64,000 nt of DNA, taken from positions 30,682 through 94,681 of the forward strand of contig CP070820.1 in the NCBI GenBank assembly GCA_020344315.1, written 5' to 3'. Both the position numbers and the translations under genes were made by a program. Positions 1 to 64,000 of the stretch are shown here, piece after piece; within the stretch, counting starts at the first letter, position 1, and the number at the start of each line of letters is the position of its first letter. This stretch comes from Candidatus Bathyarchaeum sp. GTDB lineage: Archaea > Thermoproteota > Bathyarchaeia > Bathyarchaeales > Bathyarchaeaceae. The notes under the pieces were generated by a model. The model did not search any database. It was not told where the DNA came from and worked only from the letters and a program-made list of their open reading frames with translations.

Positions 1-1
1 C

Positions 2-274
2 GAGCCTGATCCTCAAGCAGCTGAACCGCCCTTTGAAGTTTCTGGCATGGTTGCGCGTCAGCCTTACACTCATCCGAACGACGATTTCGTACAGCCTGGT
101 GCTCTTTATCGTAAAGTTATGACTGACCAAGATCGGGATCACCTGATCGGCAACATAGTGTCTCATCTGTGCAATGCTAAGAAGGACATCCAGATTCGGC
201 AGGCGAGGATCTTCTACAAGGCTGACACAGAATACGGTCAAAGGGTCGCTGAAGGCCTTAAGATAGATCTATAA
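2..274 (+). CDS. Heme catalase, C-terminal fragment (gene begins upstream of the window)
   Basis: The frame is open from the window edge. The tail PYTHPNDDFVQPGALYRKVMTDQDRDHLIGNIVSHL...IQIRQARIFYKADTEYGQRVAEGL looks like the conserved C-terminal helical part of monofunctional catalases. Confidence 0.8.
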   Translation, partial: EPDPQAAEPPFEVSGMVARQPYTHPNDDFVQPGALYRKVMTDQDRDHLIGNIVSHLCNAKKDIQIRQARIFYKADTEYGQRVAEGLKIDL

Positions 275-376
275 AAACTGAAAAGTGTGATATACCTGCT
301 CTCTGCAATCCAGCTTCTCTGCTAGTCAAAGAGGGAGACCCCTACAAAAAGTAAGTATCTAGAAAAAGAAGGAAAT

Positions 377-664
377 CTAGTAGATTTCTTTTTCTCCTAT
401 CTTTCGTAATGCTTTGCCTTTGAGTCTCACGGATGGAATTAGGGCTTCTTCAGGTCTCTTCTCAACTGTTCTGCGTTTCACAGATTCACCGCATATACCA
501 CCAGGCAGTAGTCGTCTCTTCACGCATGTGGCGTAACTGCAGTTTGTTACATTGCATTCTTCATCAGTCCATCTGCACCAAACGCGGTTTCCTTGATAGA
601 TGACAGCTCTTTTTAAGCATTTGAATAAACGGCATTTGGGAAAACAGTGTTTAGTTCCAGCCAA
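377..664 (-). CDS. Small Cys-rich basic protein, function unknown
   Basis: 95-aa ORF with 8 Cys in clustered spacing (CFPKCRLFKC, CRWTDEECNVTNCSYATC), suggesting metal binding. It has a TTG start and no internal Met. No family recognised. Confidence 0.35.
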   Translation of the reverse strand: MAGTKHCFPKCRLFKCLKRAVIYQGNRVWCRWTDEECNVTNCSYATCVKRRLLPGGICGESVKRRTVEKRPEEALIPSVRLKGKALRKIGEKEIY

Positions 665-867
665 TATGTGCCACGTCCTTCACATGAACAAAAATTTCTT
701 CGAAGTTGATGTAACCAGCAAATATGCTTCGGCGATGGAAAGTTATAAGTTTTTTGTTTTTTCCCTCCACCTTTAGAATTCGGATTCCTTTCAACCTGTG
801 AAACAGTTACAGAGAAATTAAGAAAGAAAATGGGAAGGATAACTCCTTTCTTAGATGTCTGTGTTGT

Positions 868-1872
868 TCACTCTTTGAAGTGTGGAATCACTTGCTCGCT
901 TATGAGGTCGATGGATTTTCGGGCGTTGGGACCTATGGGTGATCCTACAACGAACTGGGTTATTCCTGCTTTAAGCAGCCGGGTGATCTTTTGAATGCAT
1001 ACGTCGGGAGTGCCTGCGATCGAGAAGGCTTCTATCATATCTGGTGAGACTGAACCAAAGGCTCCACCGAAATCTCCTTTTTTCAAGGCTCCTCGAATCT
1101 CATTTGCTTTATCCAAGTCTATTCCATGCCTCTCCAGTATCACGTTTGGGCTGCCGGCAACTATGAAGGCAACTACGGGAGAAGCTGCCTTTGTTGCTTT
1201 TTCAGGTTTCTTGTGCACCGAGAAGGATGTGTAGGCTGTGACATCTATGTCAGCTAAATTCTTTCCCGCTTCGTTGACTCCCATCTTTATTTGTCCAACA
1301 GCGTAATCTATGTCTTTGGGATGGGAAGCGTTTATGAGAACTCCGTCGCCGATTTTTCCTGCTGTCGCAAGCATCTTGGGTCCTTGGGCTCCTATGTAAA
1401 CTGGAATTTGTCCTCTTGGTTTGAAGTTGAATTTGGTGCCCTTTACTTGGAAAACTTTTCCTTCGTAAGTTACGCTCTTTCCATCCAGCATTGCCTTGAA
1501 GATTGTGATGGCGTCTACAACTGCTGATAATTGTTTCTTAGCTTCTATTCCCGTGGATGCAAGGGTAGTCTTGTCTCCTGCACCCATGCCTAATACCACT
1601 CGTCCCGGAGCCATCTCATCCAGCGAAGCTAGGGACTGGGCGGTCATGACAGGGTTGACGAGGTATGGGTTGGTTACTCCTGGGCCGAAGATGATTTTTT
1701 TGGTGTAGATTGCTGTTGCTGCTAGGGTGACGTAGACGTTGCGGTTGTTGTAGTGGTCTGTTATCCAGAGGTTGTCGAAGCCTCGTTTCTCAGACTGAAC
1801 TGCATAGTAGACTGTTTTCCAGTAGGCTTCCTTGGGGACGAATTCTATTCCAAATTTAACCACATCACACAC
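868..1872 (-). CDS. mer: F420-dependent 5,10-methylenetetrahydromethanopterin reductase (Mer, LLM class)
   Basis: N-terminus KFGIEFVP...WITDHYNNRNVY...GPGVTNPY...LDEMAPGRVVLGMGAGD matches the Mer signature almost residue for residue. The 334-aa length is typical. Confidence 0.85.
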   Translation of the reverse strand: MCDVVKFGIEFVPKEAYWKTVYYAVQSEKRGFDNLWITDHYNNRNVYVTLAATAIYTKKIIFGPGVTNPYLVNPVMTAQSLASLDEMAPGRVVLGMGAGDKTTLASTGIEAKKQLSAVVDAITIFKAMLDGKSVTYEGKVFQVKGTKFNFKPRGQIPVYIGAQGPKMLATAGKIGDGVLINASHPKDIDYAVGQIKMGVNEAGKNLADIDVTAYTSFSVHKKPEKATKAASPVVAFIVAGSPNVILERHGIDLDKANEIRGALKKGDFGGAFGSVSPDMIEAFSIAGTPDVCIQKITRLLKAGITQFVVGSPIGPNARKSIDLISEQVIPHFKE

Positions 1873-1875
1873 CTC

Positions 1876-2172
1876 CTAGGCTATTGTCTCTTTGAGGGCT
1901 TTAGCAACCTCCGCTAACTGGCACTCTTGCTCCAGAAACTCCGTTGTCTTCTCAAGCTCTAAGACAGCGGCTGTTTCAAGGAGCACTGCAAGACCAACTT
2001 CATTATCAAAGGTACTCGTCTGCCATTGGAGAAGGAAGCATTGTGCCATGCCGCTAGTCAATTTCTTCTCCTTCTTAGACTTTAGCACATAGTTCAGGAG
2101 TTTTTCTGAAATAGCTCCTCGTTTTTCAACGGGAATCATTTTAACAATTTTCGGGTAATCCACACTATACAC
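1876..2172 (-). CDS. Hypothetical protein, apparently co-transcribed with mer
   Basis: 98-aa ORF ending 3 nt before the mer start on the same strand. No recognisable motif. Confidence 0.45.
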   Translation of the reverse strand: MYSVDYPKIVKMIPVEKRGAISEKLLNYVLKSKKEKKLTSGMAQCFLLQWQTSTFDNEVGLAVLLETAAVLELEKTTEFLEQECQLAEVAKALKETIA

Positions 2173-2248
2173 CTTCTTTCTGCACCACGTAGTTTTTATT
2201 ACATCGATTTAATCTTTATCCCTTCTAGGACATTGGCAGGTTGAAAAT

Positions 2249-3205
2249 TTGCAATCTTTGGTTCCAGACGAAATCCTTCGCATGCTGCAGAGGCAAAAAT
2301 ACCATCTAGTGGGTAGGCACTCGGCTGCCAAACGGTGCAGATGGTTATACAACAGCATAGTTCAAGACAGAACCTGCTACAAACAGAAATTTTATGGAAT
2401 AAAGAGTCACCAGTGCCTGCAGATGACGCCATCAATATTTCATTGCACCCTGAGTTGCGTTTTTTGTTGGCGTGCCCAGAGCGGAGACCACGACTTACGA
2501 TGGGACGAAACTCGGCTGCCAACATGGGATGACCCTGAAGAGATAATTGATGGATGTATCCGAGAGCAGAAACGGATATTGACGGGATACAAAGCAACCC
2601 CCAACGCAGACCAAAAGAAACGTTTGGAAGCGCTCACGCCTAAGCACGCAGCCATAAGCCTGACAGGCGAACCTACACTCTACCCGCATCTTGACGGTTT
2701 GATCAAAGGCTTTCACAAACGAGGCTTCACCACTTTTCTGGTCTCCAACGGAACAGTCCCCGAGATTCTCTCCAATCTAAGCGAAGAACCCACCCAACTA
2801 TACATCTCGGTCTCAGCCTTCAATCAGAAAACCTTTTCACAGGTCTGCCGTCCCTATGTTCCAGACGCTTGGAAGAAACTTAACGAGACCTTGGCTTTGC
2901 TTCCCAGCTTCAAGTGTCCCACTGTAATCAGATTGACTCTGGCGCGACATCTAAACCTGAAACATCCCGAACTGTACGCTCGGCTAATCAGAAAAGCTAA
3001 TCCAACATATGTGGAGCCCAAAGCTTACATGCACGTGGGCTTCTCAAGGCTACGCATGGGCTACAACAACATGCCAACTCAACAGGAAATCAAAGACTTC
3101 GCAGCTCAGCTAGCCCGAGAAATGGGCTACAACATCCTTGATGAAGCTCCGGAGAGCCGGGTGGTTCTGCTTAGCCGCTTGGAAAAGGCTATTAAGCATG
3201 CCTAA
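2249..3205 (+). CDS. taw1: tRNA 4-demethylwyosine synthase (radical SAM, Taw1/TYW1)
   Basis: LQRQKYHLVGRHSAAKRCRWL, a second Cys cluster CTLSCVFCWR, then SLTGEPTLYP...FLVSNG. This is the two-cluster TYW1 layout. TTG start. Confidence 0.85.
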   Translation: MQSLVPDEILRMLQRQKYHLVGRHSAAKRCRWLYNSIVQDRTCYKQKFYGIKSHQCLQMTPSIFHCTLSCVFCWRAQSGDHDLRWDETRLPTWDDPEEIIDGCIREQKRILTGYKATPNADQKKRLEALTPKHAAISLTGEPTLYPHLDGLIKGFHKRGFTTFLVSNGTVPEILSNLSEEPTQLYISVSAFNQKTFSQVCRPYVPDAWKKLNETLALLPSFKCPTVIRLTLARHLNLKHPELYARLIRKANPTYVEPKAYMHVGFSRLRMGYNNMPTQQEIKDFAAQLAREMGYNILDEAPESRVVLLSRLEKAIKHA

Positions 3206-3229
3206 GCTTCATTTTGAGCGTTTCTGGCT

Positions 3230-3880
3230 GTGAAGATAATGTCGTTGAAAGCGATTCTTGAAAAGATACAGAAAGAATTAAGTGAAAGAGAGCAGGTGCG
3301 GGAAGAGGTTTATAGGGACATGCGGAAAGCAACGCGCCTCTCCAAACAAGCCATACAGGTCACCCACCAAGAGAGATTTGATGACGCAAAAGCCATGATT
3401 GAGGAAGCAAAGGAACTTTTTGCAAAGCTTCGAGAGATCGTGAAAGTTTATCCGGACCTGTTTTACAGCGGTTCTGTTGGAGCCGCCTTTGAAGAACATG
3501 CTGAAGCAAACATACTGCTTACGTTGATTCAGGAAGACCTGTTTGTTAACCCAGAGGAAATAGGTGTCCCCTTTACTCCTTTTGTGTTGGCTTTGGGGGA
3601 TGTGGTTGGGGAGCTTAGACGTAGAGCTCTCGACTTGATCCGGAAGGGAGATGTGGGGGCGGCTGAGAAGAGTTTAGAGTGGATGGAGCACATCTATTCT
3701 GAACTGACGGCTCTGGATGACGCCTACATAATCATTAAGGGTCTTAGAAGAAAGGGTGACGTTGCCAGACGTCTCATCGAAATCACCAGAGGAGACATAA
3801 CCAGCGAGGTCCGAAGAAGCGCACTGGAACAATCCATTTCAAAGTTAGAGAAGACAATTGATAAAGAGAGACAAGACTGA
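3230..3880 (+). CDS. Translin-family protein (archaeal translin/TRAX-like)
   Basis: All-helical protein with EEHAEANILL and LALGDVVGELRRRALD motifs typical of the translin family. The ATG at 3239 is the more likely start. Confidence 0.65.
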   Translation: MKIMSLKAILEKIQKELSEREQVREEVYRDMRKATRLSKQAIQVTHQERFDDAKAMIEEAKELFAKLREIVKVYPDLFYSGSVGAAFEEHAEANILLTLIQEDLFVNPEEIGVPFTPFVLALGDVVGELRRRALDLIRKGDVGAAEKSLEWMEHIYSELTALDDAYIIIKGLRRKGDVARRLIEITRGDITSEVRRSALEQSISKLEKTIDKERQD

Positions 3881-3906
3881 AATCAAAAATTTTGGAAGCA
3901 TAGGAG

Positions 3907-4584
3907 TTGCCGAGAAAGCTCAGTCCAAAGTTTTCGGTCAAGAAAGCCCATGCCATGCAACAGCGCCTGTCCAAGAAGCTTATTCTCGAAGATACCTTAC
4001 CTGAGACTGTTGAGTTTGTGGCTGGGGTGGACATTGCATATCTGGAGGGAACCTCTGTTGGAGCAGTGGCTGTCCTTGAACTCGCCTCCTTATCCCAAGT
4101 TGAATCCCAAGTAGCCCACGTTCAAACCCGTTTCCCTTACATTCCCACCCTCTTGTCCTTCAGGGAAATCCCGCCAGCCTACTCATCAATAAGAAGACTC
4201 AGCATAGAACCGGACGTTCTTCTGGTTGACGGACAAGGATATGCTCATCCCCATGGTCTAGGTTTTGCATCTCATCTGGGCTTGCTTCTGGATAAGCCGA
4301 CGATTGGGGTGGCGAAGAGTCTGCTGTGCGGGAGGATAGAACAGGTTGGAGAGTGTGGGTGGGCACCGCTTAACTATAAGGGCGAGGTTATAGGCGCTGA
4401 GGTCGTCACAAAATCTGGAACCAAACCAGTTTACGTCAGCGTTGGTCACAAAGTCTCGTTGGAGAGAGCGATAAAGATCGTTATGGAATGTAGAGGAAAG
4501 TATAGAATACCTGAGCCGGTTCGAAGAGCCCACATGTTAGCGAATGAGGAAAAAAGGAGACTTAACAGGTCCTTCTCGCAATGA
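3907..4584 (+). CDS. nfi: Endonuclease V
   Basis: VAGVDIAY...FPYIPTLLSFREIP...LLVDGQGYAHPHGLGFASHLGLLLDKPTIGVAKS is the EndoV catalytic core. Confidence 0.85.
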   Translation: MPRKLSPKFSVKKAHAMQQRLSKKLILEDTLPETVEFVAGVDIAYLEGTSVGAVAVLELASLSQVESQVAHVQTRFPYIPTLLSFREIPPAYSSIRRLSIEPDVLLVDGQGYAHPHGLGFASHLGLLLDKPTIGVAKSLLCGRIEQVGECGWAPLNYKGEVIGAEVVTKSGTKPVYVSVGHKVSLERAIKIVMECRGKYRIPEPVRRAHMLANEEKRRLNRSFSQ

Positions 4585-4673
4585 TATTCATTCATTAAAT
4601 TCTTGGTTTAATAGGATTCCAATTCTTACACAATTCATAAAAAGAAGCTGTGAACTTTAATTGTTGATCCATC

Positions 4674-6029
4674 ATGAGAAAGCACAAAATCATTATCCTT
4701 GTTCTGTCTCTGTTGATGACCCTGGTGTATGTACAGGGATTCAAGGTTCCAACTGCAGATGCTTCCACACTTTATCAAGGGGACCTGATACTTACTGGGA
4801 ACAATGTGACCATTATTGAGGGAAGGTTTGACATCAACGGAAGCATAATAGTGGAAGACAACGCTACATTATACTTGAAAAATGCCATTCTTGACTTTAA
4901 TCAGAGTCAACCCAATCAGTACATTCGGTTTATGCATCCGTCAAATGGTAATCCTCGTTTCATAGCCGAAAACTCAACAATAACAAGATACTATTTAATG
5001 ACGATTTCTTTTTACGGAAACAGTACTGCCACAATTAATAATTCCACAATTTATTGCACCTTTGATTGCGGCTCCAATTCTGTGATTTCAATCTCGAATA
5101 ATTCCCATATTGATGGAACTTGCTATGCAAGAAAATCCTCAACCCTAAACATGCATAATTCGAGAATAGAGAGACTCAGTAGTCACGAGTCTTCCGAGGT
5201 TGAAATCTACGACTCAGAACTCGATTACCTTTCTACAAGAGGCCTATCAGTGAATTGTACAATTTCCAAACTTGAGCCAGGTCTTGTCAGTTATTGGAAT
5301 TTTGTTAGTAATTGTTCTGTGGACGTTCTGTCTGGAGACTCTACACCAAATTTGTCATTAACTAACACAAACGTGAATAGATGGACTTTTGATTTCTACG
5401 GTACCACTAATGCCACAATATCAAACTCAATAATTGGTTCTGTTTATGCACGTGACTCTTCCGTCTTATCTCTCAAATCAAGCACTAATCAGTATATTTA
5501 CGCAGGGTCTTCTGCATTGCTATTTATTGAAGACTCGCAATTCACTGAAATACGTCCCTACGATAACTCAACTTGGTGGTTACTGAACACAACCTACAAC
5601 AAAATCTACCCTAGACTTAGTTATTTAGGCAAGCTTTATGTCAGCTGGTACCTAGATGTTCATGTAGTCGACTCGATAGACCAAAATGTTCCTTCTACCA
5701 GCGTCACGTTAACTTCTCCAAACTCGATGGTAGCTGATTCAAAACTCACCGATGCCAATGGTTGGGCTAGATTTTCTTTGATGGAAAAAATCGTCAACGC
5801 CTCTGATACAGATTATATGCCTGGCGAACACCTAGTTGGAGACTATACTGTTGAAGCCACTTACGAATCTTACTTAGACGAAACAACAGTGAATATGACA
5901 GAAAACAAAGAGGTCACTCTTACATTGGGGGGCTTTATAGTCCCAGAGTTTCCATCATGGATCATCTTGCCACTATTCATAACAGCAACTATTGCAGTAA
6001 TAATTTACAGAAGAAAACTGCAAAAATAG
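4674..6029 (+). CDS. Secreted N-glycosylation-rich surface protein with C-terminal PEF-CTERM sorting signal
   Basis: It has a signal peptide and many NxS/T sequons in repetitive beta-strand-like units. A CarboxypepD_reg-like module follows (GDYTVEATYESY). The tail PEFPSWIILPLFITATIAVIIYRRKLQK is PEF, a TM helix, then a basic end. Confidence 0.8.
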   Translation: MRKHKIIILVLSLLMTLVYVQGFKVPTADASTLYQGDLILTGNNVTIIEGRFDINGSIIVEDNATLYLKNAILDFNQSQPNQYIRFMHPSNGNPRFIAENSTITRYYLMTISFYGNSTATINNSTIYCTFDCGSNSVISISNNSHIDGTCYARKSSTLNMHNSRIERLSSHESSEVEIYDSELDYLSTRGLSVNCTISKLEPGLVSYWNFVSNCSVDVLSGDSTPNLSLTNTNVNRWTFDFYGTTNATISNSIIGSVYARDSSVLSLKSSTNQYIYAGSSALLFIEDSQFTEIRPYDNSTWWLLNTTYNKIYPRLSYLGKLYVSWYLDVHVVDSIDQNVPSTSVTLTSPNSMVADSKLTDANGWARFSLMEKIVNASDTDYMPGEHLVGDYTVEATYESYLDETTVNMTENKEVTLTLGGFIVPEFPSWIILPLFITATIAVIIYRRKLQK

Positions 6030-6102
6030 ATTATCATCTGAAAAGCAGTCAAAACGAGGCATAATATTTTGATTTCAGAGGAAGATCCACGTTTCTAGGT
6101 GT

Positions 6103-6567
6103 TTAGTTCTCGGTAAACACACACTCATCGTATTCTCTTTCTAGCTTATTCTTGTGTCCCAGCTCTTCCTGCGCCAGTTTGGAGAAGAGTTCACCCATGG
6201 CTGTTCCTCTGAGTCCCAGAGCCAATGTTTTGTAGTAGTCATAGGTGCTCTTTTCTCGTTTCGCTGCATAAACAAGAATCGCCTCGTAATCCGACCCCTC
6301 GGTTAAAGGAGTGTCCTCGAACATGTCAACGATCTTGAGGTCCTGAACCGCACCACCGTGGGAACCCAGTTCTGAAATCTTGCTTTTATCTTTCATTATC
6401 GCTTCAAGTTTCTCTTTATGGTGTCGTTCTTCCTCTACCAGTTCCTTGAGGAAGACCCTGGATGATGGATACTTGGCATTCTCCAGTGCCATGGTGTAAA
6501 GGGCAATGGATTGTTCTTCAACCTTTACTGCGGCTTCAATAATCGCTTTCCAATTTTGCTCAGACAA
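6103..6567 (-). CDS. Rubrerythrin/ferritin-like diiron protein
   Basis: Two E...ExxH helices (EEERHHKEKLE and QEELGHKNKLE) in a four-helix-bundle-sized protein of 154 aa. Confidence 0.75.
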   Translation of the reverse strand: MSEQNWKAIIEAAVKVEEQSIALYTMALENAKYPSSRVFLKELVEEERHHKEKLEAIMKDKSKISELGSHGGAVQDLKIVDMFEDTPLTEGSDYEAILVYAAKREKSTYDYYKTLALGLRGTAMGELFSKLAQEELGHKNKLEREYDECVFTEN

Positions 6568-6630
6568 GACATTTGCCTCCCAGAAACTTTGTTGGGTCGC
6601 TTATGGAACATAAACTTTTCGCGAACTTTC

Positions 6631-6789
6631 TTAACAGAAAGCCGCCACCATCTCATAGGTTACGCAGATAGCCAGTTCTTCTTCAGAGGTTGTGCGCTCC
6701 TCAACCTTGATCTCATCCTTGGAGCATTCGCCATCCACCCATTGTTTACAATCCCTTCTATCGCAGATAATTTTGGTCAACAGCCTCAC
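6631..6789 (-). CDS. Unlisted small Cys-motif ORF (52 aa, DUF1540-like pattern) upstream of the rubrerythrin gene
   Basis: Hand translation gives (V)RLLTKIICDRRDCKQWVDGECSKDEIKVEERTTSEEELAICVTYEMVAAFC. It uses a GTG start, or TTG at codon 4, preceded by GGAGGGTGAGG. It is on the same strand as the rubrerythrin gene, 63 nt upstream of it. Confidence 0.35.
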   Translation of the reverse strand: MRLLTKIICDRRDCKQWVDGECSKDEIKVEERTTSEEELAICVTYEMVAAFC

Positions 6790-7252
6790 CCTCCATGACT
6801 TTCTGAAATAGAAGACTCCTGACTAAAAGCGTTTTGTTCCTCCAAACAATCGTTTGAGTAGCGGAGACTGTGAAGATTTACCTATACTTGGCTTGTGTAG
6901 AAGATAGACAGTCAACTGTCAAAAAAATTGCATGTGCGAAGTAGTCATTTTTAGTTGTTTAATTTTTTTCTATATGAGTGGGGGAAGTTGTAAACAACCT
7001 AGCGTACTTTAGGATGTTGATTTTTCTATGGATTTTATGCTACTCTTTACCCTTCAGCATCAAAAGAAAAGGGTTTCCTGAGGCTCAACACGGGCAGTCT
7101 AAAGGAGAAGAAAAATGAAAATTCCAAGCGGCTGATATCGCTTTTGGTAATTTTCATCTTTTCCCGTGGCGACGCCTTTTCAGTCCCTTACTCTTCCAAT
7201 GCTTTACTCCCCATAAAAAAGGGAGGGAAAATTTCTTGGTTTTTTGGTTTTT

Positions 7253-9835
7253 TTATTTGCGAGGTTTAAATGCTGAATAGAGCGCGATTATTAGTGCGAT
7301 GATTACTAGCACAAGTATTGCAATAATGTATGTTGTTTGGCTGCTAATGGACTCTTCAACGTTGCTGACAGAACCCTCTACCGGAGTCAAATCGACTTCT
7401 TCTGCTGCCGGATCCACTGTTACGTAGGTTGATGCTCCTGAGCTACCGTACGAGTCGTCGCCCTCGAAAGAGGCAATGATCTTGTACTTGCCTTTGTCTG
7501 GCGGAGTCCACGTATGGCCGAAGGTGCCATAATATCCATCAGTTGTGGTTGTGCCGATGTCAATGTAACTGCCGTCTGGACCCATAGCCGTCAACATAAC
7601 TGGAACCCCAGTTATCGTCTCATTACCCCAGATTCCGCCGATTGGCCTCTGCATGTGCAAGTACTCCATTTGCAACGCCATTGAATCTTTAGATACACAT
7701 GGAGTGCCGGTCTGAGCCGGAGACATATCAAGTACTGTGCCTTTTATCGTGATGGCGGTTCCTTCTGGTACTGCAATGTCTGGTGCGGTGACTGTTGTGG
7801 CGCTTTTGCCCTTGCCGATAACGTACATAGTTGATTGCCAATCACAGTTAGCTGTTATGTAGCCGTCGGCAATAGTAGCTACCCTCATTGGTGTTGCAAG
7901 TGTCCATATAGCCTCTCCAGTATAAGCATCGATGCAGTGGATCCTCCAGCCTCTTGTAATAGGATGTGTTGTTGTGTGCTCGCTGTTGTAAGTGAAGATC
8001 TTTCCGTCAGCAGCCTTTGAACCACTGTTGAATGAGTACACACCTTTTCCTTCGTTGTCAGTGTATGGTGTTTCGTATGGAACGTTTGGGTGCTTGTAGT
8101 GCCAGACTATGCTTCCGTCGTCCCAGTCAAACGCATAGACACCATCGTAGGCTTGTCTGTAAAGCATACCATATGCTGAAGTTGCATCGTAAGCACCGAA
8201 GCTAGGTTCTGACCAAGGATAATCCATCAATTCACTCTTCCATGCCAAGTTCCCTGTTTGTAGATCATATGCTAGGAAATATCCGCCTATCATCAGCACT
8301 GCGCCTTTTCCGTGGTCAGCAACTGTGCAACTTCCACTGTAATAGCGACCATCGACTACCTTTTCCCACAACTGTTTACCTGTCAACAGACTCATTGCTC
8401 TTACACCTATCTGATTCGATACACCAGTTGAAGCAGGAGTAATACCGTAGACATCAAATGCTATCATTGATTCAAAGTCTTGTGCATCACCTAAGTTAGT
8501 CCAATCTATAGTTATGTTGCTTACTACACGTTCAGAGAAGTCGTCGGTACTTCCGGCTATCGTCCAATTAATCAAATAGCGCTGGCCTTCAATATTCTGT
8601 GTACTTAGCACGTAAGGATCAGCGTAGAAAGTTCCTGACATACCTGGGTACTCTGATACAGATCCGGTTTCTGCGTTAACCTTCCGCATTGTTGAACCAA
8701 GTGAGAAAAGCGTCACTGAGTAACCTGAGCTTTCTGTAGCACCAGGTACTTCAATTCTGCCTCCCTTAGCGTATGAAATATAGCTTGGTGTGTATCCGCC
8801 TTCCGACGTAGGTATTGCGTAGTACATTTCTCCTGTTCGCAGATCGTAACACACAGCACAGCTAGTTGGGACACCATCTATCGACACTGTCATAGTATCG
8901 TAGCATCTTCCAGCATAGACTAGGTTTGGGGTAGCAGATGAATCAGTATCAGTCTGAATTCCAGTCGTTCCTCCAATAAGTCCACCAATACCATCTACTC
9001 GTTTCCACAGCACATGAGCACTGTTTGGTCCTATAACATATGGATAGAACTCATGGTCGGAAGTACTACCACCATATATGTTAGTATCTGCTGGCCAGTA
9101 AGGACCTCCACCAACTATTCCGTTTCCAGGATAGTTTCCTAATATCGGCCACCACTCTCTGTTTTCAGGTGAAACCGGACGTGTCCAGTAATCTGTAGGT
9201 AGCGGAGATGGAGGCCAGGAATATACCATGCCTTCTTGTACGACTAGCGTTTGTTCCCCGGTAGAACTGGGTTTGTAGTAACAATCCTCTGGAAAGTCAT
9301 AGACCACTTCACCTTCTCGTTGTCTGGTTATCCAAGCCCCTTCATATACAGTGTAGTTTCCTGCTGGGAAATAACCTCCCAAGAAGTCAAACTTGAGTGT
9401 CCAGTCGCCAACCTGGTCAACTTGATATTCAAACCAAGCTGTTGCATCTGCACGATACGAATCAACCAAGACGATTTCTTCGTTTCCATCGGGATCTGTG
9501 ATTGTCACCTTGAAGTCTGAGAAGTATCGGCTCACATGAAGCGGTGGTGTAATCCAAAGGTTGACAAGAATAGTCTGCCCATCACCTACAGGGTTAGGTC
9601 TGAAGCTAAGGTATGCTTTGGTTTCAAGCGTCAAATCAGCAGTAACGCCGGAGGGTAGCGGCACCGAACCTCCTTCTTGCATGTTCTCGTATTCATCTTG
9701 AGCTTGCACTGGCGCATTTATCATTAGTATAAATGCAGAAGTTATCAAAAGAACTATGGCGATTGTAGCTGTCAATTTTGTTTTTTTTATTGAAATTTGC
9801 ATTATCTTTCTTTCTCCTTTTTTGAATGGGTTCAT
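7253..9835 (-). CDS. Large cell-surface protein with PQQ-like beta-propeller repeats, N-terminal signal and C-terminal TM anchor
   Basis: Signal-like segment ATIAIVLLITSAFILMINAPVQAQ. Repeats of the type GKQLWEK...LAYDLQTGNLAWK and DGSIVWHY. C-terminus YIIAILVLVIIALIIALYSAFKPRK. Met12 (9802) is an alternative start. Confidence 0.65.
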   Translation of the reverse strand: MNPFKKGERKIMQISIKKTKLTATIAIVLLITSAFILMINAPVQAQDEYENMQEGGSVPLPSGVTADLTLETKAYLSFRPNPVGDGQTILVNLWITPPLHVSRYFSDFKVTITDPDGNEEIVLVDSYRADATAWFEYQVDQVGDWTLKFDFLGGYFPAGNYTVYEGAWITRQREGEVVYDFPEDCYYKPSSTGEQTLVVQEGMVYSWPPSPLPTDYWTRPVSPENREWWPILGNYPGNGIVGGGPYWPADTNIYGGSTSDHEFYPYVIGPNSAHVLWKRVDGIGGLIGGTTGIQTDTDSSATPNLVYAGRCYDTMTVSIDGVPTSCAVCYDLRTGEMYYAIPTSEGGYTPSYISYAKGGRIEVPGATESSGYSVTLFSLGSTMRKVNAETGSVSEYPGMSGTFYADPYVLSTQNIEGQRYLINWTIAGSTDDFSERVVSNITIDWTNLGDAQDFESMIAFDVYGITPASTGVSNQIGVRAMSLLTGKQLWEKVVDGRYYSGSCTVADHGKGAVLMIGGYFLAYDLQTGNLAWKSELMDYPWSEPSFGAYDATSAYGMLYRQAYDGVYAFDWDDGSIVWHYKHPNVPYETPYTDNEGKGVYSFNSGSKAADGKIFTYNSEHTTTHPITRGWRIHCIDAYTGEAIWTLATPMRVATIADGYITANCDWQSTMYVIGKGKSATTVTAPDIAVPEGTAITIKGTVLDMSPAQTGTPCVSKDSMALQMEYLHMQRPIGGIWGNETITGVPVMLTAMGPDGSYIDIGTTTTDGYYGTFGHTWTPPDKGKYKIIASFEGDDSYGSSGASTYVTVDPAAEEVDLTPVEGSVSNVEESISSQTTYIIAILVLVIIALIIALYSAFKPRK

Positions 9836-9938
9836 AAGAATGGTCCAAGTTATAAAATCTAGTAATTACAACATATACTGACAACCAAAAACTATTTAGA
9901 ATCGTTATTGTTTCCTATTTTGATTCTGGTGTGGCGCT

Positions 9939-10733
9939 TTGGAGGTTCCAGAGAAACATTTAGAGACACTGGTACATTTAGGATTAACCAGTTGTCAAGC
10001 GAAGGTTTACCTTGCCACTATTAAAAACGGAATAACTTCGGCAAAAAAAATTTCTGAAGTCACCAAGATTGCTCGACCTTATGTCTACAGGGTAATAACA
10101 GGGCTTGAAAAGTTGGGACTAATCGAAAAATCAATAGACAAACATTCTGTGATTAAAGCTATTCCTCTGGAAGTCGGAATCTCTTTTCTGGTTAAATGCA
10201 AAAAGCAGGAAACCCTGAGCATAACGAAGAAAGCAGAGAGACTAATTCGAGATTTCAAAAAAAATGCTAACGAAAGGATAGATCAAGATTACGCACCTCA
10301 ATTCATTTGGCTTTCTAAGAAAGAACCATACATTAGAAAGCGACGGGAAGAAATCTATAACGCTCAAACGAGCATCGATTTTGTCACCTCATGGAAAAGG
10401 CTTCCTCTCACTGCGTATACCTTTGGTGAGAATGCAGAAGAAGCCTTGAAACGAAAAGTAAAAATTCGGGTTATCATGGAAAAACCTCCAAAAGAACATT
10501 CACTTCCAATGACCATACAGAAATTCAAGGACTATCCAAATTATGATCTCAGGTATAGTCCTAACCCTCCTTTGGCGGTAATAGGCATTTTCGATAGGAA
10601 AAGAATTATTTTTGATGCCGCCTCATCAGCAGGTCTGGCAGAGTGTCCTGCTTTGTGGTCAAACAACACAAGTCTCCTTGCTGCAATGCTAGATTACTTC
10701 GAAAATTCATGGATCAGAGCCCTAAAAGAGTAA
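9939..10733 (+). CDS. TrmB-family transcriptional regulator
   Basis: N-terminal wHTH LGLTSCQAKVYLATIKNGITSAKKISEVTKIARPYVYRVITGLEKLGLIEK plus a roughly 150-aa C-terminal TrmB-like domain. TTG start. Confidence 0.75.
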   Translation: MEVPEKHLETLVHLGLTSCQAKVYLATIKNGITSAKKISEVTKIARPYVYRVITGLEKLGLIEKSIDKHSVIKAIPLEVGISFLVKCKKQETLSITKKAERLIRDFKKNANERIDQDYAPQFIWLSKKEPYIRKRREEIYNAQTSIDFVTSWKRLPLTAYTFGENAEEALKRKVKIRVIMEKPPKEHSLPMTIQKFKDYPNYDLRYSPNPPLAVIGIFDRKRIIFDAASSAGLAECPALWSNNTSLLAAMLDYFENSWIRALKE

Positions 10734-10852
10734 CAGTAAAGCATTAATGGTGAGCAATTTGTGGACGCATATTAGATGGGAATTATGGTAAATTTTTATC
10801 GATTCAATTTCAGTCTCTTCTAGCTAACGTTTTATCAAGTTACCATAGTTAA

Positions 10853-11332
10853 CTATTCTTGGCTTGTGTAGTAGTCTTCAGGATTTTCGAAGATGGACTT
10901 CACGCCTTCCCGCTTTTTCTTAGAGTTGATTTTACGCAGTAGCTTCACAACATCCTTTGGAGTGCTGAAACTTTCAGTTTTGCCATCAGGACGCTTTCTG
11001 GTGACCTTGATGCAGTTGTCTACACAGCAGCAGAGCACGCATGCAGTACAGTAGATGCACAAATCCTCTTCGATTCCGATATCTCCAGCTTTCCAGAAAA
11101 GGGCGTAGGTGGGACAGGCTTTTACACACAAATTACACTCTATTCCAAGGCAAGTTCGCATATCGATCTTAATGCTTCCCTCTTCGAAGCATTCCTTAAC
11201 CTCCATGGACTCCAGAAGCTCAGCCCGCCTGCTCTTCTTTTCATCTTTCTTCTCAGAAGCCTCCGAGAGGAGATCATAAATGTTCACGCTTGAATCCTTG
11301 CTCTTTTCTGGCATTTCAGCAATCTCCTCCAA
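10853..11332 (-). CDS. 4Fe-4S ferredoxin-domain protein
   Basis: Two Cys clusters, CLGIECNLCVKACP and CIYCTACVLCCCVDNC, flanked by charged tails. Confidence 0.7.
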   Translation of the reverse strand: MEEIAEMPEKSKDSSVNIYDLLSEASEKKDEKKSRRAELLESMEVKECFEEGSIKIDMRTCLGIECNLCVKACPTYALFWKAGDIGIEEDLCIYCTACVLCCCVDNCIKVTRKRPDGKTESFSTPKDVVKLLRKINSKKKREGVKSIFENPEDYYTSQE

Positions 11333-11441
11333 AGCCCCTTTACTCTTTGTTTCAGAGTTGTAATCTTCCTATAGAATATTATGTATTTATTTCGGATAAA
11401 CCCTTAGAAAACAGAGCATTGAGCGTCACATGTGATGCAAA

Positions 11442-12305
11442 GTGGTTGGCAGATACAAAGCTGTTGCGATTAAAACGCAATACTGGAAGCCGGGAGAAAA
11501 TTACCTCAAACAATTAGTGAAAGCGATAGATGGTACAGTAGAGGATGGAGATTTTGTAACAGTCTCTGAAAAAGCAGTCTCCACGGCATTGGGCAACCTA
11601 ATCGACGAGAAAGAGGTTGAAGCAAGCTGGCTTGCACGTTTTCTAGCCAAATACTGGATGCGCTTTATTTGGCCCTACATCCTCGGACCCTTGTGTCACC
11701 TAAGAAAGAGAACCATCAATTATCTCCGGTCATATCCGCTTGAAGAGGGGAGTCTTCACAAGCAGGTAGCCATACTGCACAGTGGTTTCCTGCAAGCTCT
11801 TATGCATGGGTCAGAGGGCGCTATCGATGGAAGCAACCTTCCCTACTCCTACGTCAGCCTTCCCTTGGAAAACGCCCAAGAGATTGCCCAACAACTCCGG
11901 GAGCGAATAGAATCTGAACTTGGAAAAAAGGTGACTGCTGTTATAGTGGACACTGACAAGACTTACTCTCTACGGGGACTCCATTTCACTCCTCGCCCAA
12001 AACCCCTCAAAGGAATACATTCTTGCGGAGGATTCCTAGCCTACTTGGCTGGAAGGTTATTCAAGTTAGAGAGAAGAGCTACTCCCCTAGCAGTTGCTGG
12101 TTCTCAGATAACAACCGAAGAAGCTCTTGAGATTGCCAAGATAGCTAATCGAACCCGGGGGGCGGGGACAGGCAGAACTGTTTGGGACATGGCAAAAACT
12201 TTCAACGTCAAACTGACGGGCGTAACTTGGAAGATGCTTGAGAGCGTGGAACACCGCCCCATAGTAATTATAAGACCCAAAGAGAATGAAACATTAACTT
12301 CATAG
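11442..12305 (+). CDS. F420-0:gamma-glutamyl ligase (CofE)-like protein
   Basis: KPGENYLKQLVKAIDGTVEDGDFVTVSEKAVSTALGN, AVIVDTDKTY and TPLAVAG resemble the CofE fold motifs. The assignment is tentative. GTG start. Confidence 0.45.
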   Translation: MVGRYKAVAIKTQYWKPGENYLKQLVKAIDGTVEDGDFVTVSEKAVSTALGNLIDEKEVEASWLARFLAKYWMRFIWPYILGPLCHLRKRTINYLRSYPLEEGSLHKQVAILHSGFLQALMHGSEGAIDGSNLPYSYVSLPLENAQEIAQQLRERIESELGKKVTAVIVDTDKTYSLRGLHFTPRPKPLKGIHSCGGFLAYLAGRLFKLERRATPLAVAGSQITTEEALEIAKIANRTRGAGTGRTVWDMAKTFNVKLTGVTWKMLESVEHRPIVIIRPKENETLTS

Positions 12306-12324
12306 AGTTTTAGGAGACAAGAAA

Positions 12325-13821
12325 ATGAACACGCGCATTGAGCAGATGCACACCTTCTTTGATCCGAAGGCAGTGGCTGTGATAGGGGCTTCCCGCAGAA
12401 CCATGAAAGCCGGACACGTTATCTTCAAAAACTTCGTCATCAACAAACGAAGAAGCCTCTTCAAGGCAAACCTATATCCGGTCAACCCTAACGAAAAAAG
12501 CATTCTAGGTTTCCCCTGTTACCCCTCAGTGACAGAGATAGACGAAGAAGTCGATCTAGTCGTGATAGTTGTTCCCGCTAAAATCGTTCCAAAAGTTATG
12601 CAGGAAGCCGCCGCAAAAAGAGTGAAAGCAGCTGTAATAATCAGCGCCGGTTTCAGCGAGGTTGGCAACCATGAACTAGAGGAGGAGGTAACGGCAATCG
12701 CCAAGGATGCCGGGGTTCGTGTTCTTGGTCCCAATTGTCTCGGCGTCTATGACTCGAAAACTGGCGTGGACATGCTATTTCTTCCCGAAACGAAGACCCT
12801 TACTACAGGGGATGAAGTTGTTGCTACTCCCCGTCCCATGGCAGGTCCCATAGCAGTAGTGACCCAGAGTGGCGCCTTCGGCGCTGCAGCCCTAGACTAT
12901 CTGTCGGGCAAAGAGATGGGAGTAAGCAAGTTTGTAAGTTTTGGGAACAAGGCAGACGTCACTTCGTCGGAGATGCTTTCTTACCTTTTGTATGATGACA
13001 GAACGCGGGTGATTCTCTTCTACGCTGAGAGCATAGATAATGGAAGAGAGTTCATGGAAGTTGCAAAGGAAGTTACCCGGAAGAAGCCCATTGTTGCTTT
13101 GAAAGTGGGGAAGACAGAGGCTGGAGCTAGAGCAGCTGCATCTCACACAGGGTCAATAGCAGGCACAGATAGAATCTACACCAGCGCCTTCAACCAAGTC
13201 GGCGTCCTAAGAGCCAGAGATTTCGAAGATTTCTTTGACATGGGCAAAGCCCTAGCCTTTCAGCCTCCGGCTACTGGAAAAAATGTTGCAATAATCACGG
13301 ATGCGGGCGGACCAGGCATAATGGCTGTTGACGAATGCGTCTCCTTGGGACTGAACGTTGAAAGGTTTGCTGACGAGACTGTAGAGAAGTTTGAGGAGCT
13401 AAAGCGGGAAGGAAAGATTCCCCGTTTTGCAACTAACCTGAATCCGGTTGACCTGACGGGTTCGGTGACCTCTGAGATGTTTGAGAGGGGTACACGAATT
13501 CTTTTCGAGGACCCTGAAATCGATGGCATCATTGTTTTGGGGCTGCATCATCTTCCGGCGTTGGATGAGGATTTCGTGGATCGCGTGGCAGAACTACGTA
13601 GAGGTTACACTAAACCTGTTGTTGCTTGTGATGTTGGCGAGACGGAGATGGCTCTTCACATCCGTTCAAGATTTGATAAGCTGGGGATTCCCTCCTATTT
13701 TTCTCCAGAGGATGCAGCGCGGGGCATGGCTGCCCTTGTCAATTATGGCCTCTACCTGAAAAAGTGCGGACAATTTAACCAGTACATGGAATCATTCTTG
13801 GAACGATCAAAAGTTGCCTGA
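12325..13821 (+). CDS. acdA: ADP-forming acetyl-CoA synthetase, alpha subunit (CoA-binding/succinyl-CoA-synthetase-like)
   Basis: FFDPKAVAVIGASRR...YPVNPN...VDLVVIVVPA...ISAGFSEVG...LGPNCLG...SHTGSIAG. No beta-subunit gene is adjacent. Confidence 0.8.
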   Translation: MNTRIEQMHTFFDPKAVAVIGASRRTMKAGHVIFKNFVINKRRSLFKANLYPVNPNEKSILGFPCYPSVTEIDEEVDLVVIVVPAKIVPKVMQEAAAKRVKAAVIISAGFSEVGNHELEEEVTAIAKDAGVRVLGPNCLGVYDSKTGVDMLFLPETKTLTTGDEVVATPRPMAGPIAVVTQSGAFGAAALDYLSGKEMGVSKFVSFGNKADVTSSEMLSYLLYDDRTRVILFYAESIDNGREFMEVAKEVTRKKPIVALKVGKTEAGARAAASHTGSIAGTDRIYTSAFNQVGVLRARDFEDFFDMGKALAFQPPATGKNVAIITDAGGPGIMAVDECVSLGLNVERFADETVEKFEELKREGKIPRFATNLNPVDLTGSVTSEMFERGTRILFEDPEIDGIIVLGLHHLPALDEDFVDRVAELRRGYTKPVVACDVGETEMALHIRSRFDKLGIPSYFSPEDAARGMAALVNYGLYLKKCGQFNQYMESFLERSKVA

Positions 13822-13828
13822 GGGAGTT

Positions 13829-14206
13829 TTACGGTTGGTCTTTTAGCCATTGGGCAACCTTTTGGAAGAGTGGGCTTGTGGTCATGTCGATGACGGGAAC
13901 CATGATTCTCTCTTTTGTCTCAATTATCGGTCGGTATTGGGGCATAAGGGCGTAACTTACGAAGGCCCAGAAAACCTTTTTTTCTTCAATAAGCGCCTTT
14001 GCTGCAATCTCGGTGGATGTGGGCAAGGGATAGTAGATGAAGACGACTCCGTTTGCCCAGTAGACTCCTGTTGTTTTTCCTCCCACAGCGATGTTTGCGA
14101 AGCGTGCTAGATCATCAACCGTCTTGAAGTGGGTATGCTCCATTATAATGATTTCTTTGAAGGATTCACCCTTAACAACTGGACCTTCCATAACAAAAAC
14201 TTCCAC
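13829..14206 (-). CDS. Hypothetical protein
   Basis: 125-aa ORF with coding-like composition. It converges on acdA. No family recognised. Confidence 0.45.
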   Translation of the reverse strand: MEVFVMEGPVVKGESFKEIIIMEHTHFKTVDDLARFANIAVGGKTTGVYWANGVVFIYYPLPTSTEIAAKALIEEKKVFWAFVSYALMPQYRPIIETKERIMVPVIDMTTSPLFQKVAQWLKDQP

Positions 14207-14273
14207 AACACATTCTCATGTAGACACCATAATAAGAATTTGGGTATGCAAACTTAGACGTCTTAATGGTTTG

Positions 14274-14334
14274 GTCAAAGTTTCTTGACCTAATGAAATA
14301 ATGCAAAAAGAATTTTTAGTCAAAGTTTCTTGAC
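14274..14334 (+). promoter_or_regulatory. Operator pair: two copies of GTCAAAGTTTCTTGAC, 45 bp apart, upstream of the PEF-CTERM beta-helix gene
   Basis: Copies lie at 14274-14289 and 14319-14334. The proximal copy ends 35 nt before the TTG at 14370, with the A/T box CATTAAATAA between them. The same motif recurs at 54799-54902 and 58434-58494. Confidence 0.7.
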
Positions 14335-14369
14335 AAAAACCCTTTTCTTTTGCATTAAATAACAGATTA

Positions 14370-15926
14370 TTGGTGCCTTTGGTGGGGAAACGAAGGACAA
14401 CGCTAGTTGTGTTACTAGTTCTTAGTTCTTTCATAGTCTCTACTCGAGAAATTGAATTCGCAGCAGCAAATTATGTTTACGTTACGACTTCAATTCCTAA
14501 ACCAGCCTTCATTATTAGGAATGACGGAAGCGTTCACTCCACCGATAATTTTACAGTTCCAATTCGACAAGTAGGAAACTTCTATATTTTGACTGATGAC
14601 GTTGTTGGTTATACTATTGCTGTTGATTGTGACAACATTGTAATTGATGGGGGAGGTTACACCATTCAAGGTTATGGTAACTCGACTGGGATTTTCATTA
14701 AAAACCGAAACGGAGTAACAGTAAGGAACATGCAAATTAGCAACTTTTCCTACGGGATTAGGCTCTTTTCAGAATATATAGATGGTTTTACAGGCAACCA
14801 TATTGTTTCTGGAAATGATTTAACAAACAATTTATATGGTATTTACATGAGTTCCCAATCTAATAATGTGCTTAGAAACAACAGAATGAATAATAACAAG
14901 CATAGTTTCCACGTTACAGTCTATTCCTTTTTTGAGATGTATAGTTTTGATATCGACCCAGCAATTTTTTATCACGACATTGATACTTCAAACACTGAGA
15001 ACGGCAAGCCAATCTATTATTTTGTGAACGAGCAAAACATGTTTGTTCCCAATGATGCGGCGTATATTTGTCTTATAAACTGCACAAAAATGTTGGTTCA
15101 AAACTTTGAGCTCTCAAAAAAAATACGAGGTATCACATTGGTTTCCACTACATACTCAAATATTACACATAATAAAATAACAAACAATATCCGTGAAGGC
15201 ATATACCTCTTCAAATCTGCACACAATTTAATCTCTGAAAATGATATATCCGACAACGGTGACGGCATCTGTGTTTACAAATCATCCTCAAACAACTCGA
15301 TATTTGGAAACAACATATTGTACAACGAGGGTTATGGCATTCAGATTTCTGGTTCTTCAAAGAACATTATCTCCGGAAACAACATAGCAGAGAACGCCAA
15401 TTGGGGTATTGAATTAAAGGGCAATACAAATTCCATTCTAAAAAACTACATAGCAAAAAACGGAAAGGGCATCTTTTGCTATGGTTCTTCTCACAACAGG
15501 ATTATTGGAAACAAAGTTGTAGAAAACAATGGTTGGTGCATACGACTAGAAGAGAATCAAAAAAACAACTCGATCTATCATAATTACTTCATAGACAATA
15601 AAGTGGAAGAAGGCCTTCAGGTATACATGCTTGGATTCCAAAAAGAACTTCTTGTTTGGGTACATGCGAATCCTTGTGTTTGGGATGATGGCGAAAGAGG
15701 TAACTACTGGAGCAATTACACAACAAGATATCCAAATGCCACAAAAAATCCTGAAACGGGAATAGGAGATACACCATTCTATATTAACATAAACAACATA
15801 GACCATTATCCAGTTATGGAAATAAGTGCAATCCCAGAGTTTCCATCATGGATCTTTCTACCGTTATTCTTAATGGCTACCTTTGTTGTGGTAATCGTCA
15901 AAAAAAGACTGCGCCATCCACATTAA
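14370..15926 (+). CDS. Right-handed parallel beta-helix (NosD/pectate-lyase-like) surface protein with PEF-CTERM sorting signal
   Basis: It has a signal peptide. About ten beta-helix turns follow (NNITxNxxxGIxL-type: ISENDISDNGDGICVY, IFGNNILYNEGYGIQI, ISGNNIAENANWGIEL). The tail is PEFPSWIFLPLFLMATFVVVIVKKRLRHPH. Confidence 0.85.
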   Translation: MVPLVGKRRTTLVVLLVLSSFIVSTREIEFAAANYVYVTTSIPKPAFIIRNDGSVHSTDNFTVPIRQVGNFYILTDDVVGYTIAVDCDNIVIDGGGYTIQGYGNSTGIFIKNRNGVTVRNMQISNFSYGIRLFSEYIDGFTGNHIVSGNDLTNNLYGIYMSSQSNNVLRNNRMNNNKHSFHVTVYSFFEMYSFDIDPAIFYHDIDTSNTENGKPIYYFVNEQNMFVPNDAAYICLINCTKMLVQNFELSKKIRGITLVSTTYSNITHNKITNNIREGIYLFKSAHNLISENDISDNGDGICVYKSSSNNSIFGNNILYNEGYGIQISGSSKNIISGNNIAENANWGIELKGNTNSILKNYIAKNGKGIFCYGSSHNRIIGNKVVENNGWCIRLEENQKNNSIYHNYFIDNKVEEGLQVYMLGFQKELLVWVHANPCVWDDGERGNYWSNYTTRYPNATKNPETGIGDTPFYININNIDHYPVMEISAIPEFPSWIFLPLFLMATFVVVIVKKRLRHPH

Positions 15927-15934
15927 CGCTCTGG

Positions 15935-16942
15935 CTATGCTGGGGCTGCTCTGGCGGGAATCTTCAATCTTTTCTCGATTTCTCTTGCGAAGATTCTTGC
16001 AGCCTCTGACCTGTGGCTGTCAGTAATAACCAGTTCTGGGTTACATCGTTCCACATACTGAAGCAGTTCATTAAAGTCTGAGTGGTCACTCAAGGCAACC
16101 ATATACTCGCCTTCTCCTACTCTGCGGCACGGCTTCCCAAACTGCCAACCACTCGCAATAATCCGCAAAGCCTCCCCTCCAACCCTCTTCCGAGAATACA
16201 TGTGATAGAAAACTACACAGGAATCACGTTGACTCAGCATAGACTGAGCCCTCTCACCATCAAATGCAAGAAGATTTCTCCCCAGCTTCATTCCATGCTT
16301 CTCACAGACCTTTGAAACCCGGAAAATCCTTTCTGGAACAATAAAGGGCGTCTTTACCTTCGCCTCATACAATATTCGCATCATCTTCTGAAGCTTACCA
16401 TGATACCCAAAAACGTAGACCGGACCGCGGCTCAAACCCTGCTCCACCAGAGAAACAAGGATGCCCTCAGCCATCATACCGAAGGGTCGAACACGAAATG
16501 GATCCCCATAAGTAGCCTCCATAACCAATATGTCCGCCTCCACCACGGGAGTCCTAGAAAATCTGAAATCACTAGTATATAATATCCGTGTCTTCTCCTT
16601 ATCCTCCACAAGAGCCTGCGCAGTTCCCAAAATGTGATCCGCATAATGCAACGTCAGCTGCTCATCCTCATAGGTTAAAGCTTCTCCATAGTCAAGAGTT
16701 TTTATGTTTCCTCTCGCGAGAAAGCGGGGACCTTTCAAGGCTTCTATTAGGTCTCGGGTAGCCGGAGTCATCACTGCTACTTCACAGTTCTTTAAACTCT
16801 TTCCCAGACCCATCATATGGTCGGCATGGGCATGAGTGACTACTCTTATCGGTCTGCCCTCAGCATAGGCGTCACACGCAACATGCTTTCCCAAAAGAAC
16901 TGCACCCAAATTAGTTACTGTAGCTTTCGATTGCATGTGCAA
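15935..16942 (-). CDS. MBL-fold hydrolase of the beta-CASP type (RNA/DNA-processing nuclease-like)
   Basis: HAHADH metallo-beta-lactamase motif, and a C-terminal SDHSD...ELVITDSH block resembling beta-CASP motifs B/C. Confidence 0.6.
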   Translation of the reverse strand: MHMQSKATVTNLGAVLLGKHVACDAYAEGRPIRVVTHAHADHMMGLGKSLKNCEVAVMTPATRDLIEALKGPRFLARGNIKTLDYGEALTYEDEQLTLHYADHILGTAQALVEDKEKTRILYTSDFRFSRTPVVEADILVMEATYGDPFRVRPFGMMAEGILVSLVEQGLSRGPVYVFGYHGKLQKMMRILYEAKVKTPFIVPERIFRVSKVCEKHGMKLGRNLLAFDGERAQSMLSQRDSCVVFYHMYSRKRVGGEALRIIASGWQFGKPCRRVGEGEYMVALSDHSDFNELLQYVERCNPELVITDSHRSEAARIFAREIEKRLKIPARAAPA

Positions 16943-17122
16943 CGCCTTTGTCCATTTCAGCCTCTTCGAATATTAGAACGTCTAATACTTCTTGTACAAG
17001 CTTTTAAACAATTCTTGAAACGTTCGTGCCTAAATCTCCATGTTCTCAGCTTTGTGGACCGTTCGTTGGAAAATTTCTCGAACAAAAGACAGATTGACCA
17101 GAAATTCTAGGTCCATTCTTGC

Positions 17123-17551
17123 TTATTTTCCAGCTTTCAGCATGCAGTCTACCATTTTTGGGCAGAACAAACACTCTTGAGGGATAGGCGCATCTTTTGG
17201 TCGGTTAGCCAGATATCCGAAATCTTGAGGGCAATCTGAAGTTTTTCTCTCCTTCTCTTGAAGTCTGTTAGAATCGAGAATCAAATCTTCAACTTTCCTC
17301 AACACTTGAGAACCAGATTCCTTTGCTTCTTCTAAAACAGCTTGTTTCGGTGGAGTGGATACAGGTTTCTCCACAATTTCCTCTTGTCTAACCGGAGTTT
17401 TGGGTTCCAGTTTGATGAAGCAGTGGGGACAAGCATCATACTGTTCTGCCGGCGAGACGGATAGGTTGGTCAGAAGAATGGGTTCTTCAATTTCCCTGCT
17501 ACATCTTGGATTCGGACAAACAACGATTACAGATTCTTCGGGCAATCCCAT
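17123..17551 (-). CDS. Zinc-ribbon protein with conserved C-terminal CPxxFGYL...IPxECLxCxxxxxC motif
   Basis: N-terminal CPNPRC...CPHC ribbon and C-terminal CPQDFGYLANRPKDAPIPQECLFCPKMVDC. Function unknown. Confidence 0.5.
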   Translation of the reverse strand: MGLPEESVIVVCPNPRCSREIEEPILLTNLSVSPAEQYDACPHCFIKLEPKTPVRQEEIVEKPVSTPPKQAVLEEAKESGSQVLRKVEDLILDSNRLQEKERKTSDCPQDFGYLANRPKDAPIPQECLFCPKMVDCMLKAGK

Positions 17552-17648
17552 CGCTTCTCAAGCCTTCATTGTTAGACTCTGATCTATACACAATATATAG
17601 GCTTAATGAACCCAGAATCCTTTTCAGAAATTCAGAATCTTTTCCATC

Positions 17649-18902
17649 TCAGTTTCCAGAAGTTCCAGTCGAGCTTGAGCTTAACCATTTGTTACCCTTT
17701 AGAGCTCTCCATGTTAACAACAGAACATATTCTAATACTACTAAATTGATCAAGCTTACTATGAGAACCACTGGGTCGCCATCAGCAATGAAACTCTTAG
17801 CGTTAAGGAAGGATAGGACGTAAGCTTGATTGATGAGATAGGTCCCGCTTAAAATTGAATAGACGGGACGCATCTTTTTAACAAATGGAATCAACAAAGC
17901 CATTACACTGAGAGCCGGGAAGAGATATCGCTCGTGAATCCGTGTTGGAAGCATAAAAAAACCGAAAAACAGCAGAAAAGCCGAGAATAAAATCACTAAT
18001 TCTTCTGAAACCCCAAGACGCTTGTAAACAAAATACAACGTAAAAGCAACCAAGGCTCCAAACATTATCCAACCAAGGGTGTAAAGATTGATGAAAAGGA
18101 AAGTCGTAGTGTCGGGTTTCCACATACCACCGAAACCCCAGATGTTAAACGCATTAATCGAAGTGTAATCGTAGGTGCTGTAAGCACCAAAATAGATGTC
18201 ACTTAAGAAAGTGATTGGATTGCTATCAGTCCACTCAAGAGGCAGAATTACCGCAAAGACCGTGACAATGGCTGCGCCTAATGAAGTGACAACTCCACGC
18301 CAATTGTACTTTCTAAAAATGAGAAAAACCAGTAGAGGAGCCAAAGCTATGCTTTGCGGCTTAGTGAGAATGCCCAGCATGAAAGCTACTGCTGCCAGCC
18401 TGGGTCTAGATTCGAAAAACAAGAGCAAAGAGAGGATGAGGAAGAAAGTGTATATAGCGTCAAATTGGCCCCAAATTGCCACATTAAAAATCACTGCTGG
18501 ATTAAAGGCATAAAGAGCAGTAGCTATCAACGCCATCTTTAGGTCGGATCGCTTTCGTACAAAGATAAATATCAGGACTGAAGTTGCCAGATCAAAGAGG
18601 GTTGGAGGTAACTTGATGATATACGCCATAAGGCTGGAACCAAAAAGCGAGAGACTCTCAGCTATAGAGCCGAAAACCCAGAAAATATAGATGTTAAATG
18701 GGGGATAATCAACCCAGTTTACTACGTTATAGAAAACCCTCGGACCATACGTGGCAGCGGTGTTGAACCAGGACTCGAATGCACTCAGATCGTTCTCGCA
18801 ACCGGGCAAAGGAAAAAATAAGACTTTTACTACAAGCGCGGAGAAAAGCAGCACTACTAAAATTGTGGCTTCCCTTCTATCGAAAGAAATTGTTATCTTC
18901 AT
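17649..18902 (-). CDS. Polytopic GT-C-type membrane glycosyltransferase (ALG6/8- or PMT-like)
   Basis: At least 10 predicted TM helices. The first-loop motif ...WVDYPPFNIY resembles the DYPP(L) loop of ALG6/ALG8-type lipid-linked sugar transferases. Confidence 0.55.
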   Translation of the reverse strand: MKITISFDRREATILVVLLFSALVVKVLFFPLPGCENDLSAFESWFNTAATYGPRVFYNVVNWVDYPPFNIYIFWVFGSIAESLSLFGSSLMAYIIKLPPTLFDLATSVLIFIFVRKRSDLKMALIATALYAFNPAVIFNVAIWGQFDAIYTFFLILSLLLFFESRPRLAAVAFMLGILTKPQSIALAPLLVFLIFRKYNWRGVVTSLGAAIVTVFAVILPLEWTDSNPITFLSDIYFGAYSTYDYTSINAFNIWGFGGMWKPDTTTFLFINLYTLGWIMFGALVAFTLYFVYKRLGVSEELVILFSAFLLFFGFFMLPTRIHERYLFPALSVMALLIPFVKKMRPVYSILSGTYLINQAYVLSFLNAKSFIADGDPVVLIVSLINLVVLEYVLLLTWRALKGNKWLSSSSTGTSGN

Positions 18903-19172
18903 CTTTCCTTGCGCCCATTCAGGATATACAAATTCGCCGTGTTTTGGATAAATAGCTTTCTAGGTTCCTTCTACGATTTGGCAATTACTAATAAATCAGG
19001 AAAACATGAATCCAGTTCTTGAAGTTGGTATCTTTCTTCGGAGTTTTGGTTAATGGAAGATAAACTAGTTAAACGCTGTATAACTTTAAATCATGGGTAG
19101 TCTCTAAGTTTTTGTTTGAGGTGCATAATCGTCAATTTCAGGTCGAGAAATCTTCGTTTATGGTGAGAAAAG

Positions 19173-20627
19173 ATGGTTTTGCAAGTTTTTAACACGATGA
19201 GTGGAAAGATGGAAGAGTTCAAGCCTCTCCGGGATAAGCATGTGGGAGTCTATGTTTGTGGACCCACGGTTTATGATTGGGCGCATCTAGGTCACGCCAG
19301 AACATACGTTGCCTTTGACATGATTGTTCGCTGGCTGGAGTTTAGAGGTTACTCGGTCTTCTACGTCCAGAATATTACAGATGTGGGGCATCTGACTCAG
19401 GACACGGCTGAGGATAAGATTGTGAAAAGGGCGAGAGAAGAGAGAATTGAGCCTATGCAGCTGGTGGAGGTTTACATGAGAGAATACTTCAGAGACCTCG
19501 ATTCTCTAGGCGTTAAGAGACCAGACATCTCTCCAAGAGCCACAGGCCACCTAATCGACATGATCGAAGCAATCCAGTCTCTGATAACGAAGGGATACGC
19601 CTATGAGGTTAACGGCAACGTATTCTTCGACGTATCCAAACTGGAGGACTACGGGAAACTCTCCAAAATTAAACCGGAAGCCATGCTTGAGGGCTCCAGA
19701 TTTGAGGTTCATCCGGACAAGAAGAACCCCAGAGACTTTGCCCTGTGGAAGAGGGCGGACAAGAATACTATTCTTAAGTGGTGGAGTCCATGGGGCACAG
19801 GTTTTCCCGGCTGGCACATCGAGTGTGCAATAATGGGCTTGAAGTATCTGGGAAGACAGTTTGACATTCACGGTGGCGCTCGAGACCTGATTTTTCCTCA
19901 TCATGAGAATGAGATTGCTCAGAGTGAGGCGGTGACTGGACAGAAGCCTTTTGTTAAGTATTGGTTGCACACGGGTTTTCTTACGATAAATGGAGAAAAG
20001 ATGGCTAAGTCATTGGGAAATTACGTTACTGTAAGGGATGCGCTAGAAAAGTATGATGCTGAGGCGATTCGGCTCTTTGTGTTTTCCACTCATTACAGAA
20101 ACGAGATAGATTTCACTGACAAGAAACTGAAGGATGCCGAAGCCAACTTGAGGCGGCTCTATAACACTTTGGATTCTTTGGAGGAGGCTATGGAAGTTTC
20201 GGTTGAACGGGAGCTGACTGATGGGGAGAAAGCTTTCGAGGGGAGAGCGGAGAAGCTTAGAGGCGAATTCGTGAAGGCTATGGATGAAGATTTTAACACT
20301 CCAAGAGCATTAGCTGCTCTTTTTGAGTTGTCTAAGGAGATTAACAGGTTTCTGGACGAACAAGAGCAGCTGAGCAGGAAACTTCTGAAAAAAGTCTACG
20401 ATAGTTTTTCAGAGTTGGGGAAGGTTTTGGGTCTCTTCCAGAAAGAGAAGAGTAGGGAGATTGGCGAGAAGATTGCTGATGATCTGGTGAAGCTTTTTTT
20501 TGATTTGCGAGAGGAGCTGCGTCGGAAGGGAGAGTATGAGTTGTCGGATAAGATTAGGGCAAGGATGAGGGAGTTAGGTTTGGTGATAGAGGATACTGCT
20601 GAGGGCTCCAAGTGGAAACTGAGCTGA
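19173..20627 (+). CDS. cysS: Cysteine--tRNA ligase
   Basis: [19 protein letters not shown] (HIGH-type), WHIECAIM and KMAKSLGN (KMSKS) motifs. Confidence 0.95.
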
Positions 20628-21805
20628 AAGATGTTTTGGATTCGGTTATTATTCGTTTCAGTGGAGAGCTGTGGCTCAAGAAGAGTTGGACCCGAAGACA
20701 GTATGAGAAACAATTAGCTAGAAACCTGAAGAAGACGTTAAAGCATTATGAGATTCCTTATAGCCAGCTTGTTCGTAGGCATGGCAGATTCTATCTGAAA
20801 ACTGGTTCAGCAGTGGAGGCGGCGCAACGGCTGGCACGTGTTTTCGGAGTCTCCTCGCTCTCTCCTGCGCTGGAGACCTCTTCTAACATTGATGATTTGT
20901 TGCATAAGGGCATGTTTCTGGCTGGCTTGGTGCTGGAGAAGGGGAACAGTTTTGCTGTTAGGTGTAAACGCGTTGGCGACCATTCATACTCTAGCGCTGA
21001 TGTTCGTAGGCTAGTTGGTCAGCGTGTTCTTGATGAGTTGGGTGAGAAGCTGGGTTTGAGGGTTGATTTGTCTAGTCCTGATGTTACTCTGGGTGTTGAG
21101 GTGCGAGATGATGAAGCCTTCGTTTACTCAGAGGTGATTGAAGGGGTTGGAGGCATGCCTCTTGGCACTCAACCGAAGCTTGTTGGGTTGTTTAGTGGGG
21201 GAATTGATTCTGCGGTGGCGTGTTGGCTGGTTATGAAGAGAGGCAGCCCAGTCATACCAGTTTATTTCGATAATTCTCCTTTCACGGATGAGACCACGAC
21301 GGAGCGAGCCTTACGGGTTGCTGAGGTTTTACATAGTTGGGCAATTGGGTTTCCCAGAAGGGTTTACGTGGTTCAGCATGGAGAAAATCTGAAACAGATC
21401 ATGGAGACCAACAGGAAATACTCGTGTTTGTTGTGTAAGCGTATGATGTATCGGGTTGCTGAGCGTTTGGCAGAACGGTTTAGGGCTGAGGGAATTGTTA
21501 CTGGGGAGGCTATTGGCGAGCAGGCTAGCCAGACCTTAACTAACCTGAAGGTGCTGAACGATGCCGTTAAGGAGTATCCTGTTCATAGGCCTCTGCTGGG
21601 TTTTGACAAGACGGAAACTGAGGCGTTGGCAAGGAAGATTGGAACATACAAGGTTTCAAGCAAGAAGGCAGGAGCCTGCACAGCAGTTCCCTACAGTCCA
21701 TCAACCAAGGCGAAGCTAGAAGAAGTACTTAAAGCTGAAGAGAAACTGAAAGTAGAAGATATGATTGAAAGGTCGTTGAAATCCCTCAAGGTTGTGGAAA
21801 TCTAG
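20612..21805 (+). CDS. thiI: tRNA 4-thiouridine synthase ThiI (THUMP + PP-loop)
   Basis: IRFSGELWLK THUMP region and the PP-loop GLFSGGIDSAVACWLVMKRG. The start is either GTG 20612 (overlapping the cysS end) or TTG 20636. Confidence 0.9.
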   Translation: METELKDVLDSVIIRFSGELWLKKSWTRRQYEKQLARNLKKTLKHYEIPYSQLVRRHGRFYLKTGSAVEAAQRLARVFGVSSLSPALETSSNIDDLLHKGMFLAGLVLEKGNSFAVRCKRVGDHSYSSADVRRLVGQRVLDELGEKLGLRVDLSSPDVTLGVEVRDDEAFVYSEVIEGVGGMPLGTQPKLVGLFSGGIDSAVACWLVMKRGSPVIPVYFDNSPFTDETTTERALRVAEVLHSWAIGFPRRVYVVQHGENLKQIMETNRKYSCLLCKRMMYRVAERLAERFRAEGIVTGEAIGEQASQTLTNLKVLNDAVKEYPVHRPLLGFDKTETEALARKIGTYKVSSKKAGACTAVPYSPSTKAKLEEVLKAEEKLKVEDMIERSLKSLKVVEI

Positions 21806-21941
21806 CATTATTTATATTAACCCGATCGTATGCTGGAAAAATGAGGCAAATGAAATGAGCGGGGTTGCTTGGATTATTGAAAAGTTGGAGCAGAGGGCTG
21901 GAAACAAAGACGTTGAATACTTTTGCGTGCAGAAATGTGCC

Positions 21942-22376
21942 TCAGCGGATTTTTTTTGTAATATCGGCGCGAAGATACTCGTAAATTCGAAGTAATTCCG
22001 GTTGAAAATTAAGGATGTCAGTTAAAGTCATTAACCCAACCAAATCTCCGTTCTTGGTTATTGGAAGTTTCTTAATTTTCTTTTTAATCATCAGGTTCAC
22101 AGCTTCTTTGAGTTTCATTTGCGGTGTTCCAACGATAAGAGGCTGAGACATAATATCACCAACTTTAGTCTTCGCGGGATCTTTTGATGCAAGTAGGACG
22201 CGTGTTAGCATATCCCGCTCGGTCACGATTCCAGCAGGTTTTCTTTGCTTCAAAACTACTAAACTTCCGATACCGTGATTGTTCATCAGTTTCACCGCGC
22301 TCTCGACAGTCATTGCCTCTTTCACGGCTACAACATCGTGCACCATGACGTCCTCAATTTTTAATTCCATAATCAC
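21942..22376 (-). CDS. CBS-domain pair protein
   Basis: Two CBS repeats (IEDVMVHDVVAV...GIGSLVV; VGDIMSQPLIVG...KLPITKNGDLVGLMT). Confidence 0.85.
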   Translation of the reverse strand: MIMELKIEDVMVHDVVAVKEAMTVESAVKLMNNHGIGSLVVLKQRKPAGIVTERDMLTRVLLASKDPAKTKVGDIMSQPLIVGTPQMKLKEAVNLMIKKKIKKLPITKNGDLVGLMTLTDILNFQPELLRIYEYLRADITKKIR

Positions 22377-22596
22377 ATCATCTGCCTATTCTGTCTGTTT
22401 CAAGCTTATATATCACATATATTACGATTTAATAAATATTGTGTGTGTATTACGACTCACCAAACATCCAAAAACACAGAGTGCACATAACACGCGCATT
22501 ACTGCACGAGGGAAAAAATTAACTGAATCGCCTTTAGACTCCAAAGCCGAGGTGCGGTAAACTCCTTAAGTGATCTCTTCCAATAGTTTTCTGCCT

Positions 22597-23496
22597 ATGT
22601 CAGCCATTGAAATTGCCGTGAGAGTCTATCGAAAACTTGAACCCGAAGATCTTCAGATACTCGAAGCCATCGAACAGCAAATGAAAAGCTACGAACATGC
22701 ACCCAAAGAAGCCATCCACAAACAAGCAGAACTAGCACCTCAAGAAGTAGACTATCGACTCCCAAGCCTAACAAAGAAAGGCTTACTCCAAGGCTGGCGA
22801 GGACAATATGTAGGCTACAGCCTCACAACACCAGGCTACGACACCCTAGCTATAAACGCCCTAGTTGAAGCAGATGTAATAGAAGCTTTCGGCAAACTCC
22901 TAGGCGTAGGAAAAGAATCAGATGTCTACGACGCCCTTACACCCACAGAACAGCAGGTAGCAATAAAATTCCATCGCCTAGGTAGAGCCAGCTTCAAACA
23001 AACCAAGCGCAAACGAGGGTACATGGCAAAATATACCTATACACCAGACTGGAACCAGCAATCCAGAATCGCAGCCAAAAAAGAGTACAAAGCCCTCAAA
23101 CTCCTCCGCCCCAAAGACGTAGCAGTTCCAAACCCAATAAAACAGAATCGCCACGTCCTAGTTATGAGCATGATAGAAGGCGCAGAACTCTACCACCACC
23201 AGAAACTGCAGGACCCACAAGCCATCCTCCAAGAAATCTTACTCAATGTAAAAAGAGCTTACCAAGACGCCCACATAATCCACGGAGACCTCAGCTCATA
23301 TAACATCATCCTCCAGCCAAACCAGCACATTCTCATAATAGACTGGCCCCAAAACGTCACCACAAAACACCCAAACGCAAAAGAACTTCTAAAGAGAGAC
23401 CTGAAAAACGTATTAACCTTTTTTCAGCGGAAACACGGACAGAAAAACAGATTGAAAGACGCCTTAACCTACGTCACTGAAGATTCTAGGAACTAG
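22597..23496 (+). CDS. rio2: RIO-type serine/threonine kinase Rio2 (N-terminal wHTH + RIO domain)
   Basis: LQILEAIE... wHTH region, then GKESDVYDA...VAIKFHRLGRASF and IIHGDLSSYNIIL...IIDWPQ. I chose the ATG at 22597 over the track's GTG at 22570. Confidence 0.85.
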   Translation: MSAIEIAVRVYRKLEPEDLQILEAIEQQMKSYEHAPKEAIHKQAELAPQEVDYRLPSLTKKGLLQGWRGQYVGYSLTTPGYDTLAINALVEADVIEAFGKLLGVGKESDVYDALTPTEQQVAIKFHRLGRASFKQTKRKRGYMAKYTYTPDWNQQSRIAAKKEYKALKLLRPKDVAVPNPIKQNRHVLVMSMIEGAELYHHQKLQDPQAILQEILLNVKRAYQDAHIIHGDLSSYNIILQPNQHILIIDWPQNVTTKHPNAKELLKRDLKNVLTFFQRKHGQKNRLKDALTYVTEDSRN

Positions 23497-23538
23497 ATTG
23501 ACGCATCCAAGACAACGGCAAGCCATGTAAGTTCAGGC

Positions 23539-23841
23539 TTATTTTTCGCGGGGCACATCTACGCAGATGTACAGGATGTTGTTTCCTCTAAGGAGGATAC
23601 TTCCATAGTTGGCGGTCAACCGATCATTAACCCGTTCGGTCGCCTTCTCCAACAACACATTCATGTGACTGTCACAGCGAACCATGGTTCCTCTATATTC
23701 AACCCCGTTCTTCAGGACAATAGCCACATAGTTATTCAACTGTTTTGTCAAAGCATTCAAAGGTTTTCTACTTGGTTCCAACGAATCACCAGCAACCAAC
23801 GCTACTAACGCAAGTAACGCTTTATAAAAGTTATGAAACAA
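23539..23841 (-). CDS. Sm-like archaeal protein (LSm/SmAP)
   Basis: Sm1/Sm2 motifs: VAIVLKNGVEYRGTMVRCDSHMNVLLEKA...GSILLRGNNILYI. The first 20-25 residues of the track ORF are probably not translated, so the true start is likely internal. Confidence 0.8.
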   Translation of the reverse strand: MFHNFYKALLALVALVAGDSLEPSRKPLNALTKQLNNYVAIVLKNGVEYRGTMVRCDSHMNVLLEKATERVNDRLTANYGSILLRGNNILYICVDVPREK

Positions 23842-23888
23842 TAGTCAAAAAAGAGCCATCTATCCCAGAAAAATGAACTAGAAGTCAC

Positions 23889-24656
23889 TTAGCCCAAAAT
23901 TTCTCTAAAGGTTTCATCAACCAACTTTGGATCCAGTTTCTCGTAGGCTTCAGTGCTGAGAACATCATACCAAAAAGCCTCTGAAACATACCCATAAACT
24001 GCTTTGTCAACTTCTAGCAGGTGCGGGAACACTTCTCCCATCAGATCTAATTCCTGCCTTTCTCCCTTCAAACGCTTCATATCCTCAAGCAATTCTCCCC
24101 TCAAGACAGAGATTCCAACGCTCACCGGTTTCTCCAAAGTAGGCTTCTCCACAAATCCAAGAATCTTCCCATCCCTATCCAGATTCGCCATACCTACTCT
24201 AACTTTAAAACCTGAGGACAACGCAACAGTGCCCCAAGCCTGTTTGGCTGCGTGATACCGTAAAAGGTCTGTTAGATTCATGTTTGTTAGAATATCTCCG
24301 TAATACACAAGCAAAGTGTCCTCAGTATTTACCGCACCGTTATTGTGGGCATTCAGCACGGAACCGCCGGTTCCCTTTGAAGAAGGATCATCCTCCACAT
24401 AGGAGATGTTTACGTTAAATCTGGAACCATTCTCAAAGTAATTTATGATCTGTTCTGCCTTGTAGTTGACCAGAAAAACCAAGTCTTTGATTCCGTGAAA
24501 ATTGAATAGGCGAACCACGTATTCTAGAAGCGGCTTCTGTTTCACTCCCAAGGGAACCATAGTTTTTTGAATATAATGTGTAAGGGGTCGAAGCCTTGTG
24601 CCTTTTCCTCCACACAGAACTATTCCCTTTATTTTGTTCAATTGAAACACTACCAA
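23889..24656 (-). CDS. Sugar-phosphate nucleotidyltransferase (NTP_transferase family)
   Basis: GIVLCGGKGTRLRPLT signature at the N-terminus. The 255-aa length fits this family. Confidence 0.8.
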   Translation of the reverse strand: MVVFQLNKIKGIVLCGGKGTRLRPLTHYIQKTMVPLGVKQKPLLEYVVRLFNFHGIKDLVFLVNYKAEQIINYFENGSRFNVNISYVEDDPSSKGTGGSVLNAHNNGAVNTEDTLLVYYGDILTNMNLTDLLRYHAAKQAWGTVALSSGFKVRVGMANLDRDGKILGFVEKPTLEKPVSVGISVLRGELLEDMKRLKGERQELDLMGEVFPHLLEVDKAVYGYVSEAFWYDVLSTEAYEKLDPKLVDETFREILG

Positions 24657-24692
24657 AACATAAGGGAAAGGAAGAGAATAACTGTTTTTCTC

Positions 24693-24986
24693 TTATTCTG
24701 TTGTGCTTTCGGACTCGATCTCTTCTATTGGTCTCGGAGGTGGAGTTGTACCCATTGTCCAGCCAATCCAAGCTCCTATTGCTAAGACAGCTACGAAAGC
24801 GATCAGAACTGGAACCGCAATCAGCCAGAATTGTATGTCGCTTGCCGATCCTATGTCGAGGTATGGTTGAATTATTTGTTCGTAACCAAAGAGCGTGACA
24901 ACGTATCCCAAGATCACTATGACGCAGACCAGAAAGATTACCCATCCGATAGCTTGATCTTTACTAACCATTCTTTCATTCACCAC
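24693..24986 (-). CDS. Small two-TM membrane protein
   Basis: Two clear hydrophobic helices and a Pro/Glu-rich tail. I preferred it over the overlapping 170-aa ORF, which has low-complexity, non-protein-like sequence. Confidence 0.5.
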   Translation of the reverse strand: MVNERMVSKDQAIGWVIFLVCVIVILGYVVTLFGYEQIIQPYLDIGSASDIQFWLIAVPVLIAFVAVLAIGAWIGWTMGTTPPPRPIEEIESESTTE

Positions 24987-25034
24987 GATGTAGCCAATTC
25001 TATCTTAAACCCTATTATAAGCTTTATTGCTGAA

Positions 25035-26291
25035 TCAGACAGTTCCAGCTTCCCAAGTAGCCAAATACCTTTTCTGTTCTTCAGTAAGCTCATCGATTTC
25101 CACGTTTATGGCCTTTAATTTCAGGCGCGCCACAAATTCATCGATCTCCGTCGGCACTCGGTAAACCTTGGGCTCCATCGCTTTCTGTTTCACCAGATAC
25201 TCAACTGACAAAGCTTGGTTTGAGAAGGACATGTCCATGACTTCTGACGGATGACCCTCTGCTGCGGCAAGATTCACCAGTCTCCCTTCAGCTAGCAAGA
25301 ACAGTTTTCTTCCATCCTTCAAACTGTACTCTTCCAGGTTTGGTCGCACAGTTCTCTTCGAGGATGATAATTTCTCCAAATCGGGTATGTTTATCTCGAC
25401 GTTGAAGTGGCCGCTGTTGGCGATTATGGCTCCATCCTTCATCTTTAACATATGTTCCTTTCGAATAACGCTCTTGTTTCCAGTGAGGGTTACGAAGATG
25501 TCTCCAATCTCCGCTGCCTTGTCCATGGGCATCACGCGAAAGCCGTCCATAACTGCTTCCAGAGCCCTTGTTGGATTCACCTCTGTGACTATAACTTGGG
25601 CGCCCATGCCCTTGGTTCGCATGGCTAGTCCTCGACCGCACCAGCCATAGCCGCCCACAACGAAATTTTTTCCCGCCAGCAGGAGATTTGTGGACCGAAG
25701 AATTCCGTCAACTGTGCTCTGTCCGGTGCCGTATCGGTTGTCAAAGAGGTATTTTGTGTAAGCGTCGTTAACGGCTATGATGGGATATTTGAGTGCGCCG
25801 TCCTTTTCCATGGCCCGCAAACGGATAACACCTGTGGTGGTCTCTTCGGTTCCTCCAGTTACTTCATCTAATGTTTCCATTCTTTCTTTATGGAGGGTGC
25901 CTACCAAGTCAGCGCCGTCATCCAGCGTGACTCGGGGCTTATAGTCAAGTACCCTGTTTATGCACCAGAAGTATTCTTCGGTTGTTTGATCGCGCCAAGC
26001 ATAGACATTTATGTCCTTCTCAGCGAGGAATGCTGCCACTTCATCTTGGGTCGAGAGGGGATTGGAGCCGCACAGGGCGACTTCTGCTCCTCCAGCCTTG
26101 AGGGTCTCTGCAAGAACAGCTGTTTCTTTGGTTACATGAAGACATGCGGCTACTGTAACGTTTTTTAGGGGTTTTTCTTGTTCAAAGCGATGTCTGATCT
26201 GGGTTAGAACTGGCATGTGCTTTGTTGCCCATTCGGCGAGGAGAGCTCCTTGAGGAGCCAAATTTTGATCTTTAACTTTGAAATCTGTCAT
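25035..26291 (-). CDS. ahcY: Adenosylhomocysteinase
   Basis: [15 protein letters not shown]...MPVL..., the NAD site GGYGWCGRG, and [10 protein letters not shown]. The ATG at 26291 removes a non-homologous 42-aa N-terminal extension in the track ORF. Confidence 0.95.
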
Positions 26292-26427
26292 CAGGCATCT
26301 CCTTTCCGTTTCTACTACATGGTGGTTCATAACTATTATTGTTGTTGTGGTTAAGCGAAATAAGAAAATATGTTTATTATATGAATTTTTGAAAATTAGA
26401 CTTTGAAGTTGGACCAATAAAGGGGGG

Positions 26428-27339
26428 TTATTTGGGTTTAGGGCGGTTAAGCTTTTTTCTTCTGTAGAACAATGCCACGAGTAACACAGCTATCACTATG
26501 GGAACCGCTATTAACACTAGTGTTAAGTCTAGGTCTGTTTGGTCAGTTGGAGTTTCGGTTGGAGACTCGGTCGGAGATTCAGTCGGAGCTTCAGTTGGAG
26601 ACTCAGTTGGAGGTTCAAATGGCCCCTCTGGAAAGATTGGCGCTTCAGTTTGAATCAGCAGAGCGTAGTCTGTAATCTGATTTGTCATTTGAGGTGTGAC
26701 ATCAATTGGAGAAACTGTGAACGAGGTAGTTTGGCCAGTGGGTAAAGACTTAGGAGTCAAAAAATTAGAGTAGCCTACCCCGATTACATGTCCCGAGGCA
26801 TTGTAGAAAGTTCCTACAATCCATAGTCTGCCTGCCGCTCGATTACCTGTGTTCCGAAGGCTTCCCATGACGGTGTAAAGACCGTCTGAACCGATTTGAG
26901 GTGCATCGCCTATAATCTCCAAGTCTGCATATTGATAAGATTCAGTTATATTAGCGTCAATGACTCCGAATGCCACATGGTCAATGCCAATTTCAACCCA
27001 AACAAAGTCACCTGAGTAGCTACTTTCGGGGTAATAGGGCATATAAAAAGGTGCCTTCTGCTGTGGAAGAATCTGGTCAGCATACACCCTTGTGTAGCTC
27101 ATTGCCCGATCTTCTCCATCCTTTGTATAAAGAACTCCCCCCAAAGTTATATTTTCGATAATGTTGGGACCCACGTTCTGCACTTCACCGACCACAATCA
27201 ACCAGCTGTAATCAGTGACGTACCAACTATAGCTCAGGAAATCAACACTTTCCGGTTGACTGAACACGTTTGGAATGAAAGTGAAAAACAGGGAGATCAC
27301 GGTAATGAGAACAAGAGAATAAACTACACATTTTTTCAT
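26428..27339 (-). CDS. Secreted protein with a (P-T-E-S)n linker and C-terminal TM anchor
   Basis: Signal peptide, a globular domain of about 220 aa, [23 protein letters not shown], then [25 protein letters not shown]. Confidence 0.65.
26543..26614 (-). repeat. Six tandem 12-nt units encoding the PTES-type linker
   Basis: The units are tcagttggagtt / tcggttggagac / tcggtcggagat / tcagtcggagct / tcagttggagac / tcagttggaggt, read on the + strand. They are in frame within the CDS above. Confidence 0.9.
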
Positions 27340-27434
27340 TTGAATTCCCTCCGCTCTTTAGAGACTACCAACGTTCATTTCCTTTAAAAAAGTTGTTCAA
27401 AAATAGAACCAAATCTAATTAGTGCACCCATTTT

Positions 27435-27710
27435 CTATTCAAGTCTTCTTATTATGTGGTATCCGAACTTGGTTTTGACTATTCCAGAAATTTGCCCTTT
27501 CTCGAGAGCGAAGGCAGCTTTTTCGAATTCCTTCACCATCTGTCCCCGACCAAAGGTTCCAAGGTCTCCACCCCGTTTTTTTGAGGGACAAAGTGAAATG
27601 TCCTTGGCGATTTTAGAAAATTTTTCTCCCTTCTTTAACCGTTCCAGAATTGCGTTTACTTCTTTTTCGGTTTTAACAAGGATGTGGGCACAATGAACTT
27701 TATTTGGCAT
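27435..27710 (-). CDS. Parvulin-type peptidyl-prolyl isomerase (PpiC family)
   Basis: HILVKTEKE...FSKIAKDISLCPSKKRGGDLGTFGRGQMVKEFEKAAF...GIVKTKFGYHII. The ATG at 27710 is preferred. Confidence 0.85.
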   Translation of the reverse strand: MPNKVHCAHILVKTEKEVNAILERLKKGEKFSKIAKDISLCPSKKRGGDLGTFGRGQMVKEFEKAAFALEKGQISGIVKTKFGYHIIRRLE

Positions 27711-27783
27711 AGAATCCGATAACCAGTAATGGTTTATAACAATTATGGCAAAGCGATTTTTCACGTGATTTCGTCATTACACT

Positions 27784-28053
27784 CTAGTCTGAAACTAATC
27801 TCTTCACTAGCCTTCTCGCCAATGGAATGACCAAGAGGCTTGTTGGCAAAGCCACAACAAAACCGATTGTCCATCCTTTCATAAAGCTATGAAGGAACCC
27901 TGCTGTCCATCCAACATTTATCGAGGTCATCGTGAAGGTCATCGTTGAATCCAAAGCCAACGTCATAAATAACGCCATCAGTAACCCAGAATATTTCTTG
28001 TTGAATTTCAAATCTGCCAACCATCCCTTCAGACATTTCTTCCTCATTATCAT
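27784..28053 (-). CDS. DUF2798-like small membrane protein
   Basis: Pattern KKYSGLLMALFMTLALDSTMTFTMTSINVGW...GWTIGFVVALPTSLLVIPLARRLV resembles DUF2798. Confidence 0.5.
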   Translation of the reverse strand: MIMRKKCLKGWLADLKFNKKYSGLLMALFMTLALDSTMTFTMTSINVGWTAGFLHSFMKGWTIGFVVALPTSLLVIPLARRLVKRLVSD

Positions 28054-28108
28054 CCCATGTTAGGTTTTAAACTGTTACTTGTTAGTCAGGCTTAAATATG
28101 AAGAGTAC

Positions 28109-28219
28109 TTTCTTTGTTGTAAGGTGTAGGGGAGCTGGGGGTACCCGGCTGAGAGGATGACTACATTGGTCATCGACCCTAGGAACCTGATCCAGGTAAT
28201 GCTGGCGGAGGGAAAAGAA
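28109..28219 (+). promoter_or_regulatory. TPP (THI-box) riboswitch
   Basis: GGGGAGC-UGGGGGUACCCGG-CUGAGA-[GAUGAC UACAUUG GUCAUC]-GACCCU-AGGAACCUGAUCCAGGUAAUGCUGGCGGAGGGAA matches the THI element core (CUGAGA, ACCUGAUC.GG.UAAU.C..GCG.AGGGAA). The 5' boundary is uncertain. The 3' GGAGGGAAAAGAA abuts the thiT start. Confidence 0.85.
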
Positions 28220-28747
28220 TTGAATGAAAGTAAACGAAAGTTTTCAACAAAAATAATAGCAGAAATTGTAGTGTTTGTGGCTCTTGCCACAGTTCTCAGT
28301 CACATCAAAATTTTCAGTCTCCCACAAGGCGGGTCTATAACCGCCGCTTCGATGGTGCCAATTCTATGGCTAGCTCTAAGAAGAGGGCCAAAGATAGGGC
28401 TATTCTCCGCTGCAGTGTATGGTTTAGTCCAGTTTGCAGTGGATATACCTTACATCGCCCATCCAGTCCAAGTAGTGCTTGACTATCCCATTGCCTTTGG
28501 TATGCTTGGAGTCGCAGGCTTCTTCCAGAAACGCCCCTTCATCGGCGTGAATCTGGGTGTAATTGGACGGTTTCTAGCGCATTTCATTTCAGGCTTCGTA
28601 TTTTGGGCTGCGTACGCGCCAGAAGGATTGAGTCCCGTAATTTACTCTGCCATATATAACGGAAGCTACTTGATACCTGAACTTGCGATAAGTGTCTACA
28701 TAGTTTATCTATTGTATGAGAGCAAAGTTTTGAATGTCTACTTGTAA
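28220..28747 (+). CDS. thiT: Thiamine transporter ThiT (ECF S-component-like)
   Basis: Six-TM protein with SLPQGGSITAASMVPILWLALRRGPKIG. The TTG at 28220 is chosen because the track start (28157) lies inside the riboswitch. Confidence 0.75.
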   Translation: MNESKRKFSTKIIAEIVVFVALATVLSHIKIFSLPQGGSITAASMVPILWLALRRGPKIGLFSAAVYGLVQFAVDIPYIAHPVQVVLDYPIAFGMLGVAGFFQKRPFIGVNLGVIGRFLAHFISGFVFWAAYAPEGLSPVIYSAIYNGSYLIPELAISVYIVYLLYESKVLNVYL

Positions 28748-28774
28748 GCTTCACACTTCTTTATACTCGTCTAT

Positions 28775-29626
28775 TCAGTTGCGTTTCAGGAATTCTTCTA
28801 GGCCCTGCTGATTTCTCCTTGTCTTGCCAACAGTGATTTGTTTGCCTATTCTAAGGTGCATTCCGTCAAAAGCGGCTACGGTGGGAACTCCGGTTTTCTC
28901 TTCGATCAGTTTAACCTCACGGGCTGGTCCACTATAGAGCATCTTCATTCCGAAGTGGGTGGCTACAACCAATTCAGGCTCTATCTCCTCCACGATTTTA
29001 GCAGCATCCCTGGGAGTCATGTGTCCTTTCCAAGGGCTTCCCAAGGGTCTCATGACACAGATGAGGAGGAGCCTAACTCCCCGGTATCCTTCTTCAATGC
29101 CTTCAAAATATTCTGTGTCCGCAGTGTATCCTATGGCTCCGACCTCCGGTATATCGAATCTGAAACCAACGGCTTCAGGGTCAGTGTGTCTGGTCTCTGT
29201 GGCAACTACATTGCTGTTGCCAACTCTGAAGTTGACACCTGGCTTCACCTCTATCACCTCTCTGGTCATCCTCTGATGGTACGTGGAGATCGCTGGTCCG
29301 GTTTCCATGTTTCCACTTAAGATGTTAGGCGGAGCAGCCACGATTCCCCGTTTCTTGAGCATGCCTCGGGTCATGGCCTCTATTAAAACCTCCGCGTTGG
29401 TGTAGTGGTCTGGGTGACGGTGGGAAACCAGCACTGCACGGATATTCTGAGGATTCAAATCTGCTTCTAAAGAGTAGATTAGTGCTCCTGGACCTGGATC
29501 CATGTGGAGGTTGAGGGTCTTGGATAAGATGCGGATTCCTCCGGTTCTTCTTTTTTGGGTTATGGTGGCGAATCTTCCGCCTCCTGTTCCCAGAAAGACT
29601 AATTCAATTTCATTCATGCTTTTCAC
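28775..29626 (-). CDS. MBL-fold metallo-hydrolase
   Basis: LVFLGTGGG...LVSHRHPDH motif set. Confidence 0.75.
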   Translation of the reverse strand: MKSMNEIELVFLGTGGGRFATITQKRRTGGIRILSKTLNLHMDPGPGALIYSLEADLNPQNIRAVLVSHRHPDHYTNAEVLIEAMTRGMLKKRGIVAAPPNILSGNMETGPAISTYHQRMTREVIEVKPGVNFRVGNSNVVATETRHTDPEAVGFRFDIPEVGAIGYTADTEYFEGIEEGYRGVRLLLICVMRPLGSPWKGHMTPRDAAKIVEEIEPELVVATHFGMKMLYSGPAREVKLIEEKTGVPTVAAFDGMHLRIGKQITVGKTRRNQQGLEEFLKRN

Positions 29627-29758
29627 CGGAGGGAGTGGTCTATTTCTTGGTAGAGAATATGTTGGCGAATCGTTATTAAGGCATTTGAATCTGAAAAAGG
29701 GTAGAGAAGGTTATATTGTTAGTTTGCGTGAACTATGGAGGAATGGAGGGTTTAGTGT

Positions 29759-30433
29759 ATGAGGGTTGTGGTTCGTGTCGGCGGTTCTGTTGTGGGTTCT
29801 CCTCTCAACGCTTCCTTAATAGGTAGATACGTTGATTTGTTGAAGAAATTGAGGGAGCAGGGACATGAGGTTGTTGCTGTTGTTGGCGGCGGCTCCCTAG
29901 CAAGAGAGTTCATCAGGGTAGCTGCTGATCTGGGTTTGGTGGAGGCTGATAGGGATTGGACTGCAATTCATGTCTCGCGTCTCTTCGCTAGGTTATTTGT
30001 GTTGTGTTTGGGTGAGGCTAGCTGTGGAAATGTGTCATTTACGTTGGGTGATGCTGTTGATTGCTTGAAGCAGGGTAATGTTGTTGTTATGGGTGGTTTA
30101 CGTCCGGGCATGACAACAGATGCTGTGGCTGCCTTGGTTGGTGAGAGGGTGAAGGCTGATTTGTTGGTGAAGGCTTCGAATGTAGATGGAATATTCACCA
30201 AGGACCCGAAGAAATTTCCTGATGCAGAGAAGCTATATGAGTTAGGGTTTGATGATCTTGAACGGCTTTTTGAGGAGGATCGACATAAGGCGGGGATTCA
30301 TCAGATTCTTGATCCTGAGGCTGTTAGGATTCTTCGCAGGACTAGATTGAGGACTGTGGTGGTTAATGGTTTTGATGCAAAGAATGTGTTGTCTGCGGTG
30401 AAGGGGGAGCGGGTTGGAACCGTTATTGAGTGA
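29759..30433 (+). CDS. pyrH: UMP kinase (archaeal type)
   Basis: MRVVVRVGGSV...VVAVVGGGSLAREF...GGLRPGMTTDAVAA...VDGIFTKDP. Confidence 0.9.
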   Translation: MRVVVRVGGSVVGSPLNASLIGRYVDLLKKLREQGHEVVAVVGGGSLAREFIRVAADLGLVEADRDWTAIHVSRLFARLFVLCLGEASCGNVSFTLGDAVDCLKQGNVVVMGGLRPGMTTDAVAALVGERVKADLLVKASNVDGIFTKDPKKFPDAEKLYELGFDDLERLFEEDRHKAGIHQILDPEAVRILRRTRLRTVVVNGFDAKNVLSAVKGERVGTVIE

Positions 30434-30487
30434 GGCCGTTTTAGGTAAGGCTTAAATGAATTATTTTGTTTCTTCTGTTAAGATGGG

Positions 30488-30592
30488 GCGGCGGTAGCGA
30501 AGCCAGGTCAAACGCGGAGGACTCAAGATCAGCGCTGGTGAGCAATCCTCTCCCGTAGGGGTTCGCAGGTTCGATTCCTGCCCGCCGCACCA
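30488..30592 (+). tRNA. tRNA-Leu(CAA): tRNA-Leu(CAA) with a 17-nt intron after position 37 and an encoded CCA
   Basis: Hand-folded. The acceptor is GCGGCGG/CCGCCGC. The anticodon stem is GAGGA/UCCUC with loop CU-CAA-G[intron 30528-30544]A. There is a long variable arm UCCCGUAGGGGUUC and a T arm GCAGG-UUCGAUU-CCUGC. The mature length is 85 nt. Confidence 0.85.
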
Positions 30593-30642
30593 CCATTGTT
30601 GTGCGAATTCTTATATGAAAAGACAGCAGATAATGTACTTTT

Positions 30643-31410
30643 ATGTTGTTTAAGAAACCGGTTTTCTTGCAGAGCATCAACATCATTGCTTTCCTTGCCA
30701 CGGTTGCAGTTAACATGCTAGCTGGAAGCACAACATTACTGAATGGGGTAACGAGCGGAGAGGTCTCTGACATCTATCCAACGTTGATCACTCCAGCAGG
30801 TTTCACATTCGCGATATGGGGCATCATCTACACGCTTCTGCTAATCTTCATTGTCTACCAAGTCATGCCCAAAAACAGAGATCAACCATTCCTAAAGCAG
30901 ATCGGCATCCTCTTTGCCTTGAGCGGCATCTGGAACATCTCCTGGCTGTTCCTGTGGCACTACGAATTAATCACCTACAGCCTAATTCTGATGCTTGCGC
31001 TCTTGGCAACTTTAATCAGCATCTATCGACGCCTCAACATCGGCAAAGTCAAAGTCTCCCTCAAAGAAAGATTAGCTGTGCACCTTCCCTTCAGCGTTTA
31101 CTTGGGATGGATAAGCATCGCCACCATAGCAAACGTGTCTGTAGCCTTAACAGTAATAGGCTGGGATGGCTGGGGCATTGAACCTGTCACATGGGCTGTA
31201 GCTATAATTGCTATAGCGCTACTTCTATCCATGGTTATCCTCGCAACAAGAAAAGACATAGCATATAGCCTCGTCGTAATCTGGGCTCTAGCTGGCATAA
31301 TGGCAAAACAGATAGATTACCAAAATATCGTGTTGGCAACAGAAGTAAGCATAGCGATTCTCCTCATTGCTATTGCAGCAACAGCTGTTGTTTCAAAACT
31401 TCGGCGATGA
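30643..31410 (+). CDS. Polytopic membrane protein, TspO/MBR-related (tryptophan-rich) family
   Basis: The N-terminal motif NGVTSGEVSDIYPTLITPAGFTFAIWGIIY recurs in proteins annotated as TspO/MBR-like. About 8 TM helices. Assignment is tentative. Confidence 0.45.
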   Translation: MLFKKPVFLQSINIIAFLATVAVNMLAGSTTLLNGVTSGEVSDIYPTLITPAGFTFAIWGIIYTLLLIFIVYQVMPKNRDQPFLKQIGILFALSGIWNISWLFLWHYELITYSLILMLALLATLISIYRRLNIGKVKVSLKERLAVHLPFSVYLGWISIATIANVSVALTVIGWDGWGIEPVTWAVAIIAIALLLSMVILATRKDIAYSLVVIWALAGIMAKQIDYQNIVLATEVSIAILLIAIAATAVVSKLRR

Positions 31411-31440
31411 GTAATCCGTAGTAATGGAGCAAAAGATGGC

Positions 31441-32823
31441 TTGCCAAAGAAGACCAAGATTATTTGTACGATCGGTCCCGCCAGCCTACAAACTGAAACT
31501 CTAGAAGAAATGTATCGGGCGGGTATGAATTGTGCTAGGATAAACACTGCTTATGGAGACCTTAACCGGTACAAGCGGATTGTGGATAACGTTCGGAAAA
31601 TAGCCGACATACCGGTGATGATTGACCTGAAGGGACCAGAAATAAGGCTCCATGTTACCAAGGACAGAACTGTTAAGAAAGGTGACATGTTATACGTCGG
31701 CTTTAACAAACAACCTATCAGCTTCAACCACAACTTCATCGAGCGAATAAACATAGGCGACATAATCTACATTGACAACGGCAGGATCAAGACAGAAGTA
31801 ATCGAAAAGACAGATGAAACTCTTCGGTTGTCAGTGATTAACGGCGGCGAAATAGCTAACGGCAGAGGCGTCAACATTCCAAACAAGCAGCTCTCAGTTC
31901 CAACCCTCTCACCAAGAGACAGGAAGATCATCGAGTTCGCGAAAGAATTTGAGATTGAATATTTGGCTCTCTCCTTCACAAGAAGCGCCAAAGACATAGC
32001 TAACTTGAGAGTAGCTGCTGAAGGATTCAAGGGAGCAGTAGTTGCTAAGATCGAAAATTTTGAGGGAATCAGAAACTTCGGGGAAATCCTAGGCGCATCT
32101 GAGGCCGTTATGGTTGCGCGGGGTGATCTCGGCGTTGAAATAGAGGCTGAAAGGGTTCCGTTGGTTCAGAAGTCTCTGATTCGCCAGTGCAATCAGGCAG
32201 GAAAGACAGTTGTTACCGCAACGGAGATGCTGGAATCTATGATGCACCAGCCATCCCCCACCAGAGCCGAAGTAAGCGACGTAGCCAACGCAATATTGGA
32301 TGGAACAGACGCAACAATGCTTTCGGGAGAGACCGCAGTTGGTGAGTATCAGGTAGAGTCTGTCGCTATGATGGCTCGCATAGCCTTAGAGGCTGAAAAG
32401 GCAGCGAAAAGCAGTGTGGAAGACGGGGGGTTCCTTAACATTTCAGATACTGTAAGCAGGTCCATTCAGAGTATATGCCAGAACATGCCCTTAGACAAGA
32501 TAGTTACCTTAACCCGCTCAGGCTACACGGCTAAGCTGATTACCAGATTCAAGGTTCCGCAGCCGATAATTGCTGTTACGCCTGAACATGCTGTTAAGAA
32601 GCAACTGGAGCTAGTCTATGGCGTCTATCCAGTACACCATGATTACCGCAAAGAGAAGGACCGGATACTGGCTGTCGCAAACAAACTTCACTCCATGAAG
32701 CTGCTAGACGATAAGGATACAGTGCTCTTCACAGCAGCCTTCAGAACAAGAATGAAACACGCAAGCAACCTCATTGAAATCCACAACATCAAAGAACTTC
32801 TGGACTTCACAAGAAAAAACTGA
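31441..32823 (+). CDS. pyk: Pyruvate kinase
   Basis: KTKIICTIGPAS...NCARINTAYG...MVARGDLGVEI...ATEMLESM motifs. TTG start. Confidence 0.9.
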   Translation: MPKKTKIICTIGPASLQTETLEEMYRAGMNCARINTAYGDLNRYKRIVDNVRKIADIPVMIDLKGPEIRLHVTKDRTVKKGDMLYVGFNKQPISFNHNFIERINIGDIIYIDNGRIKTEVIEKTDETLRLSVINGGEIANGRGVNIPNKQLSVPTLSPRDRKIIEFAKEFEIEYLALSFTRSAKDIANLRVAAEGFKGAVVAKIENFEGIRNFGEILGASEAVMVARGDLGVEIEAERVPLVQKSLIRQCNQAGKTVVTATEMLESMMHQPSPTRAEVSDVANAILDGTDATMLSGETAVGEYQVESVAMMARIALEAEKAAKSSVEDGGFLNISDTVSRSIQSICQNMPLDKIVTLTRSGYTAKLITRFKVPQPIIAVTPEHAVKKQLELVYGVYPVHHDYRKEKDRILAVANKLHSMKLLDDKDTVLFTAAFRTRMKHASNLIEIHNIKELLDFTRKN

Positions 32824-32833
32824 ACCAGCCAAT

Positions 32834-32886
32834 CATATTAGGCGCCTAATAGCAGCAGCATGTTGAAATCAGTCTTTTTTCTGGAA
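32834..32886 (+). repeat. Direct repeat copy A (partner at 34491-34543)
   Basis: CATATT-N5-CCTAATAGCAGCAGCATGTTGAAATCAGTCTTTTTTCTGGAA. The 42-nt core matches copy B at about 34 of 42 positions by hand alignment. It contains the palindrome ATTAGGCGCCTAAT. Confidence 0.7.
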
Positions 32887-32926
32887 CGGATATGCGCCAA
32901 CTGCGACGAAAATGTTGTCACAGTTG

Positions 32927-33286
32927 TCAGCTGGTCGCAGAACCTAACATATCTCTTAGGAGACCTAGAATTTTACCGTTTGCGCTTGCTACAGTTCTCA
33001 GGGTTTCTTCTCCCTTCTCGGTTAAGGCATATACTCTCTTCCGACTGAACATTTTTCCTGCCACTAAACAATTCCTCTCTAAAGAGAACAGTAGAGAATA
33101 AACTGATCCTGGACTGAAATAGACATCGAACCTTTTACGAAGAAGGCCAACAATATCATATCCACTTAACGGTCTCTCCTGATCTTCAGCCAAGACAAAT
33201 AAATCGAGGAATGATTTGATTACTCGTTTTCGTAACTTCTTAACATTTTCATTTCCTTTAACTGGTTCCAAATGAAATCCATCCAA
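32927..33286 (-). CDS. PadR-family transcriptional regulator
   Basis: LDLFVLAEDQERPLSGYDIVGLLRKRF...SPGSVYSLLFSLERNCLV...YALTEKGEE is a typical PadR wHTH. Confidence 0.8.
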   Translation of the reverse strand: MDGFHLEPVKGNENVKKLRKRVIKSFLDLFVLAEDQERPLSGYDIVGLLRKRFDVYFSPGSVYSLLFSLERNCLVAGKMFSRKRVYALTEKGEETLRTVASANGKILGLLRDMLGSATS

Positions 33287-33294
33287 GTTTCGAC

Positions 33295-33714
33295 TTACAG
33301 ATTCTTCATTTCTCCTGAATCGTTTACAGCTTTCTCTATCTGTTCTTTCAGTAAAGAAAAAACAACCTTCGTTTCACCAGACTTTCCAACAAATCCGTTG
33401 GCGCCTGCGTTAAAGGCCTTACGAGCTGTCTCCTTATCTCCGGTTACAGTAAACACTATGAATGGAACATTATAGTTGCTTTCTCGGAGTGCTTTAAGAA
33501 ACTCGAAGCCGTCTGTCCCCGGCATATTAACATCACATATGATTACATCAGGTTTCTTCTTCGTCATCTTTTCAAAAGCTTCATCAACTGAGGAAGCCGA
33601 TTCTATGACAAAGTCACCCTGCAGGTTAAGACACTTTTTTGCACTTTTAAGGAACGATCTATCGTCATCTATGTGTAGAACTTGAATCGGCTCTTCATCA
33701 GTAGGGGGTTGCAT
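33295..33714 (-). CDS. Stand-alone response-regulator receiver domain (CheY-like)
   Basis: IQVLHIDDD...PDVIICDVNMPGTDGFEFL...VPFIVFTVTGD...GANGFVGK carries the acidic pocket, the phospho-Asp and the conserved T/K positions. Confidence 0.85.
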   Translation of the reverse strand: MQPPTDEEPIQVLHIDDDRSFLKSAKKCLNLQGDFVIESASSVDEAFEKMTKKKPDVIICDVNMPGTDGFEFLKALRESNYNVPFIVFTVTGDKETARKAFNAGANGFVGKSGETKVVFSLLKEQIEKAVNDSGEMKNL

Positions 33715-33835
33715 TTTTTATCTTGAATCGTGGCTTATTTGAGACTATAAAAAGATGATGTGCACAACAGTTCGTGAATGCATCATAAGTGTTAAATCAT
33801 AACACATTGTAACAAATTATGGGAGGGGAGATCGC

Positions 33836-34375
33836 TTGTCTTTTCCAGAAAAAAGAAGAACAATTAGTCGTTCATTCCGAATAGATGAAGAGTGGATGGA
33901 AGCCTTGCATGAGGAGGCTGAAAGAGAGGGAATCAGCGTCAACGCTCTTATGAACAAGATCCTGCAACAATATTCTCGCAATTACAGACATGCTGGACGT
34001 TATGGTGTGGTGATTTTGACACGTCCCACATTTGCTTCGATAATAAGGTCCTGTTCAAACGAGGCTTTAACCGAAACAGCGAAAGCATCAGGTTCCACAC
34101 GCACCAAAGACGCGTTACGAACACTGGGAATCCCTTCAACCCATGATTCGCTGGTAGCTTTCATAAGGGATAACCTTGGCGAATATGCAGGCTGGTTCAA
34201 GTTTAATCATCATATCACGGAAAATAAAGAAATGCTTCACTTACGGCATGTTTTTGGTAATAAATGGAGCATCTTCATAGCTGAAGCAATATCTACAATG
34301 TTCGAGTTCATCCTGAACAAAAAGGTAACAACCGAAATTTCGAACTTTACTGCAACCATAACAATTGACAGATAA
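33836..34375 (+). CDS. Ribbon-helix-helix (CopG/Arc-like) N-terminal domain protein
   Basis: RRTISRSFRIDEEWMEALHEEAEREGISVNALMNKILQQY is a canonical RHH. The C-terminal 120 aa are unassigned. TTG start follows GGGAGGGGAG. Confidence 0.5.
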   Translation: MSFPEKRRTISRSFRIDEEWMEALHEEAEREGISVNALMNKILQQYSRNYRHAGRYGVVILTRPTFASIIRSCSNEALTETAKASGSTRTKDALRTLGIPSTHDSLVAFIRDNLGEYAGWFKFNHHITENKEMLHLRHVFGNKWSIFIAEAISTMFEFILNKKVTTEISNFTATITIDR

Positions 34376-34490
34376 GACACGAACAGTTACTCCCCCTTCC
34401 CACCTTTTGCCAAGACAGAGATGACCAGGTAAACATTCTACGCTATTTTTCATGACCACTACACAAAACAGAAACGAACAACTATCCCCC

Positions 34491-34543
34491 CATATTTGAA
34501 CCCTAATAACAGCAGTATGTTGAAAACAGCTTTTTTCCAGAAA
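34491..34543 (+). repeat. Direct repeat copy B (partner at 32834-32886)
   Basis: CATATT-N5-CCTAATAACAGCAGTATGTTGAAAACAGCTTTTTTCCAGAAA, in the convergent gap between the RHH gene and flpA. Confidence 0.7.
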
Positions 34544-34574
34544 ATCTTGCCCGCCATAAAATCTCACGGGATAA

Positions 34575-35267
34575 TCATTTCTGAGCAACAACCATAGCAT
34601 GTGCCTTGTCATAGGGTTCAAGATAAACAACCTCAGCGACCCTGAACCCCCTAGCCTCCATAACACCTATCTCTCTCTCATAAACCACAGACGGCTCCTT
34701 CGTCACATCAATACTCTGAGCCTTAATCGCCAACATAACCCAACCCCCATCCCCCAGAAACATGTCAGCATTATCCGCCAAAACCTGAGCCTGCTCAGGC
34801 TGAGCCACATCACAATAAACATCATCCACCCGCCCCACCAGCCGTGAATAGGTCTCCGGCAACCTCGCATCCGCCAATATAGGCGACATGTTATAGCGGA
34901 AAGTGGCTACGTTGTTGACGAGCTCTCTCAGGGAACGCGAAGCGAACTCTACACCGTATACCTGACCTCCTTCGCCAACGATGTCAGAGACGTGACTCGC
35001 AGTCGTTCCTGAAGCCGCCCCCAGATACAATACTCTGTGCAGAGGCTGGATGGGAACAGTCTCTAAACCCTTGAATATAGCGGCAGCCAACTTGCTTCTG
35101 TAAGGATCCCAGAGCCTATATTCAATTCTTCTAAACTTGATGAGACGCTCTCCATAAACAGAGTTACCAGCAGCTAAGTTCTTGGTAGCTAACTTTCGAG
35201 TGCCATCCTCCAGAGTGACCCAATAAATCTCTGGAAAACGGGGGTGCTGCTTAACTTCCACGACCAC
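34575..35267 (-). CDS. flpA: Fibrillarin-like rRNA/tRNA 2'-O-methyltransferase
   Basis: YGERLI...YRLWDPYRSKLAAAI...VLYLGAASGTTASHVSDIV...VYGVEF. A GTG at 35267 (or 35261) is the likely start. It overlaps the nop5 stop, which is the classic nop5-flpA operon arrangement. Confidence 0.9.
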   Translation of the reverse strand: MVVEVKQHPRFPEIYWVTLEDGTRKLATKNLAAGNSVYGERLIKFRRIEYRLWDPYRSKLAAAIFKGLETVPIQPLHRVLYLGAASGTTASHVSDIVGEGGQVYGVEFASRSLRELVNNVATFRYNMSPILADARLPETYSRLVGRVDDVYCDVAQPEQAQVLADNADMFLGDGGWVMLAIKAQSIDVTKEPSVVYEREIGVMEARGFRVAEVVYLEPYDKAHAMVVAQK

Positions 35268-36480
35268 GTTTCTTTCTCCGCGGACGCTTACTAACTGGGG
35301 ACTTCTTGGGAGGCGGAGGCTTCTCATACCTCTCCTTAATCTCCTCGATTCTCTTCTCGAGGTCGGCTTTCAAATCGTCCCCTACATACTTACCTCTGAA
35401 AGCATCAACCCTAGCGGCTATACTCAATTTCCCAGCCAAGGCCCGAGCAATCTTACCTCTCTGCCAACGCCTAGCATCGTGAATAAGGGGATGCTGAAAG
35501 ATTAGCCCGTGTTTAGGGGGGCGCGCTTTTGTCTTCAACGATCTAAAGAGGGCCTTCTCAGCTCCCAAGACTTGAATTGTACTTGCCGGCAACTTAGCTA
35601 GGTTTAGCAATCCTCCGGCAAGTGCCACTAGGCGGGCTCCCAAGAGTGAACCACCTATGCTCCGGGTGTTTGGTGCAACTTCCTCCATAACCGAGTCCAC
35701 ATACTTCTCTAACGCTTGTCGCACATCATAGAGGCCACGGACATTTCTGCACATGGTTTGAATCTGATCTAGGTCTTCCTCGCCTAAATCGGCACCCATA
35801 GAAGCCGCAGCAATCTCAGCTATCTTCTGAGCTTTAGCTTTTGGCAGACCCTCGCTCTCTAGGCTCTCAGCAGTGAAGTTTTCTCTTGTTCCGAGGTTAA
35901 CTACGAGACGGGCGTAGGTCTCATGCTTCTCAATCATCCTATCCAACTCCGGATAGTGGAGCCCAAACCACTCCCGTAACCTGCTCATGAAAAGATTCAA
36001 CGATTTATCCAGGTCGTCTACGGCTTGGACCGCCTGCGCCATCAGTAAATCTCGCCTCTCAACGGTCTTCTTCACCTTCATCTTAGCAAGTTCCATAGAA
36101 ACCTTGTGAACCCACACGCGAAGCTGCTCCGGCTTTTTCACAAACTTCAACTCCACGGCAAACTTTTCCAAGTCTTCGCGAAGCCTCTTACCGGCTTCTG
36201 AAGAGAATTCCGTAGCCACTTCGATGTTCAGCTTCTCCCGGGCATTCTGAGCCATTTTCTGGTTCTCAAAAACAAAGCTGGTGTAGCCCTTGTCCCGCAA
36301 TTTTTTAACTAGGATTTCAATTTCTTCGATTAGCTCTCCTGTTTCTATCTTCTGAAGCTTCTCTGCTGTTTTCAGCGAGTTTTTGGAGAAGAAGATTTTT
36401 TCAACGAGTTTGTTCTCTTCGTTGAAGCCAAAAACTCCGATTACTGATTCTACTATTGTGACTTTCACAGGTTTTTCCAT
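35251..36480 (-). CDS. nop5: C/D box sRNP protein Nop5 (Nop56/58)
   Basis: Coiled-coil middle region. Nop domain: LLGARLVALAGGLLNLAKLPASTIQVLGAEKALFR...PKHGLIFQHP. Lys/Arg-rich tail. Confidence 0.9.
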   Translation of the reverse strand: MEKPVKVTIVESVIGVFGFNEENKLVEKIFFSKNSLKTAEKLQKIETGELIEEIEILVKKLRDKGYTSFVFENQKMAQNAREKLNIEVATEFSSEAGKRLREDLEKFAVELKFVKKPEQLRVWVHKVSMELAKMKVKKTVERRDLLMAQAVQAVDDLDKSLNLFMSRLREWFGLHYPELDRMIEKHETYARLVVNLGTRENFTAESLESEGLPKAKAQKIAEIAAASMGADLGEEDLDQIQTMCRNVRGLYDVRQALEKYVDSVMEEVAPNTRSIGGSLLGARLVALAGGLLNLAKLPASTIQVLGAEKALFRSLKTKARPPKHGLIFQHPLIHDARRWQRGKIARALAGKLSIAARVDAFRGKYVGDDLKADLEKRIEEIKERYEKPPPPKKSPVSKRPRRKKRGRGS

Positions 36481-36559
36481 CCATTATTGAATTGTGTTAG
36501 TGTACGTTTCCTAACCTTTATCTTTGCAGTGGATAACTTTTACTGCGAGAGTGTGAGGG

Positions 36560-37474
36560 ATGACGAGGCGTCTTGTTACTGAATTATGTGGACTGGAGCT
36601 TGCTAATCCAACTATGCTCGCCGCGGGAATCTTAGGGTACACGGAATCAAGTATGAAGAGCATAATAGAAGCGGGAGCCGGAGCTGTAGTCACAAAATCT
36701 TTGGGGCTGGAACCACGAAATGGCTATCCTAACCCCACCGTTGTTCAGGTTGACTGCGGCTTGCTCAACGCCATGGGATTACCAAACCCGGGAATCAACT
36801 ACTTTAGCGAGGAGCTAAAGGAGTTGAAGAACACAGGAGTTCCCATAATCGTGAGCATCTACGGTTTCTCATCCAAGGAATTCGCCAAAGTTGCTGAGAC
36901 TGCAGTTAGTTTAGGGGCTGATGCTCTGGAGTTGAATGTCTCCTGTCCCCATGTAGAGAAGGGGGGAGCTGAAATTGGATGTGACGCCTCGTTGCTGGCG
37001 GAAGTTGTGGGGGAAGTGAAGAAGAGGGTTGACAGGCCAGTGTTTGTGAAGTTGACTCCTAACGTGGCAGACATAGGTGCGATGGCGGGGGCTGCGGTGG
37101 AGGCTGGGGCAGACGCCATAACCGCCATAAACACCGTGAAGGCTATGGCTATAGAGGTTGAGACAGCTAGACCGCTTCTTGCCAACAAGTTCGGCGGATT
37201 GTCCGGACCAGCCATAAAACCCATCGCCGTCAGAGCCGTTTATGATGTCTACCGCACAGTTGATGTTCCAGTCATCGGTTGCGGTGGAATAACCAGTTGG
37301 CAGGACGTCGTGGAATTCATGCTAGCTGGAGCGTCAGCGGTTCAGATAGGAACAGCCATCGCCTACAAAGGACTAGACATCTTCAAGTCTGTCACCAGAG
37401 GCATCAACACATACCTTAAGAAAAAGGGCTACAAGAACATAAAAGAGATTGTTGGTCTAGCCCACAAATTCTAG
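36560..37474 (+). CDS. pyrD: Dihydroorotate dehydrogenase, class 1B catalytic subunit
   Basis: LANPTMLAAGILG...VVTKSLGLEPRNGYPNP...NAMGLPNPG...LELNVSCPH...GGLSGPAIKPIA...IGCGGI. Confidence 0.9.
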   Translation: MTRRLVTELCGLELANPTMLAAGILGYTESSMKSIIEAGAGAVVTKSLGLEPRNGYPNPTVVQVDCGLLNAMGLPNPGINYFSEELKELKNTGVPIIVSIYGFSSKEFAKVAETAVSLGADALELNVSCPHVEKGGAEIGCDASLLAEVVGEVKKRVDRPVFVKLTPNVADIGAMAGAAVEAGADAITAINTVKAMAIEVETARPLLANKFGGLSGPAIKPIAVRAVYDVYRTVDVPVIGCGGITSWQDVVEFMLAGASAVQIGTAIAYKGLDIFKSVTRGINTYLKKKGYKNIKEIVGLAHKF

Positions 37475-37585
37475 AAAATATTTTGGCTTAGTTTTATAAT
37501 CGTCATAAAGCATGTTCTATATTTATTGCCAGCCTGACGTTACTTAATTTATATAAAAGAAAAAATGGATGGTTGATTGAAATGT

Positions 37586-38446
37586 TTAAGCAGTGTAGTA
37601 TTTCATATTCCTCGTTGCCCAATATTTATCGCTGTAGTACCAGTCACCAATCCTTCCGGCATTATCCTCATTGAGGATACTCATAACACTAGAGGTATCG
37701 GGATCATAGATTTCAACAAATATCCCGGTCCACCGATTATATTCAGTTATTCCAATGCCAATACTGTGCCCCAATTCATGCATCAAAACTACTGCTTCTG
37801 CCCCATAATCATCTATACCGTGATCAAGTGCCCAATCATCAGCACTTTCATCTGCAACATATATGTAATTGCCAGCTAACACATCAACTTTTTTCGGGTT
37901 GCGCATCGATACAAGCGTCAGGGCATATCCCATGATTTCTTGTTGGTCTTCCACAGTATTGCCGTATAGTACCCACTTATCTTTAAGGAAGAATTCTTCA
38001 TCGTAACCATCTCCGTCAGTGTCAATCCCATCTTGAGCTTTGTCAATATCATTATTGAAGTTACCTTCAATTATCCAGTATTCGGAGTTGCTAATCCCAT
38101 CTGTGATATCCACAGGGAGTCCATACAAATTATCAGCTGTGATCTCATCTAATAGAAAAGTCACGGTAATTCCACGTTCTCCATAATAACTTACAATAAA
38201 ATCTAAAACGATTGACGATGGAGTGTGATCTTCCAAGTAATCGATTTCGATGAACAGTTCATATGTTTCGGGCTCTTCGTCTGGCGGCTTCGGCTTATCC
38301 GATGGGGGACCAGGTATCCCGCCCTTAGCATCCAATCTAACAATTGATTCGTGAGAAGATGTTGCCAATGTTGGTGAAATAACGGTTGTTGATACCAACA
38401 AAAGCATTAAAGCCAGAAATGCCATCACAACGGTCTTTCGATTCAT
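37586..38446 (-). CDS. Secreted zinc metalloprotease-like protein (HExxH)
   Basis: Signal peptide MNRKTVVMAFLALMLLLVSTTVISPTLA. An acidic DTDGDGYDEE (calcium-site-like) segment. VLMHELGHSIGIG zincin motif. The ATG at 38446 is preferred. Confidence 0.55.
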   Translation of the reverse strand: MNRKTVVMAFLALMLLLVSTTVISPTLATSSHESIVRLDAKGGIPGPPSDKPKPPDEEPETYELFIEIDYLEDHTPSSIVLDFIVSYYGERGITVTFLLDEITADNLYGLPVDITDGISNSEYWIIEGNFNNDIDKAQDGIDTDGDGYDEEFFLKDKWVLYGNTVEDQQEIMGYALTLVSMRNPKKVDVLAGNYIYVADESADDWALDHGIDDYGAEAVVLMHELGHSIGIGITEYNRWTGIFVEIYDPDTSSVMSILNEDNAGRIGDWYYSDKYWATRNMKYYTA

Positions 38447-38705
38447 AGTTATCACAATTGTCCAATCATAATTATTCCATAAAAGAGTTGTGCCAGTATC
38501 CACAATCTATCAATCTGTGACAAATCCCATGTTCAAGAGTGTAGTATCGGAGTCCCCTGTCACTTCGAGGTGCGTGGCATTATATATTTAATGTGTATCA
38601 AATCTTTAAGAGGATACACCACAGTAAGGAAGGTCTTGGATAGAATTGACGGTTAATTTGCGAAATCGTTCCTCGGTGCCTTCAGCGTTTGATTCGGTTA
38701 ATCGC

Positions 38706-39503
38706 ATGAGAATCGTGGAAATTATGGATGTTAGAAGAGAAAGCGCGAATGTTAAGGCTTTCACCTTTAAGGATAGGCTGTGTGGAAGGGCTGAGGCGGG
38801 CCAGTTTGTTATGGTTTGGATACCCGGAGTTGATGAGATTCCCATGAGCCTCTCAACCATAACCGCGGATGGACTTTCATCGATAACTGTTGCCGAGGTT
38901 GGAGAAGCCACTAAGGCTCTTAATCAAAGAAAACCAGGAGACACCATGGGGATACGGGGACCCTTCGGCAAGGGCTTCACTCCAACAGAGGGAAACGTGA
39001 TGATAGTTGGAGGAGGAACAGGAGTAGGCCCACTAGTGCCTCTAACTGAAAAGCTTGCAGAAACCGCTGCCAAGGTAACTTTGCTGGTGGGAGCTAAAAC
39101 CAAAGATGAACTCTTGTTTCTGGACAGATTAGAAAAAGCGCTTTCAAATGTTAACTCAGAGATTGTCTTCACGACAGATGATGGGAGCTATGGACTTGGC
39201 GGACTCGTCACTGATCAGGCAGAACAGAAGTTGATGAAGGAAACATTTGATATGATTTACACTTGTGGTCCAGAACAGATGATATACAAGATGTTTCTTC
39301 TGGCAGAACAGCATCAGGCCCCTCTCCAAGCCAGTCTGGAACGAGTAATGCGTTGCGCCATCGGCATATGCGGAAGCTGCGGAATAGGCAACCTAATGGT
39401 CTGCAAAGACGGCCCAGTTCTAACCTCCGAACAACTGAGAAGCGTCAAAGAGGATTTTGGAAGATTCCAGCTAGACCTATCGGGAAGAAAAATCAAACTT
39501 TAG
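38706..39503 (+). CDS. pyrK: Dihydroorotate dehydrogenase electron-transfer subunit
   Basis: FAD/NAD(P) ferredoxin-reductase-like fold (GQFVMVWIPGVDEIPMSLS; IVGGGTGVGPL) and the 2Fe-2S tail CAIGICGSCGIGNLMVCKDGPV. Confidence 0.85.
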   Translation: MRIVEIMDVRRESANVKAFTFKDRLCGRAEAGQFVMVWIPGVDEIPMSLSTITADGLSSITVAEVGEATKALNQRKPGDTMGIRGPFGKGFTPTEGNVMIVGGGTGVGPLVPLTEKLAETAAKVTLLVGAKTKDELLFLDRLEKALSNVNSEIVFTTDDGSYGLGGLVTDQAEQKLMKETFDMIYTCGPEQMIYKMFLLAEQHQAPLQASLERVMRCAIGICGSCGIGNLMVCKDGPVLTSEQLRSVKEDFGRFQLDLSGRKIKL

Positions 39504-39524
39504 GCAATCACACATGCAGGAAAC

Positions 39525-40139
39525 TTGCGAATGGTCTATCCCAAAAAAGTCTTCTTCAAAGAATACGTTTTTATGGTTGATGAGTACGTTTACGAGCCTG
39601 CCGAAGACACCTTTCTCATAGCTCAACAGGTGAGGGCGGAAGAAGGCGATGCTGTTTTGGATATGGGAACTGGCTGTGGAATCCTAGCGGTATTGGCGGC
39701 GGAAAAAGCCAAAAGAGTTGTGGCTGTTGACATCAATCCATATGCTATAGACTGCGCCATCAAGAACGCGGAACTGAATAGTGTGAAGGAGAAGATAGAT
39801 TTTCGGCAGGGAGACCTCTTTCAACCCATTAAACCGACCGAAACCTTCAGCCTGATATTTTTCAACGCGCCCTACCTTCCCTCTGAACCCCATGAAGAGA
39901 GAAGCTGGATAGGGAAGGCATGGGCAGGAGGACAAGATGGAAGAAAGATTATCGACCGTTTCGTGATGGATGCCCCCAACTTCTTAGTGGATGGAGGTCG
40001 AATCCAGCTTGTTCAATCCTCTCGTTCTGACGTAAACAGAACTCTTACTGCGTTTGATGAGATGAACTTGAAGGCAAAGGTTGCTGCCCAAGTTAAGGTT
40101 CCCTACGAAAGTATTGTTTTGATTGAGGTAGAACGCTAG
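39525..40139 (+). CDS. HemK/Mtq2-like N5-glutamine (class I SAM) methyltransferase
   Basis: VYEPAEDTFL, SAM site VLDMGTGCGILAV, and the NPPY-type motif FFNAPYLPS. Confidence 0.75.
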   Translation: MRMVYPKKVFFKEYVFMVDEYVYEPAEDTFLIAQQVRAEEGDAVLDMGTGCGILAVLAAEKAKRVVAVDINPYAIDCAIKNAELNSVKEKIDFRQGDLFQPIKPTETFSLIFFNAPYLPSEPHEERSWIGKAWAGGQDGRKIIDRFVMDAPNFLVDGGRIQLVQSSRSDVNRTLTAFDEMNLKAKVAAQVKVPYESIVLIEVER

Positions 40140-40154
40140 GCGGGCTTGATATGC

Positions 40155-40334
40155 CTAAAAGTCACTCGTTTTCACTAGTGAGGAGAGTGCTATTACTCCA
40201 GTCATCCAAGTTATGACGGTGGCATACCACACTGGAGAAGCCATCCCATAATTGCAGATAATGGTGTGATACACGGAAAGAAGAAACATTGATATCCAGC
40301 AGCCTACGGTCCAAAAGAGCTTAATATGCTTCAT
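40155..40334 (-). CDS. Unlisted 59-aa two-TM membrane ORF (just under the track cutoff)
   Basis: Hand translation gives MKHIKLFWTVGCWISMFLLSVYHTIICNYGMASPVWYATVITWMTGVIALSSLVKTSDF. Confidence 0.35.
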   Translation of the reverse strand: MKHIKLFWTVGCWISMFLLSVYHTIICNYGMASPVWYATVITWMTGVIALSSLVKTSDF

Positions 40335-40552
40335 GGCTCGTACAAAGTTTTGTTTTCATAAAAAGACTTCTGAAGTGTAAATACATTCTAAACATATTGA
40401 TTTAGAGTCAAGCTTTTTAATTGACCAAAGTAGATGTCTCCCGCACCTCCCCTTTTTTTGAGGGAAATTACCTTCGTTAACCGTTTTCCGTGCAAGCATA
40501 TCGTTGGTTTTAAAAAGTCTACGGGAGTATAGTTGGTTAAGGATGTGAAAAC

Positions 40553-41245
40553 ATGATAGGTGCAGTTGTTTTTGTCATAGTCTTCGTTCTGTTTCTTCTG
40601 ATTTCGCTTGCGGGCATAAGTCTTCCGCTTGGAGACTGGATAGTTCAAGAATACATCACCGATATAACGCAAACTGATTATGCAGCATTAGCCGAAGGCA
40701 TCATAAACGGAGTAATCTACGGAATCATCATCTGGATCATATTTACCATAGCAAAGATGCTATACCATAGAATGCAAGGCCCAAAAGAAGTAGTCGTCAA
40801 AATAAAAGAAGCCACAGCCATAAAGGTAGTATCCCCACGTTATGCAAGTGTCGAAGAAATTGAAGGAATTGGACCAGCCTATGCCAAGAAGCTTAGGGAC
40901 AAAGGTATCAAGACGACAGACGACCTGCTGGAAGCAGGTTCAACTAAGAAAGGAAGAAAGGAGCTTGCTGAAAAAACGGGTATTGCAGAGAGATTGATTC
41001 TGGAATGGGTTAACAGAGCTGACCTCTTCAGAATAAAAGGCATCGGCGAAGAATATTCAGACCTCCTAGAACAGGCAGGTGTTGACACCGTTGTTGAGCT
41101 TGCCCGAAGAAACCCCGAAAACCTTCACGCTACAATCGTCGGCATCAACGAAGCAAAAAAACTTGTACGGAGAACTCCGACCTTAAATAACGTCAAAGAT
41201 TGGATTGAACAAGCAAAAACATTACCAAAAAAAGTAGAGCACTAA
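40553..41245 (+). CDS. Membrane-anchored DUF4332 (helix-hairpin-helix repeat) protein
   Basis: Two N-terminal TM helices, then VEEIEGIGPAYAKKLRDKGIKTTDDLL and FRIKGIGEEYSDLLEQAGVDTVVELA HhH units. Confidence 0.7.
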   Translation: MIGAVVFVIVFVLFLLISLAGISLPLGDWIVQEYITDITQTDYAALAEGIINGVIYGIIIWIIFTIAKMLYHRMQGPKEVVVKIKEATAIKVVSPRYASVEEIEGIGPAYAKKLRDKGIKTTDDLLEAGSTKKGRKELAEKTGIAERLILEWVNRADLFRIKGIGEEYSDLLEQAGVDTVVELARRNPENLHATIVGINEAKKLVRRTPTLNNVKDWIEQAKTLPKKVEH

Positions 41246-41355
41246 AATTCCTGAATGCAATTTGACCCACAAAATAATACACACAAGCAATGAAGGTATC
41301 TCACGAAAATCTTAAACCTTAACATGAAAAAATCTAGTATGGATAGTGTAGGCTC

Positions 41356-42036
41356 TTGCAGTTTCTGAAATACATCAAGGTTAGGCGAATTGAAACACGC
41401 CCAGACGATACTTGGTACGACATGAGCTTGCGCCAGATGAGAAAAGGCGAAGTGAATTTCTACAGAGTAAAAGACTTCCTCACAGGTGATTGGCTCTTTA
41501 AACTGTGCAAAGACAAAGAACTAGGAAAGATCTTAGTCAAGGCTGTGAAATGCCCTGCAGGTATCCTCTACGCACAGTTAGAAGGAAAAACCATGGTTTT
41601 TCAGGAAAGCAATATTGAGGGCATGCTCTACGACGTCCTTTCCTTAACACAAGCGGATGAAAATGATAAGCTAAAGCGAAAGATCGTCTCCAGCATCGAA
41701 GAAGTTCCACCCATCATCAGCGAGAACTATACGATTAAACCCTATGAAGAAGCAACTGGAAAGAGAGCACCCGGCAAACACCTAGTTACATTGTGCAAGC
41801 GAGAAAACGAAAAAGCAATCGTAACCCTCTTTATACTTGAACGAGCATGGTCGATTTCCAAATCCACGCCAGAAGAGAAGCTGAAAGAGAAAGAACAGAA
41901 GATGACAAAGACAACCAAAAAAGAAGTGGACACTGGGCAGGTTTGGTCATGTCCCATCTGCGGCAAAAAACATCGCCTAATACATATAGAAACAGAAAAG
42001 ACCGTTAAACACCGGCTACGAAACCCACGCTCATAA
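41356..42036 (+). CDS. Hypothetical protein with a C-terminal CPxC knuckle
   Basis: 226-aa ORF with coding-like composition, a Lys/Glu-rich linker and WSCPICGKKH. TTG start. No family recognised. Confidence 0.4.
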   Translation: MQFLKYIKVRRIETRPDDTWYDMSLRQMRKGEVNFYRVKDFLTGDWLFKLCKDKELGKILVKAVKCPAGILYAQLEGKTMVFQESNIEGMLYDVLSLTQADENDKLKRKIVSSIEEVPPIISENYTIKPYEEATGKRAPGKHLVTLCKRENEKAIVTLFILERAWSISKSTPEEKLKEKEQKMTKTTKKEVDTGQVWSCPICGKKHRLIHIETEKTVKHRLRNPRS

Positions 42037-42161
42037 TATCTTTTTTTGATTAAGGCCCGATTTGAAAACACTGTCAGGTTTTTGGTCTAACTTGGGAAGT
42101 TGTGTATTTTGGATATTTATTTTGAATTCTTAACATCTAAATACGTATTCTGACTCCGAAG

Positions 42162-42494
42162 TTGAATAACAAGGTGAAAACTTTGAAGAGGGACTCAAGA
42201 AGATCCAAACTGGAAATTTATATTGACATCCTCAGGGTTTTAGGTCAGTACGGACCTTTGAAACTAACCCATATCATGTACAAATCTAACGTAAACTGTA
42301 CTGTTCTAAAACAATTCTTAGATTTCTTAGGCCAGCAGAACCTCGTTGAAGAACAGATATTACGTAAAAGAAAAGTGCAAAAGATCACTTATGCCATAAC
42401 AGAAAGGGGAAGAACAGCCCTAAACTACTTCAAGGAAATAAAAAAGGCTGTCCAAACAAATGAAGAAGCTCAAAGTCAATACGTTTTCATATAA
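42162..42494 (+). CDS. Small winged-helix DNA-binding protein (HTH_45/DUF4364-like)
   Basis: RRSKLEIYIDILRVL...PLKLTHIMYKSNVNCTVLKQFLDFLGQQNLVEE...YAITERGRTALNYF. Confidence 0.6.
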   Translation: MNNKVKTLKRDSRRSKLEIYIDILRVLGQYGPLKLTHIMYKSNVNCTVLKQFLDFLGQQNLVEEQILRKRKVQKITYAITERGRTALNYFKEIKKAVQTNEEAQSQYVFI

Positions 42495-42546
42495 GCAAAA
42501 AATATGAAAATTCGCTTGTGGACTCCTATAAAATAGGCCATAGGTG

Positions 42547-42819
42547 TCAACGGTTACTTAGGTGAGTTTTAGCCACTATTAAAGTGGCTGTTTGAAAGAT
42601 ATCAGGTAAAACCCTCAATTTATCGGTTAGGAACTCGTTCAAAAGTTCAAGATCTTCAGTTTGCAATTTCAAGATAGCATCGTATTCACCATACATCATA
42701 CTTACCTCTGTGACTTCTTTGAAGTATGAAATTTTTTCCAGTATATCCTTCTCGGTACCCGGATTAAGCGTGATCAACACGTAAGCTAAGACACCCATCT
42801 GATGATTACCTCTTGACAC
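42547..42819 (-). CDS. Stand-alone Lrp/AsnC ligand-binding (RAM) domain protein
   Basis: AYVLITLNPGTEKDILEKISYFKEVTEVSMMYGEYDAILKLQTEDLELLNEFL is the AsnC_trans_reg fold pattern. Met8 is a possible start. Confidence 0.7.
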   Translation of the reverse strand: MSRGNHQMGVLAYVLITLNPGTEKDILEKISYFKEVTEVSMMYGEYDAILKLQTEDLELLNEFLTDKLRVLPDIFQTATLIVAKTHLSNR

Positions 42820-42906
42820 ACTTTTACTTGGATGAACTTTAACCTTTTGCCTGCAAAGATGAAAAGATAGGTTTAGCCGAAGACTGGGTGCCTTTTACAG
42901 ACCAAC

Positions 42907-43884
42907 TCATGGAGCGTTATCTACTAATTCTTGGGCCAAAGCAGCTGCCCCAATTGCTCCTGCATCACCCCCCAACGCAGCCTTCACAATTTCCAACTTT
43001 TCAACAGCAGCCTCTAACGCTCTCCTTCGAACAATATCTTCCACCATCTGAACCAGCTCAGGAATCCCCTCAATGACACCGCCGCCGAGGACTAGACGGC
43101 AAGGATTGAAGGCGTTTACTATACTTACTACTCCGGCAGCTAGGTATCGACCAGTCTCTTCCACCAGTCTTCGAGCTAGCGAGTCGCCTTGCCGGTAAGC
43201 TTGGCTAACAGTAGCCGCCGTTATTTTTTCAACGCTGCCTGCCAAAGATGTCAGTTGTTGTCCCTCCTTTGGCTCGTTATTAACTGCGTCTTGGGCTCGT
43301 TCAGCGATTGCCCACCCCCCAGCGTAAGCTTCCAAACAACCTCTGTTAGGGCAGTGGCACTTTCGTCCATCATAAATAATTATAGTGTGCCCCAACTCTC
43401 CACCAGTGTTGGTGCAACCCCCTAGGAGGTTTCCACCGCTTATGACTCCCCCGCCTACGCCTGTACCCACAAAAAGAACAGCTAGATAGTCAACACCTCT
43501 TCCTGAACCGAAGCGCCATTCGCCCCAAGTAGCTGCACGAACATCATTGGTTACAATCACCGGCATTCCAAGCTTCTCCTTCATTTTTTTCTTTAATGGA
43601 ATGTTTCGCCATCCTAGGTTTGGAGAACCGTGGACAACTCCGTTCAAGTCCACTTGCGCGGCTATGCCTATTCCCAGAGCTTTGGCTTCTTGATTTGCTT
43701 TGCTGAGGCAGCCCTCTACACCTGCTAGGATGTCGGCGATGACCCTTTTTGGTTCCTTTTCGGGGTGGGTGAGAGATTTATGAACCGATAAGAGGCGACC
43801 GCTGCAATCTACTAACGCTACCTTTATCTTGGTGCCTCCAAGGTCAACGCCTAAAGTGATTGGCTCGTTAATCTCCTGCCCCAT
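42907..43884 (-). CDS. ROK-family sugar kinase (glucokinase-like)
   Basis: LGVDLGGTKIKVALVD, VTNDVRAATWGE, GTGVGGGVI, GELGH and the zinc motif CHCPNRGCLEAYAGG. Confidence 0.85.
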   Translation of the reverse strand: MGQEINEPITLGVDLGGTKIKVALVDCSGRLLSVHKSLTHPEKEPKRVIADILAGVEGCLSKANQEAKALGIGIAAQVDLNGVVHGSPNLGWRNIPLKKKMKEKLGMPVIVTNDVRAATWGEWRFGSGRGVDYLAVLFVGTGVGGGVISGGNLLGGCTNTGGELGHTIIIYDGRKCHCPNRGCLEAYAGGWAIAERAQDAVNNEPKEGQQLTSLAGSVEKITAATVSQAYRQGDSLARRLVEETGRYLAAGVVSIVNAFNPCRLVLGGGVIEGIPELVQMVEDIVRRRALEAAVEKLEIVKAALGGDAGAIGAAALAQELVDNAP

Positions 43885-44148
43885 GTTTTATCCTCTCACC
43901 TGTAACGCCTTTAGCACCGAGTTTCTAAAGGTCATACATGTTCTAGGTTATTTGGTTCAGCGCCTCTTAAACCAAGGTGAATGTTATCCCGAAAGTAAAT
44001 TAGTTTTTCTACAAGACTCAAGAATAAAATCCCTTTCTATCAACTACGGAAAACTATCCATAGAACCCTGCACAGATGCATACGATTACGTAATGAACCT
44101 ATTTTTGAGAAGAAATAGAAAAAGGGGAGAATGTTTCACAGCTTATTC

Positions 44149-45783
44149 TCAGTAGCCTGGCGGCATTCCGCCCGGAGGAGGCCCTTCTTTGGGTTTCGTT
44201 GAGGCGATCACGTCGTCGATTCGTAAGATCATGGAGGAAACTTCCGCGGCTGACTTCATAGCCTGCTCCTTAACTTTCAGAGGTTCAATGACTCCCTTAT
44301 CGTAGGTGTTGACTATCTTGCCTTTGAAAACGTCTACGCCCATCAGGTGGCCTTTCTTCTTTTCGTGGGCTGCCCTCAAGCCGACAAGGATATCTATAGA
44401 CTCTAAGCCAGCGTTTTCAGCCAGTGTCTTCGGCACGATCTCTATCGAATCAGCGAATGCTTCTATGGCAAGTTGTTCCCTGCCGCCAACCTTTGTTGCG
44501 TAGGAACGAAGAACTTTTGCGATCTCGCTCTCTGTTGCTCCGCCTCCAGCAACAATCTTGTTACATTCGACGACATCAGCAACCACGGATAGAGCATCAT
44601 TCATAGCCCTGTCCGCCTCATCCACCATTCTTTCGAGACCAGCACGGATAAGAATCGCAACCGACCGGGGTTCTTTGCATTTCTCCACAAAGATCATCTT
44701 ATCATCCCCCACCTTACGTTCTTCCACCAGTCCTGCTTTTCCCAAGTCTTCACCCTTCAAATCATCTAATTTTGAGATAACCGTTCCTCCGGTGGCTCTG
44801 GCTAGTTTTTCCATGTCTGATTGCTTGACCCTGCGTGCTGCTATGATGCCTTTCTTGGCTAGGAAGTGCTGAGCCATGTCGTCGATTCCTTTCTGGCAAA
44901 AGAGAACTGTTGCGCCTGAGGCTTTGACTTTGTCAACCATCTCCTTGAGCATGCTTGTTTCTTTGTTCAAAAAGGCCTGCATCTGAGTGGGGTCTCTTAT
45001 CCTAATTTCGGCTGAGAACTCGGTTTTCTCCACTTCTAGTGGTGAATCAAGGAGAGCGATTTTTGCGTTTTTTACCTGTTTTGGCATTCCTGCGTGAACA
45101 ATCTCTTTGTCGACGATTATGCCTTTAACGAGTTGAGTATCGTAGAGGCTCTTTCCCTCTTTCTTAACTCTCTGAATGTTGTCAATGTCCGCTACCATTT
45201 TTTCGCCTCGTTTCTCAGCTACCAGCTTTACTGCGTCAATAGTGATTTCAGATAGATGGTCCCGGGCAGCACCCACAGCCTTACTTCCCATAGATGTCAT
45301 GGCTACCTTCTTCAGGGTTGCACGGTCCTCAAGATCAACAGTTATTGCCAAACCGTCCAAGGCTTCCACTGCCTTCTCGACAGCTTTTCTGTATCCTCTC
45401 ACAATAACCGTTGGGTGGATATTCTGATTCAGTAACTCTTCGGCTTTCCCTAAAAGCTCTCCTGCTAAGATTACGGCGGTGGTGGTTCCGTCGCCCACCA
45501 TGTCGTCTTGGGTCTTCGCAATTTCCACCATCATCTTTGCTGCTGGATGTTGCACGTCGATTTCGTCGAGGATAGCGGCGCCGTCGTTAGTTATGGTTAT
45601 GTCTCCTAAGCCGTCAATAAGCATCTTGTCCATGCCCCGAGGTCCCAAAGTGGTCCTCAAAACTTCGGCGATTATTTTGGCAGCCATAATGTTGTTTGTC
45701 TGAGCGTCTCTTCCTCGTTTGCGAGCTGTTCCCTCTTTAAGAATGAGAACGGGTTGTCCCGCTTGTGTAGTTAAATATGCCAT
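44149..45783 (-). CDS. ths: Thermosome subunit (group II chaperonin)
   Basis: [35 protein letters not shown] and VAGGGATE motifs. GGMPPGY tail. Confidence 0.95.
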
Positions 45784-45847
45784 ACAAATCCTTCCTTCTT
45801 ATGTGCTAAATTTCTAGCTACTGCACTTTCATCTAGAATATAAAGTT

Positions 45848-45869
45848 TTTCTGCAGATAAACGCAGAAA
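45848..45869. promoter_or_regulatory. Inverted repeat TTTCTGC-N8-GCAGAAA abutting the thermosome TATA box
   Basis: On the gene strand it reads TTTCTGCGTTTATCTGCAGAAAAACTTTATATTC, about 60 nt upstream of the ATG. The 11-mer CTGCAGATAAA recurs at 52441-52451. Confidence 0.4.
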
Positions 45870-45885
45870 CACGTAAACTAGAGTG

Positions 45886-46401
45886 TTAGCGTCGCTCCAC
45901 GTCAGGATCCGGCGGTTCATTCGGATAATTATCGAGAATTCCTGACTCAGCAATGGCAAATGGAAGAACAAGAATGCCGAACGAAAGCAGGGATGCAAGG
46001 AAAGCATTGTAGTTGGTAATGGTAAAGGTGCCGAAGATTGTATAGAATTCGTCAGAATTTTCGATGATCCACGCCTCGACTGTCCACTCAGCCTTAGTTG
46101 CCAGCAAATATCCCAGCAGAATCAGGAAGATAATAATCGCTAAAATTAGCACGATTCTTTTCTTGGTTTTGTTATTCTTCCTTCCTTCGGAGGCGTATAA
46201 AGGGATAAGAGCAAACAGAACGCCGAAATCTAATGCAACCAGACTGATGATTAAAAAACCTGGAGTATATGGATTTAAATTCTCGAAGAAAAAAAATCTT
46301 TCATTACCCAGCATAAATAAGCCGATGAAGAAACCGCCCACCATCACTACCGACAAACCGATTATCCAAAAATGTTCTTTTGTTCTTGCGCGAATCTTCA
46401 A
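45886..46401 (-). CDS. Hypothetical polytopic membrane protein
   Basis: 171 aa with about 5 TM helices. Its start overlaps the upstream ORF's stop by 4 nt, suggesting an operon. It has no Cys, so it is not an archaeosortase. Confidence 0.5.
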   Translation of the reverse strand: MKIRARTKEHFWIIGLSVVMVGGFFIGLFMLGNERFFFFENLNPYTPGFLIISLVALDFGVLFALIPLYASEGRKNNKTKKRIVLILAIIIFLILLGYLLATKAEWTVEAWIIENSDEFYTIFGTFTITNYNAFLASLLSFGILVLPFAIAESGILDNYPNEPPDPDVERR

Positions 46402-46814
46402 CTTTTCCCACTGCCTTTCAAATCTCTGTTAGTCAAGATAAGACCAACCGCTAAGAATAAGATGGCAATCAAGAAAAGTCGAAGTTGAAGAGACAGTAGA
46501 ATGTTGGAGATTCCTTTTTGCCATCCATGCCAATACGCCCATCCATCCTTAATCAAAAATGCTGGAGACAAAAGAGACATTCCGATAATTGTGAATACCA
46601 CACCAATCGAAAACGAATGATTGCTAAGGTAGCCGAAAATTTCCATGTTAATGTAATCGCCAATTTCCTTAAGTTCGGTCTCTCTCCTTTCAAATTCAAA
46701 AAATGTCAGGAGTATTAAGAGAGCCAATGCTAAAAAACCAAAGATTAAATTAATAAGGAAAACAACGGCGACTGTTGCTGACATTCCCGCTGCCAACAAT
46801 TTTATTCTTTTCAC
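46398..46814 (-). CDS. Hypothetical polytopic membrane protein
   Basis: 138 aa with about 4 TM helices. Translationally coupled to 45886-46401. Confidence 0.5.
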   Translation of the reverse strand: MKRIKLLAAGMSATVAVVFLINLIFGFLALALLILLTFFEFERRETELKEIGDYINMEIFGYLSNHSFSIGVVFTIIGMSLLSPAFLIKDGWAYWHGWQKGISNILLSLQLRLFLIAILFLAVGLILTNRDLKGSGKS

Positions 46815-47145
46815 GATTTATTCCTCTTCAATATGTTAGCCTAGAAGCCACCCGACCACAAGCTCCGTAGGACCGAGCGACCTTGATACAAATAAATTTA
46901 GAGTCATAGAGATGTTAACTCCTTCACTTAATTCCCTTAACTCCCTCCAGAGTATCTGAAACCAATTCCATGTTGTTAGGATTAGAATTAGGACACCCCC
47001 ATCAGAACGGTTTTTATTTTAATTGTTGTGTTCCTGCTTTATTTTATATTTTGCCGCACATTTATGCAGAAAAAATGAAGCTTTTCACTAGACGATTGGA
47101 GGCTGTGGTTTTGCCTCTTTCAAGAAAAAAGGGAGTTGCGCTTGT

Positions 47146-47367
47146 TTACTTTTCTAGGACTTTTCTTGAGGCTATCTTAATGTCTTCTGCCTTAACGGTT
47201 TTTCGTCCAGCGTGCATTGCGTAGTCGATGGCTTCTTTAGCTATTTTGATGCCGATTTCTTCCAATTGGTTTGCCAGCGCTTTCGCGGCTGCTTCGCTTA
47301 CTCTGCTCGCTCCCGCTTTCTTGCATATTCTGTGCATTGGAGCTACAGATAATTCAGATTTCCCCAT
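47146..47367 (-). CDS. Archaeal histone (HMf family)
   Basis: [66 protein letters not shown] is a complete histone fold. The ATG at 47367 is preferred over the longer track ORF. Confidence 0.85.
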
Positions 47368-47586
47368 AGTAAACCCCTTCGCAGCGTCTTTTTTCTTTAA
47401 GGCAGTATTTAAGTCTTTCATTCTCTTCTAAACCGTAATTTTCCCTCTTTTCACGTTTAATCCAATTTTCTCTGTTTACAAGGAACCTATTGTCATTCCA
47501 TGAAAGCTGAGTATCAGTTTCAGTTTGGAATCTAAGACGTTGAATTACATAATTGAAGACCGCAAAAAATGGCTCGAAGCGATGGC

Positions 47587-48120
47587 TTAGCGTCTCTGGG
47601 TCAGAGATTGGAGAATGCCTTTGAAGATTTCGAAGGTTTTCTGGTCGTAAAGGCAGTAAACTACTTTTTCTAGGTTTGTTGGACCTTCCAGATACGCTAT
47701 TGCGGTTGAGAGCATTATGGTGGCGCACCGGTCTTTCGGGAAACCGAAGATTCCTGTGCTTATTGCAGGGAAGGCTATGCTCTTCAGATTCTTTTGCTCA
47801 GCCAAAATTAGGGAGTTCAGGGTTGCATCTTTCAGTTTCGCATCCTCGTGTTCTTCTCCGTGTCTCGGACCCACGGCGTGGATCACATATTTTGCCTTCA
47901 GGTTTCCTCCTGTTGTTATTGCTGCTCCGCCTACATGGGTTCCTCCTATTTTGTTGCATTCTTCTTGGATTTTTGGTCCGCCTTTTCTTCTGATGGCTCC
48001 TGCGACCCCGCCGCCCATCTGTAATGCAGCGTTTGCAGCGTTAACTATGGCGTCTGTGGTTTGGTCTGTTATGTCTCCCTGAGTCAATTCTAAAACAGTC
48101 TCGTTGATCTTAACCTTCAT
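47587..48120 (-). CDS. Macro-domain protein (ADP-ribose/O-acetyl-ADP-ribose hydrolase-like)
   Basis: LTQGDITDQTTDAIVNAANAALQMGGGVAGAI...VIHAVGP...SIAFPAISTGIFGFP. Confidence 0.9.
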   Translation of the reverse strand: MKVKINETVLELTQGDITDQTTDAIVNAANAALQMGGGVAGAIRRKGGPKIQEECNKIGGTHVGGAAITTGGNLKAKYVIHAVGPRHGEEHEDAKLKDATLNSLILAEQKNLKSIAFPAISTGIFGFPKDRCATIMLSTAIAYLEGPTNLEKVVYCLYDQKTFEIFKGILQSLTQRR

Positions 48121-48287
48121 GTTTCGGTTTCTCCATAGAAATTATTATGTGGTGAAGGGATTTTAGCTCTTACCATTTCTGTAGCCTCTGCAACGAGAAG
48201 GTGAATCTCTACAAAAAGGAGATTTTTCAAATATTAGATAACGATATTTGTTTACTGATTAAGAGATATTGCTAGGGTTTTGTCATC

Positions 48288-49469
48288 TTGATTTCTCCTT
48301 CGTTTAAAAGGAAAACCGAAAGTCGTGGGAGTGAATGTAGAGTTTGCGGCAAGAAATCTAAGCTTACTGCAGAATCTTTGAAGATTTGTGTGCAGTGTCT
48401 ACGTGAAAGACCTGAAGATTCTCTACCTTACATAAGGGAAGCGCATGCAAAGGCAAGATCTCGTTATGGTTTGCTAACCACTCCTCCTAGAAGCCCAGAG
48501 GGAATCCTATGCAACATCTGTGCTAACGAGTGCAGAATAGGGAACGGAGAGAATAGCTACTGTGGTCTCAAAAGAAATGTTAATGGACGACTGGAGTCGC
48601 TGACAAGCCCAAAAATTGGAATCTTACATTCATATTTAGACAGTCAAGTGACGAACTGTTGTGCCGCGTGGTTCTGTCCCGCCGGAACGAGCTCTGGATA
48701 TCCAGAATATACCTACAAGCCAGGACCTGAATATGGTTACTATAATTTAGCTGTCTTTTTTTATGGTTGCAACTTTGATTGTCTCTTCTGCCAGAACTCG
48801 TCCCACAAGAACTTTTTGTCAGGAGAAGCCGTTACTGTGGAAGAGCTCGTCGAAAAGACTAGAAGCAATAGGCGTATCTCCTGTGTGTGTTTCTTCGGAG
48901 GATCTCCAGAACCTCAACTTCCCTTTGCACTTAAGGCTTCAAGAGCGGTGTTGGATGAATTGCCTGAAAGAATACTGCGGATATGTTTTGAGTGGAATGG
49001 GTGTGGAAATCCCAAGCTTGTCCGCAAAGCTGCAGAGCTTGCTTTAGTGAGCGGGGGAAACATCAAGTTTGACTTTAAATGCTTTGATTCTACCCTAAGT
49101 ATTGCTCTTAGCGGGGTCTCAAATGAGAGAGCTTACGAGAACTTTAAGATGGTCGCTCAGGACTTCTATCCTCAGAGACCGGGCCTTCCAATGCTGACGG
49201 CAACCACTCTCCTGGTTCCTAGATACGTGGATTCCATTGAAGTTGAACAGATCGCAGAGTTTATTGCAGGTTTCGATCCAGACATCCCATATAGCCTGCT
49301 GGTTTTTCATCCAGACTTCCTTATGGCTGATCTATCTACCACATCTTTAGAACAGGCAGCAGAATGCTACAGATCAGCCAAGAAACACCTCAAGAGAGTA
49401 AATGTAGGAAATTTACACCTGCTAGGCATGAAAAGTATGGAACAGTTTAAAACGAAAATTAGCCACTAA
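48288..49469 (+). CDS. Radical SAM enzyme (PflA/activase-like) with N-terminal zinc-ribbon extension
   Basis: CRVCGKK...CVQC ribbon and the radical SAM cluster motif FFYGCNFDCLFCQN. Confidence 0.75.
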   Translation: MISPSFKRKTESRGSECRVCGKKSKLTAESLKICVQCLRERPEDSLPYIREAHAKARSRYGLLTTPPRSPEGILCNICANECRIGNGENSYCGLKRNVNGRLESLTSPKIGILHSYLDSQVTNCCAAWFCPAGTSSGYPEYTYKPGPEYGYYNLAVFFYGCNFDCLFCQNSSHKNFLSGEAVTVEELVEKTRSNRRISCVCFFGGSPEPQLPFALKASRAVLDELPERILRICFEWNGCGNPKLVRKAAELALVSGGNIKFDFKCFDSTLSIALSGVSNERAYENFKMVAQDFYPQRPGLPMLTATTLLVPRYVDSIEVEQIAEFIAGFDPDIPYSLLVFHPDFLMADLSTTSLEQAAECYRSAKKHLKRVNVGNLHLLGMKSMEQFKTKISH

Positions 49470-49569
49470 ACAGCTTAGTCCTTACATGCGCGCGCATTCT
49501 GATGCATGAAGTAAAATGTCTTTCTGAGACAGAATAGATAACAAAATCCAAAAATCTCTGGTGGTTTAG

Positions 49570-49812
49570 CTACTGAACTGCCTCTACCTTGACTACTTCG
49601 GGTATCCTTTTCTTGAGGAAGTTTTCGACGCCCCATTGTAGGGTCATTGTTGACATTGGACATCCGCTGCATGATCCCTTCAGTTTCACTTTCACAATAC
49701 CGTTATCAAATCCAACGAATTCTATGTCTCCACCATCAGCCTGCAATTGAGGTCTCACTTCATCAAGAGCTTTTTTCACCCGGTCATCTAGTGTTTCACT
49801 CATACCATCCAC
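49570..49812 (-). CDS. NifU C-terminal (Nfu-type) Fe-S assembly domain protein
   Basis: VKKALDEVRPQLQADGGDIEFVGFDNGIVKVKLKGSCSGCPMSTMTL. Confidence 0.85.
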   Translation of the reverse strand: MDGMSETLDDRVKKALDEVRPQLQADGGDIEFVGFDNGIVKVKLKGSCSGCPMSTMTLQWGVENFLKKRIPEVVKVEAVQ

Positions 49813-50143
49813 CTAAAAACCCTAGTGAAAAGCCCAAAATATAAACTTTCATAAAATCTAGCTTTTTCACGCAGCTGCAAAAAGAGCAATGTGGAACACA
49901 ACAAAATGGAGGTCGTGGCAAAGCGGAGAGGTCCTCAGACTCGCCTATAATAACCGGAGTGAACATGACAGTTACAGTAGCTAGAAATTTAACCAAAAAA
50001 AGTCTTCTTACTCAACAATTCAGTTGCAACGTTACAGAAAAGCCAGTTAATTGAAGTTTGCTACTTTTACTTTCACTCTAGTCTGTTCAGGATAGTCTTG
50101 TTCGTTGAAGCGCTTGTCTTTTAAGCCTCTTCCATGGAACAAG

Positions 50144-50308
50144 ATGATCGGTGAGGAATTGGAGAGATTTCGTTGCCGAAGAGCCTTCCAAGATGTTCTA
50201 AGACAATGTAAAGAGACAACGAGAAAATTTGAAGGCTCAGAAGAAACGTTACAACACATTCTTCGAGTAAAGGAAACTTTGGAGAGACTGGTGGCTGAAC
50301 TAAACTAG
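50144..50308 (+). CDS. Possible small helical protein (54 aa)
   Basis: MIGEELERFRCRRAFQDVLRQCKETTRKFEGSEETLQHILRVKETLERLVAELN has helical heptad character. No family recognised, and it could be non-coding. Confidence 0.3.
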   Translation: MIGEELERFRCRRAFQDVLRQCKETTRKFEGSEETLQHILRVKETLERLVAELN

Positions 50309-50360
50309 CAGAAAGATTTTTAGCTCCAAGGAAACCTGTCAAGAGATAAAAACAAAAATA

Positions 50361-51191
50361 GTGTTGACCATGAAATTCGTTGACGCTCACATTCACCTTT
50401 CAGACAGCGATTACGTACAGAAAGTTGGAGAAATGATAGAAGACGCGAAAAAATCAAACGTTATTGCTTTGGTCTCAAATTCCATGGACTTAGAGACAAG
50501 TCATCAAAGCCTTCGGTTAGCTGAGGAATATCCTGATCAGGTATACGCTGCTCTAGGAATTCATCCTTGGAACACCAAAAACCTACCCGCCAACGAATTA
50601 CAAGAGACAATCAATCTGATTCACCAAAATGGAGAGAACAGGGAAAGAGTAGTTGCTGTTGGGGAGATAGGATTAGATTCCAGCTACTCGGGAAGCGGAG
50701 AACCCACAGAAACCCAGATGCAGGTCTTCCACAAACTGATGTCCACGGCTGAAAAATTATCTTTACCCATAATAATACATTCTAGAGGAACCACAAGCCA
50801 GATTGTGAGCCTTCTCCCATCCTACAAAATCAAAAAAGTTCTGCTGCACTGGTTCAGCCAACCCCACAGCCTAATATCAAAAATCGTAGACCACGGATAC
50901 TACATCACCGAAGGCCCGCCCTCAATATTTTCAACGGGCATCCGCGAGGTCATTAGGCGCATACCCTTAACGAATCTTATGACAGAAACGGATGGACCTG
51001 TCCGTTTCAGAGGTCCATTTAAAGGTAAGATGACTACGCCTGCTTTCATTCCCACGGTAGTTGAAGCCATAGCTCAGCTTAAGGGAAAGGAGAAAAGTGA
51101 AGTTGCCGACCAGATTTTCAAGAATTTCACAGAGTTTTTTGGAGTGGAAGGCGTAAGGGATAAAAGGCATGATGAGGGGATTGATGTCTAA
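50361..51191 (+). CDS. TatD-family metal-dependent hydrolase (DNase)
   Basis: FVDAHIHL...AALGIHPW...VAVGEIGLD...IIIHSR...LLHWFS...ETDGP. Confidence 0.85.
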   Translation: MLTMKFVDAHIHLSDSDYVQKVGEMIEDAKKSNVIALVSNSMDLETSHQSLRLAEEYPDQVYAALGIHPWNTKNLPANELQETINLIHQNGENRERVVAVGEIGLDSSYSGSGEPTETQMQVFHKLMSTAEKLSLPIIIHSRGTTSQIVSLLPSYKIKKVLLHWFSQPHSLISKIVDHGYYITEGPPSIFSTGIREVIRRIPLTNLMTETDGPVRFRGPFKGKMTTPAFIPTVVEAIAQLKGKEKSEVADQIFKNFTEFFGVEGVRDKRHDEGIDV

Positions 51192-51231
51192 AGAAGTGAA
51201 GGAACCGCTTACATGGAGGACAGGATGAGAT

Positions 51232-51447
51232 TTGGGGAAAGTGCGAACTGAGCAGGTGAAGAGGATAGCTAGAGAGCTGTTAGAGCGGTATCCAGGCAAA
51301 TTTACAGCGGATTTTGAAAACAACAAAAAACTTGTGGATGCCCTCACCAACATTTCGTCAACGAAACTAAGAAACAGGGTAGCTGGTTACACCGCCCGAT
51401 TGGCAAGCATGATTCATGGTTCTGAAGCTCCCGAAGCTGAGGAATAA
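51232..51447 (+). CDS. rps17e: 30S ribosomal protein S17e
   Basis: (M)[34 protein letters not shown]...[14 protein letters not shown] start. Confidence 0.9.
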
Positions 51448-51564
51448 AGGAGTTTTACGAAGATGAATGTTAGTTCCTTCTTTCGTTAAGTTCTGTCAAA
51501 TCTTTTTTAATCACTTACGTATCTCATGAATAACTGAACAGGCGGGTAGAAAGAGGCAATCGGA

Positions 51565-51948
51565 TTGTCAACGATTGATGGTTTTCGAAAAGGCTGGGCT
51601 ATACGCTATCTCAGAGAAGCAAAGGCAGAGTTGACCGCGGCTAAAAAAACGCCTTACATGGCGGCAGGTTTTATCATGGAAGCCTTGACGAAAGCCCAAG
51701 CATCTATTTACTATAGTTTGGGGGATCCCGCTTTTATCGTGCCGATAGTCCATGAGACCCTCCACACAGGACAGGATGTTAAAGAGCCGATTTTGAACTT
51801 GCTCGTCGAAATCGAAAAAACCCTCCAACAATTGGCACATAACCCCACATCGGATAACGAAAAGACACTGGCTCAGGTGAGCGATATAATTGAATTCGCA
51901 TCGGAGATAGTGGAGCTTTTCGGAGGCGAAACCCCTCCGCAGTTATGA
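51565..51948 (+). CDS. Hypothetical all-helical protein (possibly HEPN-like)
   Basis: GWAIRYLREAKAELTAAKK...ALTKAQASIYYSLG resembles the first HEPN helices, but I cannot see an R-x4-6-H motif. Confidence 0.4.
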   Translation: MSTIDGFRKGWAIRYLREAKAELTAAKKTPYMAAGFIMEALTKAQASIYYSLGDPAFIVPIVHETLHTGQDVKEPILNLLVEIEKTLQQLAHNPTSDNEKTLAQVSDIIEFASEIVELFGGETPPQL

Positions 51949-51957
51949 GAGATAGCT

Positions 51958-52251
51958 ATGGTTGTTAATGTAGAAGTTAGGTTTTTAGGAATATTCCAAC
52001 GGCTTTCCGGCAAAAAACGCTTTCAGGTGAAGCTGGTGGAACCTGTAACCGTCAGAAAAGTCATAATGAAGCTTACGGAAAATTTTTCATCCGAGTTCAA
52101 GCAAGCCTTACTTGATTCAGAGCTTGAGGACCCCAGACAAAACTCTCTCATTCTCGTGGGAGGGAAGGAGATAAGTGCGTTACAAGGGCTTGAGACTGAA
52201 GTCAAAGACTGTGAGGAAGTTGTTTTGGTTCCGATGGTTCATGGTGGTTGA
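51958..52251 (+). CDS. MoaD/ThiS-family ubiquitin-like protein (SAMP-like) ending in Gly-Gly
   Basis: 97-aa beta-grasp-sized protein. The C-terminus is ...VVLVPMVHGG followed immediately by the stop. Confidence 0.75.
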   Translation: MVVNVEVRFLGIFQRLSGKKRFQVKLVEPVTVRKVIMKLTENFSSEFKQALLDSELEDPRQNSLILVGGKEISALQGLETEVKDCEEVVLVPMVHGG

Positions 52252-52257
52252 CTGTAT

Positions 52258-52419
52258 TCATCTCGTCTTCTCTTGTTTCTCAATCAGGCGCTTGAGGCGT
52301 TTCTCCATATTCAACTCATGTGTATGTTCTTCAGGAGGGGGAGGCAACTGTCTCAGATATTCTTCGACTGAAATTTCTTTGCTGCTCGTTGCCTTCTTTT
52401 GCTTTCTTTCTTTTGGCAT
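52258..52419 (-). CDS. Unlisted 53-aa Lys/Glu-rich ORF
   Basis: Hand translation gives MPKERKQKKATSSKEISVEEYLRQLPPPPEEHTHELNMEKRLKRLIEKQEKTR. It converges on the MoaD-like gene. The palindrome GCAGATAAATCTGC lies 24 nt upstream of its ATG. Confidence 0.3.
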   Translation of the reverse strand: MPKERKQKKATSSKEISVEEYLRQLPPPPEEHTHELNMEKRLKRLIEKQEKTR

Positions 52420-52714
52420 ATTTTGAGACAATGATGAAAACTGCAGATAAATCTGCTGTCCCCTGTCTTTCAGCTCAATTGTAGCCTTAACATAACCTGT
52501 TTTATTCGGCTACGTGAAAAATTACAGGAAAGAAAGAGTGAAATGCGCTTTAATAGCCCATTCCTTTTATATGCTTAATATATTCACAGACCAAAAATTC
52601 AAACTAATGTTGATAGCTGCAAAAGAATCTGTCAAAAATCGCTCTCCTTACCCAATCTTATGCCAACTCTCATTTTGATAACATATATAGATTACAAATC
52701 CAATATACCCGATT

Positions 52715-52882
52715 GCCCGATTTGGGGAGCACGCTTGGATAGGTCGGCTAGGCACGGTTGGTTGCCCAGTAGTTGACTATAGTCTGTCTCGTGTGATTGC
52801 ATCAACTGAGGCGGGTTGTTGCTGACAACTGGATGGCTGGCTATGCTTTGTTGGTCTGCCTCGGCTTCGACCCATCTCGGGC
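52715..52882 (+). ncRNA. Candidate structured non-coding RNA, class unknown
   Basis: A visibly G+C-rich island in A/T-rich, ORF-free DNA. ATATATA (52683-52689) lies about 25-30 nt upstream, and TTTCTATTTC follows. The termini pair (GCCCGA 52715-20 with UCGGGC 52877-82). Further helices are 52739-54/52857-75, 52765-76/52802-15 and the hairpin 52816-29. Strand is inferred from the TATA box and T-tract. Confidence 0.4.
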
Positions 52883-52973
52883 ATTTCTATTTCAGGAAAA
52901 AAATGCTGTGCCTAATTGCTAGGTCATGCAACAAAAGGAAAACATGATTGAAGTTAACAATAGATGCTTTTGT

Positions 52974-53471
52974 TTATTTCATAGAAAGGTGTAGTTGCTT
53001 TGCCATGACAAAGGCGTCTTCTTTGTCTGCATAGTAGTTTCTAATTGTACGTGTGATTTCAAATCCCAATTTCTTGTAAAGCTCAATAGCGGGTAAATTG
53101 CTTGTCCTGACCTCCAAGTAACACTCCTTTGCCTTGTAGCTTGCCATGGCTTGCATCGTCTCCTGCATAAGCGCCTGAGCGATTCCTTTCCGCTGATGTT
53201 TGGGCAAGACAGCGATGGAGATCACATGGCCCTTCCTTGTTATTCCCAGCATTTTAAAACTTGGAATTCCGGTTTCGATGCGGCACATAATGTAGCCCAC
53301 TATCTCTACGTTGGTTTCAGCGATGATGAATGTTTCTGGGAAGCGTTTGTATAAATTCATGAAAAAGAGGGTGGTGTAGTTTTCGGGAAGACATTCTCGG
53401 TTTATTCGAATTACCCAGTCTAAATCAGAGGGCTTAAACCGTCGAAGCCTATAGTTAGCCTTCAAAACCAT
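52974..53471 (-). CDS. rimI: GNAT N-acetyltransferase (RimI / archaeal Ard1-like)
   Basis: VISIAVLPKHQRKGIAQALM...CYLEVRTSNLPAIELYKKLGF carries the acetyl-CoA binding Q/RxxGxA motif. Confidence 0.85.
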   Translation of the reverse strand: MVLKANYRLRRFKPSDLDWVIRINRECLPENYTTLFFMNLYKRFPETFIIAETNVEIVGYIMCRIETGIPSFKMLGITRKGHVISIAVLPKHQRKGIAQALMQETMQAMASYKAKECYLEVRTSNLPAIELYKKLGFEITRTIRNYYADKEDAFVMAKQLHLSMK

Positions 53472-53642
53472 GGGTCAACCACGCCTTCTCCGCTTTTATA
53501 TTCAATCAACATCAGGTTGGAAGGGTTGTAAGTAAACAAAAGTAAATATACTTTTTTGTAGGGAGTTCTGTAAAGTTATCGCTTTATTGTCTCTTTTAGG
53601 TAAGCTTTCAAGAATCGGTTGGTTGTGAAGAAAAAATGGGAG

Positions 53643-54719
53643 TTAACGTAAGACTTCTGGGATATAGGCGCATGCGGGATCAGATTCAAAGATGTCTCCA
53701 GTGTAATATTCGGCTCTTGTTCTGCAGCCGCCGCATATTTCACGGTATTCGCATACTCCGCATCTGCCTTTGAGGTTGCGTTTATCCCTGAGCTTCAGAT
53801 AGAATTCGTCATGTTGTAGGTCGTCCCAGATTTCTCTGAGGCTTTTATTTTTCAGGTTCTCCAATTTCAGGTGTTCATTGAATCCACAGGGTTTTACGTC
53901 TCCATTCGGAGATATGCTGACATAGTGACCATCTATACTACATTTACCCAGAAAATCGTTGACGTACCAATCCCAGAAATTAGGCATTCCCCGCTCTCTG
54001 ACTACACGAGCGTAGAAGGGGCTATACACTTTGATATCGACTTTCCCTTTGTACTCTTGATACAAATCGTAGACATGGTTCCACAGCCATTCGTATTCTT
54101 CAGGCGAAGGAGCAAGTTCAATGTTGTATTTTCCGTTTCCTACTGGAACGTAGTTGTGAATAACTAAGCGTTTGGCATTATATTCGCCGGCTACATCGAC
54201 TAGGTAATCCATTTCTTTAAGGTTAAGTTTTGTAACTGTTGTAACCAGACAATCGAGGAGTCCTACTTTTGATAGCTTTTGAACTGCAGCTAATGCTTGC
54301 TTATGTTCACCCTTTCCCCTAAGCTTATCTTGTACTAACTCAGGACCATCCAAACTAATGGATGTTAAAACGTCTTCTTTTATAAGCCTGTTATAAATCT
54401 CTCCGTCAACAAAAAGACCGTTTGTAATCAGGCTTACGTTCATACCTAATTGGTTTGCGTAACGGATTGGTTCAAAAATATCTCCGCGTGTTAATGGTTC
54501 GCCGCCACTCAATCCAAACCAAGTAGCCCCGAAGTCATATATTTCATCTACTACGTGCAATGCGCCTTTTACATCTATTTCGTCAGGGCCTGGACGCTTC
54601 GGAAGGTCTCCGCCTCTAAAACTGCAATACATGCAATTGAGATTACAGCCGTGAGTACACCGCCAAACCATAATAAACATAGGTCCTTTATTTATCGAGG
54701 CTTGCCCGATCTCAATCAC
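53643..54719 (-). CDS. Radical SAM / SPASM-domain enzyme (AhbD/NirJ-like by C-terminal motif)
   Basis: CTHGCNLNCMYCSF cluster, GGEPL, and the SPASM tail CGFNE...GRCGVCEYREICGGCRTRAEYYTGDIFESDPACAY. Confidence 0.85.
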   Translation of the reverse strand: MIEIGQASINKGPMFIMVWRCTHGCNLNCMYCSFRGGDLPKRPGPDEIDVKGALHVVDEIYDFGATWFGLSGGEPLTRGDIFEPIRYANQLGMNVSLITNGLFVDGEIYNRLIKEDVLTSISLDGPELVQDKLRGKGEHKQALAAVQKLSKVGLLDCLVTTVTKLNLKEMDYLVDVAGEYNAKRLVIHNYVPVGNGKYNIELAPSPEEYEWLWNHVYDLYQEYKGKVDIKVYSPFYARVVRERGMPNFWDWYVNDFLGKCSIDGHYVSISPNGDVKPCGFNEHLKLENLKNKSLREIWDDLQHDEFYLKLRDKRNLKGRCGVCEYREICGGCRTRAEYYTGDIFESDPACAYIPEVLR

Positions 54720-54798
54720 ATTGTTCCCTCGCGCAAGATTTTCTAATTTCGCTTATTCTTTATTCATTATATTCTGAATACGGCATAAAAGCGTTTTT

Positions 54799-54902
54799 GT
54801 CAAGGTTTCTTGACCTATTTAAAATGCGTGAGCAAATCTTAGTCAAGGTTTCTTGACTAAAAAAATTACTTTGCATTACCGTTTTTGTCAAGTTTTCTTG
54901 AC
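54799..54902 (+). promoter_or_regulatory. Operator triplet: GTCAAGGTTTCTTGAC x2 and GTCAAGTTTTCTTGAC
   Basis: Copies at 54799-54814, 54842-54857 and 54887-54902 (starts 43 and 45 bp apart), in the divergent gap between the radical SAM/SPASM gene and the Kelch gene. The proximal copy ends 35 nt before the TTG at 54938. Confidence 0.7.
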
Positions 54903-54937
54903 AAAAAAGCTTTTGATGATAATTAAATTAGGTATTA

Positions 54938-56470
54938 TTGGTGCCCATGATGAGAGAAAAAAGGGCAACGCTCATTCTGCTGCTGATTCTCTGTTTTCCA
55001 ATTGTTGCTCTTCCGAACACTGAGATTGCTAGTGCAACCGAGGATTCTTGGACAACAATGGAGCCTATGCCTACGGCGAGAGCTTGGCTTGGGGTTGCTG
55101 TTGTAGACGGGAAGATATTCGCAATTTATAGTGGAATTAATTATGATTATGATCCATCAACAAACTCGTGGACTACAAAGACGCCAATGCCAACTCCAAG
55201 GAGTAGTTTTGGAATAGCTGTTGTTGAAAACAAAATATATGTAATTGGAGGATCAACAGGCGATTATAACTATACTAATGTAAACGAAGTCTATGACCCA
55301 TCCACCGATACATGGGAAACAAAAACATCAATGCCTACAATTAGACATGCTTTGGACGCAAATGTTGTTAACGGCAAAATCTACTTGATAGGAGGAGGGC
55401 AGCGTACTCCCAATGATGATTCAAGTATGTATACTTATGTAGATGATGATAATGTTTCAAGGTCCTTCACAACCATTTTTAATATGTTGCGTAATTATAA
55501 TCCTGATGGTGTTAGGGATCATATTTGGGATATTTATGATTTGTTTATGGGATTTTTCGAAGAAGACCATTGGACGCTTGAGCACGTTTTTGATGTTTAT
55601 ACACTTCATGGAATAGAAATTCCGGGTATCCCCTCAGCGCCTACGATTACAGTTTCTCCATACAATCAGTATATGGATATAGGAACTAGTTCGTCAGTTT
55701 CATATTCTATAACTGTAACAAACACAGCATCAATATCAGATACTTATGAGCTTGAAGTTTTACCCAGATTTTCACGTGCGAATGCGCATTTACCAAGAGT
55801 TTTTACTACGGATAGCCAATATGATTTAGTATATGAAAACGAGTTGACAATAGGCCCCAATCAAGGTACTACAACAACCCTCACTGTGAATAGACTTAAT
55901 CCACTTGACCAACCGTGCCTTTTGGGAACGGATACGTTTCGTGTAAAAGTAACATCAAAAACCACTGGTTTCGACGAAAGTGCAACTTGTATTTTACAAG
56001 TTGATTATCAACCAACTTACCTTTCGATACCTGAAGGCGGCTTAGCAGTAGATATTAACCCTAAACGCATTCATTTGAGTGAAGAACCAACGTATTTTGA
56101 GGTAACCTTATTCAATAATCAGAATTTTGATGATGTTATATGTGCCAAAGTTGATGTTGATGGGATTTTATCAGAATACCAAGCTTTAAGCTATTGGATT
56201 AGGGATGAAGTAGATTATCAGGATTATTATGCTATGGTTTGGAATGAGGAACGAATCTATATACCAGCAAAGGACTCCTTTACTCTGCCGTTAAGTGTGA
56301 ATACAAATTTGTACTTACTCTTATGGGGCACTACCAAAACGTTATGGGCAACATGGAATCCTCAAAATGGCAATGAATTTCGGGTCTTCAGAATAACTGC
56401 CACGTCACAAAAAAATCCTAGCGTTACAGCTCAAGATTCAGGAATTCTAACGAAAGACGTTAGTAGTTAG
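54938..56470 (+). CDS. Secreted Kelch-repeat protein with a C-terminal domain of about 280 aa, unassigned
   Basis: Its signal peptide is homologous to that of 14370-15926. It has 3-4 Kelch units (SWTTKTPMPTPRSSFGIAVVENKIYVIGG; TWETKTSMPTIRHALDANVVNGKIYLIGG). No C-terminal anchor. Confidence 0.75.
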   Translation: MVPMMREKRATLILLLILCFPIVALPNTEIASATEDSWTTMEPMPTARAWLGVAVVDGKIFAIYSGINYDYDPSTNSWTTKTPMPTPRSSFGIAVVENKIYVIGGSTGDYNYTNVNEVYDPSTDTWETKTSMPTIRHALDANVVNGKIYLIGGGQRTPNDDSSMYTYVDDDNVSRSFTTIFNMLRNYNPDGVRDHIWDIYDLFMGFFEEDHWTLEHVFDVYTLHGIEIPGIPSAPTITVSPYNQYMDIGTSSSVSYSITVTNTASISDTYELEVLPRFSRANAHLPRVFTTDSQYDLVYENELTIGPNQGTTTTLTVNRLNPLDQPCLLGTDTFRVKVTSKTTGFDESATCILQVDYQPTYLSIPEGGLAVDINPKRIHLSEEPTYFEVTLFNNQNFDDVICAKVDVDGILSEYQALSYWIRDEVDYQDYYAMVWNEERIYIPAKDSFTLPLSVNTNLYLLLWGTTKTLWATWNPQNGNEFRVFRITATSQKNPSVTAQDSGILTKDVSS

Positions 56471-56607
56471 GGTGCATGCGCGCATATTTATAGTGTCTTA
56501 CTCCTTTTAAGATACTCTATATTGGATGTATAAACAATGCATTTTGTCCCATCCCCTTAAACCGAACACACCTCGTTATCATTCGCAACTGGGGTGACTT
56601 CAAAAGA

Positions 56608-57660
56608 TCAGCTTCGTAGGTCAGCTAATAATTGGGGGGCACCATCAATATTGTGGTCATAAGGGTGTTTTTCAAACGGATTAAGTATATCTAGAAAGGC
56701 TTTGTATTTCCATGCGCTATCAATCTTCTTGTATAGCTTATATTTGATTCCATTGGACACTATGAGCTTCTTACAGTTAGGATATTTTTGTGAATAATGC
56801 CGAGCTTGTTTCGCCGCTTGTTGAAGTGGTTTGGTTTTCTTCTTAGCTTCCAAGATCATCATTGGTTCATCTGTATCGGCGTAGTCTTTTTCGAAAAATG
56901 CTAAGTCTATTTGCTCCCACTCAATCTTCAGTTGTTTTTCAGACCATCCAAGAGCTAAAAGAAGTGGAACGATGAGAAATGTAATTGTTTCATGTTCGCT
57001 AAGATCCACACCCGATTCATAAATCTGTTCTTCATACCATTTGCCAAGTTGACGAATTCTGGAGAATTCATGAACGAAAAGGATAGCTTGAGTTTCGCTA
57101 AACCCTTCAAGAATCAGTTTGTCTATCAAGTCCACATTTGTTGTGGATGTAGGTAGTTTTGGAATTCTTTTGGGCTTTACAAGAGGATTTCTCAATGTTT
57201 CCTCGGCAAAGGGCTTGATAATCGGTAGCAATTTATCCCTTGCTTGAATTATTGTTCCTCGCCACCAGTCTAATTCTTGGGGTTTATCCGCTTTATGCCA
57301 AGTTACATAGCGTCCATGCTGAAGACTGAAACCTTCTACATCACTAAAAACTTTGGTGTAAAAATACCCGTTTTCAAGTTCATTCTCGATCCAATTACGC
57401 CCCTCTTCAACAATTCCCGCTGCAATCACACGTTTGTACATCCCTGGCTTGAGAATCACGATGTCTCCAGGCTTGATTTCTTCTACAAATCTCCTCAGTC
57501 GATAGACTCGCATTTTACAGTAATCTTCTTTGTTTTCATAGTAATTTCCATAGTCCCCTGGACCGATAAGCATAATTCCATGCTTAAGAAATAATTCAGA
57601 ATAATCGCGCTCATTATCCCCAGCAGATATTATCCAGTAGTTTGGATCAGAGTTAATCAA
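56608..57660 (-). CDS. Orphan nuclease: unassigned N-terminal domain fused to an HsdR_N-type PD-(D/E)xK domain
   Basis: C-terminus LIVPLLLALGWSEKQLKIEWEQIDLAFFEKD...MMILEAKKKTKPLQQAAKQARHYSQ...LIVSNGIKYKLY follows the type I R-subunit N-terminal nuclease pattern (D...E-x-K...Q..Y...NG). N-terminus is YWIISAGDN...IKPGDIVILKPG...IAAGIV. Confidence 0.55.
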   Translation of the reverse strand: MINSDPNYWIISAGDNERDYSELFLKHGIMLIGPGDYGNYYENKEDYCKMRVYRLRRFVEEIKPGDIVILKPGMYKRVIAAGIVEEGRNWIENELENGYFYTKVFSDVEGFSLQHGRYVTWHKADKPQELDWWRGTIIQARDKLLPIIKPFAEETLRNPLVKPKRIPKLPTSTTNVDLIDKLILEGFSETQAILFVHEFSRIRQLGKWYEEQIYESGVDLSEHETITFLIVPLLLALGWSEKQLKIEWEQIDLAFFEKDYADTDEPMMILEAKKKTKPLQQAAKQARHYSQKYPNCKKLIVSNGIKYKLYKKIDSAWKYKAFLDILNPFEKHPYDHNIDGAPQLLADLRS

Positions 57661-58248
57661 GACATGGACCTTAGGCTACATTCTGTTATTTTAGATTAAA
57701 TTATTTGTCTTCTCATACGAGCCTGCAAAGACTTTTGATATAAAATTTTTCTAGACTGATAATCAGAATAACGGTCATATCTGCGGGCACTTCCTCAACG
57801 CTTAACCCGATCGCCCACTGTTTCCGTTCGCAGGCGGTGCGACTTGTTCATACTCTCAGCGATTTGGAAATTCTTGAGAAAAATTTCGCTCTTTCCATCA
57901 ACAGCAGAGACAAGTCGCCCACAGAAAATGGAGTAGACAAGGCAAACTAGAACGTGCCGATTTTATTAATCCAGTTTCAAAATAGCTTTTAACACGTGTC
58001 TAGTTCTCCCTTAATATCTCAAATTTACGCGCATGACGAGAGACTTACGTTACCCCCCCACTAACACCCATACACACCCGCCGTTAATTTTTTTTGGCGG
58101 AAGTTATTTTTTTATCCCTACAATGATTAAACATAGTTTACGCCAAACGACTTTGCGCGCGGAAGAAGAATTGCCGCTATCAGGTTAACTGTAGTCTGAC
58201 CCGTGCTGAAAACGAAGTGGTCATATTATTGCCGTTACTAACGCCTTT

Positions 58249-58380
58249 TTATTCATTCATCATCTTCCTTCTCACAGCGATAAGTTGTTGTCTCCGCTGT
58301 CGAAGACGCTTTTGTAGCAGGTATCCGGCTGTTGCAGGCGCTGCTTTTTTCACAGCAATTACTGATGCTGATTTTCCCAT
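58249..58380 (-). CDS. Possible 43-aa basic peptide, divergent from the regulator gene
   Basis: Hand translation gives MGKSASVIAVKKAAPATAGYLLQKRLRQRRQQLIAVRRKMMNE. AGAGG lies 8 nt upstream of the ATG. The ORF is very short and speculative. Confidence 0.25.
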   Translation of the reverse strand: MGKSASVIAVKKAAPATAGYLLQKRLRQRRQQLIAVRRKMMNE

Positions 58381-58433
58381 TTGACAGCCTCTAATGATTC
58401 ATTTTATTGTTAAAAGTTAATAAAAGCGTTTTT

Positions 58434-58494
58434 GTCAAGGTTTCTTGACCTATTGAGTGATACACAGAAAATCTTTTAGTCAAACTTTCTTGAC
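58434..58494 (+). promoter_or_regulatory. Operator pair: GTCAAGGTTTCTTGAC and GTCAAACTTTCTTGAC, 45 bp apart
   Basis: Copies at 58434-58449 and 58479-58494. The 35 nt ATAAAAGCGTTTTTGTCAAGGTTTCTTGACCTATT are identical to the distal site of the 54799 locus. Confidence 0.7.
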
Positions 58495-58549
58495 CAAAAA
58501 GAAAACTTTACTTACTATACTTCACTATAATGTAGCTGGTGGACAAATC

Positions 58550-59851
58550 GTGCCCAATTCAGAGGAAGAAACATATTCGATTATGTTCACTTCTTTGAAG
58601 CATCCAGCCCGCCGAAAAATCCTTAGAATGCTCTCAGGGAAGCCAAAGACCTTCTCCCAAATATTAGAGACGCTTGGAGTCTCCAGTTCTCACCTGACAT
58701 ATCATCTCGAAAACCTTGGAGAACTTGTATCAAAGATGGAGGATGGATCGTATCGGCTATCAACCTTTGGAGAGGCGGCTGTGTGTGCCATGAGGGGGGT
58801 TGAGGATGTTCCAGTTGCCACACCAAAACATCCCTTAGCACTACCCTTGCAGTGGAAATCCTTTTTTGCGGTGCTCATGATCGGGGTTGTCATTTTGGCA
58901 GGCTTATCTTATGTGCAACTCAGAAATTTGAACCATATAACTACGGAGTATGATAAAATCGTGACTGATTTTAACCGAATATCTGCGGAAAACGACAGAC
59001 TGAAAGATTTGGTTTTACCCACACACAAGGTGTTCTCTTTCCTGGAAAATGTAGTCCAACTTAACATGACAAAATATCATGCAAGACTAGAGGATAACAG
59101 CTTAAGATATCCTCCTGATTTCGGTGGCATCGCCGAGGAGACATTGAAATACACCCTCACATCTGATCAAAGTGAAATAAACGTGGATTTCAGGTTTAGA
59201 AACCAAACACTATCCCGATACGTTCTAGATGTGCTTGAATTTGCACCGCTTTATGCTCAACCACAACCAACTAACGTTCTTGACATGGCTTCTGACATTC
59301 TCCAGAGATACCAAGACTATTCTGGAGCTTCATACTTGGTAGTAATGAGGGATATGTTGAGTACAGTCAATGAAGTAGAAGCCCTAGAAAAAACAGTAGG
59401 CGACATGAAACTCCAAATATTAACTGAAGGAAATGATTTTGAAATCCAGTGGATACACACAACCAGTGGCATTGACTACCAATCGAAGGGAGTAATTCTC
59501 AGTTTTGATAATGGGGTTTTTGAGACGCTTGTTGATGGGTATTATCTCTTCAATGTAGGTAGCACTGAAATAAGTATCTCAGATGAAAAAGCCATAAACA
59601 TAGCAATGGATTATGCAAAGGATTTTTCATGGGAAGTAGAAGGAGAAAAAGTAACCCAGTTTACCATACTAGAAAAACCTGTAACCGTGAGCCTATTGCC
59701 ACACATCAGAGAAGAACCCTTAGCATTAATTCCTTACTATTACGTTACTCTTCAACTCGACAAAGTCTATCCAGGAGACATAAATTGCATTGAAGTTGGA
59801 TTATGGGCTGACACAGGAGAAGTTGCTCACTGTAACGAGGCTAGCAACTAA
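58550..59851 (+). CDS. Membrane-tethered ArsR-type wHTH regulator: wHTH - TM - extracellular domain ending in a PepSY-like module
   Basis: FTSLKHPARRKILRMLSGKPKTFSQILETLGVSSSHLTYHLENLGELV (wHTH); TM segment FFAVLMIGVVILAGLSYV; ISDEKAINIAMDYAKDF...YYYVTLQLD...VGLWADTGEV (PepSY-like). GTG at 58550 (or ATG at 58583) is chosen because the track start at 58457 runs through the operators. Confidence 0.7.
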   Translation: MPNSEEETYSIMFTSLKHPARRKILRMLSGKPKTFSQILETLGVSSSHLTYHLENLGELVSKMEDGSYRLSTFGEAAVCAMRGVEDVPVATPKHPLALPLQWKSFFAVLMIGVVILAGLSYVQLRNLNHITTEYDKIVTDFNRISAENDRLKDLVLPTHKVFSFLENVVQLNMTKYHARLEDNSLRYPPDFGGIAEETLKYTLTSDQSEINVDFRFRNQTLSRYVLDVLEFAPLYAQPQPTNVLDMASDILQRYQDYSGASYLVVMRDMLSTVNEVEALEKTVGDMKLQILTEGNDFEIQWIHTTSGIDYQSKGVILSFDNGVFETLVDGYYLFNVGSTEISISDEKAINIAMDYAKDFSWEVEGEKVTQFTILEKPVTVSLLPHIREEPLALIPYYYVTLQLDKVYPGDINCIEVGLWADTGEVAHCNEASN

Positions 59852-59954
59852 GCGAAACAACTGCCACAATCACCGTTAATCCAGAATTTCATCACCGATT
59901 GTTCTTCCATTATTCTTACTCGCTACTTTATTTGCCTCAGTCTTCAAAAAATAA
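59851..59954 (+). pseudogene. Out-of-frame PEF-CTERM sorting-signal relic directly after the regulator stop codon
   Basis: The +2 frame reads SETTATITVNPEF. After skipping 2 nt (59890-59891) it reads SPIVLPLFLLATLFASVFKK-stop. The DNA ccagaatttcatca matches ccagagtttccatca of the two intact PEF tails, minus one c. Confidence 0.55.
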
Positions 59955-60082
59955 AATTACTTTCACTGATCTCCCCCCTCTTCCTAGTCATACGTTGCTC
60001 CCCAGAGCTTAAAACAACTCATCGACGATTCCATAACAAAAATCGAACTGACACTCTAACCATTAAAAAAGGTGAGATTAAA

Positions 60083-61030
60083 ATGGAAAATAATGATCTA
60101 AAAAACCTTCCCGGCGTCGGACCCGCCACAGCCAACAAACTAGAATCAGCCGGACTCACAACAGCAGAAGCAATCGGTGTAACCCCACCAAAAGAGATAG
60201 CGGAAAAGACGGGGATAGGATTCAACACCGTCCTTAACATTGTATCCGCCGCCAGAGAAAAACTGGGCGTAGACTTCATAACAGCAGAGGACCTTTGGAA
60301 AAAGAGACAGGACATGCTCAGGTGCTCCACCGGCTCCAAGAACCTAAACGAGCTCTTGGGAGGCGGAATCGAAACCCAGGCCATGACCGAACTCATAGGC
60401 GAATATGGAGTAGGAAAAACCCAGATATCTCTGACGCTCTGCGTTATGGTTCAGCTTTCAGTAGAGAATGGAGGATTAAGCGGAAACGCTGTTTACGTCG
60501 ATACAGAAGGAACATTCATACCTGAACGAGTTTACCAAATAGCTGAGGCGCTAGGACTTGATCCCCACGAAACCTTGGGAAACATCTTTCTAGCCCGAGC
60601 ATACAACAGCAGCCATCAATCTTTGCTGACAGAACACCTCTTCAAGTTTTGTCCAGAAAACAACGTCAAACTAGTTGTTGTAGACTCTATGATTGGCCAC
60701 TTCAGAGGCGAATACGTTGGCAGAGAAAACCTTTCCGAGCGACAACAGAAACTTAACAGCCAACTCCACAAGCTGAACAGGCTAACAGAAGCATACAACT
60801 TGGCTGTCGTGGTTACAAATCAGGTACAAGCTAACCCTACAGCGTTTTTCGGAGACCCCAACAGACCCGCAGGCGGAAACGTCATGGCCCACGCTTGCAC
60901 TCATAGAGTCTATTTACGGAAAGGGGGAAAAGGAACTAGGATAGCTACAATTATAGACTCTCCCAACCTACCCGAAAGTAAGACGCGATTCAGAATCACG
61001 GAGAAAGGCGTCGAGGACGCTGAAGAATAA
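60083..61030 (+). CDS. radA: DNA repair and recombination protein RadA
   Basis: N-terminal HhH (LPGVGPATANKLESAGL), Walker A GEYGVGKTQ, Walker B LVVVDS. Confidence 0.95.
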   Translation: MENNDLKNLPGVGPATANKLESAGLTTAEAIGVTPPKEIAEKTGIGFNTVLNIVSAAREKLGVDFITAEDLWKKRQDMLRCSTGSKNLNELLGGGIETQAMTELIGEYGVGKTQISLTLCVMVQLSVENGGLSGNAVYVDTEGTFIPERVYQIAEALGLDPHETLGNIFLARAYNSSHQSLLTEHLFKFCPENNVKLVVVDSMIGHFRGEYVGRENLSERQQKLNSQLHKLNRLTEAYNLAVVVTNQVQANPTAFFGDPNRPAGGNVMAHACTHRVYLRKGGKGTRIATIIDSPNLPESKTRFRITEKGVEDAEE

Positions 61031-61091
61031 AAGCTACCAAAGGTTACACTTGAATCTAAAAAGATGCCTATGCGACAGCATGGGCGATCTT

Positions 61092-62312
61092 TCAGGTTAC
61101 TTTTTTGTAGTCAAAGTTGTCTCTTAGGATTGAGTCTTTGTATTTGGTGATGTCTGTTTCTTGGGTCATTAGTCTCTTTATTGATGTGAGACCTTTTCTG
61201 TCTCCCAGGAGTATGGCTCCCACGATTTTTCCTTGGTCCAAAACTAGTTTCTTGTAGACGCCGTTTTCTTCATCTAATTTTTTAACCTCTTCATACTTGT
61301 CTTCTTCGGGGTTGACTATCCCCATGGAAGTTAGGTCTATGCCAACAATATCCAATGTGTTGGATGGAATAGTTCCGGTATAGATCATTTGTTTCTCCCC
61401 CAGCATGTTCGTGGCTGCTATCCTCGCTTGTTCCAACGCAGCCGGAATTATGCCATAAACTCTTCCTTCAAATTCCGCCACATCACCCACAGCATACACG
61501 TCCTCAGCACTGCTTCGAAGATAACTGTCAACCACGATCCCTCGATTAACTTTGATTCCAGCCTCCAAAGCCAATTCTATGTTAGATCTCATCCCTGCTG
61601 AAATCAAAACAAGATCTCCAGAAATCATCTCTCCATTGTCAAGCAAGATGCCTGAAACCGCATCTCTGCCCAAAATCTCAACGGTTTTGACTCCTAAAAC
61701 AATGTCTATGCCGCGAGATGCAATTCGATTCTTCAAAATCGCTGCTCCATCCTGATCTAGTTGCCTCGGCAACAGCCTCGGAGATATCTCTACAACCTCT
61801 ACCTGCTGTCCCAGTTTCCTCAAGGAAGCAGCGAATTCCAAACCTAATAGCCCGCCGCCAATAACAATGGCCTTCTTTGTCTTTTTCGTGAATTCTCTGA
61901 TGGTCAGGGAGTCTCTGATGGATCGTAGAGTGAAAACTCCGGTCTTTTCCACACCTTTGATGGGGGGAATGAATGGGTGGCCTCCGTTTGCCAAGAGAAG
62001 TTTGTCATAGTCTACTCTTGACTGATTCTCCAGCGATAGTTCCTTCCTATTGACATCAATGCTTGATGCCTTCTTGTTCAGATGAACCTTTATTCCTCTC
62101 TTTTCATACCACTTCTCAGAAAACATGTAGATTTCTTGGGGTTTAGCTTCTCCAGACAGGACTTCGTATAGTCTGGGACGAGGATAGTAATGGTGACTTT
62201 CATCTGTGTAAATGGAAACTCTTGCTTCCGGATTTTTCTCTTTCATTATGCTTGCCGCTGTCACGCCAGCAACACCGTTCCCGACAACAACTACGTCAAC
62301 TGAAGGAGACAA
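61092..62312 (-). CDS. FAD/NAD(P)-dependent pyridine nucleotide-disulfide-family oxidoreductase
   Basis: VVVVGNGVAGVTAA (FAD), AIVIGGGLLGLEFA (NAD) and YAVGDVAEF motifs. Resembles the rubredoxin-reductase/NirB N-terminal type. Confidence 0.8.
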   Translation of the reverse strand: MSPSVDVVVVGNGVAGVTAASIMKEKNPEARVSIYTDESHHYYPRPRLYEVLSGEAKPQEIYMFSEKWYEKRGIKVHLNKKASSIDVNRKELSLENQSRVDYDKLLLANGGHPFIPPIKGVEKTGVFTLRSIRDSLTIREFTKKTKKAIVIGGGLLGLEFAASLRKLGQQVEVVEISPRLLPRQLDQDGAAILKNRIASRGIDIVLGVKTVEILGRDAVSGILLDNGEMISGDLVLISAGMRSNIELALEAGIKVNRGIVVDSYLRSSAEDVYAVGDVAEFEGRVYGIIPAALEQARIAATNMLGEKQMIYTGTIPSNTLDIVGIDLTSMGIVNPEEDKYEEVKKLDEENGVYKKLVLDQGKIVGAILLGDRKGLTSIKRLMTQETDITKYKDSILRDNFDYKKVT

Positions 62313-62343
62313 TTTGGTTTTTTCCTCATTTTGATTGAATTTG

Positions 62344-62751
62344 CTATTCGATTATTATAGTTGCTTCCTCTACCTTATCGTCCTTGATCTGATATGCAGC
62401 GAGGTTGCCTTCAGTTGAAGACAGGATTAGCCAGAGGGCGTCTCCCCACAGTTTCATGAATTTAAGGTCAATCGGTGAAGGGGCAGCTGGGGCTGGATGA
62501 GAATGAAACAGACCTATGAACTCTAAACCCTCTTCGTCCGCCTCATTGAAAGCAGCAACGACCCTCATTGGGTCAATTTCAAACCTTGCAGTGGATCGTA
62601 GCTTGTTTGGAGCAACCTCAACTTTTTTCACAAGCGCTTCATTCTTAGACAATTTTCCGAAGAGCATTGCGCAGGCCTCAACTGGGTGCACCTTCCTTGC
62701 TTCTTGCTTCAACAAGTCAACATGGTGGCGCTGCAGTTGCAAAATCAACAA
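62344..62751 (-). CDS. JAB1/MPN/Mov34 (JAMM) metalloprotease
   Basis: E...GLFHSHPAPAAPSPIDLKFM is the JAMM motif (HxHx7Sx2D), with an upstream catalytic Glu (HPVEACAM). Confidence 0.85.
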   Translation of the reverse strand: MLILQLQRHHVDLLKQEARKVHPVEACAMLFGKLSKNEALVKKVEVAPNKLRSTARFEIDPMRVVAAFNEADEEGLEFIGLFHSHPAPAAPSPIDLKFMKLWGDALWLILSSTEGNLAAYQIKDDKVEEATIIIE

Positions 62752-63032
62752 ATGACACTCCGGAGTTCGATGGAAGATTATGGTTGTACACTGCTTTTAG
62801 GTTTTCAGTTTTCGCCGCACTTACAATGATTCGTCGAAAGTGAGGAGATAATGTTGCCTTAAGTGGAGATTCAAAGGAGTGAGTTTATTGGGCTGTGGTA
62901 AAATGATGTGGTTTAAGCTTGGTAGAGCTATAACGAAAAAGTTGATTCATCTCTAAATTTCAAAATGCATTCACGCAGAAAGGTTTAATTTGAATAATTT
63001 AATAAAAAAAGGTTATAGCGTCAAGTTGAAGG

Positions 63033-63290
63033 TTGCGGGGCGCTGTGACAGAAAAGAAAAAGAAGAAAAAACAGGTAGATATTCAAATCTGTCCATATTG
63101 CACGAGTCCAAGAGTCCGCAGAGTCCGCTCAATGGAGGGAGACATGACGGGTCACAGGGGTATGCTGCCTGTGAAGTTTGAGTGCCCTGATTGTGGTTGG
63201 CTAGGACGCTTGGTGGTCAAAGCAACAAATAGGAAACTTGGTTTAAAAGAACTTGCAATAATAGCCGAAGCCTCAAACCTCAAAGAATAA
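63033..63290 (+). CDS. Small zinc-ribbon protein
   Basis: CPYC...CPDC pairs 30 aa apart, with a Lys-rich N-terminus. The start is uncertain (TTG or GTG). Confidence 0.45.
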   Translation: MRGAVTEKKKKKKQVDIQICPYCTSPRVRRVRSMEGDMTGHRGMLPVKFECPDCGWLGRLVVKATNRKLGLKELAIIAEASNLKE

Positions 63291-63384
63291 ATTTAATTAT
63301 TCTAGCAAGCAACGCTAGGAACGATTAATAAGTTCCACTCATACTTCAAAAACATAGAAGATTTTCGGCAACGGAGATTGAAGC

Positions 63385-64000
63385 ATGGAAGTACACTTCA
63401 AGGAAAAGCCCTCACTCAGGAACCCAACCTTAATTGCTGCATGGCCTGGCATGGGTATGCTAGCCAGGATGTCAGCTGACTACCTGATCCAACAGTTAGA
63501 CGCGAAACAGTTTGCTGAAATCCGCAGCCCAAGCAACGACATCTACTTCAGGGATGGCGTAGGAAAACTCACCCAAGACAGACACCACTTTCACTATTGG
63601 CATGGAGAACAAGGCGACCTGATAATTTGTAGCGGGGAGATTCAGCCCCAATCCCTAAACGACGTACACCAGCTGGCTAACCAAGTTTTGGATGTCGCTG
63701 AGGAGTTTGCCGTCAAAAGGATCTACACCATTGCAGCACTTCCCAATCCTCGCGACGTGAAACCAAGGGTCTTCGGGGTGGTGAACCAGCTTGAGCTCAA
63801 AGATTTCTTGAAGGAAAAGGAGGTTAAACTAGTCAGTGGGGATGGAAAGATCACTGGACTAAACGGTCTCCTAATCGGCATCGCCCAGCAGCGGGGAATT
63901 GAAGGCGTATGTCTCCTTTGTGAGATAAGATACCTAGATGTCCCACAACCCAGATCAGTTCAAACCGTTCTCGGCACCCTCACCAAGATTCTGAGTATCA
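63385..64000 (+). CDS. PAC2-family (proteasome assembly chaperone-like) protein, 3' end outside the window
   Basis: Hand translation gives MEVHFKEKPSLRNPTLIAAWPGMGMLARMSADYLIQQL...GLNGLLIGIAQQRGIEGVCLL, typical of archaeal PAC2 proteins. The ORF is open to the window edge and is not in the track. Confidence 0.7.
   Translation, partial: MEVHFKEKPSLRNPTLIAAWPGMGMLARMSADYLIQQLDAKQFAEIRSPSNDIYFRDGVGKLTQDRHHFHYWHGEQGDLIICSGEIQPQSLNDVHQLANQVLDVAEEFAVKRIYTIAALPNPRDVKPRVFGVVNQLELKDFLKEKEVKLVSGDGKITGLNGLLIGIAQQRGIEGVCLLCEIRYLDVPQPRSVQTVLGTLTKILSI

Follow-up and report, generated by a model that had tools for sequence, protein, structure and literature searches.

Phased palindromic repeats in Bathyarchaeia: probable binding sites of an undescribed regulator of surface-protein genes

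Introduction

What is the role of a short palindrome that recurs, in evenly spaced copies, in front of genes for secreted proteins in the genome of a Candidatus Bathyarchaeum species? Bathyarchaeia are among the most abundant archaea of anoxic sediments and have barely been cultivated. We found no transcription-factor regulon or cis-element of Bathyarchaeia in the literature, and neither the motif nor the domain DUF7347 returned full-text matches; literature searches on PEF-CTERM regulation and on PepSY-linked archaeal regulators found nothing relevant. A first-pass annotation of a 64,000-nucleotide stretch of the genome (contig CP070820.1; hereafter the window) had read the palindrome as a dimeric winged-helix (wHTH) operator defining a three-promoter regulon of secreted and surface proteins. 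Here we weigh that reading against other explanations, using the window and related loci.

Results

The window carries seven copies of GTCAAnnTTTCTTGAC, all on the + strand and all intergenic (7/7), in agreement with the number, sequences, positions and shared orientation reported by the first-pass annotation. Array A consists of a distal site, A1 (14274..14289), and a proximal site, A2 (14319..14334), both reading GTCAAAGTTTCTTGAC; array B consists of B1 (54799..54814) and B2 (54842..54857), both GTCAAGGTTTCTTGAC, and the proximal site B3 (54887..54902; GTCAAGTTTTCTTGAC); array C consists of C1 (58434..58449), again GTCAAGGTTTCTTGAC, and C2 (58479..58494; GTCAAACTTTCTTGAC). Neighbouring copies start 45, 43, 45 and 45 bp apart, within the 43–45 bp first described. 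With up to 3 mismatches allowed, 0.8 matches per window are expected by chance, and seven were reached in 0 of 100 shuffles. At the 14 fixed positions, seven window sites have no mismatches, none has 1 or 2, and sites with at least 3 occur at the frequency seen in shuffled sequence; the lack of near-miss copies, together with the shuffle-level frequency of more divergent sites, indicates that the motif is all-or-none. Such perfect conservation without degenerate copies is unusual for transcription-factor sites. Conservation of the flanks was also borne out: TTTT(A/T) lies 5' of the site, C-TA(A/T) follows distal sites, an A-run follows proximal sites, and ATTATTGGTGCC is common to loci A and B. 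Non-random occurrence, intergenic location and a fixed position relative to promoters and start codons, all expected of an archaeal site array, were found here.

We found the paired motif in 74 GTDB loci, about 68 of them from Bathyarchaeia MAGs of many species, so that its conservation in related MAGs, a check proposed with the original reading, is confirmed. Complete genomes with the motif are those of Ca. Bathyarchaeum tardum (three loci, L009, L018 and L026) and Bathy6-F90 (L031). A match in Clostridia (L061) was rejected, since it consists of tandem repeats and has a -35/-10-like promoter of bacterial type, and a further Clostridia match (L039) and a Lentisphaeria match (L043) were left aside. 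The architecture of two contigs labelled 'Dehalococcoidales' (L041 and L072) is of the Bathyarchaeia type, and they may have been binned wrongly.

A logo of 282 sites shows that the 16 bp initially given as the site length is too short. The full site is a 22-bp dyad, TTWGTCAA-(GG)TTTC-TTGACWAA, with 8-bp arms (TTWGTCAA/TTGACWAA) flanking a 6-bp core; the centres of the GTCAA and TTGAC cores are separated by 11 bp, and the asymmetric TTTC centre is strictly invariant. Arrays in this set contain 2–4 co-oriented copies, with spacing peaks at 34 and 44–45 bp, and an oppositely oriented site is nearby in only 2 of 123 arrays. The single orientation noted in the window therefore holds within arrays, but across the clade the core faces the target gene about as often as it faces away. 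Comparison of the window with its relatives shows that spacers diverge among species, and that mostly only the 22-bp sites and a 12-bp box (see below) are conserved. Spacers resemble one another between orthologous loci, as those of the window and L076 do.

Because a 5-bp stem is possible in every copy, the repeats might function in RNA, with a GUCAA/UUGAC stem forming a hairpin in the 5' leader or a terminator. We regard this as highly improbable. The stem is invariant, without covariation: position 6 can be any base (G 60%, A 25%, T 9%, C 6%), whereas position 11, with which it would have to pair, is C in 98% of sites. Moreover, the copies appear to lie upstream of the predicted TATA box, face either way with respect to the adjacent gene and would hence give different RNAs, and are not followed by a terminator-type T-run. 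A search of the whole window and 18 related loci against Rfam gave no match at or beside the arrays.

Perfect copies without degenerate versions are also what one might see for a selfish or structural repeat (MITE/REP-like, mini-CRISPR-like or a recombination site) with no gene-specific regulation, and in higher-GC Bathyarchaeia lineages the arrays lie within longer multi-copy intergenic modules, 6–7 per genome in some MAGs, with housekeeping genes on one side. These longer modules suggest that the element may do more than regulate one promoter. However, sequence between and beyond the sites is mostly unconserved, the intergenic window copies are at a fixed distance from the start codon, and viral contigs are essentially without matches: of 2.9 million in IMG/VR, only 2 matched, both unrelated and high-GC, and we reject a viral or mobile origin on that basis. 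Furthermore, orthologous genes retain arrays across species (44–76% protein identity), and the arrays are associated with one class of genes (p = 1e-23; see below). A MITE/REP-like repeat was rejected, there being no conserved full-length unit in the window and relatives and a strong bias in gene class and position. A CRISPR array was likewise rejected: the 16–22 bp repeat is too short (~23–50 bp expected), there are only 2–4 units, and spacers are conserved between orthologous loci, as in the window and L076. Taken as a whole, the selfish or structural explanation is barely credible.

An outward-facing AAAAAnnCTTTT box abuts the outermost site on one or both sides of the arrays. Among unique arrays away from locus ends (n = 100), the box adjoins the outer site in 75 (36 on the left only, 32 on the right only and 7 on both sides), and start codons are mostly 30–59 nt past it. 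Judged from its sequence, the box looks like a BRE and a weak TATA box. In the window, the right-facing box AAAAACCCTTTT (14335..14346, + strand), a putative BRE/TATA, directly abuts site A2. Array B has a left-facing box that reads AAAAACGCTTTT on the - strand (54787..54798) and a right-facing box, AAAAAAGCTTTT (54903..54914, + strand). Array C has a left-facing box, also AAAAACGCTTTT on the - strand (58422..58433); to its right is the putative BRE/TATA of a regulator gene discussed below, AAAACTTTACTTAC (58502..58515, + strand), homologous to AAAAAGCTTAC / AAAAGTTTTCTAAG, an element present in orthologous regulator promoters with or without sites. With perfect left-side boxes, arrays B and C look as though each serves two divergent promoters; hence, the window promoters under arrays are probably five, and not three as originally proposed.

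CTTTT(A/T)-type TATA-like boxes after A-rich stretches are also found at unrelated window genes, such as that for the thermosome (GAAAAACTTTATATTC), and a PWM of the box scores upstream regions above coding windows (p = 0.0016); this is a weak hint that the box is a generic promoter consensus. The exact AAAAAnnCTTTT box was absent from unrelated window promoters, none of which scored above 8 bits with the PWM. TATA-like boxes at arrays (CTTTTC/CTTTTG) look weaker than housekeeping ones. The restriction of the exact box to arrays in the window, its rigid zero-spacing junction with the palindrome, and the all-or-none conservation of the latter (14/14 positions) would suit a specialised core-promoter class in which a paralogue of TFB or TBP, as the dedicated basal factor, recognises palindrome and box together. 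We think this improbable, given that each array has 2–4 copies, with distal ones standing 34–135 bp from the box, that the palindrome occurs in either orientation relative to the gene, and that none of the loci examined links an array to such a paralogue.

At loci A and B, the proximal site had been placed exactly 35 nt before the start codon. The arithmetic is correct for the most upstream in-frame TTG (14370 and 54938), but there are further in-frame start codons 3, 9 and 12 nt downstream of each TTG, and genes at homologous promoters with a single ATG option start 45–48 nt past the site; the starts at these two loci are consequently ambiguous. From sequence, the true starts are probably 14379/14382 and 54947/54950, with GGTG serving as Shine-Dalgarno or initiator element. 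The homology described as continuing into the signal peptides may represent 5' leader or Shine-Dalgarno sequence and not coding sequence.

Target A (14370..15926, + strand; alternative starts 14373, 14379 and 14382) encodes a secreted NosD-like/right-handed beta-helix protein with a signal-peptide-like N-terminus and a C-terminus composed of IPEFPSW, a TM segment and a basic tail. Target B (54938..56470, + strand; alternative starts 54941, 54947 and 54950) encodes a secreted Kelch-repeat protein, also with a signal-peptide-like N-terminus; inspection of its tail revealed no PEF-like sequence. The probable left-hand target of array B is a radical SAM (rSAM)/SPASM enzyme (53643..54719, - strand) that starts 79 nt beyond the left box, and the same family is found behind the left box in L063, L065, L076, L126, L129 and L130. 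To the left of array C, a conserved 43-aa basic ORF (MGKSASVIAVKKAAPATAGYLLQKRLRQRRQQLIAVRRKMMNE; 58249..58380, - strand) starts 53 nt beyond the box, with protein conservation of 88% in L076, 60% in L010 and 56% in L023. Across loci, signal-peptide-like N-termini were found for 62 of 74 ORFs behind a box, as compared to 151 of 621 background ORFs (odds ratio 16, p = 1e-23), which supports the proposal of a secreted/surface-protein regulon. PEF-like tails were similarly enriched (24/67 ORFs behind a box versus 43/621 background ORFs, p = 4e-10), and Pfam assigned 11 of 40 right-side ORFs to NosD/beta-helix, 4 to Kelch and 3 to ArsR/DUF7347 regulators. As a phylogenetic footprint, arrays accompany the Kelch, NosD-like, rSAM/SPASM and regulator orthologues of other Bathyarchaeia, at the protein identities given above. 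The label PEF-CTERM, applied earlier to the beta-helix protein, did not survive: for this protein and four homologous targets, TIGR03024 gave 8–11 bits or no match, with a cut-off of 23, and the Loki-CTERM model gave 14.4, with a cut-off of 19.9. The tails are PEF-like only, although the tripartite layout of IPEFPSW, TM segment and basic cluster is visible by eye.

The gene at 58550..59851 (+ strand) encodes a candidate regulator of 433 aa for which Pfam, AF2 and Foldseek point to an ArsR/SmtB-like wHTH, a TM helix and a PepSY-like ectodomain. The regions are a wHTH at ~8–85, one TM helix at ~102–124, a stalk helix and a beta-rich PepSY-like ectodomain at 170–433; the hydrophobic helix (SFFAVLMIGVVILAGLSYV) begins near residue 100 and is followed by the 260-aa ectodomain. 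An N-terminal HTH and a membrane anchor are thus present in one polypeptide. An NCBI protein from a Candidatus Bathyarchaeum sp. MAG has the same sequence (100% identity). Pfam scores were 35.7 bits for HTH_20 (cut-off 27), 35.0 for HTH_5 (cut-off 22) and 33.3 for DUF7347 (cut-off 27.6); the best sequence match in the PDB was a putative ArsR, 1y0u (E = 9e-4), and HMM matches include the SdpR autorepressor and MsvR. The AF2 model (pLDDT 84) has a wHTH, a long TM/stalk helix and a beta-rich ectodomain, with wHTH elements H8-15, H19-30, H35-42, H46-59, E60-62, E67-70 and H72-85 (pLDDT ~80–88). Foldseek matched the N-terminal domain to HlyU, CzrA, SmtB, BigR and YodB (TMt 0.65–0.78), and the ectodomain to the PepSY repeats of YpeB and the vibriolysin propeptide. 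Both the ArsR/SmtB family models and the winged-helix fold are therefore matched by the protein.

We examined promoters of 59 distinct regulator orthologues (47–76% identity). At least 2 sites were present in 27 and one site in 7, and none of 78 control windows had sites. No recognisable site was found in the other 25 of 59 (42%), indicating that autoregulation is not universal. Conversely, 5 of the 74 motif-found loci (533 kb in total) contain an orthologue of the regulator, ~10 times the estimate for random genome sequence, which assumes 1–2 regulator copies per ~2 Mb genome. The membrane-bound wHTH gene singled out by the first-pass annotation is hence a member of the regulon, with the motif in 34 of 59 orthologue promoters, and a candidate for its regulator, but its role as the actual binder is putative. 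The dyad, with cores 11 bp apart, would be compatible with a homodimer on an inverted repeat; a simple symmetric dimer leaves the asymmetric TTTC centre and near-universal co-orientation unexplained. The putative recognition helix, SSSHLTYHLENLGEL, is nearly invariant, paralleling the invariance of the site; co-variation of helix and site was uninformative, both being essentially invariant.

The motif would likewise be expected at the regulator's promoter if the regulator gene were simply controlled by some other factor. The sites could thus belong to a different binder, for example an Lrp/AsnC-type protein or a small cytosolic wHTH protein, with the ArsR-PepSY protein just another surface-related target. 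The architecture is close to that of Lrp-type operators (regularly spaced palindromes with an A/T-rich centre), the regulator gene does not adjoin most arrays, the 42% of regulator promoters without sites fit such a scheme, and in L063 another small wHTH ORF lies downstream of a triple array. By contrast, we found neither an Lrp/AsnC protein nor a second wHTH among ten small window ORFs scanned, phmmer detected no paralogue of the regulator's wHTH, and the ArsR-PepSY gene recurs at arrays whereas no other transcription-factor family does. Together with a recognition helix as invariant as the site, this makes a different binder rather unlikely.

Discussion

The repeat is very probably the binding site of a previously undescribed archaeal regulator, judging from its distribution and sequence conservation. 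That some protein binds the sites seems to us highly likely; we lean towards the product of 58550..59851 as that protein, with moderate confidence. Overall, the reading that we find reasonably probable is a new transcription-factor site array and regulon, with this product as the most likely binder. Comparative genomics thus supports the cis-regulatory half of the original operator idea, but the dimeric wHTH half concerns a putative binder.

Under the favoured reading, a winged-helix transcription factor would bind each 22-bp dyad as a dimer, the 11-bp distance between the cores placing both on one helix face. Sites ~34 or 44–45 bp apart would correspond to 3 or 4 turns at ~11 bp per turn, such that cooperative binding is possible. 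The bound dimer would sit at about -46 from the predicted transcription start, beside the BRE/TATA, and a single array could serve one promoter or two divergent ones. Most members of the regulon would be exported or located at the surface; NosD-like beta-helix and Kelch proteins are among them, as are many with the IPEFPSW + TM tail. The rSAM/SPASM enzyme, the 43-aa basic protein and the regulator gene itself would be included as well. The regulator would be a one-component, membrane-anchored protein: its ArsR-like wHTH would lie in the cytoplasm and, beyond a single TM helix, a tandem PepSY-like domain would lie outside the cell, where it may sense something at the surface. Regulation could then proceed by recruitment of TFB/TBP, with positive autoregulation.

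Activation is our cautious preference over repression, because the sites lie directly upstream of the putative BRE/TATA and the TATA appears weak. Sites upstream of TATA usually go with activation in the archaeal systems characterised so far (TrmBL1, SurR, Ptr2), and ArsR/SmtB proteins are classically repressors. The same protein and sites might therefore repress, with dimers next to the BRE blocking recruitment of TFB/TBP or RNAP until the PepSY domain senses a surface signal and the dimers are released; this is a tentative possibility. The closest structural matches (CzrA, SmtB, BigR and YodB) are repressors of the ArsR/SmtB family, SdpR and MsvR are among the HMM matches, the site ends 0–1 bp from the A-run of the putative BRE and could block TFB, and regulator promoters retain a BRE/TATA, presumably active, in lineages without sites. 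However, the sites appear to be upstream of the predicted TATA and transcription start and not to overlap them, array-linked TATA-like boxes look weaker than housekeeping ones, and the membrane-bound archaeal factors ArnR and ArnR1 are activators (PMC6396743). A further idea, which we consider a long shot, is that the arrays are docking sites that tether surface-protein promoters to the cytoplasmic membrane through an oligomerising ArsR-PepSY factor. If so, transcription, translation and export would take place at one location, as an archaeal counterpart of transertion; the perfect, co-oriented sites with ~11-bp phasing would reflect the geometric constraints of a protein lattice in the plane of the membrane; and the PepSY ectodomain would relay envelope status to the promoter.

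The favoured reading would provide a class-wide, sharply defined 22-bp site and promoter architecture with a candidate regulator that has an extracellular sensor domain. The target set would be a catalogue of co-regulated surface and secreted proteins, and hundreds of MAGs could be searched with the motif to annotate their surface-protein regulons.

Several known systems resemble parts of this arrangement. The IPEFPSW motif, TM helix and basic cluster of the target tails have the tripartite sorting-signal layout of PEP-CTERM/exosortase and PGF/PEF-CTERM/archaeosortase substrates, but the tails score below the curated TIGR03024 and Loki-CTERM cut-offs. Members of the ArsR/SmtB family bind inverted repeats as homodimers and are commonly autoregulated. 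The wHTH described here shares fold and family with the repressors CzrA, SmtB, HlyU, BigR and SdpR (Foldseek TMt ~0.7). Classical ArsR/SmtB proteins are soluble, of ~100 aa, sense metals or thiols, and use a single 12-2-12 operator overlapping the promoter. By contrast, the protein here has 433 aa, a membrane anchor and an ectodomain, and the arrays consist of phased sites upstream of a BRE/TATA-like box; the modelled ectodomain suggests an extracellular input, unlike the metal/thiol sensing of the classical proteins. In having a cytoplasmic wHTH, a single TM helix, an extracytoplasmic sensor, repeated upstream sites and envelope or secreted targets, the proposed system resembles bacterial transmembrane one-component regulators of the ToxR/CadC type. 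The wHTH of those proteins is of OmpR type and not ArsR type, and they act on bacterial and not archaeal transcription machinery; the resemblance is functional, without homology.

Ss-LrpB of Sulfolobus solfataricus binds as dimers to three regularly spaced palindromes, wrapping ~100 bp of DNA (PMC1802622). Ss-LrpB and other Lrp operators share with the arrays 2–3 or more regularly spaced palindromes, 5-bp arms, an A/T-rich centre and the inclusion of the regulator's own promoter; Ss-LrpB binds cooperatively, one dimer per box, and the likeness to the arrays here is at the predicted level. The Lrp consensus is TTGCAAAATTTGCAA, with degenerate natural boxes, whereas the sites here are perfect copies of GTCAA-N6-TTGAC in which the asymmetric TTTC does not vary; we saw no Lrp/AsnC gene next to arrays, and the candidate binder is a membrane-anchored protein of ArsR type. 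ArnR and ArnR1 of Sulfolobus acidocaldarius are membrane-bound one-component activators that act on the archaellum promoter through two promoter boxes (PMC6396743). They, too, are archaeal proteins with an N-terminal HTH and a membrane anchor, form oligomers, and act at surface-structure promoters with two conserved boxes. However, besides HAMP and sensor domains, ArnR carries two TM helices at its C-terminus, whereas the candidate here has one central TM helix and a tandem PepSY-like ectodomain, and Pfam HAMP gave no match in 58550..59851. The HTH here is of ArsR/SmtB type, the DNA motifs are unrelated, and ArnR is found in Sulfolobales/Desulfurococcales, not Bathyarchaeia. Judged by its modelled domain architecture, the candidate would be ArnR-like in its working and not a member of the ArnR family. 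It would thereby provide, beside ArnR, a second and architecturally different example of a membrane-bound archaeal transcription factor.

The sites form three arrays of perfect copies in the window

The first-pass annotation had reported seven copies of a 16-bp palindrome, all intergenic and all on the + strand. The coordinates, sequences and strand were correct for every copy, and the intergenic placement holds for 7/7. The copies make up array A (14274-89 and 14319-34), array B (54799-814, 54842-57 and 54887-902) and array C (58434-49 and 58479-94), with start-to-start spacings of 45 bp, 43 and 45 bp, and 45 bp, respectively. A scan of the window allowing up to 3 mismatches returned exactly seven sites against a chance expectation of 0.8, and 0/100 shuffles reached seven. 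When only the 14 fixed positions in GTCAAnnTTTCTTGAC were scored, seven sites in the window had 0 mismatches and none had 1 or 2, while sites with at least 3 mismatches were as frequent as in shuffles, indicating that the motif is either perfect or absent. The flanking features described earlier are also real. The observation of seven copies is therefore confirmed, far beyond chance, and the interpretation placed on it stands in substance, with corrections to the number of promoters (boxes lie on both sides of arrays B and C), to array orientation, which is not fixed relative to the target gene, to site length, to the start codons and to the PEF-CTERM label.

The element is a lineage-wide feature of Bathyarchaeia

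We searched GTDB, with each species represented by a single genome, for pairs of site copies 20-40 nt apart. Conservation in related MAGs, which the first-pass annotation had named as a check on its reading, was evident: 74 loci matched, about 68 of them in Bathyarchaeia MAGs from many species. Ca. Bathyarchaeum tardum and Bathy6-F90, whose genomes are complete, were among the sources. A scan of IMG/VR gave only two matches, both unrelated. Based on the spread across GTDB and the IMG/VR result, we conclude that the array is a lineage-wide feature of Bathyarchaeia, neither specific to the window nor viral. Within the window, RadA (60083-61030) is one of several genes that mark the stretch as archaeal. 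One non-archaeal match (L061; L-numbers denote related loci from the GTDB and metagenome searches) was rejected as a tandemly repeated bacterial promoter. L041 and L072, from a MAG labelled Dehalococcoidales (CAYTBB01), each have an array of the Bathyarchaeia type whose box faces left, and L072 also carries a signal-peptide gene; these are probably mis-binned archaeal contigs.

The logo of 282 non-redundant sites reads TTTT-W-GTCAA-(G/A)(G/n)-TTTC-TTGAC-W-AA, extending the site to 22 bp (TTTAGTCAAGGTTTCTTGACAAA), with 8-bp inverted arms (TTWGTCAA / TTGACWAA), a 6-bp centre containing an invariant, asymmetric TTTC, and a distance of 11 bp from GTCAA to TTGAC. Arrays held two sites in 94 cases, three in 18 and four in 1. 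Site spacings clustered at 33-36 bp (peak 34) and 43-46 bp (peak 44-45), equivalent to ~3 and ~4 turns at about 11 bp/turn. Sites within an array are co-oriented, an oppositely oriented copy lying nearby in only 2/123. Sequence between sites is poorly conserved except among close relatives. An (A/G)(A/T)TGATAC(A) sub-motif recurs at a constant position within the 28-29-nt spacer of array C (58450-58478) and of L005, L010, L012, L020, L023 and L076, and another group of arrays has the spacer sequence CATTCAAT in common; such sub-motifs may be the site of a second factor, or may reflect shared ancestry of paralogous promoters.

An outward-facing box adjoins the arrays

Directly after the outermost site, and facing outward, lies a 12-bp box, AAAAAnnCTTTT, in which A1-5 are conserved at 97-100%, C8 at 92% and T9-12 at 93-99%. 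Once arrays near locus ends were set aside, 100 unique ones remained. The box was on the right only in 32, on the left only in 36, on both sides in 7 and on neither side in 25, this last group consisting largely of regulator promoters whose box is a variant. Since left-only and right-only boxes are similarly frequent, the asymmetric core faces towards and away from the target gene with roughly equal frequency, and the array works like an orientation-independent element with which either a single promoter or a divergent pair could be served. An ORF of at least 90 aa lay behind 66 of the 82 boxed sides, with starts mostly 30-59 nt past the site.

Unrelated genes in the window have an A-rich stretch followed by a CTTTT(A/T)-type sequence 25-60 nt upstream of the start codon, as at the thermosome gene (GAAAAACTTTATATTC) and in AACAACTTTTTTAAAGG and AGAAAGCTATTTATCC. 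Scored with the box PWM, upstream regions of unrelated window genes exceeded coding windows (p = 0.0016), with no strong match among them. Orthologous regulator promoters, with or without sites, have a related AAAAAG-CTT(A/T)C-T ~40 nt before the start codon. Because similar elements occur at unrelated genes and at regulator promoters, we infer that the box is probably a BRE followed by a rather weak TATA box. Transcription would then start ~35-38 nt after the outer site and ~25 nt after the CTTTT, so that the sites would not be transcribed; a proximal dimer would be positioned at about -46, and the next at about -91 or -80.

Genes and start codons at the window arrays

Array A has a right box only, facing the gene at 14370-15926. 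Its product is NosD-like, of the right-handed beta-helix type, and has a signal-peptide-like N-terminus and a tail consisting of an IPEFPSW motif, a TM helix and a basic cluster. Array B has a perfect box on both sides: to the right is a Kelch-repeat protein gene (54938-56470, +), whose product also has a signal-peptide-like N-terminus, and to the left, 79 nt from the box, is an rSAM/SPASM gene (53643-54719). The latter gene is found behind left boxes in at least 6 other loci, and NCBIfam places its product only as a generic SPASM enzyme. Array C has a variant right box before the gene for the candidate regulator (58550-59851; 433 aa; HTH_20, HTH_5 and DUF7347) and a perfect left box, 53 nt past which is a 43-aa, highly basic ORF (MGKSASVIAVKKAAPATAGYLLQKRLRQRRQQLIAVRRKMMNE; 58249-58380, -). 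This ORF is kept as a protein of the same length and at the same position in L076 (88%), L010 (60%) and L023 (56%). Given its putative co-regulation with the rSAM/SPASM enzyme 3.6 kb away, its product could conceivably be either a peptide substrate or a small protein with a regulatory role.

The proximal site had been described as ending 35 nt before the start codon at two loci. This distance holds for the most upstream in-frame TTG, and the start codon itself is ambiguous: both genes (arrays A and B) have in-frame GTG, NTG and NTG at +3, +9 and +12 from the TTG. Genes with a single ATG at homologous promoters start 45-48 nt after the site, in which case the GGTG found 37-40 nt from it could serve as a Shine-Dalgarno or initiator element. 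The promoter-to-gene geometry is conserved under either choice of start codon.

Other features of the window were also noted. Between an HSDR_N-like gene (56608-57660, -) and the 43-aa ORF lies ~600 bp (57661-58250) with no ORF of at least 60 aa on either strand; the part adjoining the 43-aa ORF is about 75-85% identical to L076, L089, L023 and L010, and possible readings of the region are a decayed gene, a long 3' stretch or an RNA missing from the annotation. A TPP riboswitch (28118-28230, +; 64.4 bits against an Rfam gathering threshold of 54.3) lies just upstream of, or overlaps, the start of the ORF at 28157-28747. A 102-nt tRNA (30488-30589, +; Rfam 46.7 bits), missed by ARAGORN, is presumably an archaeal tRNA with an intron.

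Genes behind boxes encode mainly predicted exported proteins

A signal-peptide-like hydrophobic N-terminus was present in 62 of 74 unique ORFs behind boxes, compared with 151 of 621 ORFs taken from the same loci as background (odds ratio 16, p = 1e-23). Pfam assigned 11 of 40 right-side ORFs to NosD/beta-helix proteins, 4 to Kelch proteins, 3 to ArsR/DUF7347 regulators and 2 to ICMT-like methyltransferases, with several singletons. An IPEFPSW-type motif near the C-terminus, with a TM helix and a basic cluster after it, was found in 24 of 67 complete targets, compared with 43 of 621 background ORFs (p = 4e-10). The first-pass annotation had called such a protein PEF-CTERM; the tails score 8-11 bits against a curated cut-off of 23 and also fall below the curated Loki-CTERM cut-off, and hence are better called PEF-like. 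The window Kelch protein (54938-56470) has 510 aa, with an extra C-terminal region and without the IPEFPSW and TM tail, while array-linked homologues of 355-360 aa (L007:4184-5263 and L066:3947-5011) have that tail. Other HTH-type ORFs lie right of some arrays, including a 78-aa wHTH-like ORF in L063 (triple array 5440-5544, - orientation). A 741-aa HTH-type protein starting MPRRQRKSGLKVLKAASSSLRMQLLTLL is encoded 130 nt from arrays (near 7083/7799) in the metagenome loci L101/L103/L104/L106. Both the L063 protein and the 741-aa protein might act as additional regulators in this circuit.

Higher-GC Bathyarchaeia MAGs (e.g. CAZUHG, CAZJBY and JAFGNM) have a secreted-protein gene behind the left box and, right of the array, conserved multi-copy modules (CCTATTTGGAKCCTAATAGYGGTT..TTGCAGAAAC..TATAGRGGGGGT), sometimes duplicated and occupying, for example, the 140-300 nt that follow the last site (L001, L019, L022, L032, L048, L057, L062 and L071). 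The modules terminate 100-250 bp away at CCTTTAAATAAGGGGGGTATAGAC, a canonical TATA-like box that precedes unrelated housekeeping genes; genes beyond them include those for enolase (L032, L053) and TBP (L071) and a radical SAM gene (L001). Rfam gave no match for the modules. Their presence indicates that an array can belong to a larger intergenic control region.

A membrane-anchored ArsR-type protein is the candidate regulator

A metagenome scan using an alignment of three regulator orthologues as the query identified 80 orthologue loci (47-76% identity). Counting sites with at most 1 mismatch in either orientation, 27 of 59 distinct orthologue upstream regions had at least two sites, 7 had one and 25 had none, several of the last group having visibly decayed copies; control windows inside the regulator gene had sites in 0/78 cases. 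Conversely, 5/74 motif-found loci (533 kb in total) contained a regulator orthologue, an estimated ~10-fold excess over random genome sequence if each ~2 Mb genome is assumed to have 1-2 gene copies. Orthologues differ hardly at all in the putative recognition helix, SSSHLTYHLENLGEL, in parallel with the invariance of the site. The family is large, with 1554 matches at E < 1e-5 among 8000 candidates scored, and every member with a named organism was from Bathyarchaeota or Bathyarchaeum. The window protein has a 100% identical counterpart at NCBI, from a Candidatus Bathyarchaeum sp. MAG. The AF2 model (pLDDT 84) puts a wHTH at residues 8-85. A disordered linker leads into a helix of 70 residues, the hydrophobic start of which is a TM stretch, and residues 170-433 form a beta-rich domain that is well predicted. 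For the N-terminal domain, Foldseek found the ArsR/SmtB proteins HlyU, CzrA, SmtB and BigR (TMt about 0.7); for the ectodomain it found YpeB, through its tandem PepSY repeats (E = 1e-6), and vibriolysin propeptide.

From the observed motif, geometry, conservation, gene classes and domain architecture, we propose the following mechanism. A membrane-anchored ArsR-type dimer would bind each dyad, and dimers on adjacent sites, 3 or 4 turns apart, would interact. The outermost dimer would touch TFB/TBP at the adjoining weak BRE/TATA, activating genes for exported proteins, accessory genes and, in most lineages, the regulator's own gene, with the PepSY-like ectodomain serving as the extracellular input. 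Judging from sequence, the sites are very likely bound by a protein, the product of 58550-59851 is slightly more likely than not to be that protein, and the sign of regulation leans towards activation. A symmetric dimer does not account for the invariant, asymmetric TTTC core, the co-orientation of sites or the absence of degenerate copies.

Comparison with known systems

Literature searches turned up no account of this motif, DUF7347 or a Bathyarchaeia regulon of any kind. The closest functional analogues of the regulator are the Sulfolobus activators ArnR and ArnR1, membrane-bound one-component proteins working via two boxes at the flaB promoter (PMC6396743). Unlike the regulator, both contain HAMP and sensor domains as well as a C-terminal pair of TM helices, which places the regulator outside the ArnR family; its DNA-binding domain is ArsR/SmtB by family. 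The closest cis-architecture is that of the Ss-LrpB operator, in which three regularly spaced 15-bp palindromes are bound by one dimer each and ~100 bp is wrapped (PMC1802622). Its consensus is different, and no Lrp gene linked to the arrays was found among the window ORFs scanned. The arrays are a new cis-element with a regulon of a familiar kind, in which a predicted array of factor sites is paired with a membrane-bound one-component regulator, and the element is unusually clean, conserved across the whole class and directly testable.
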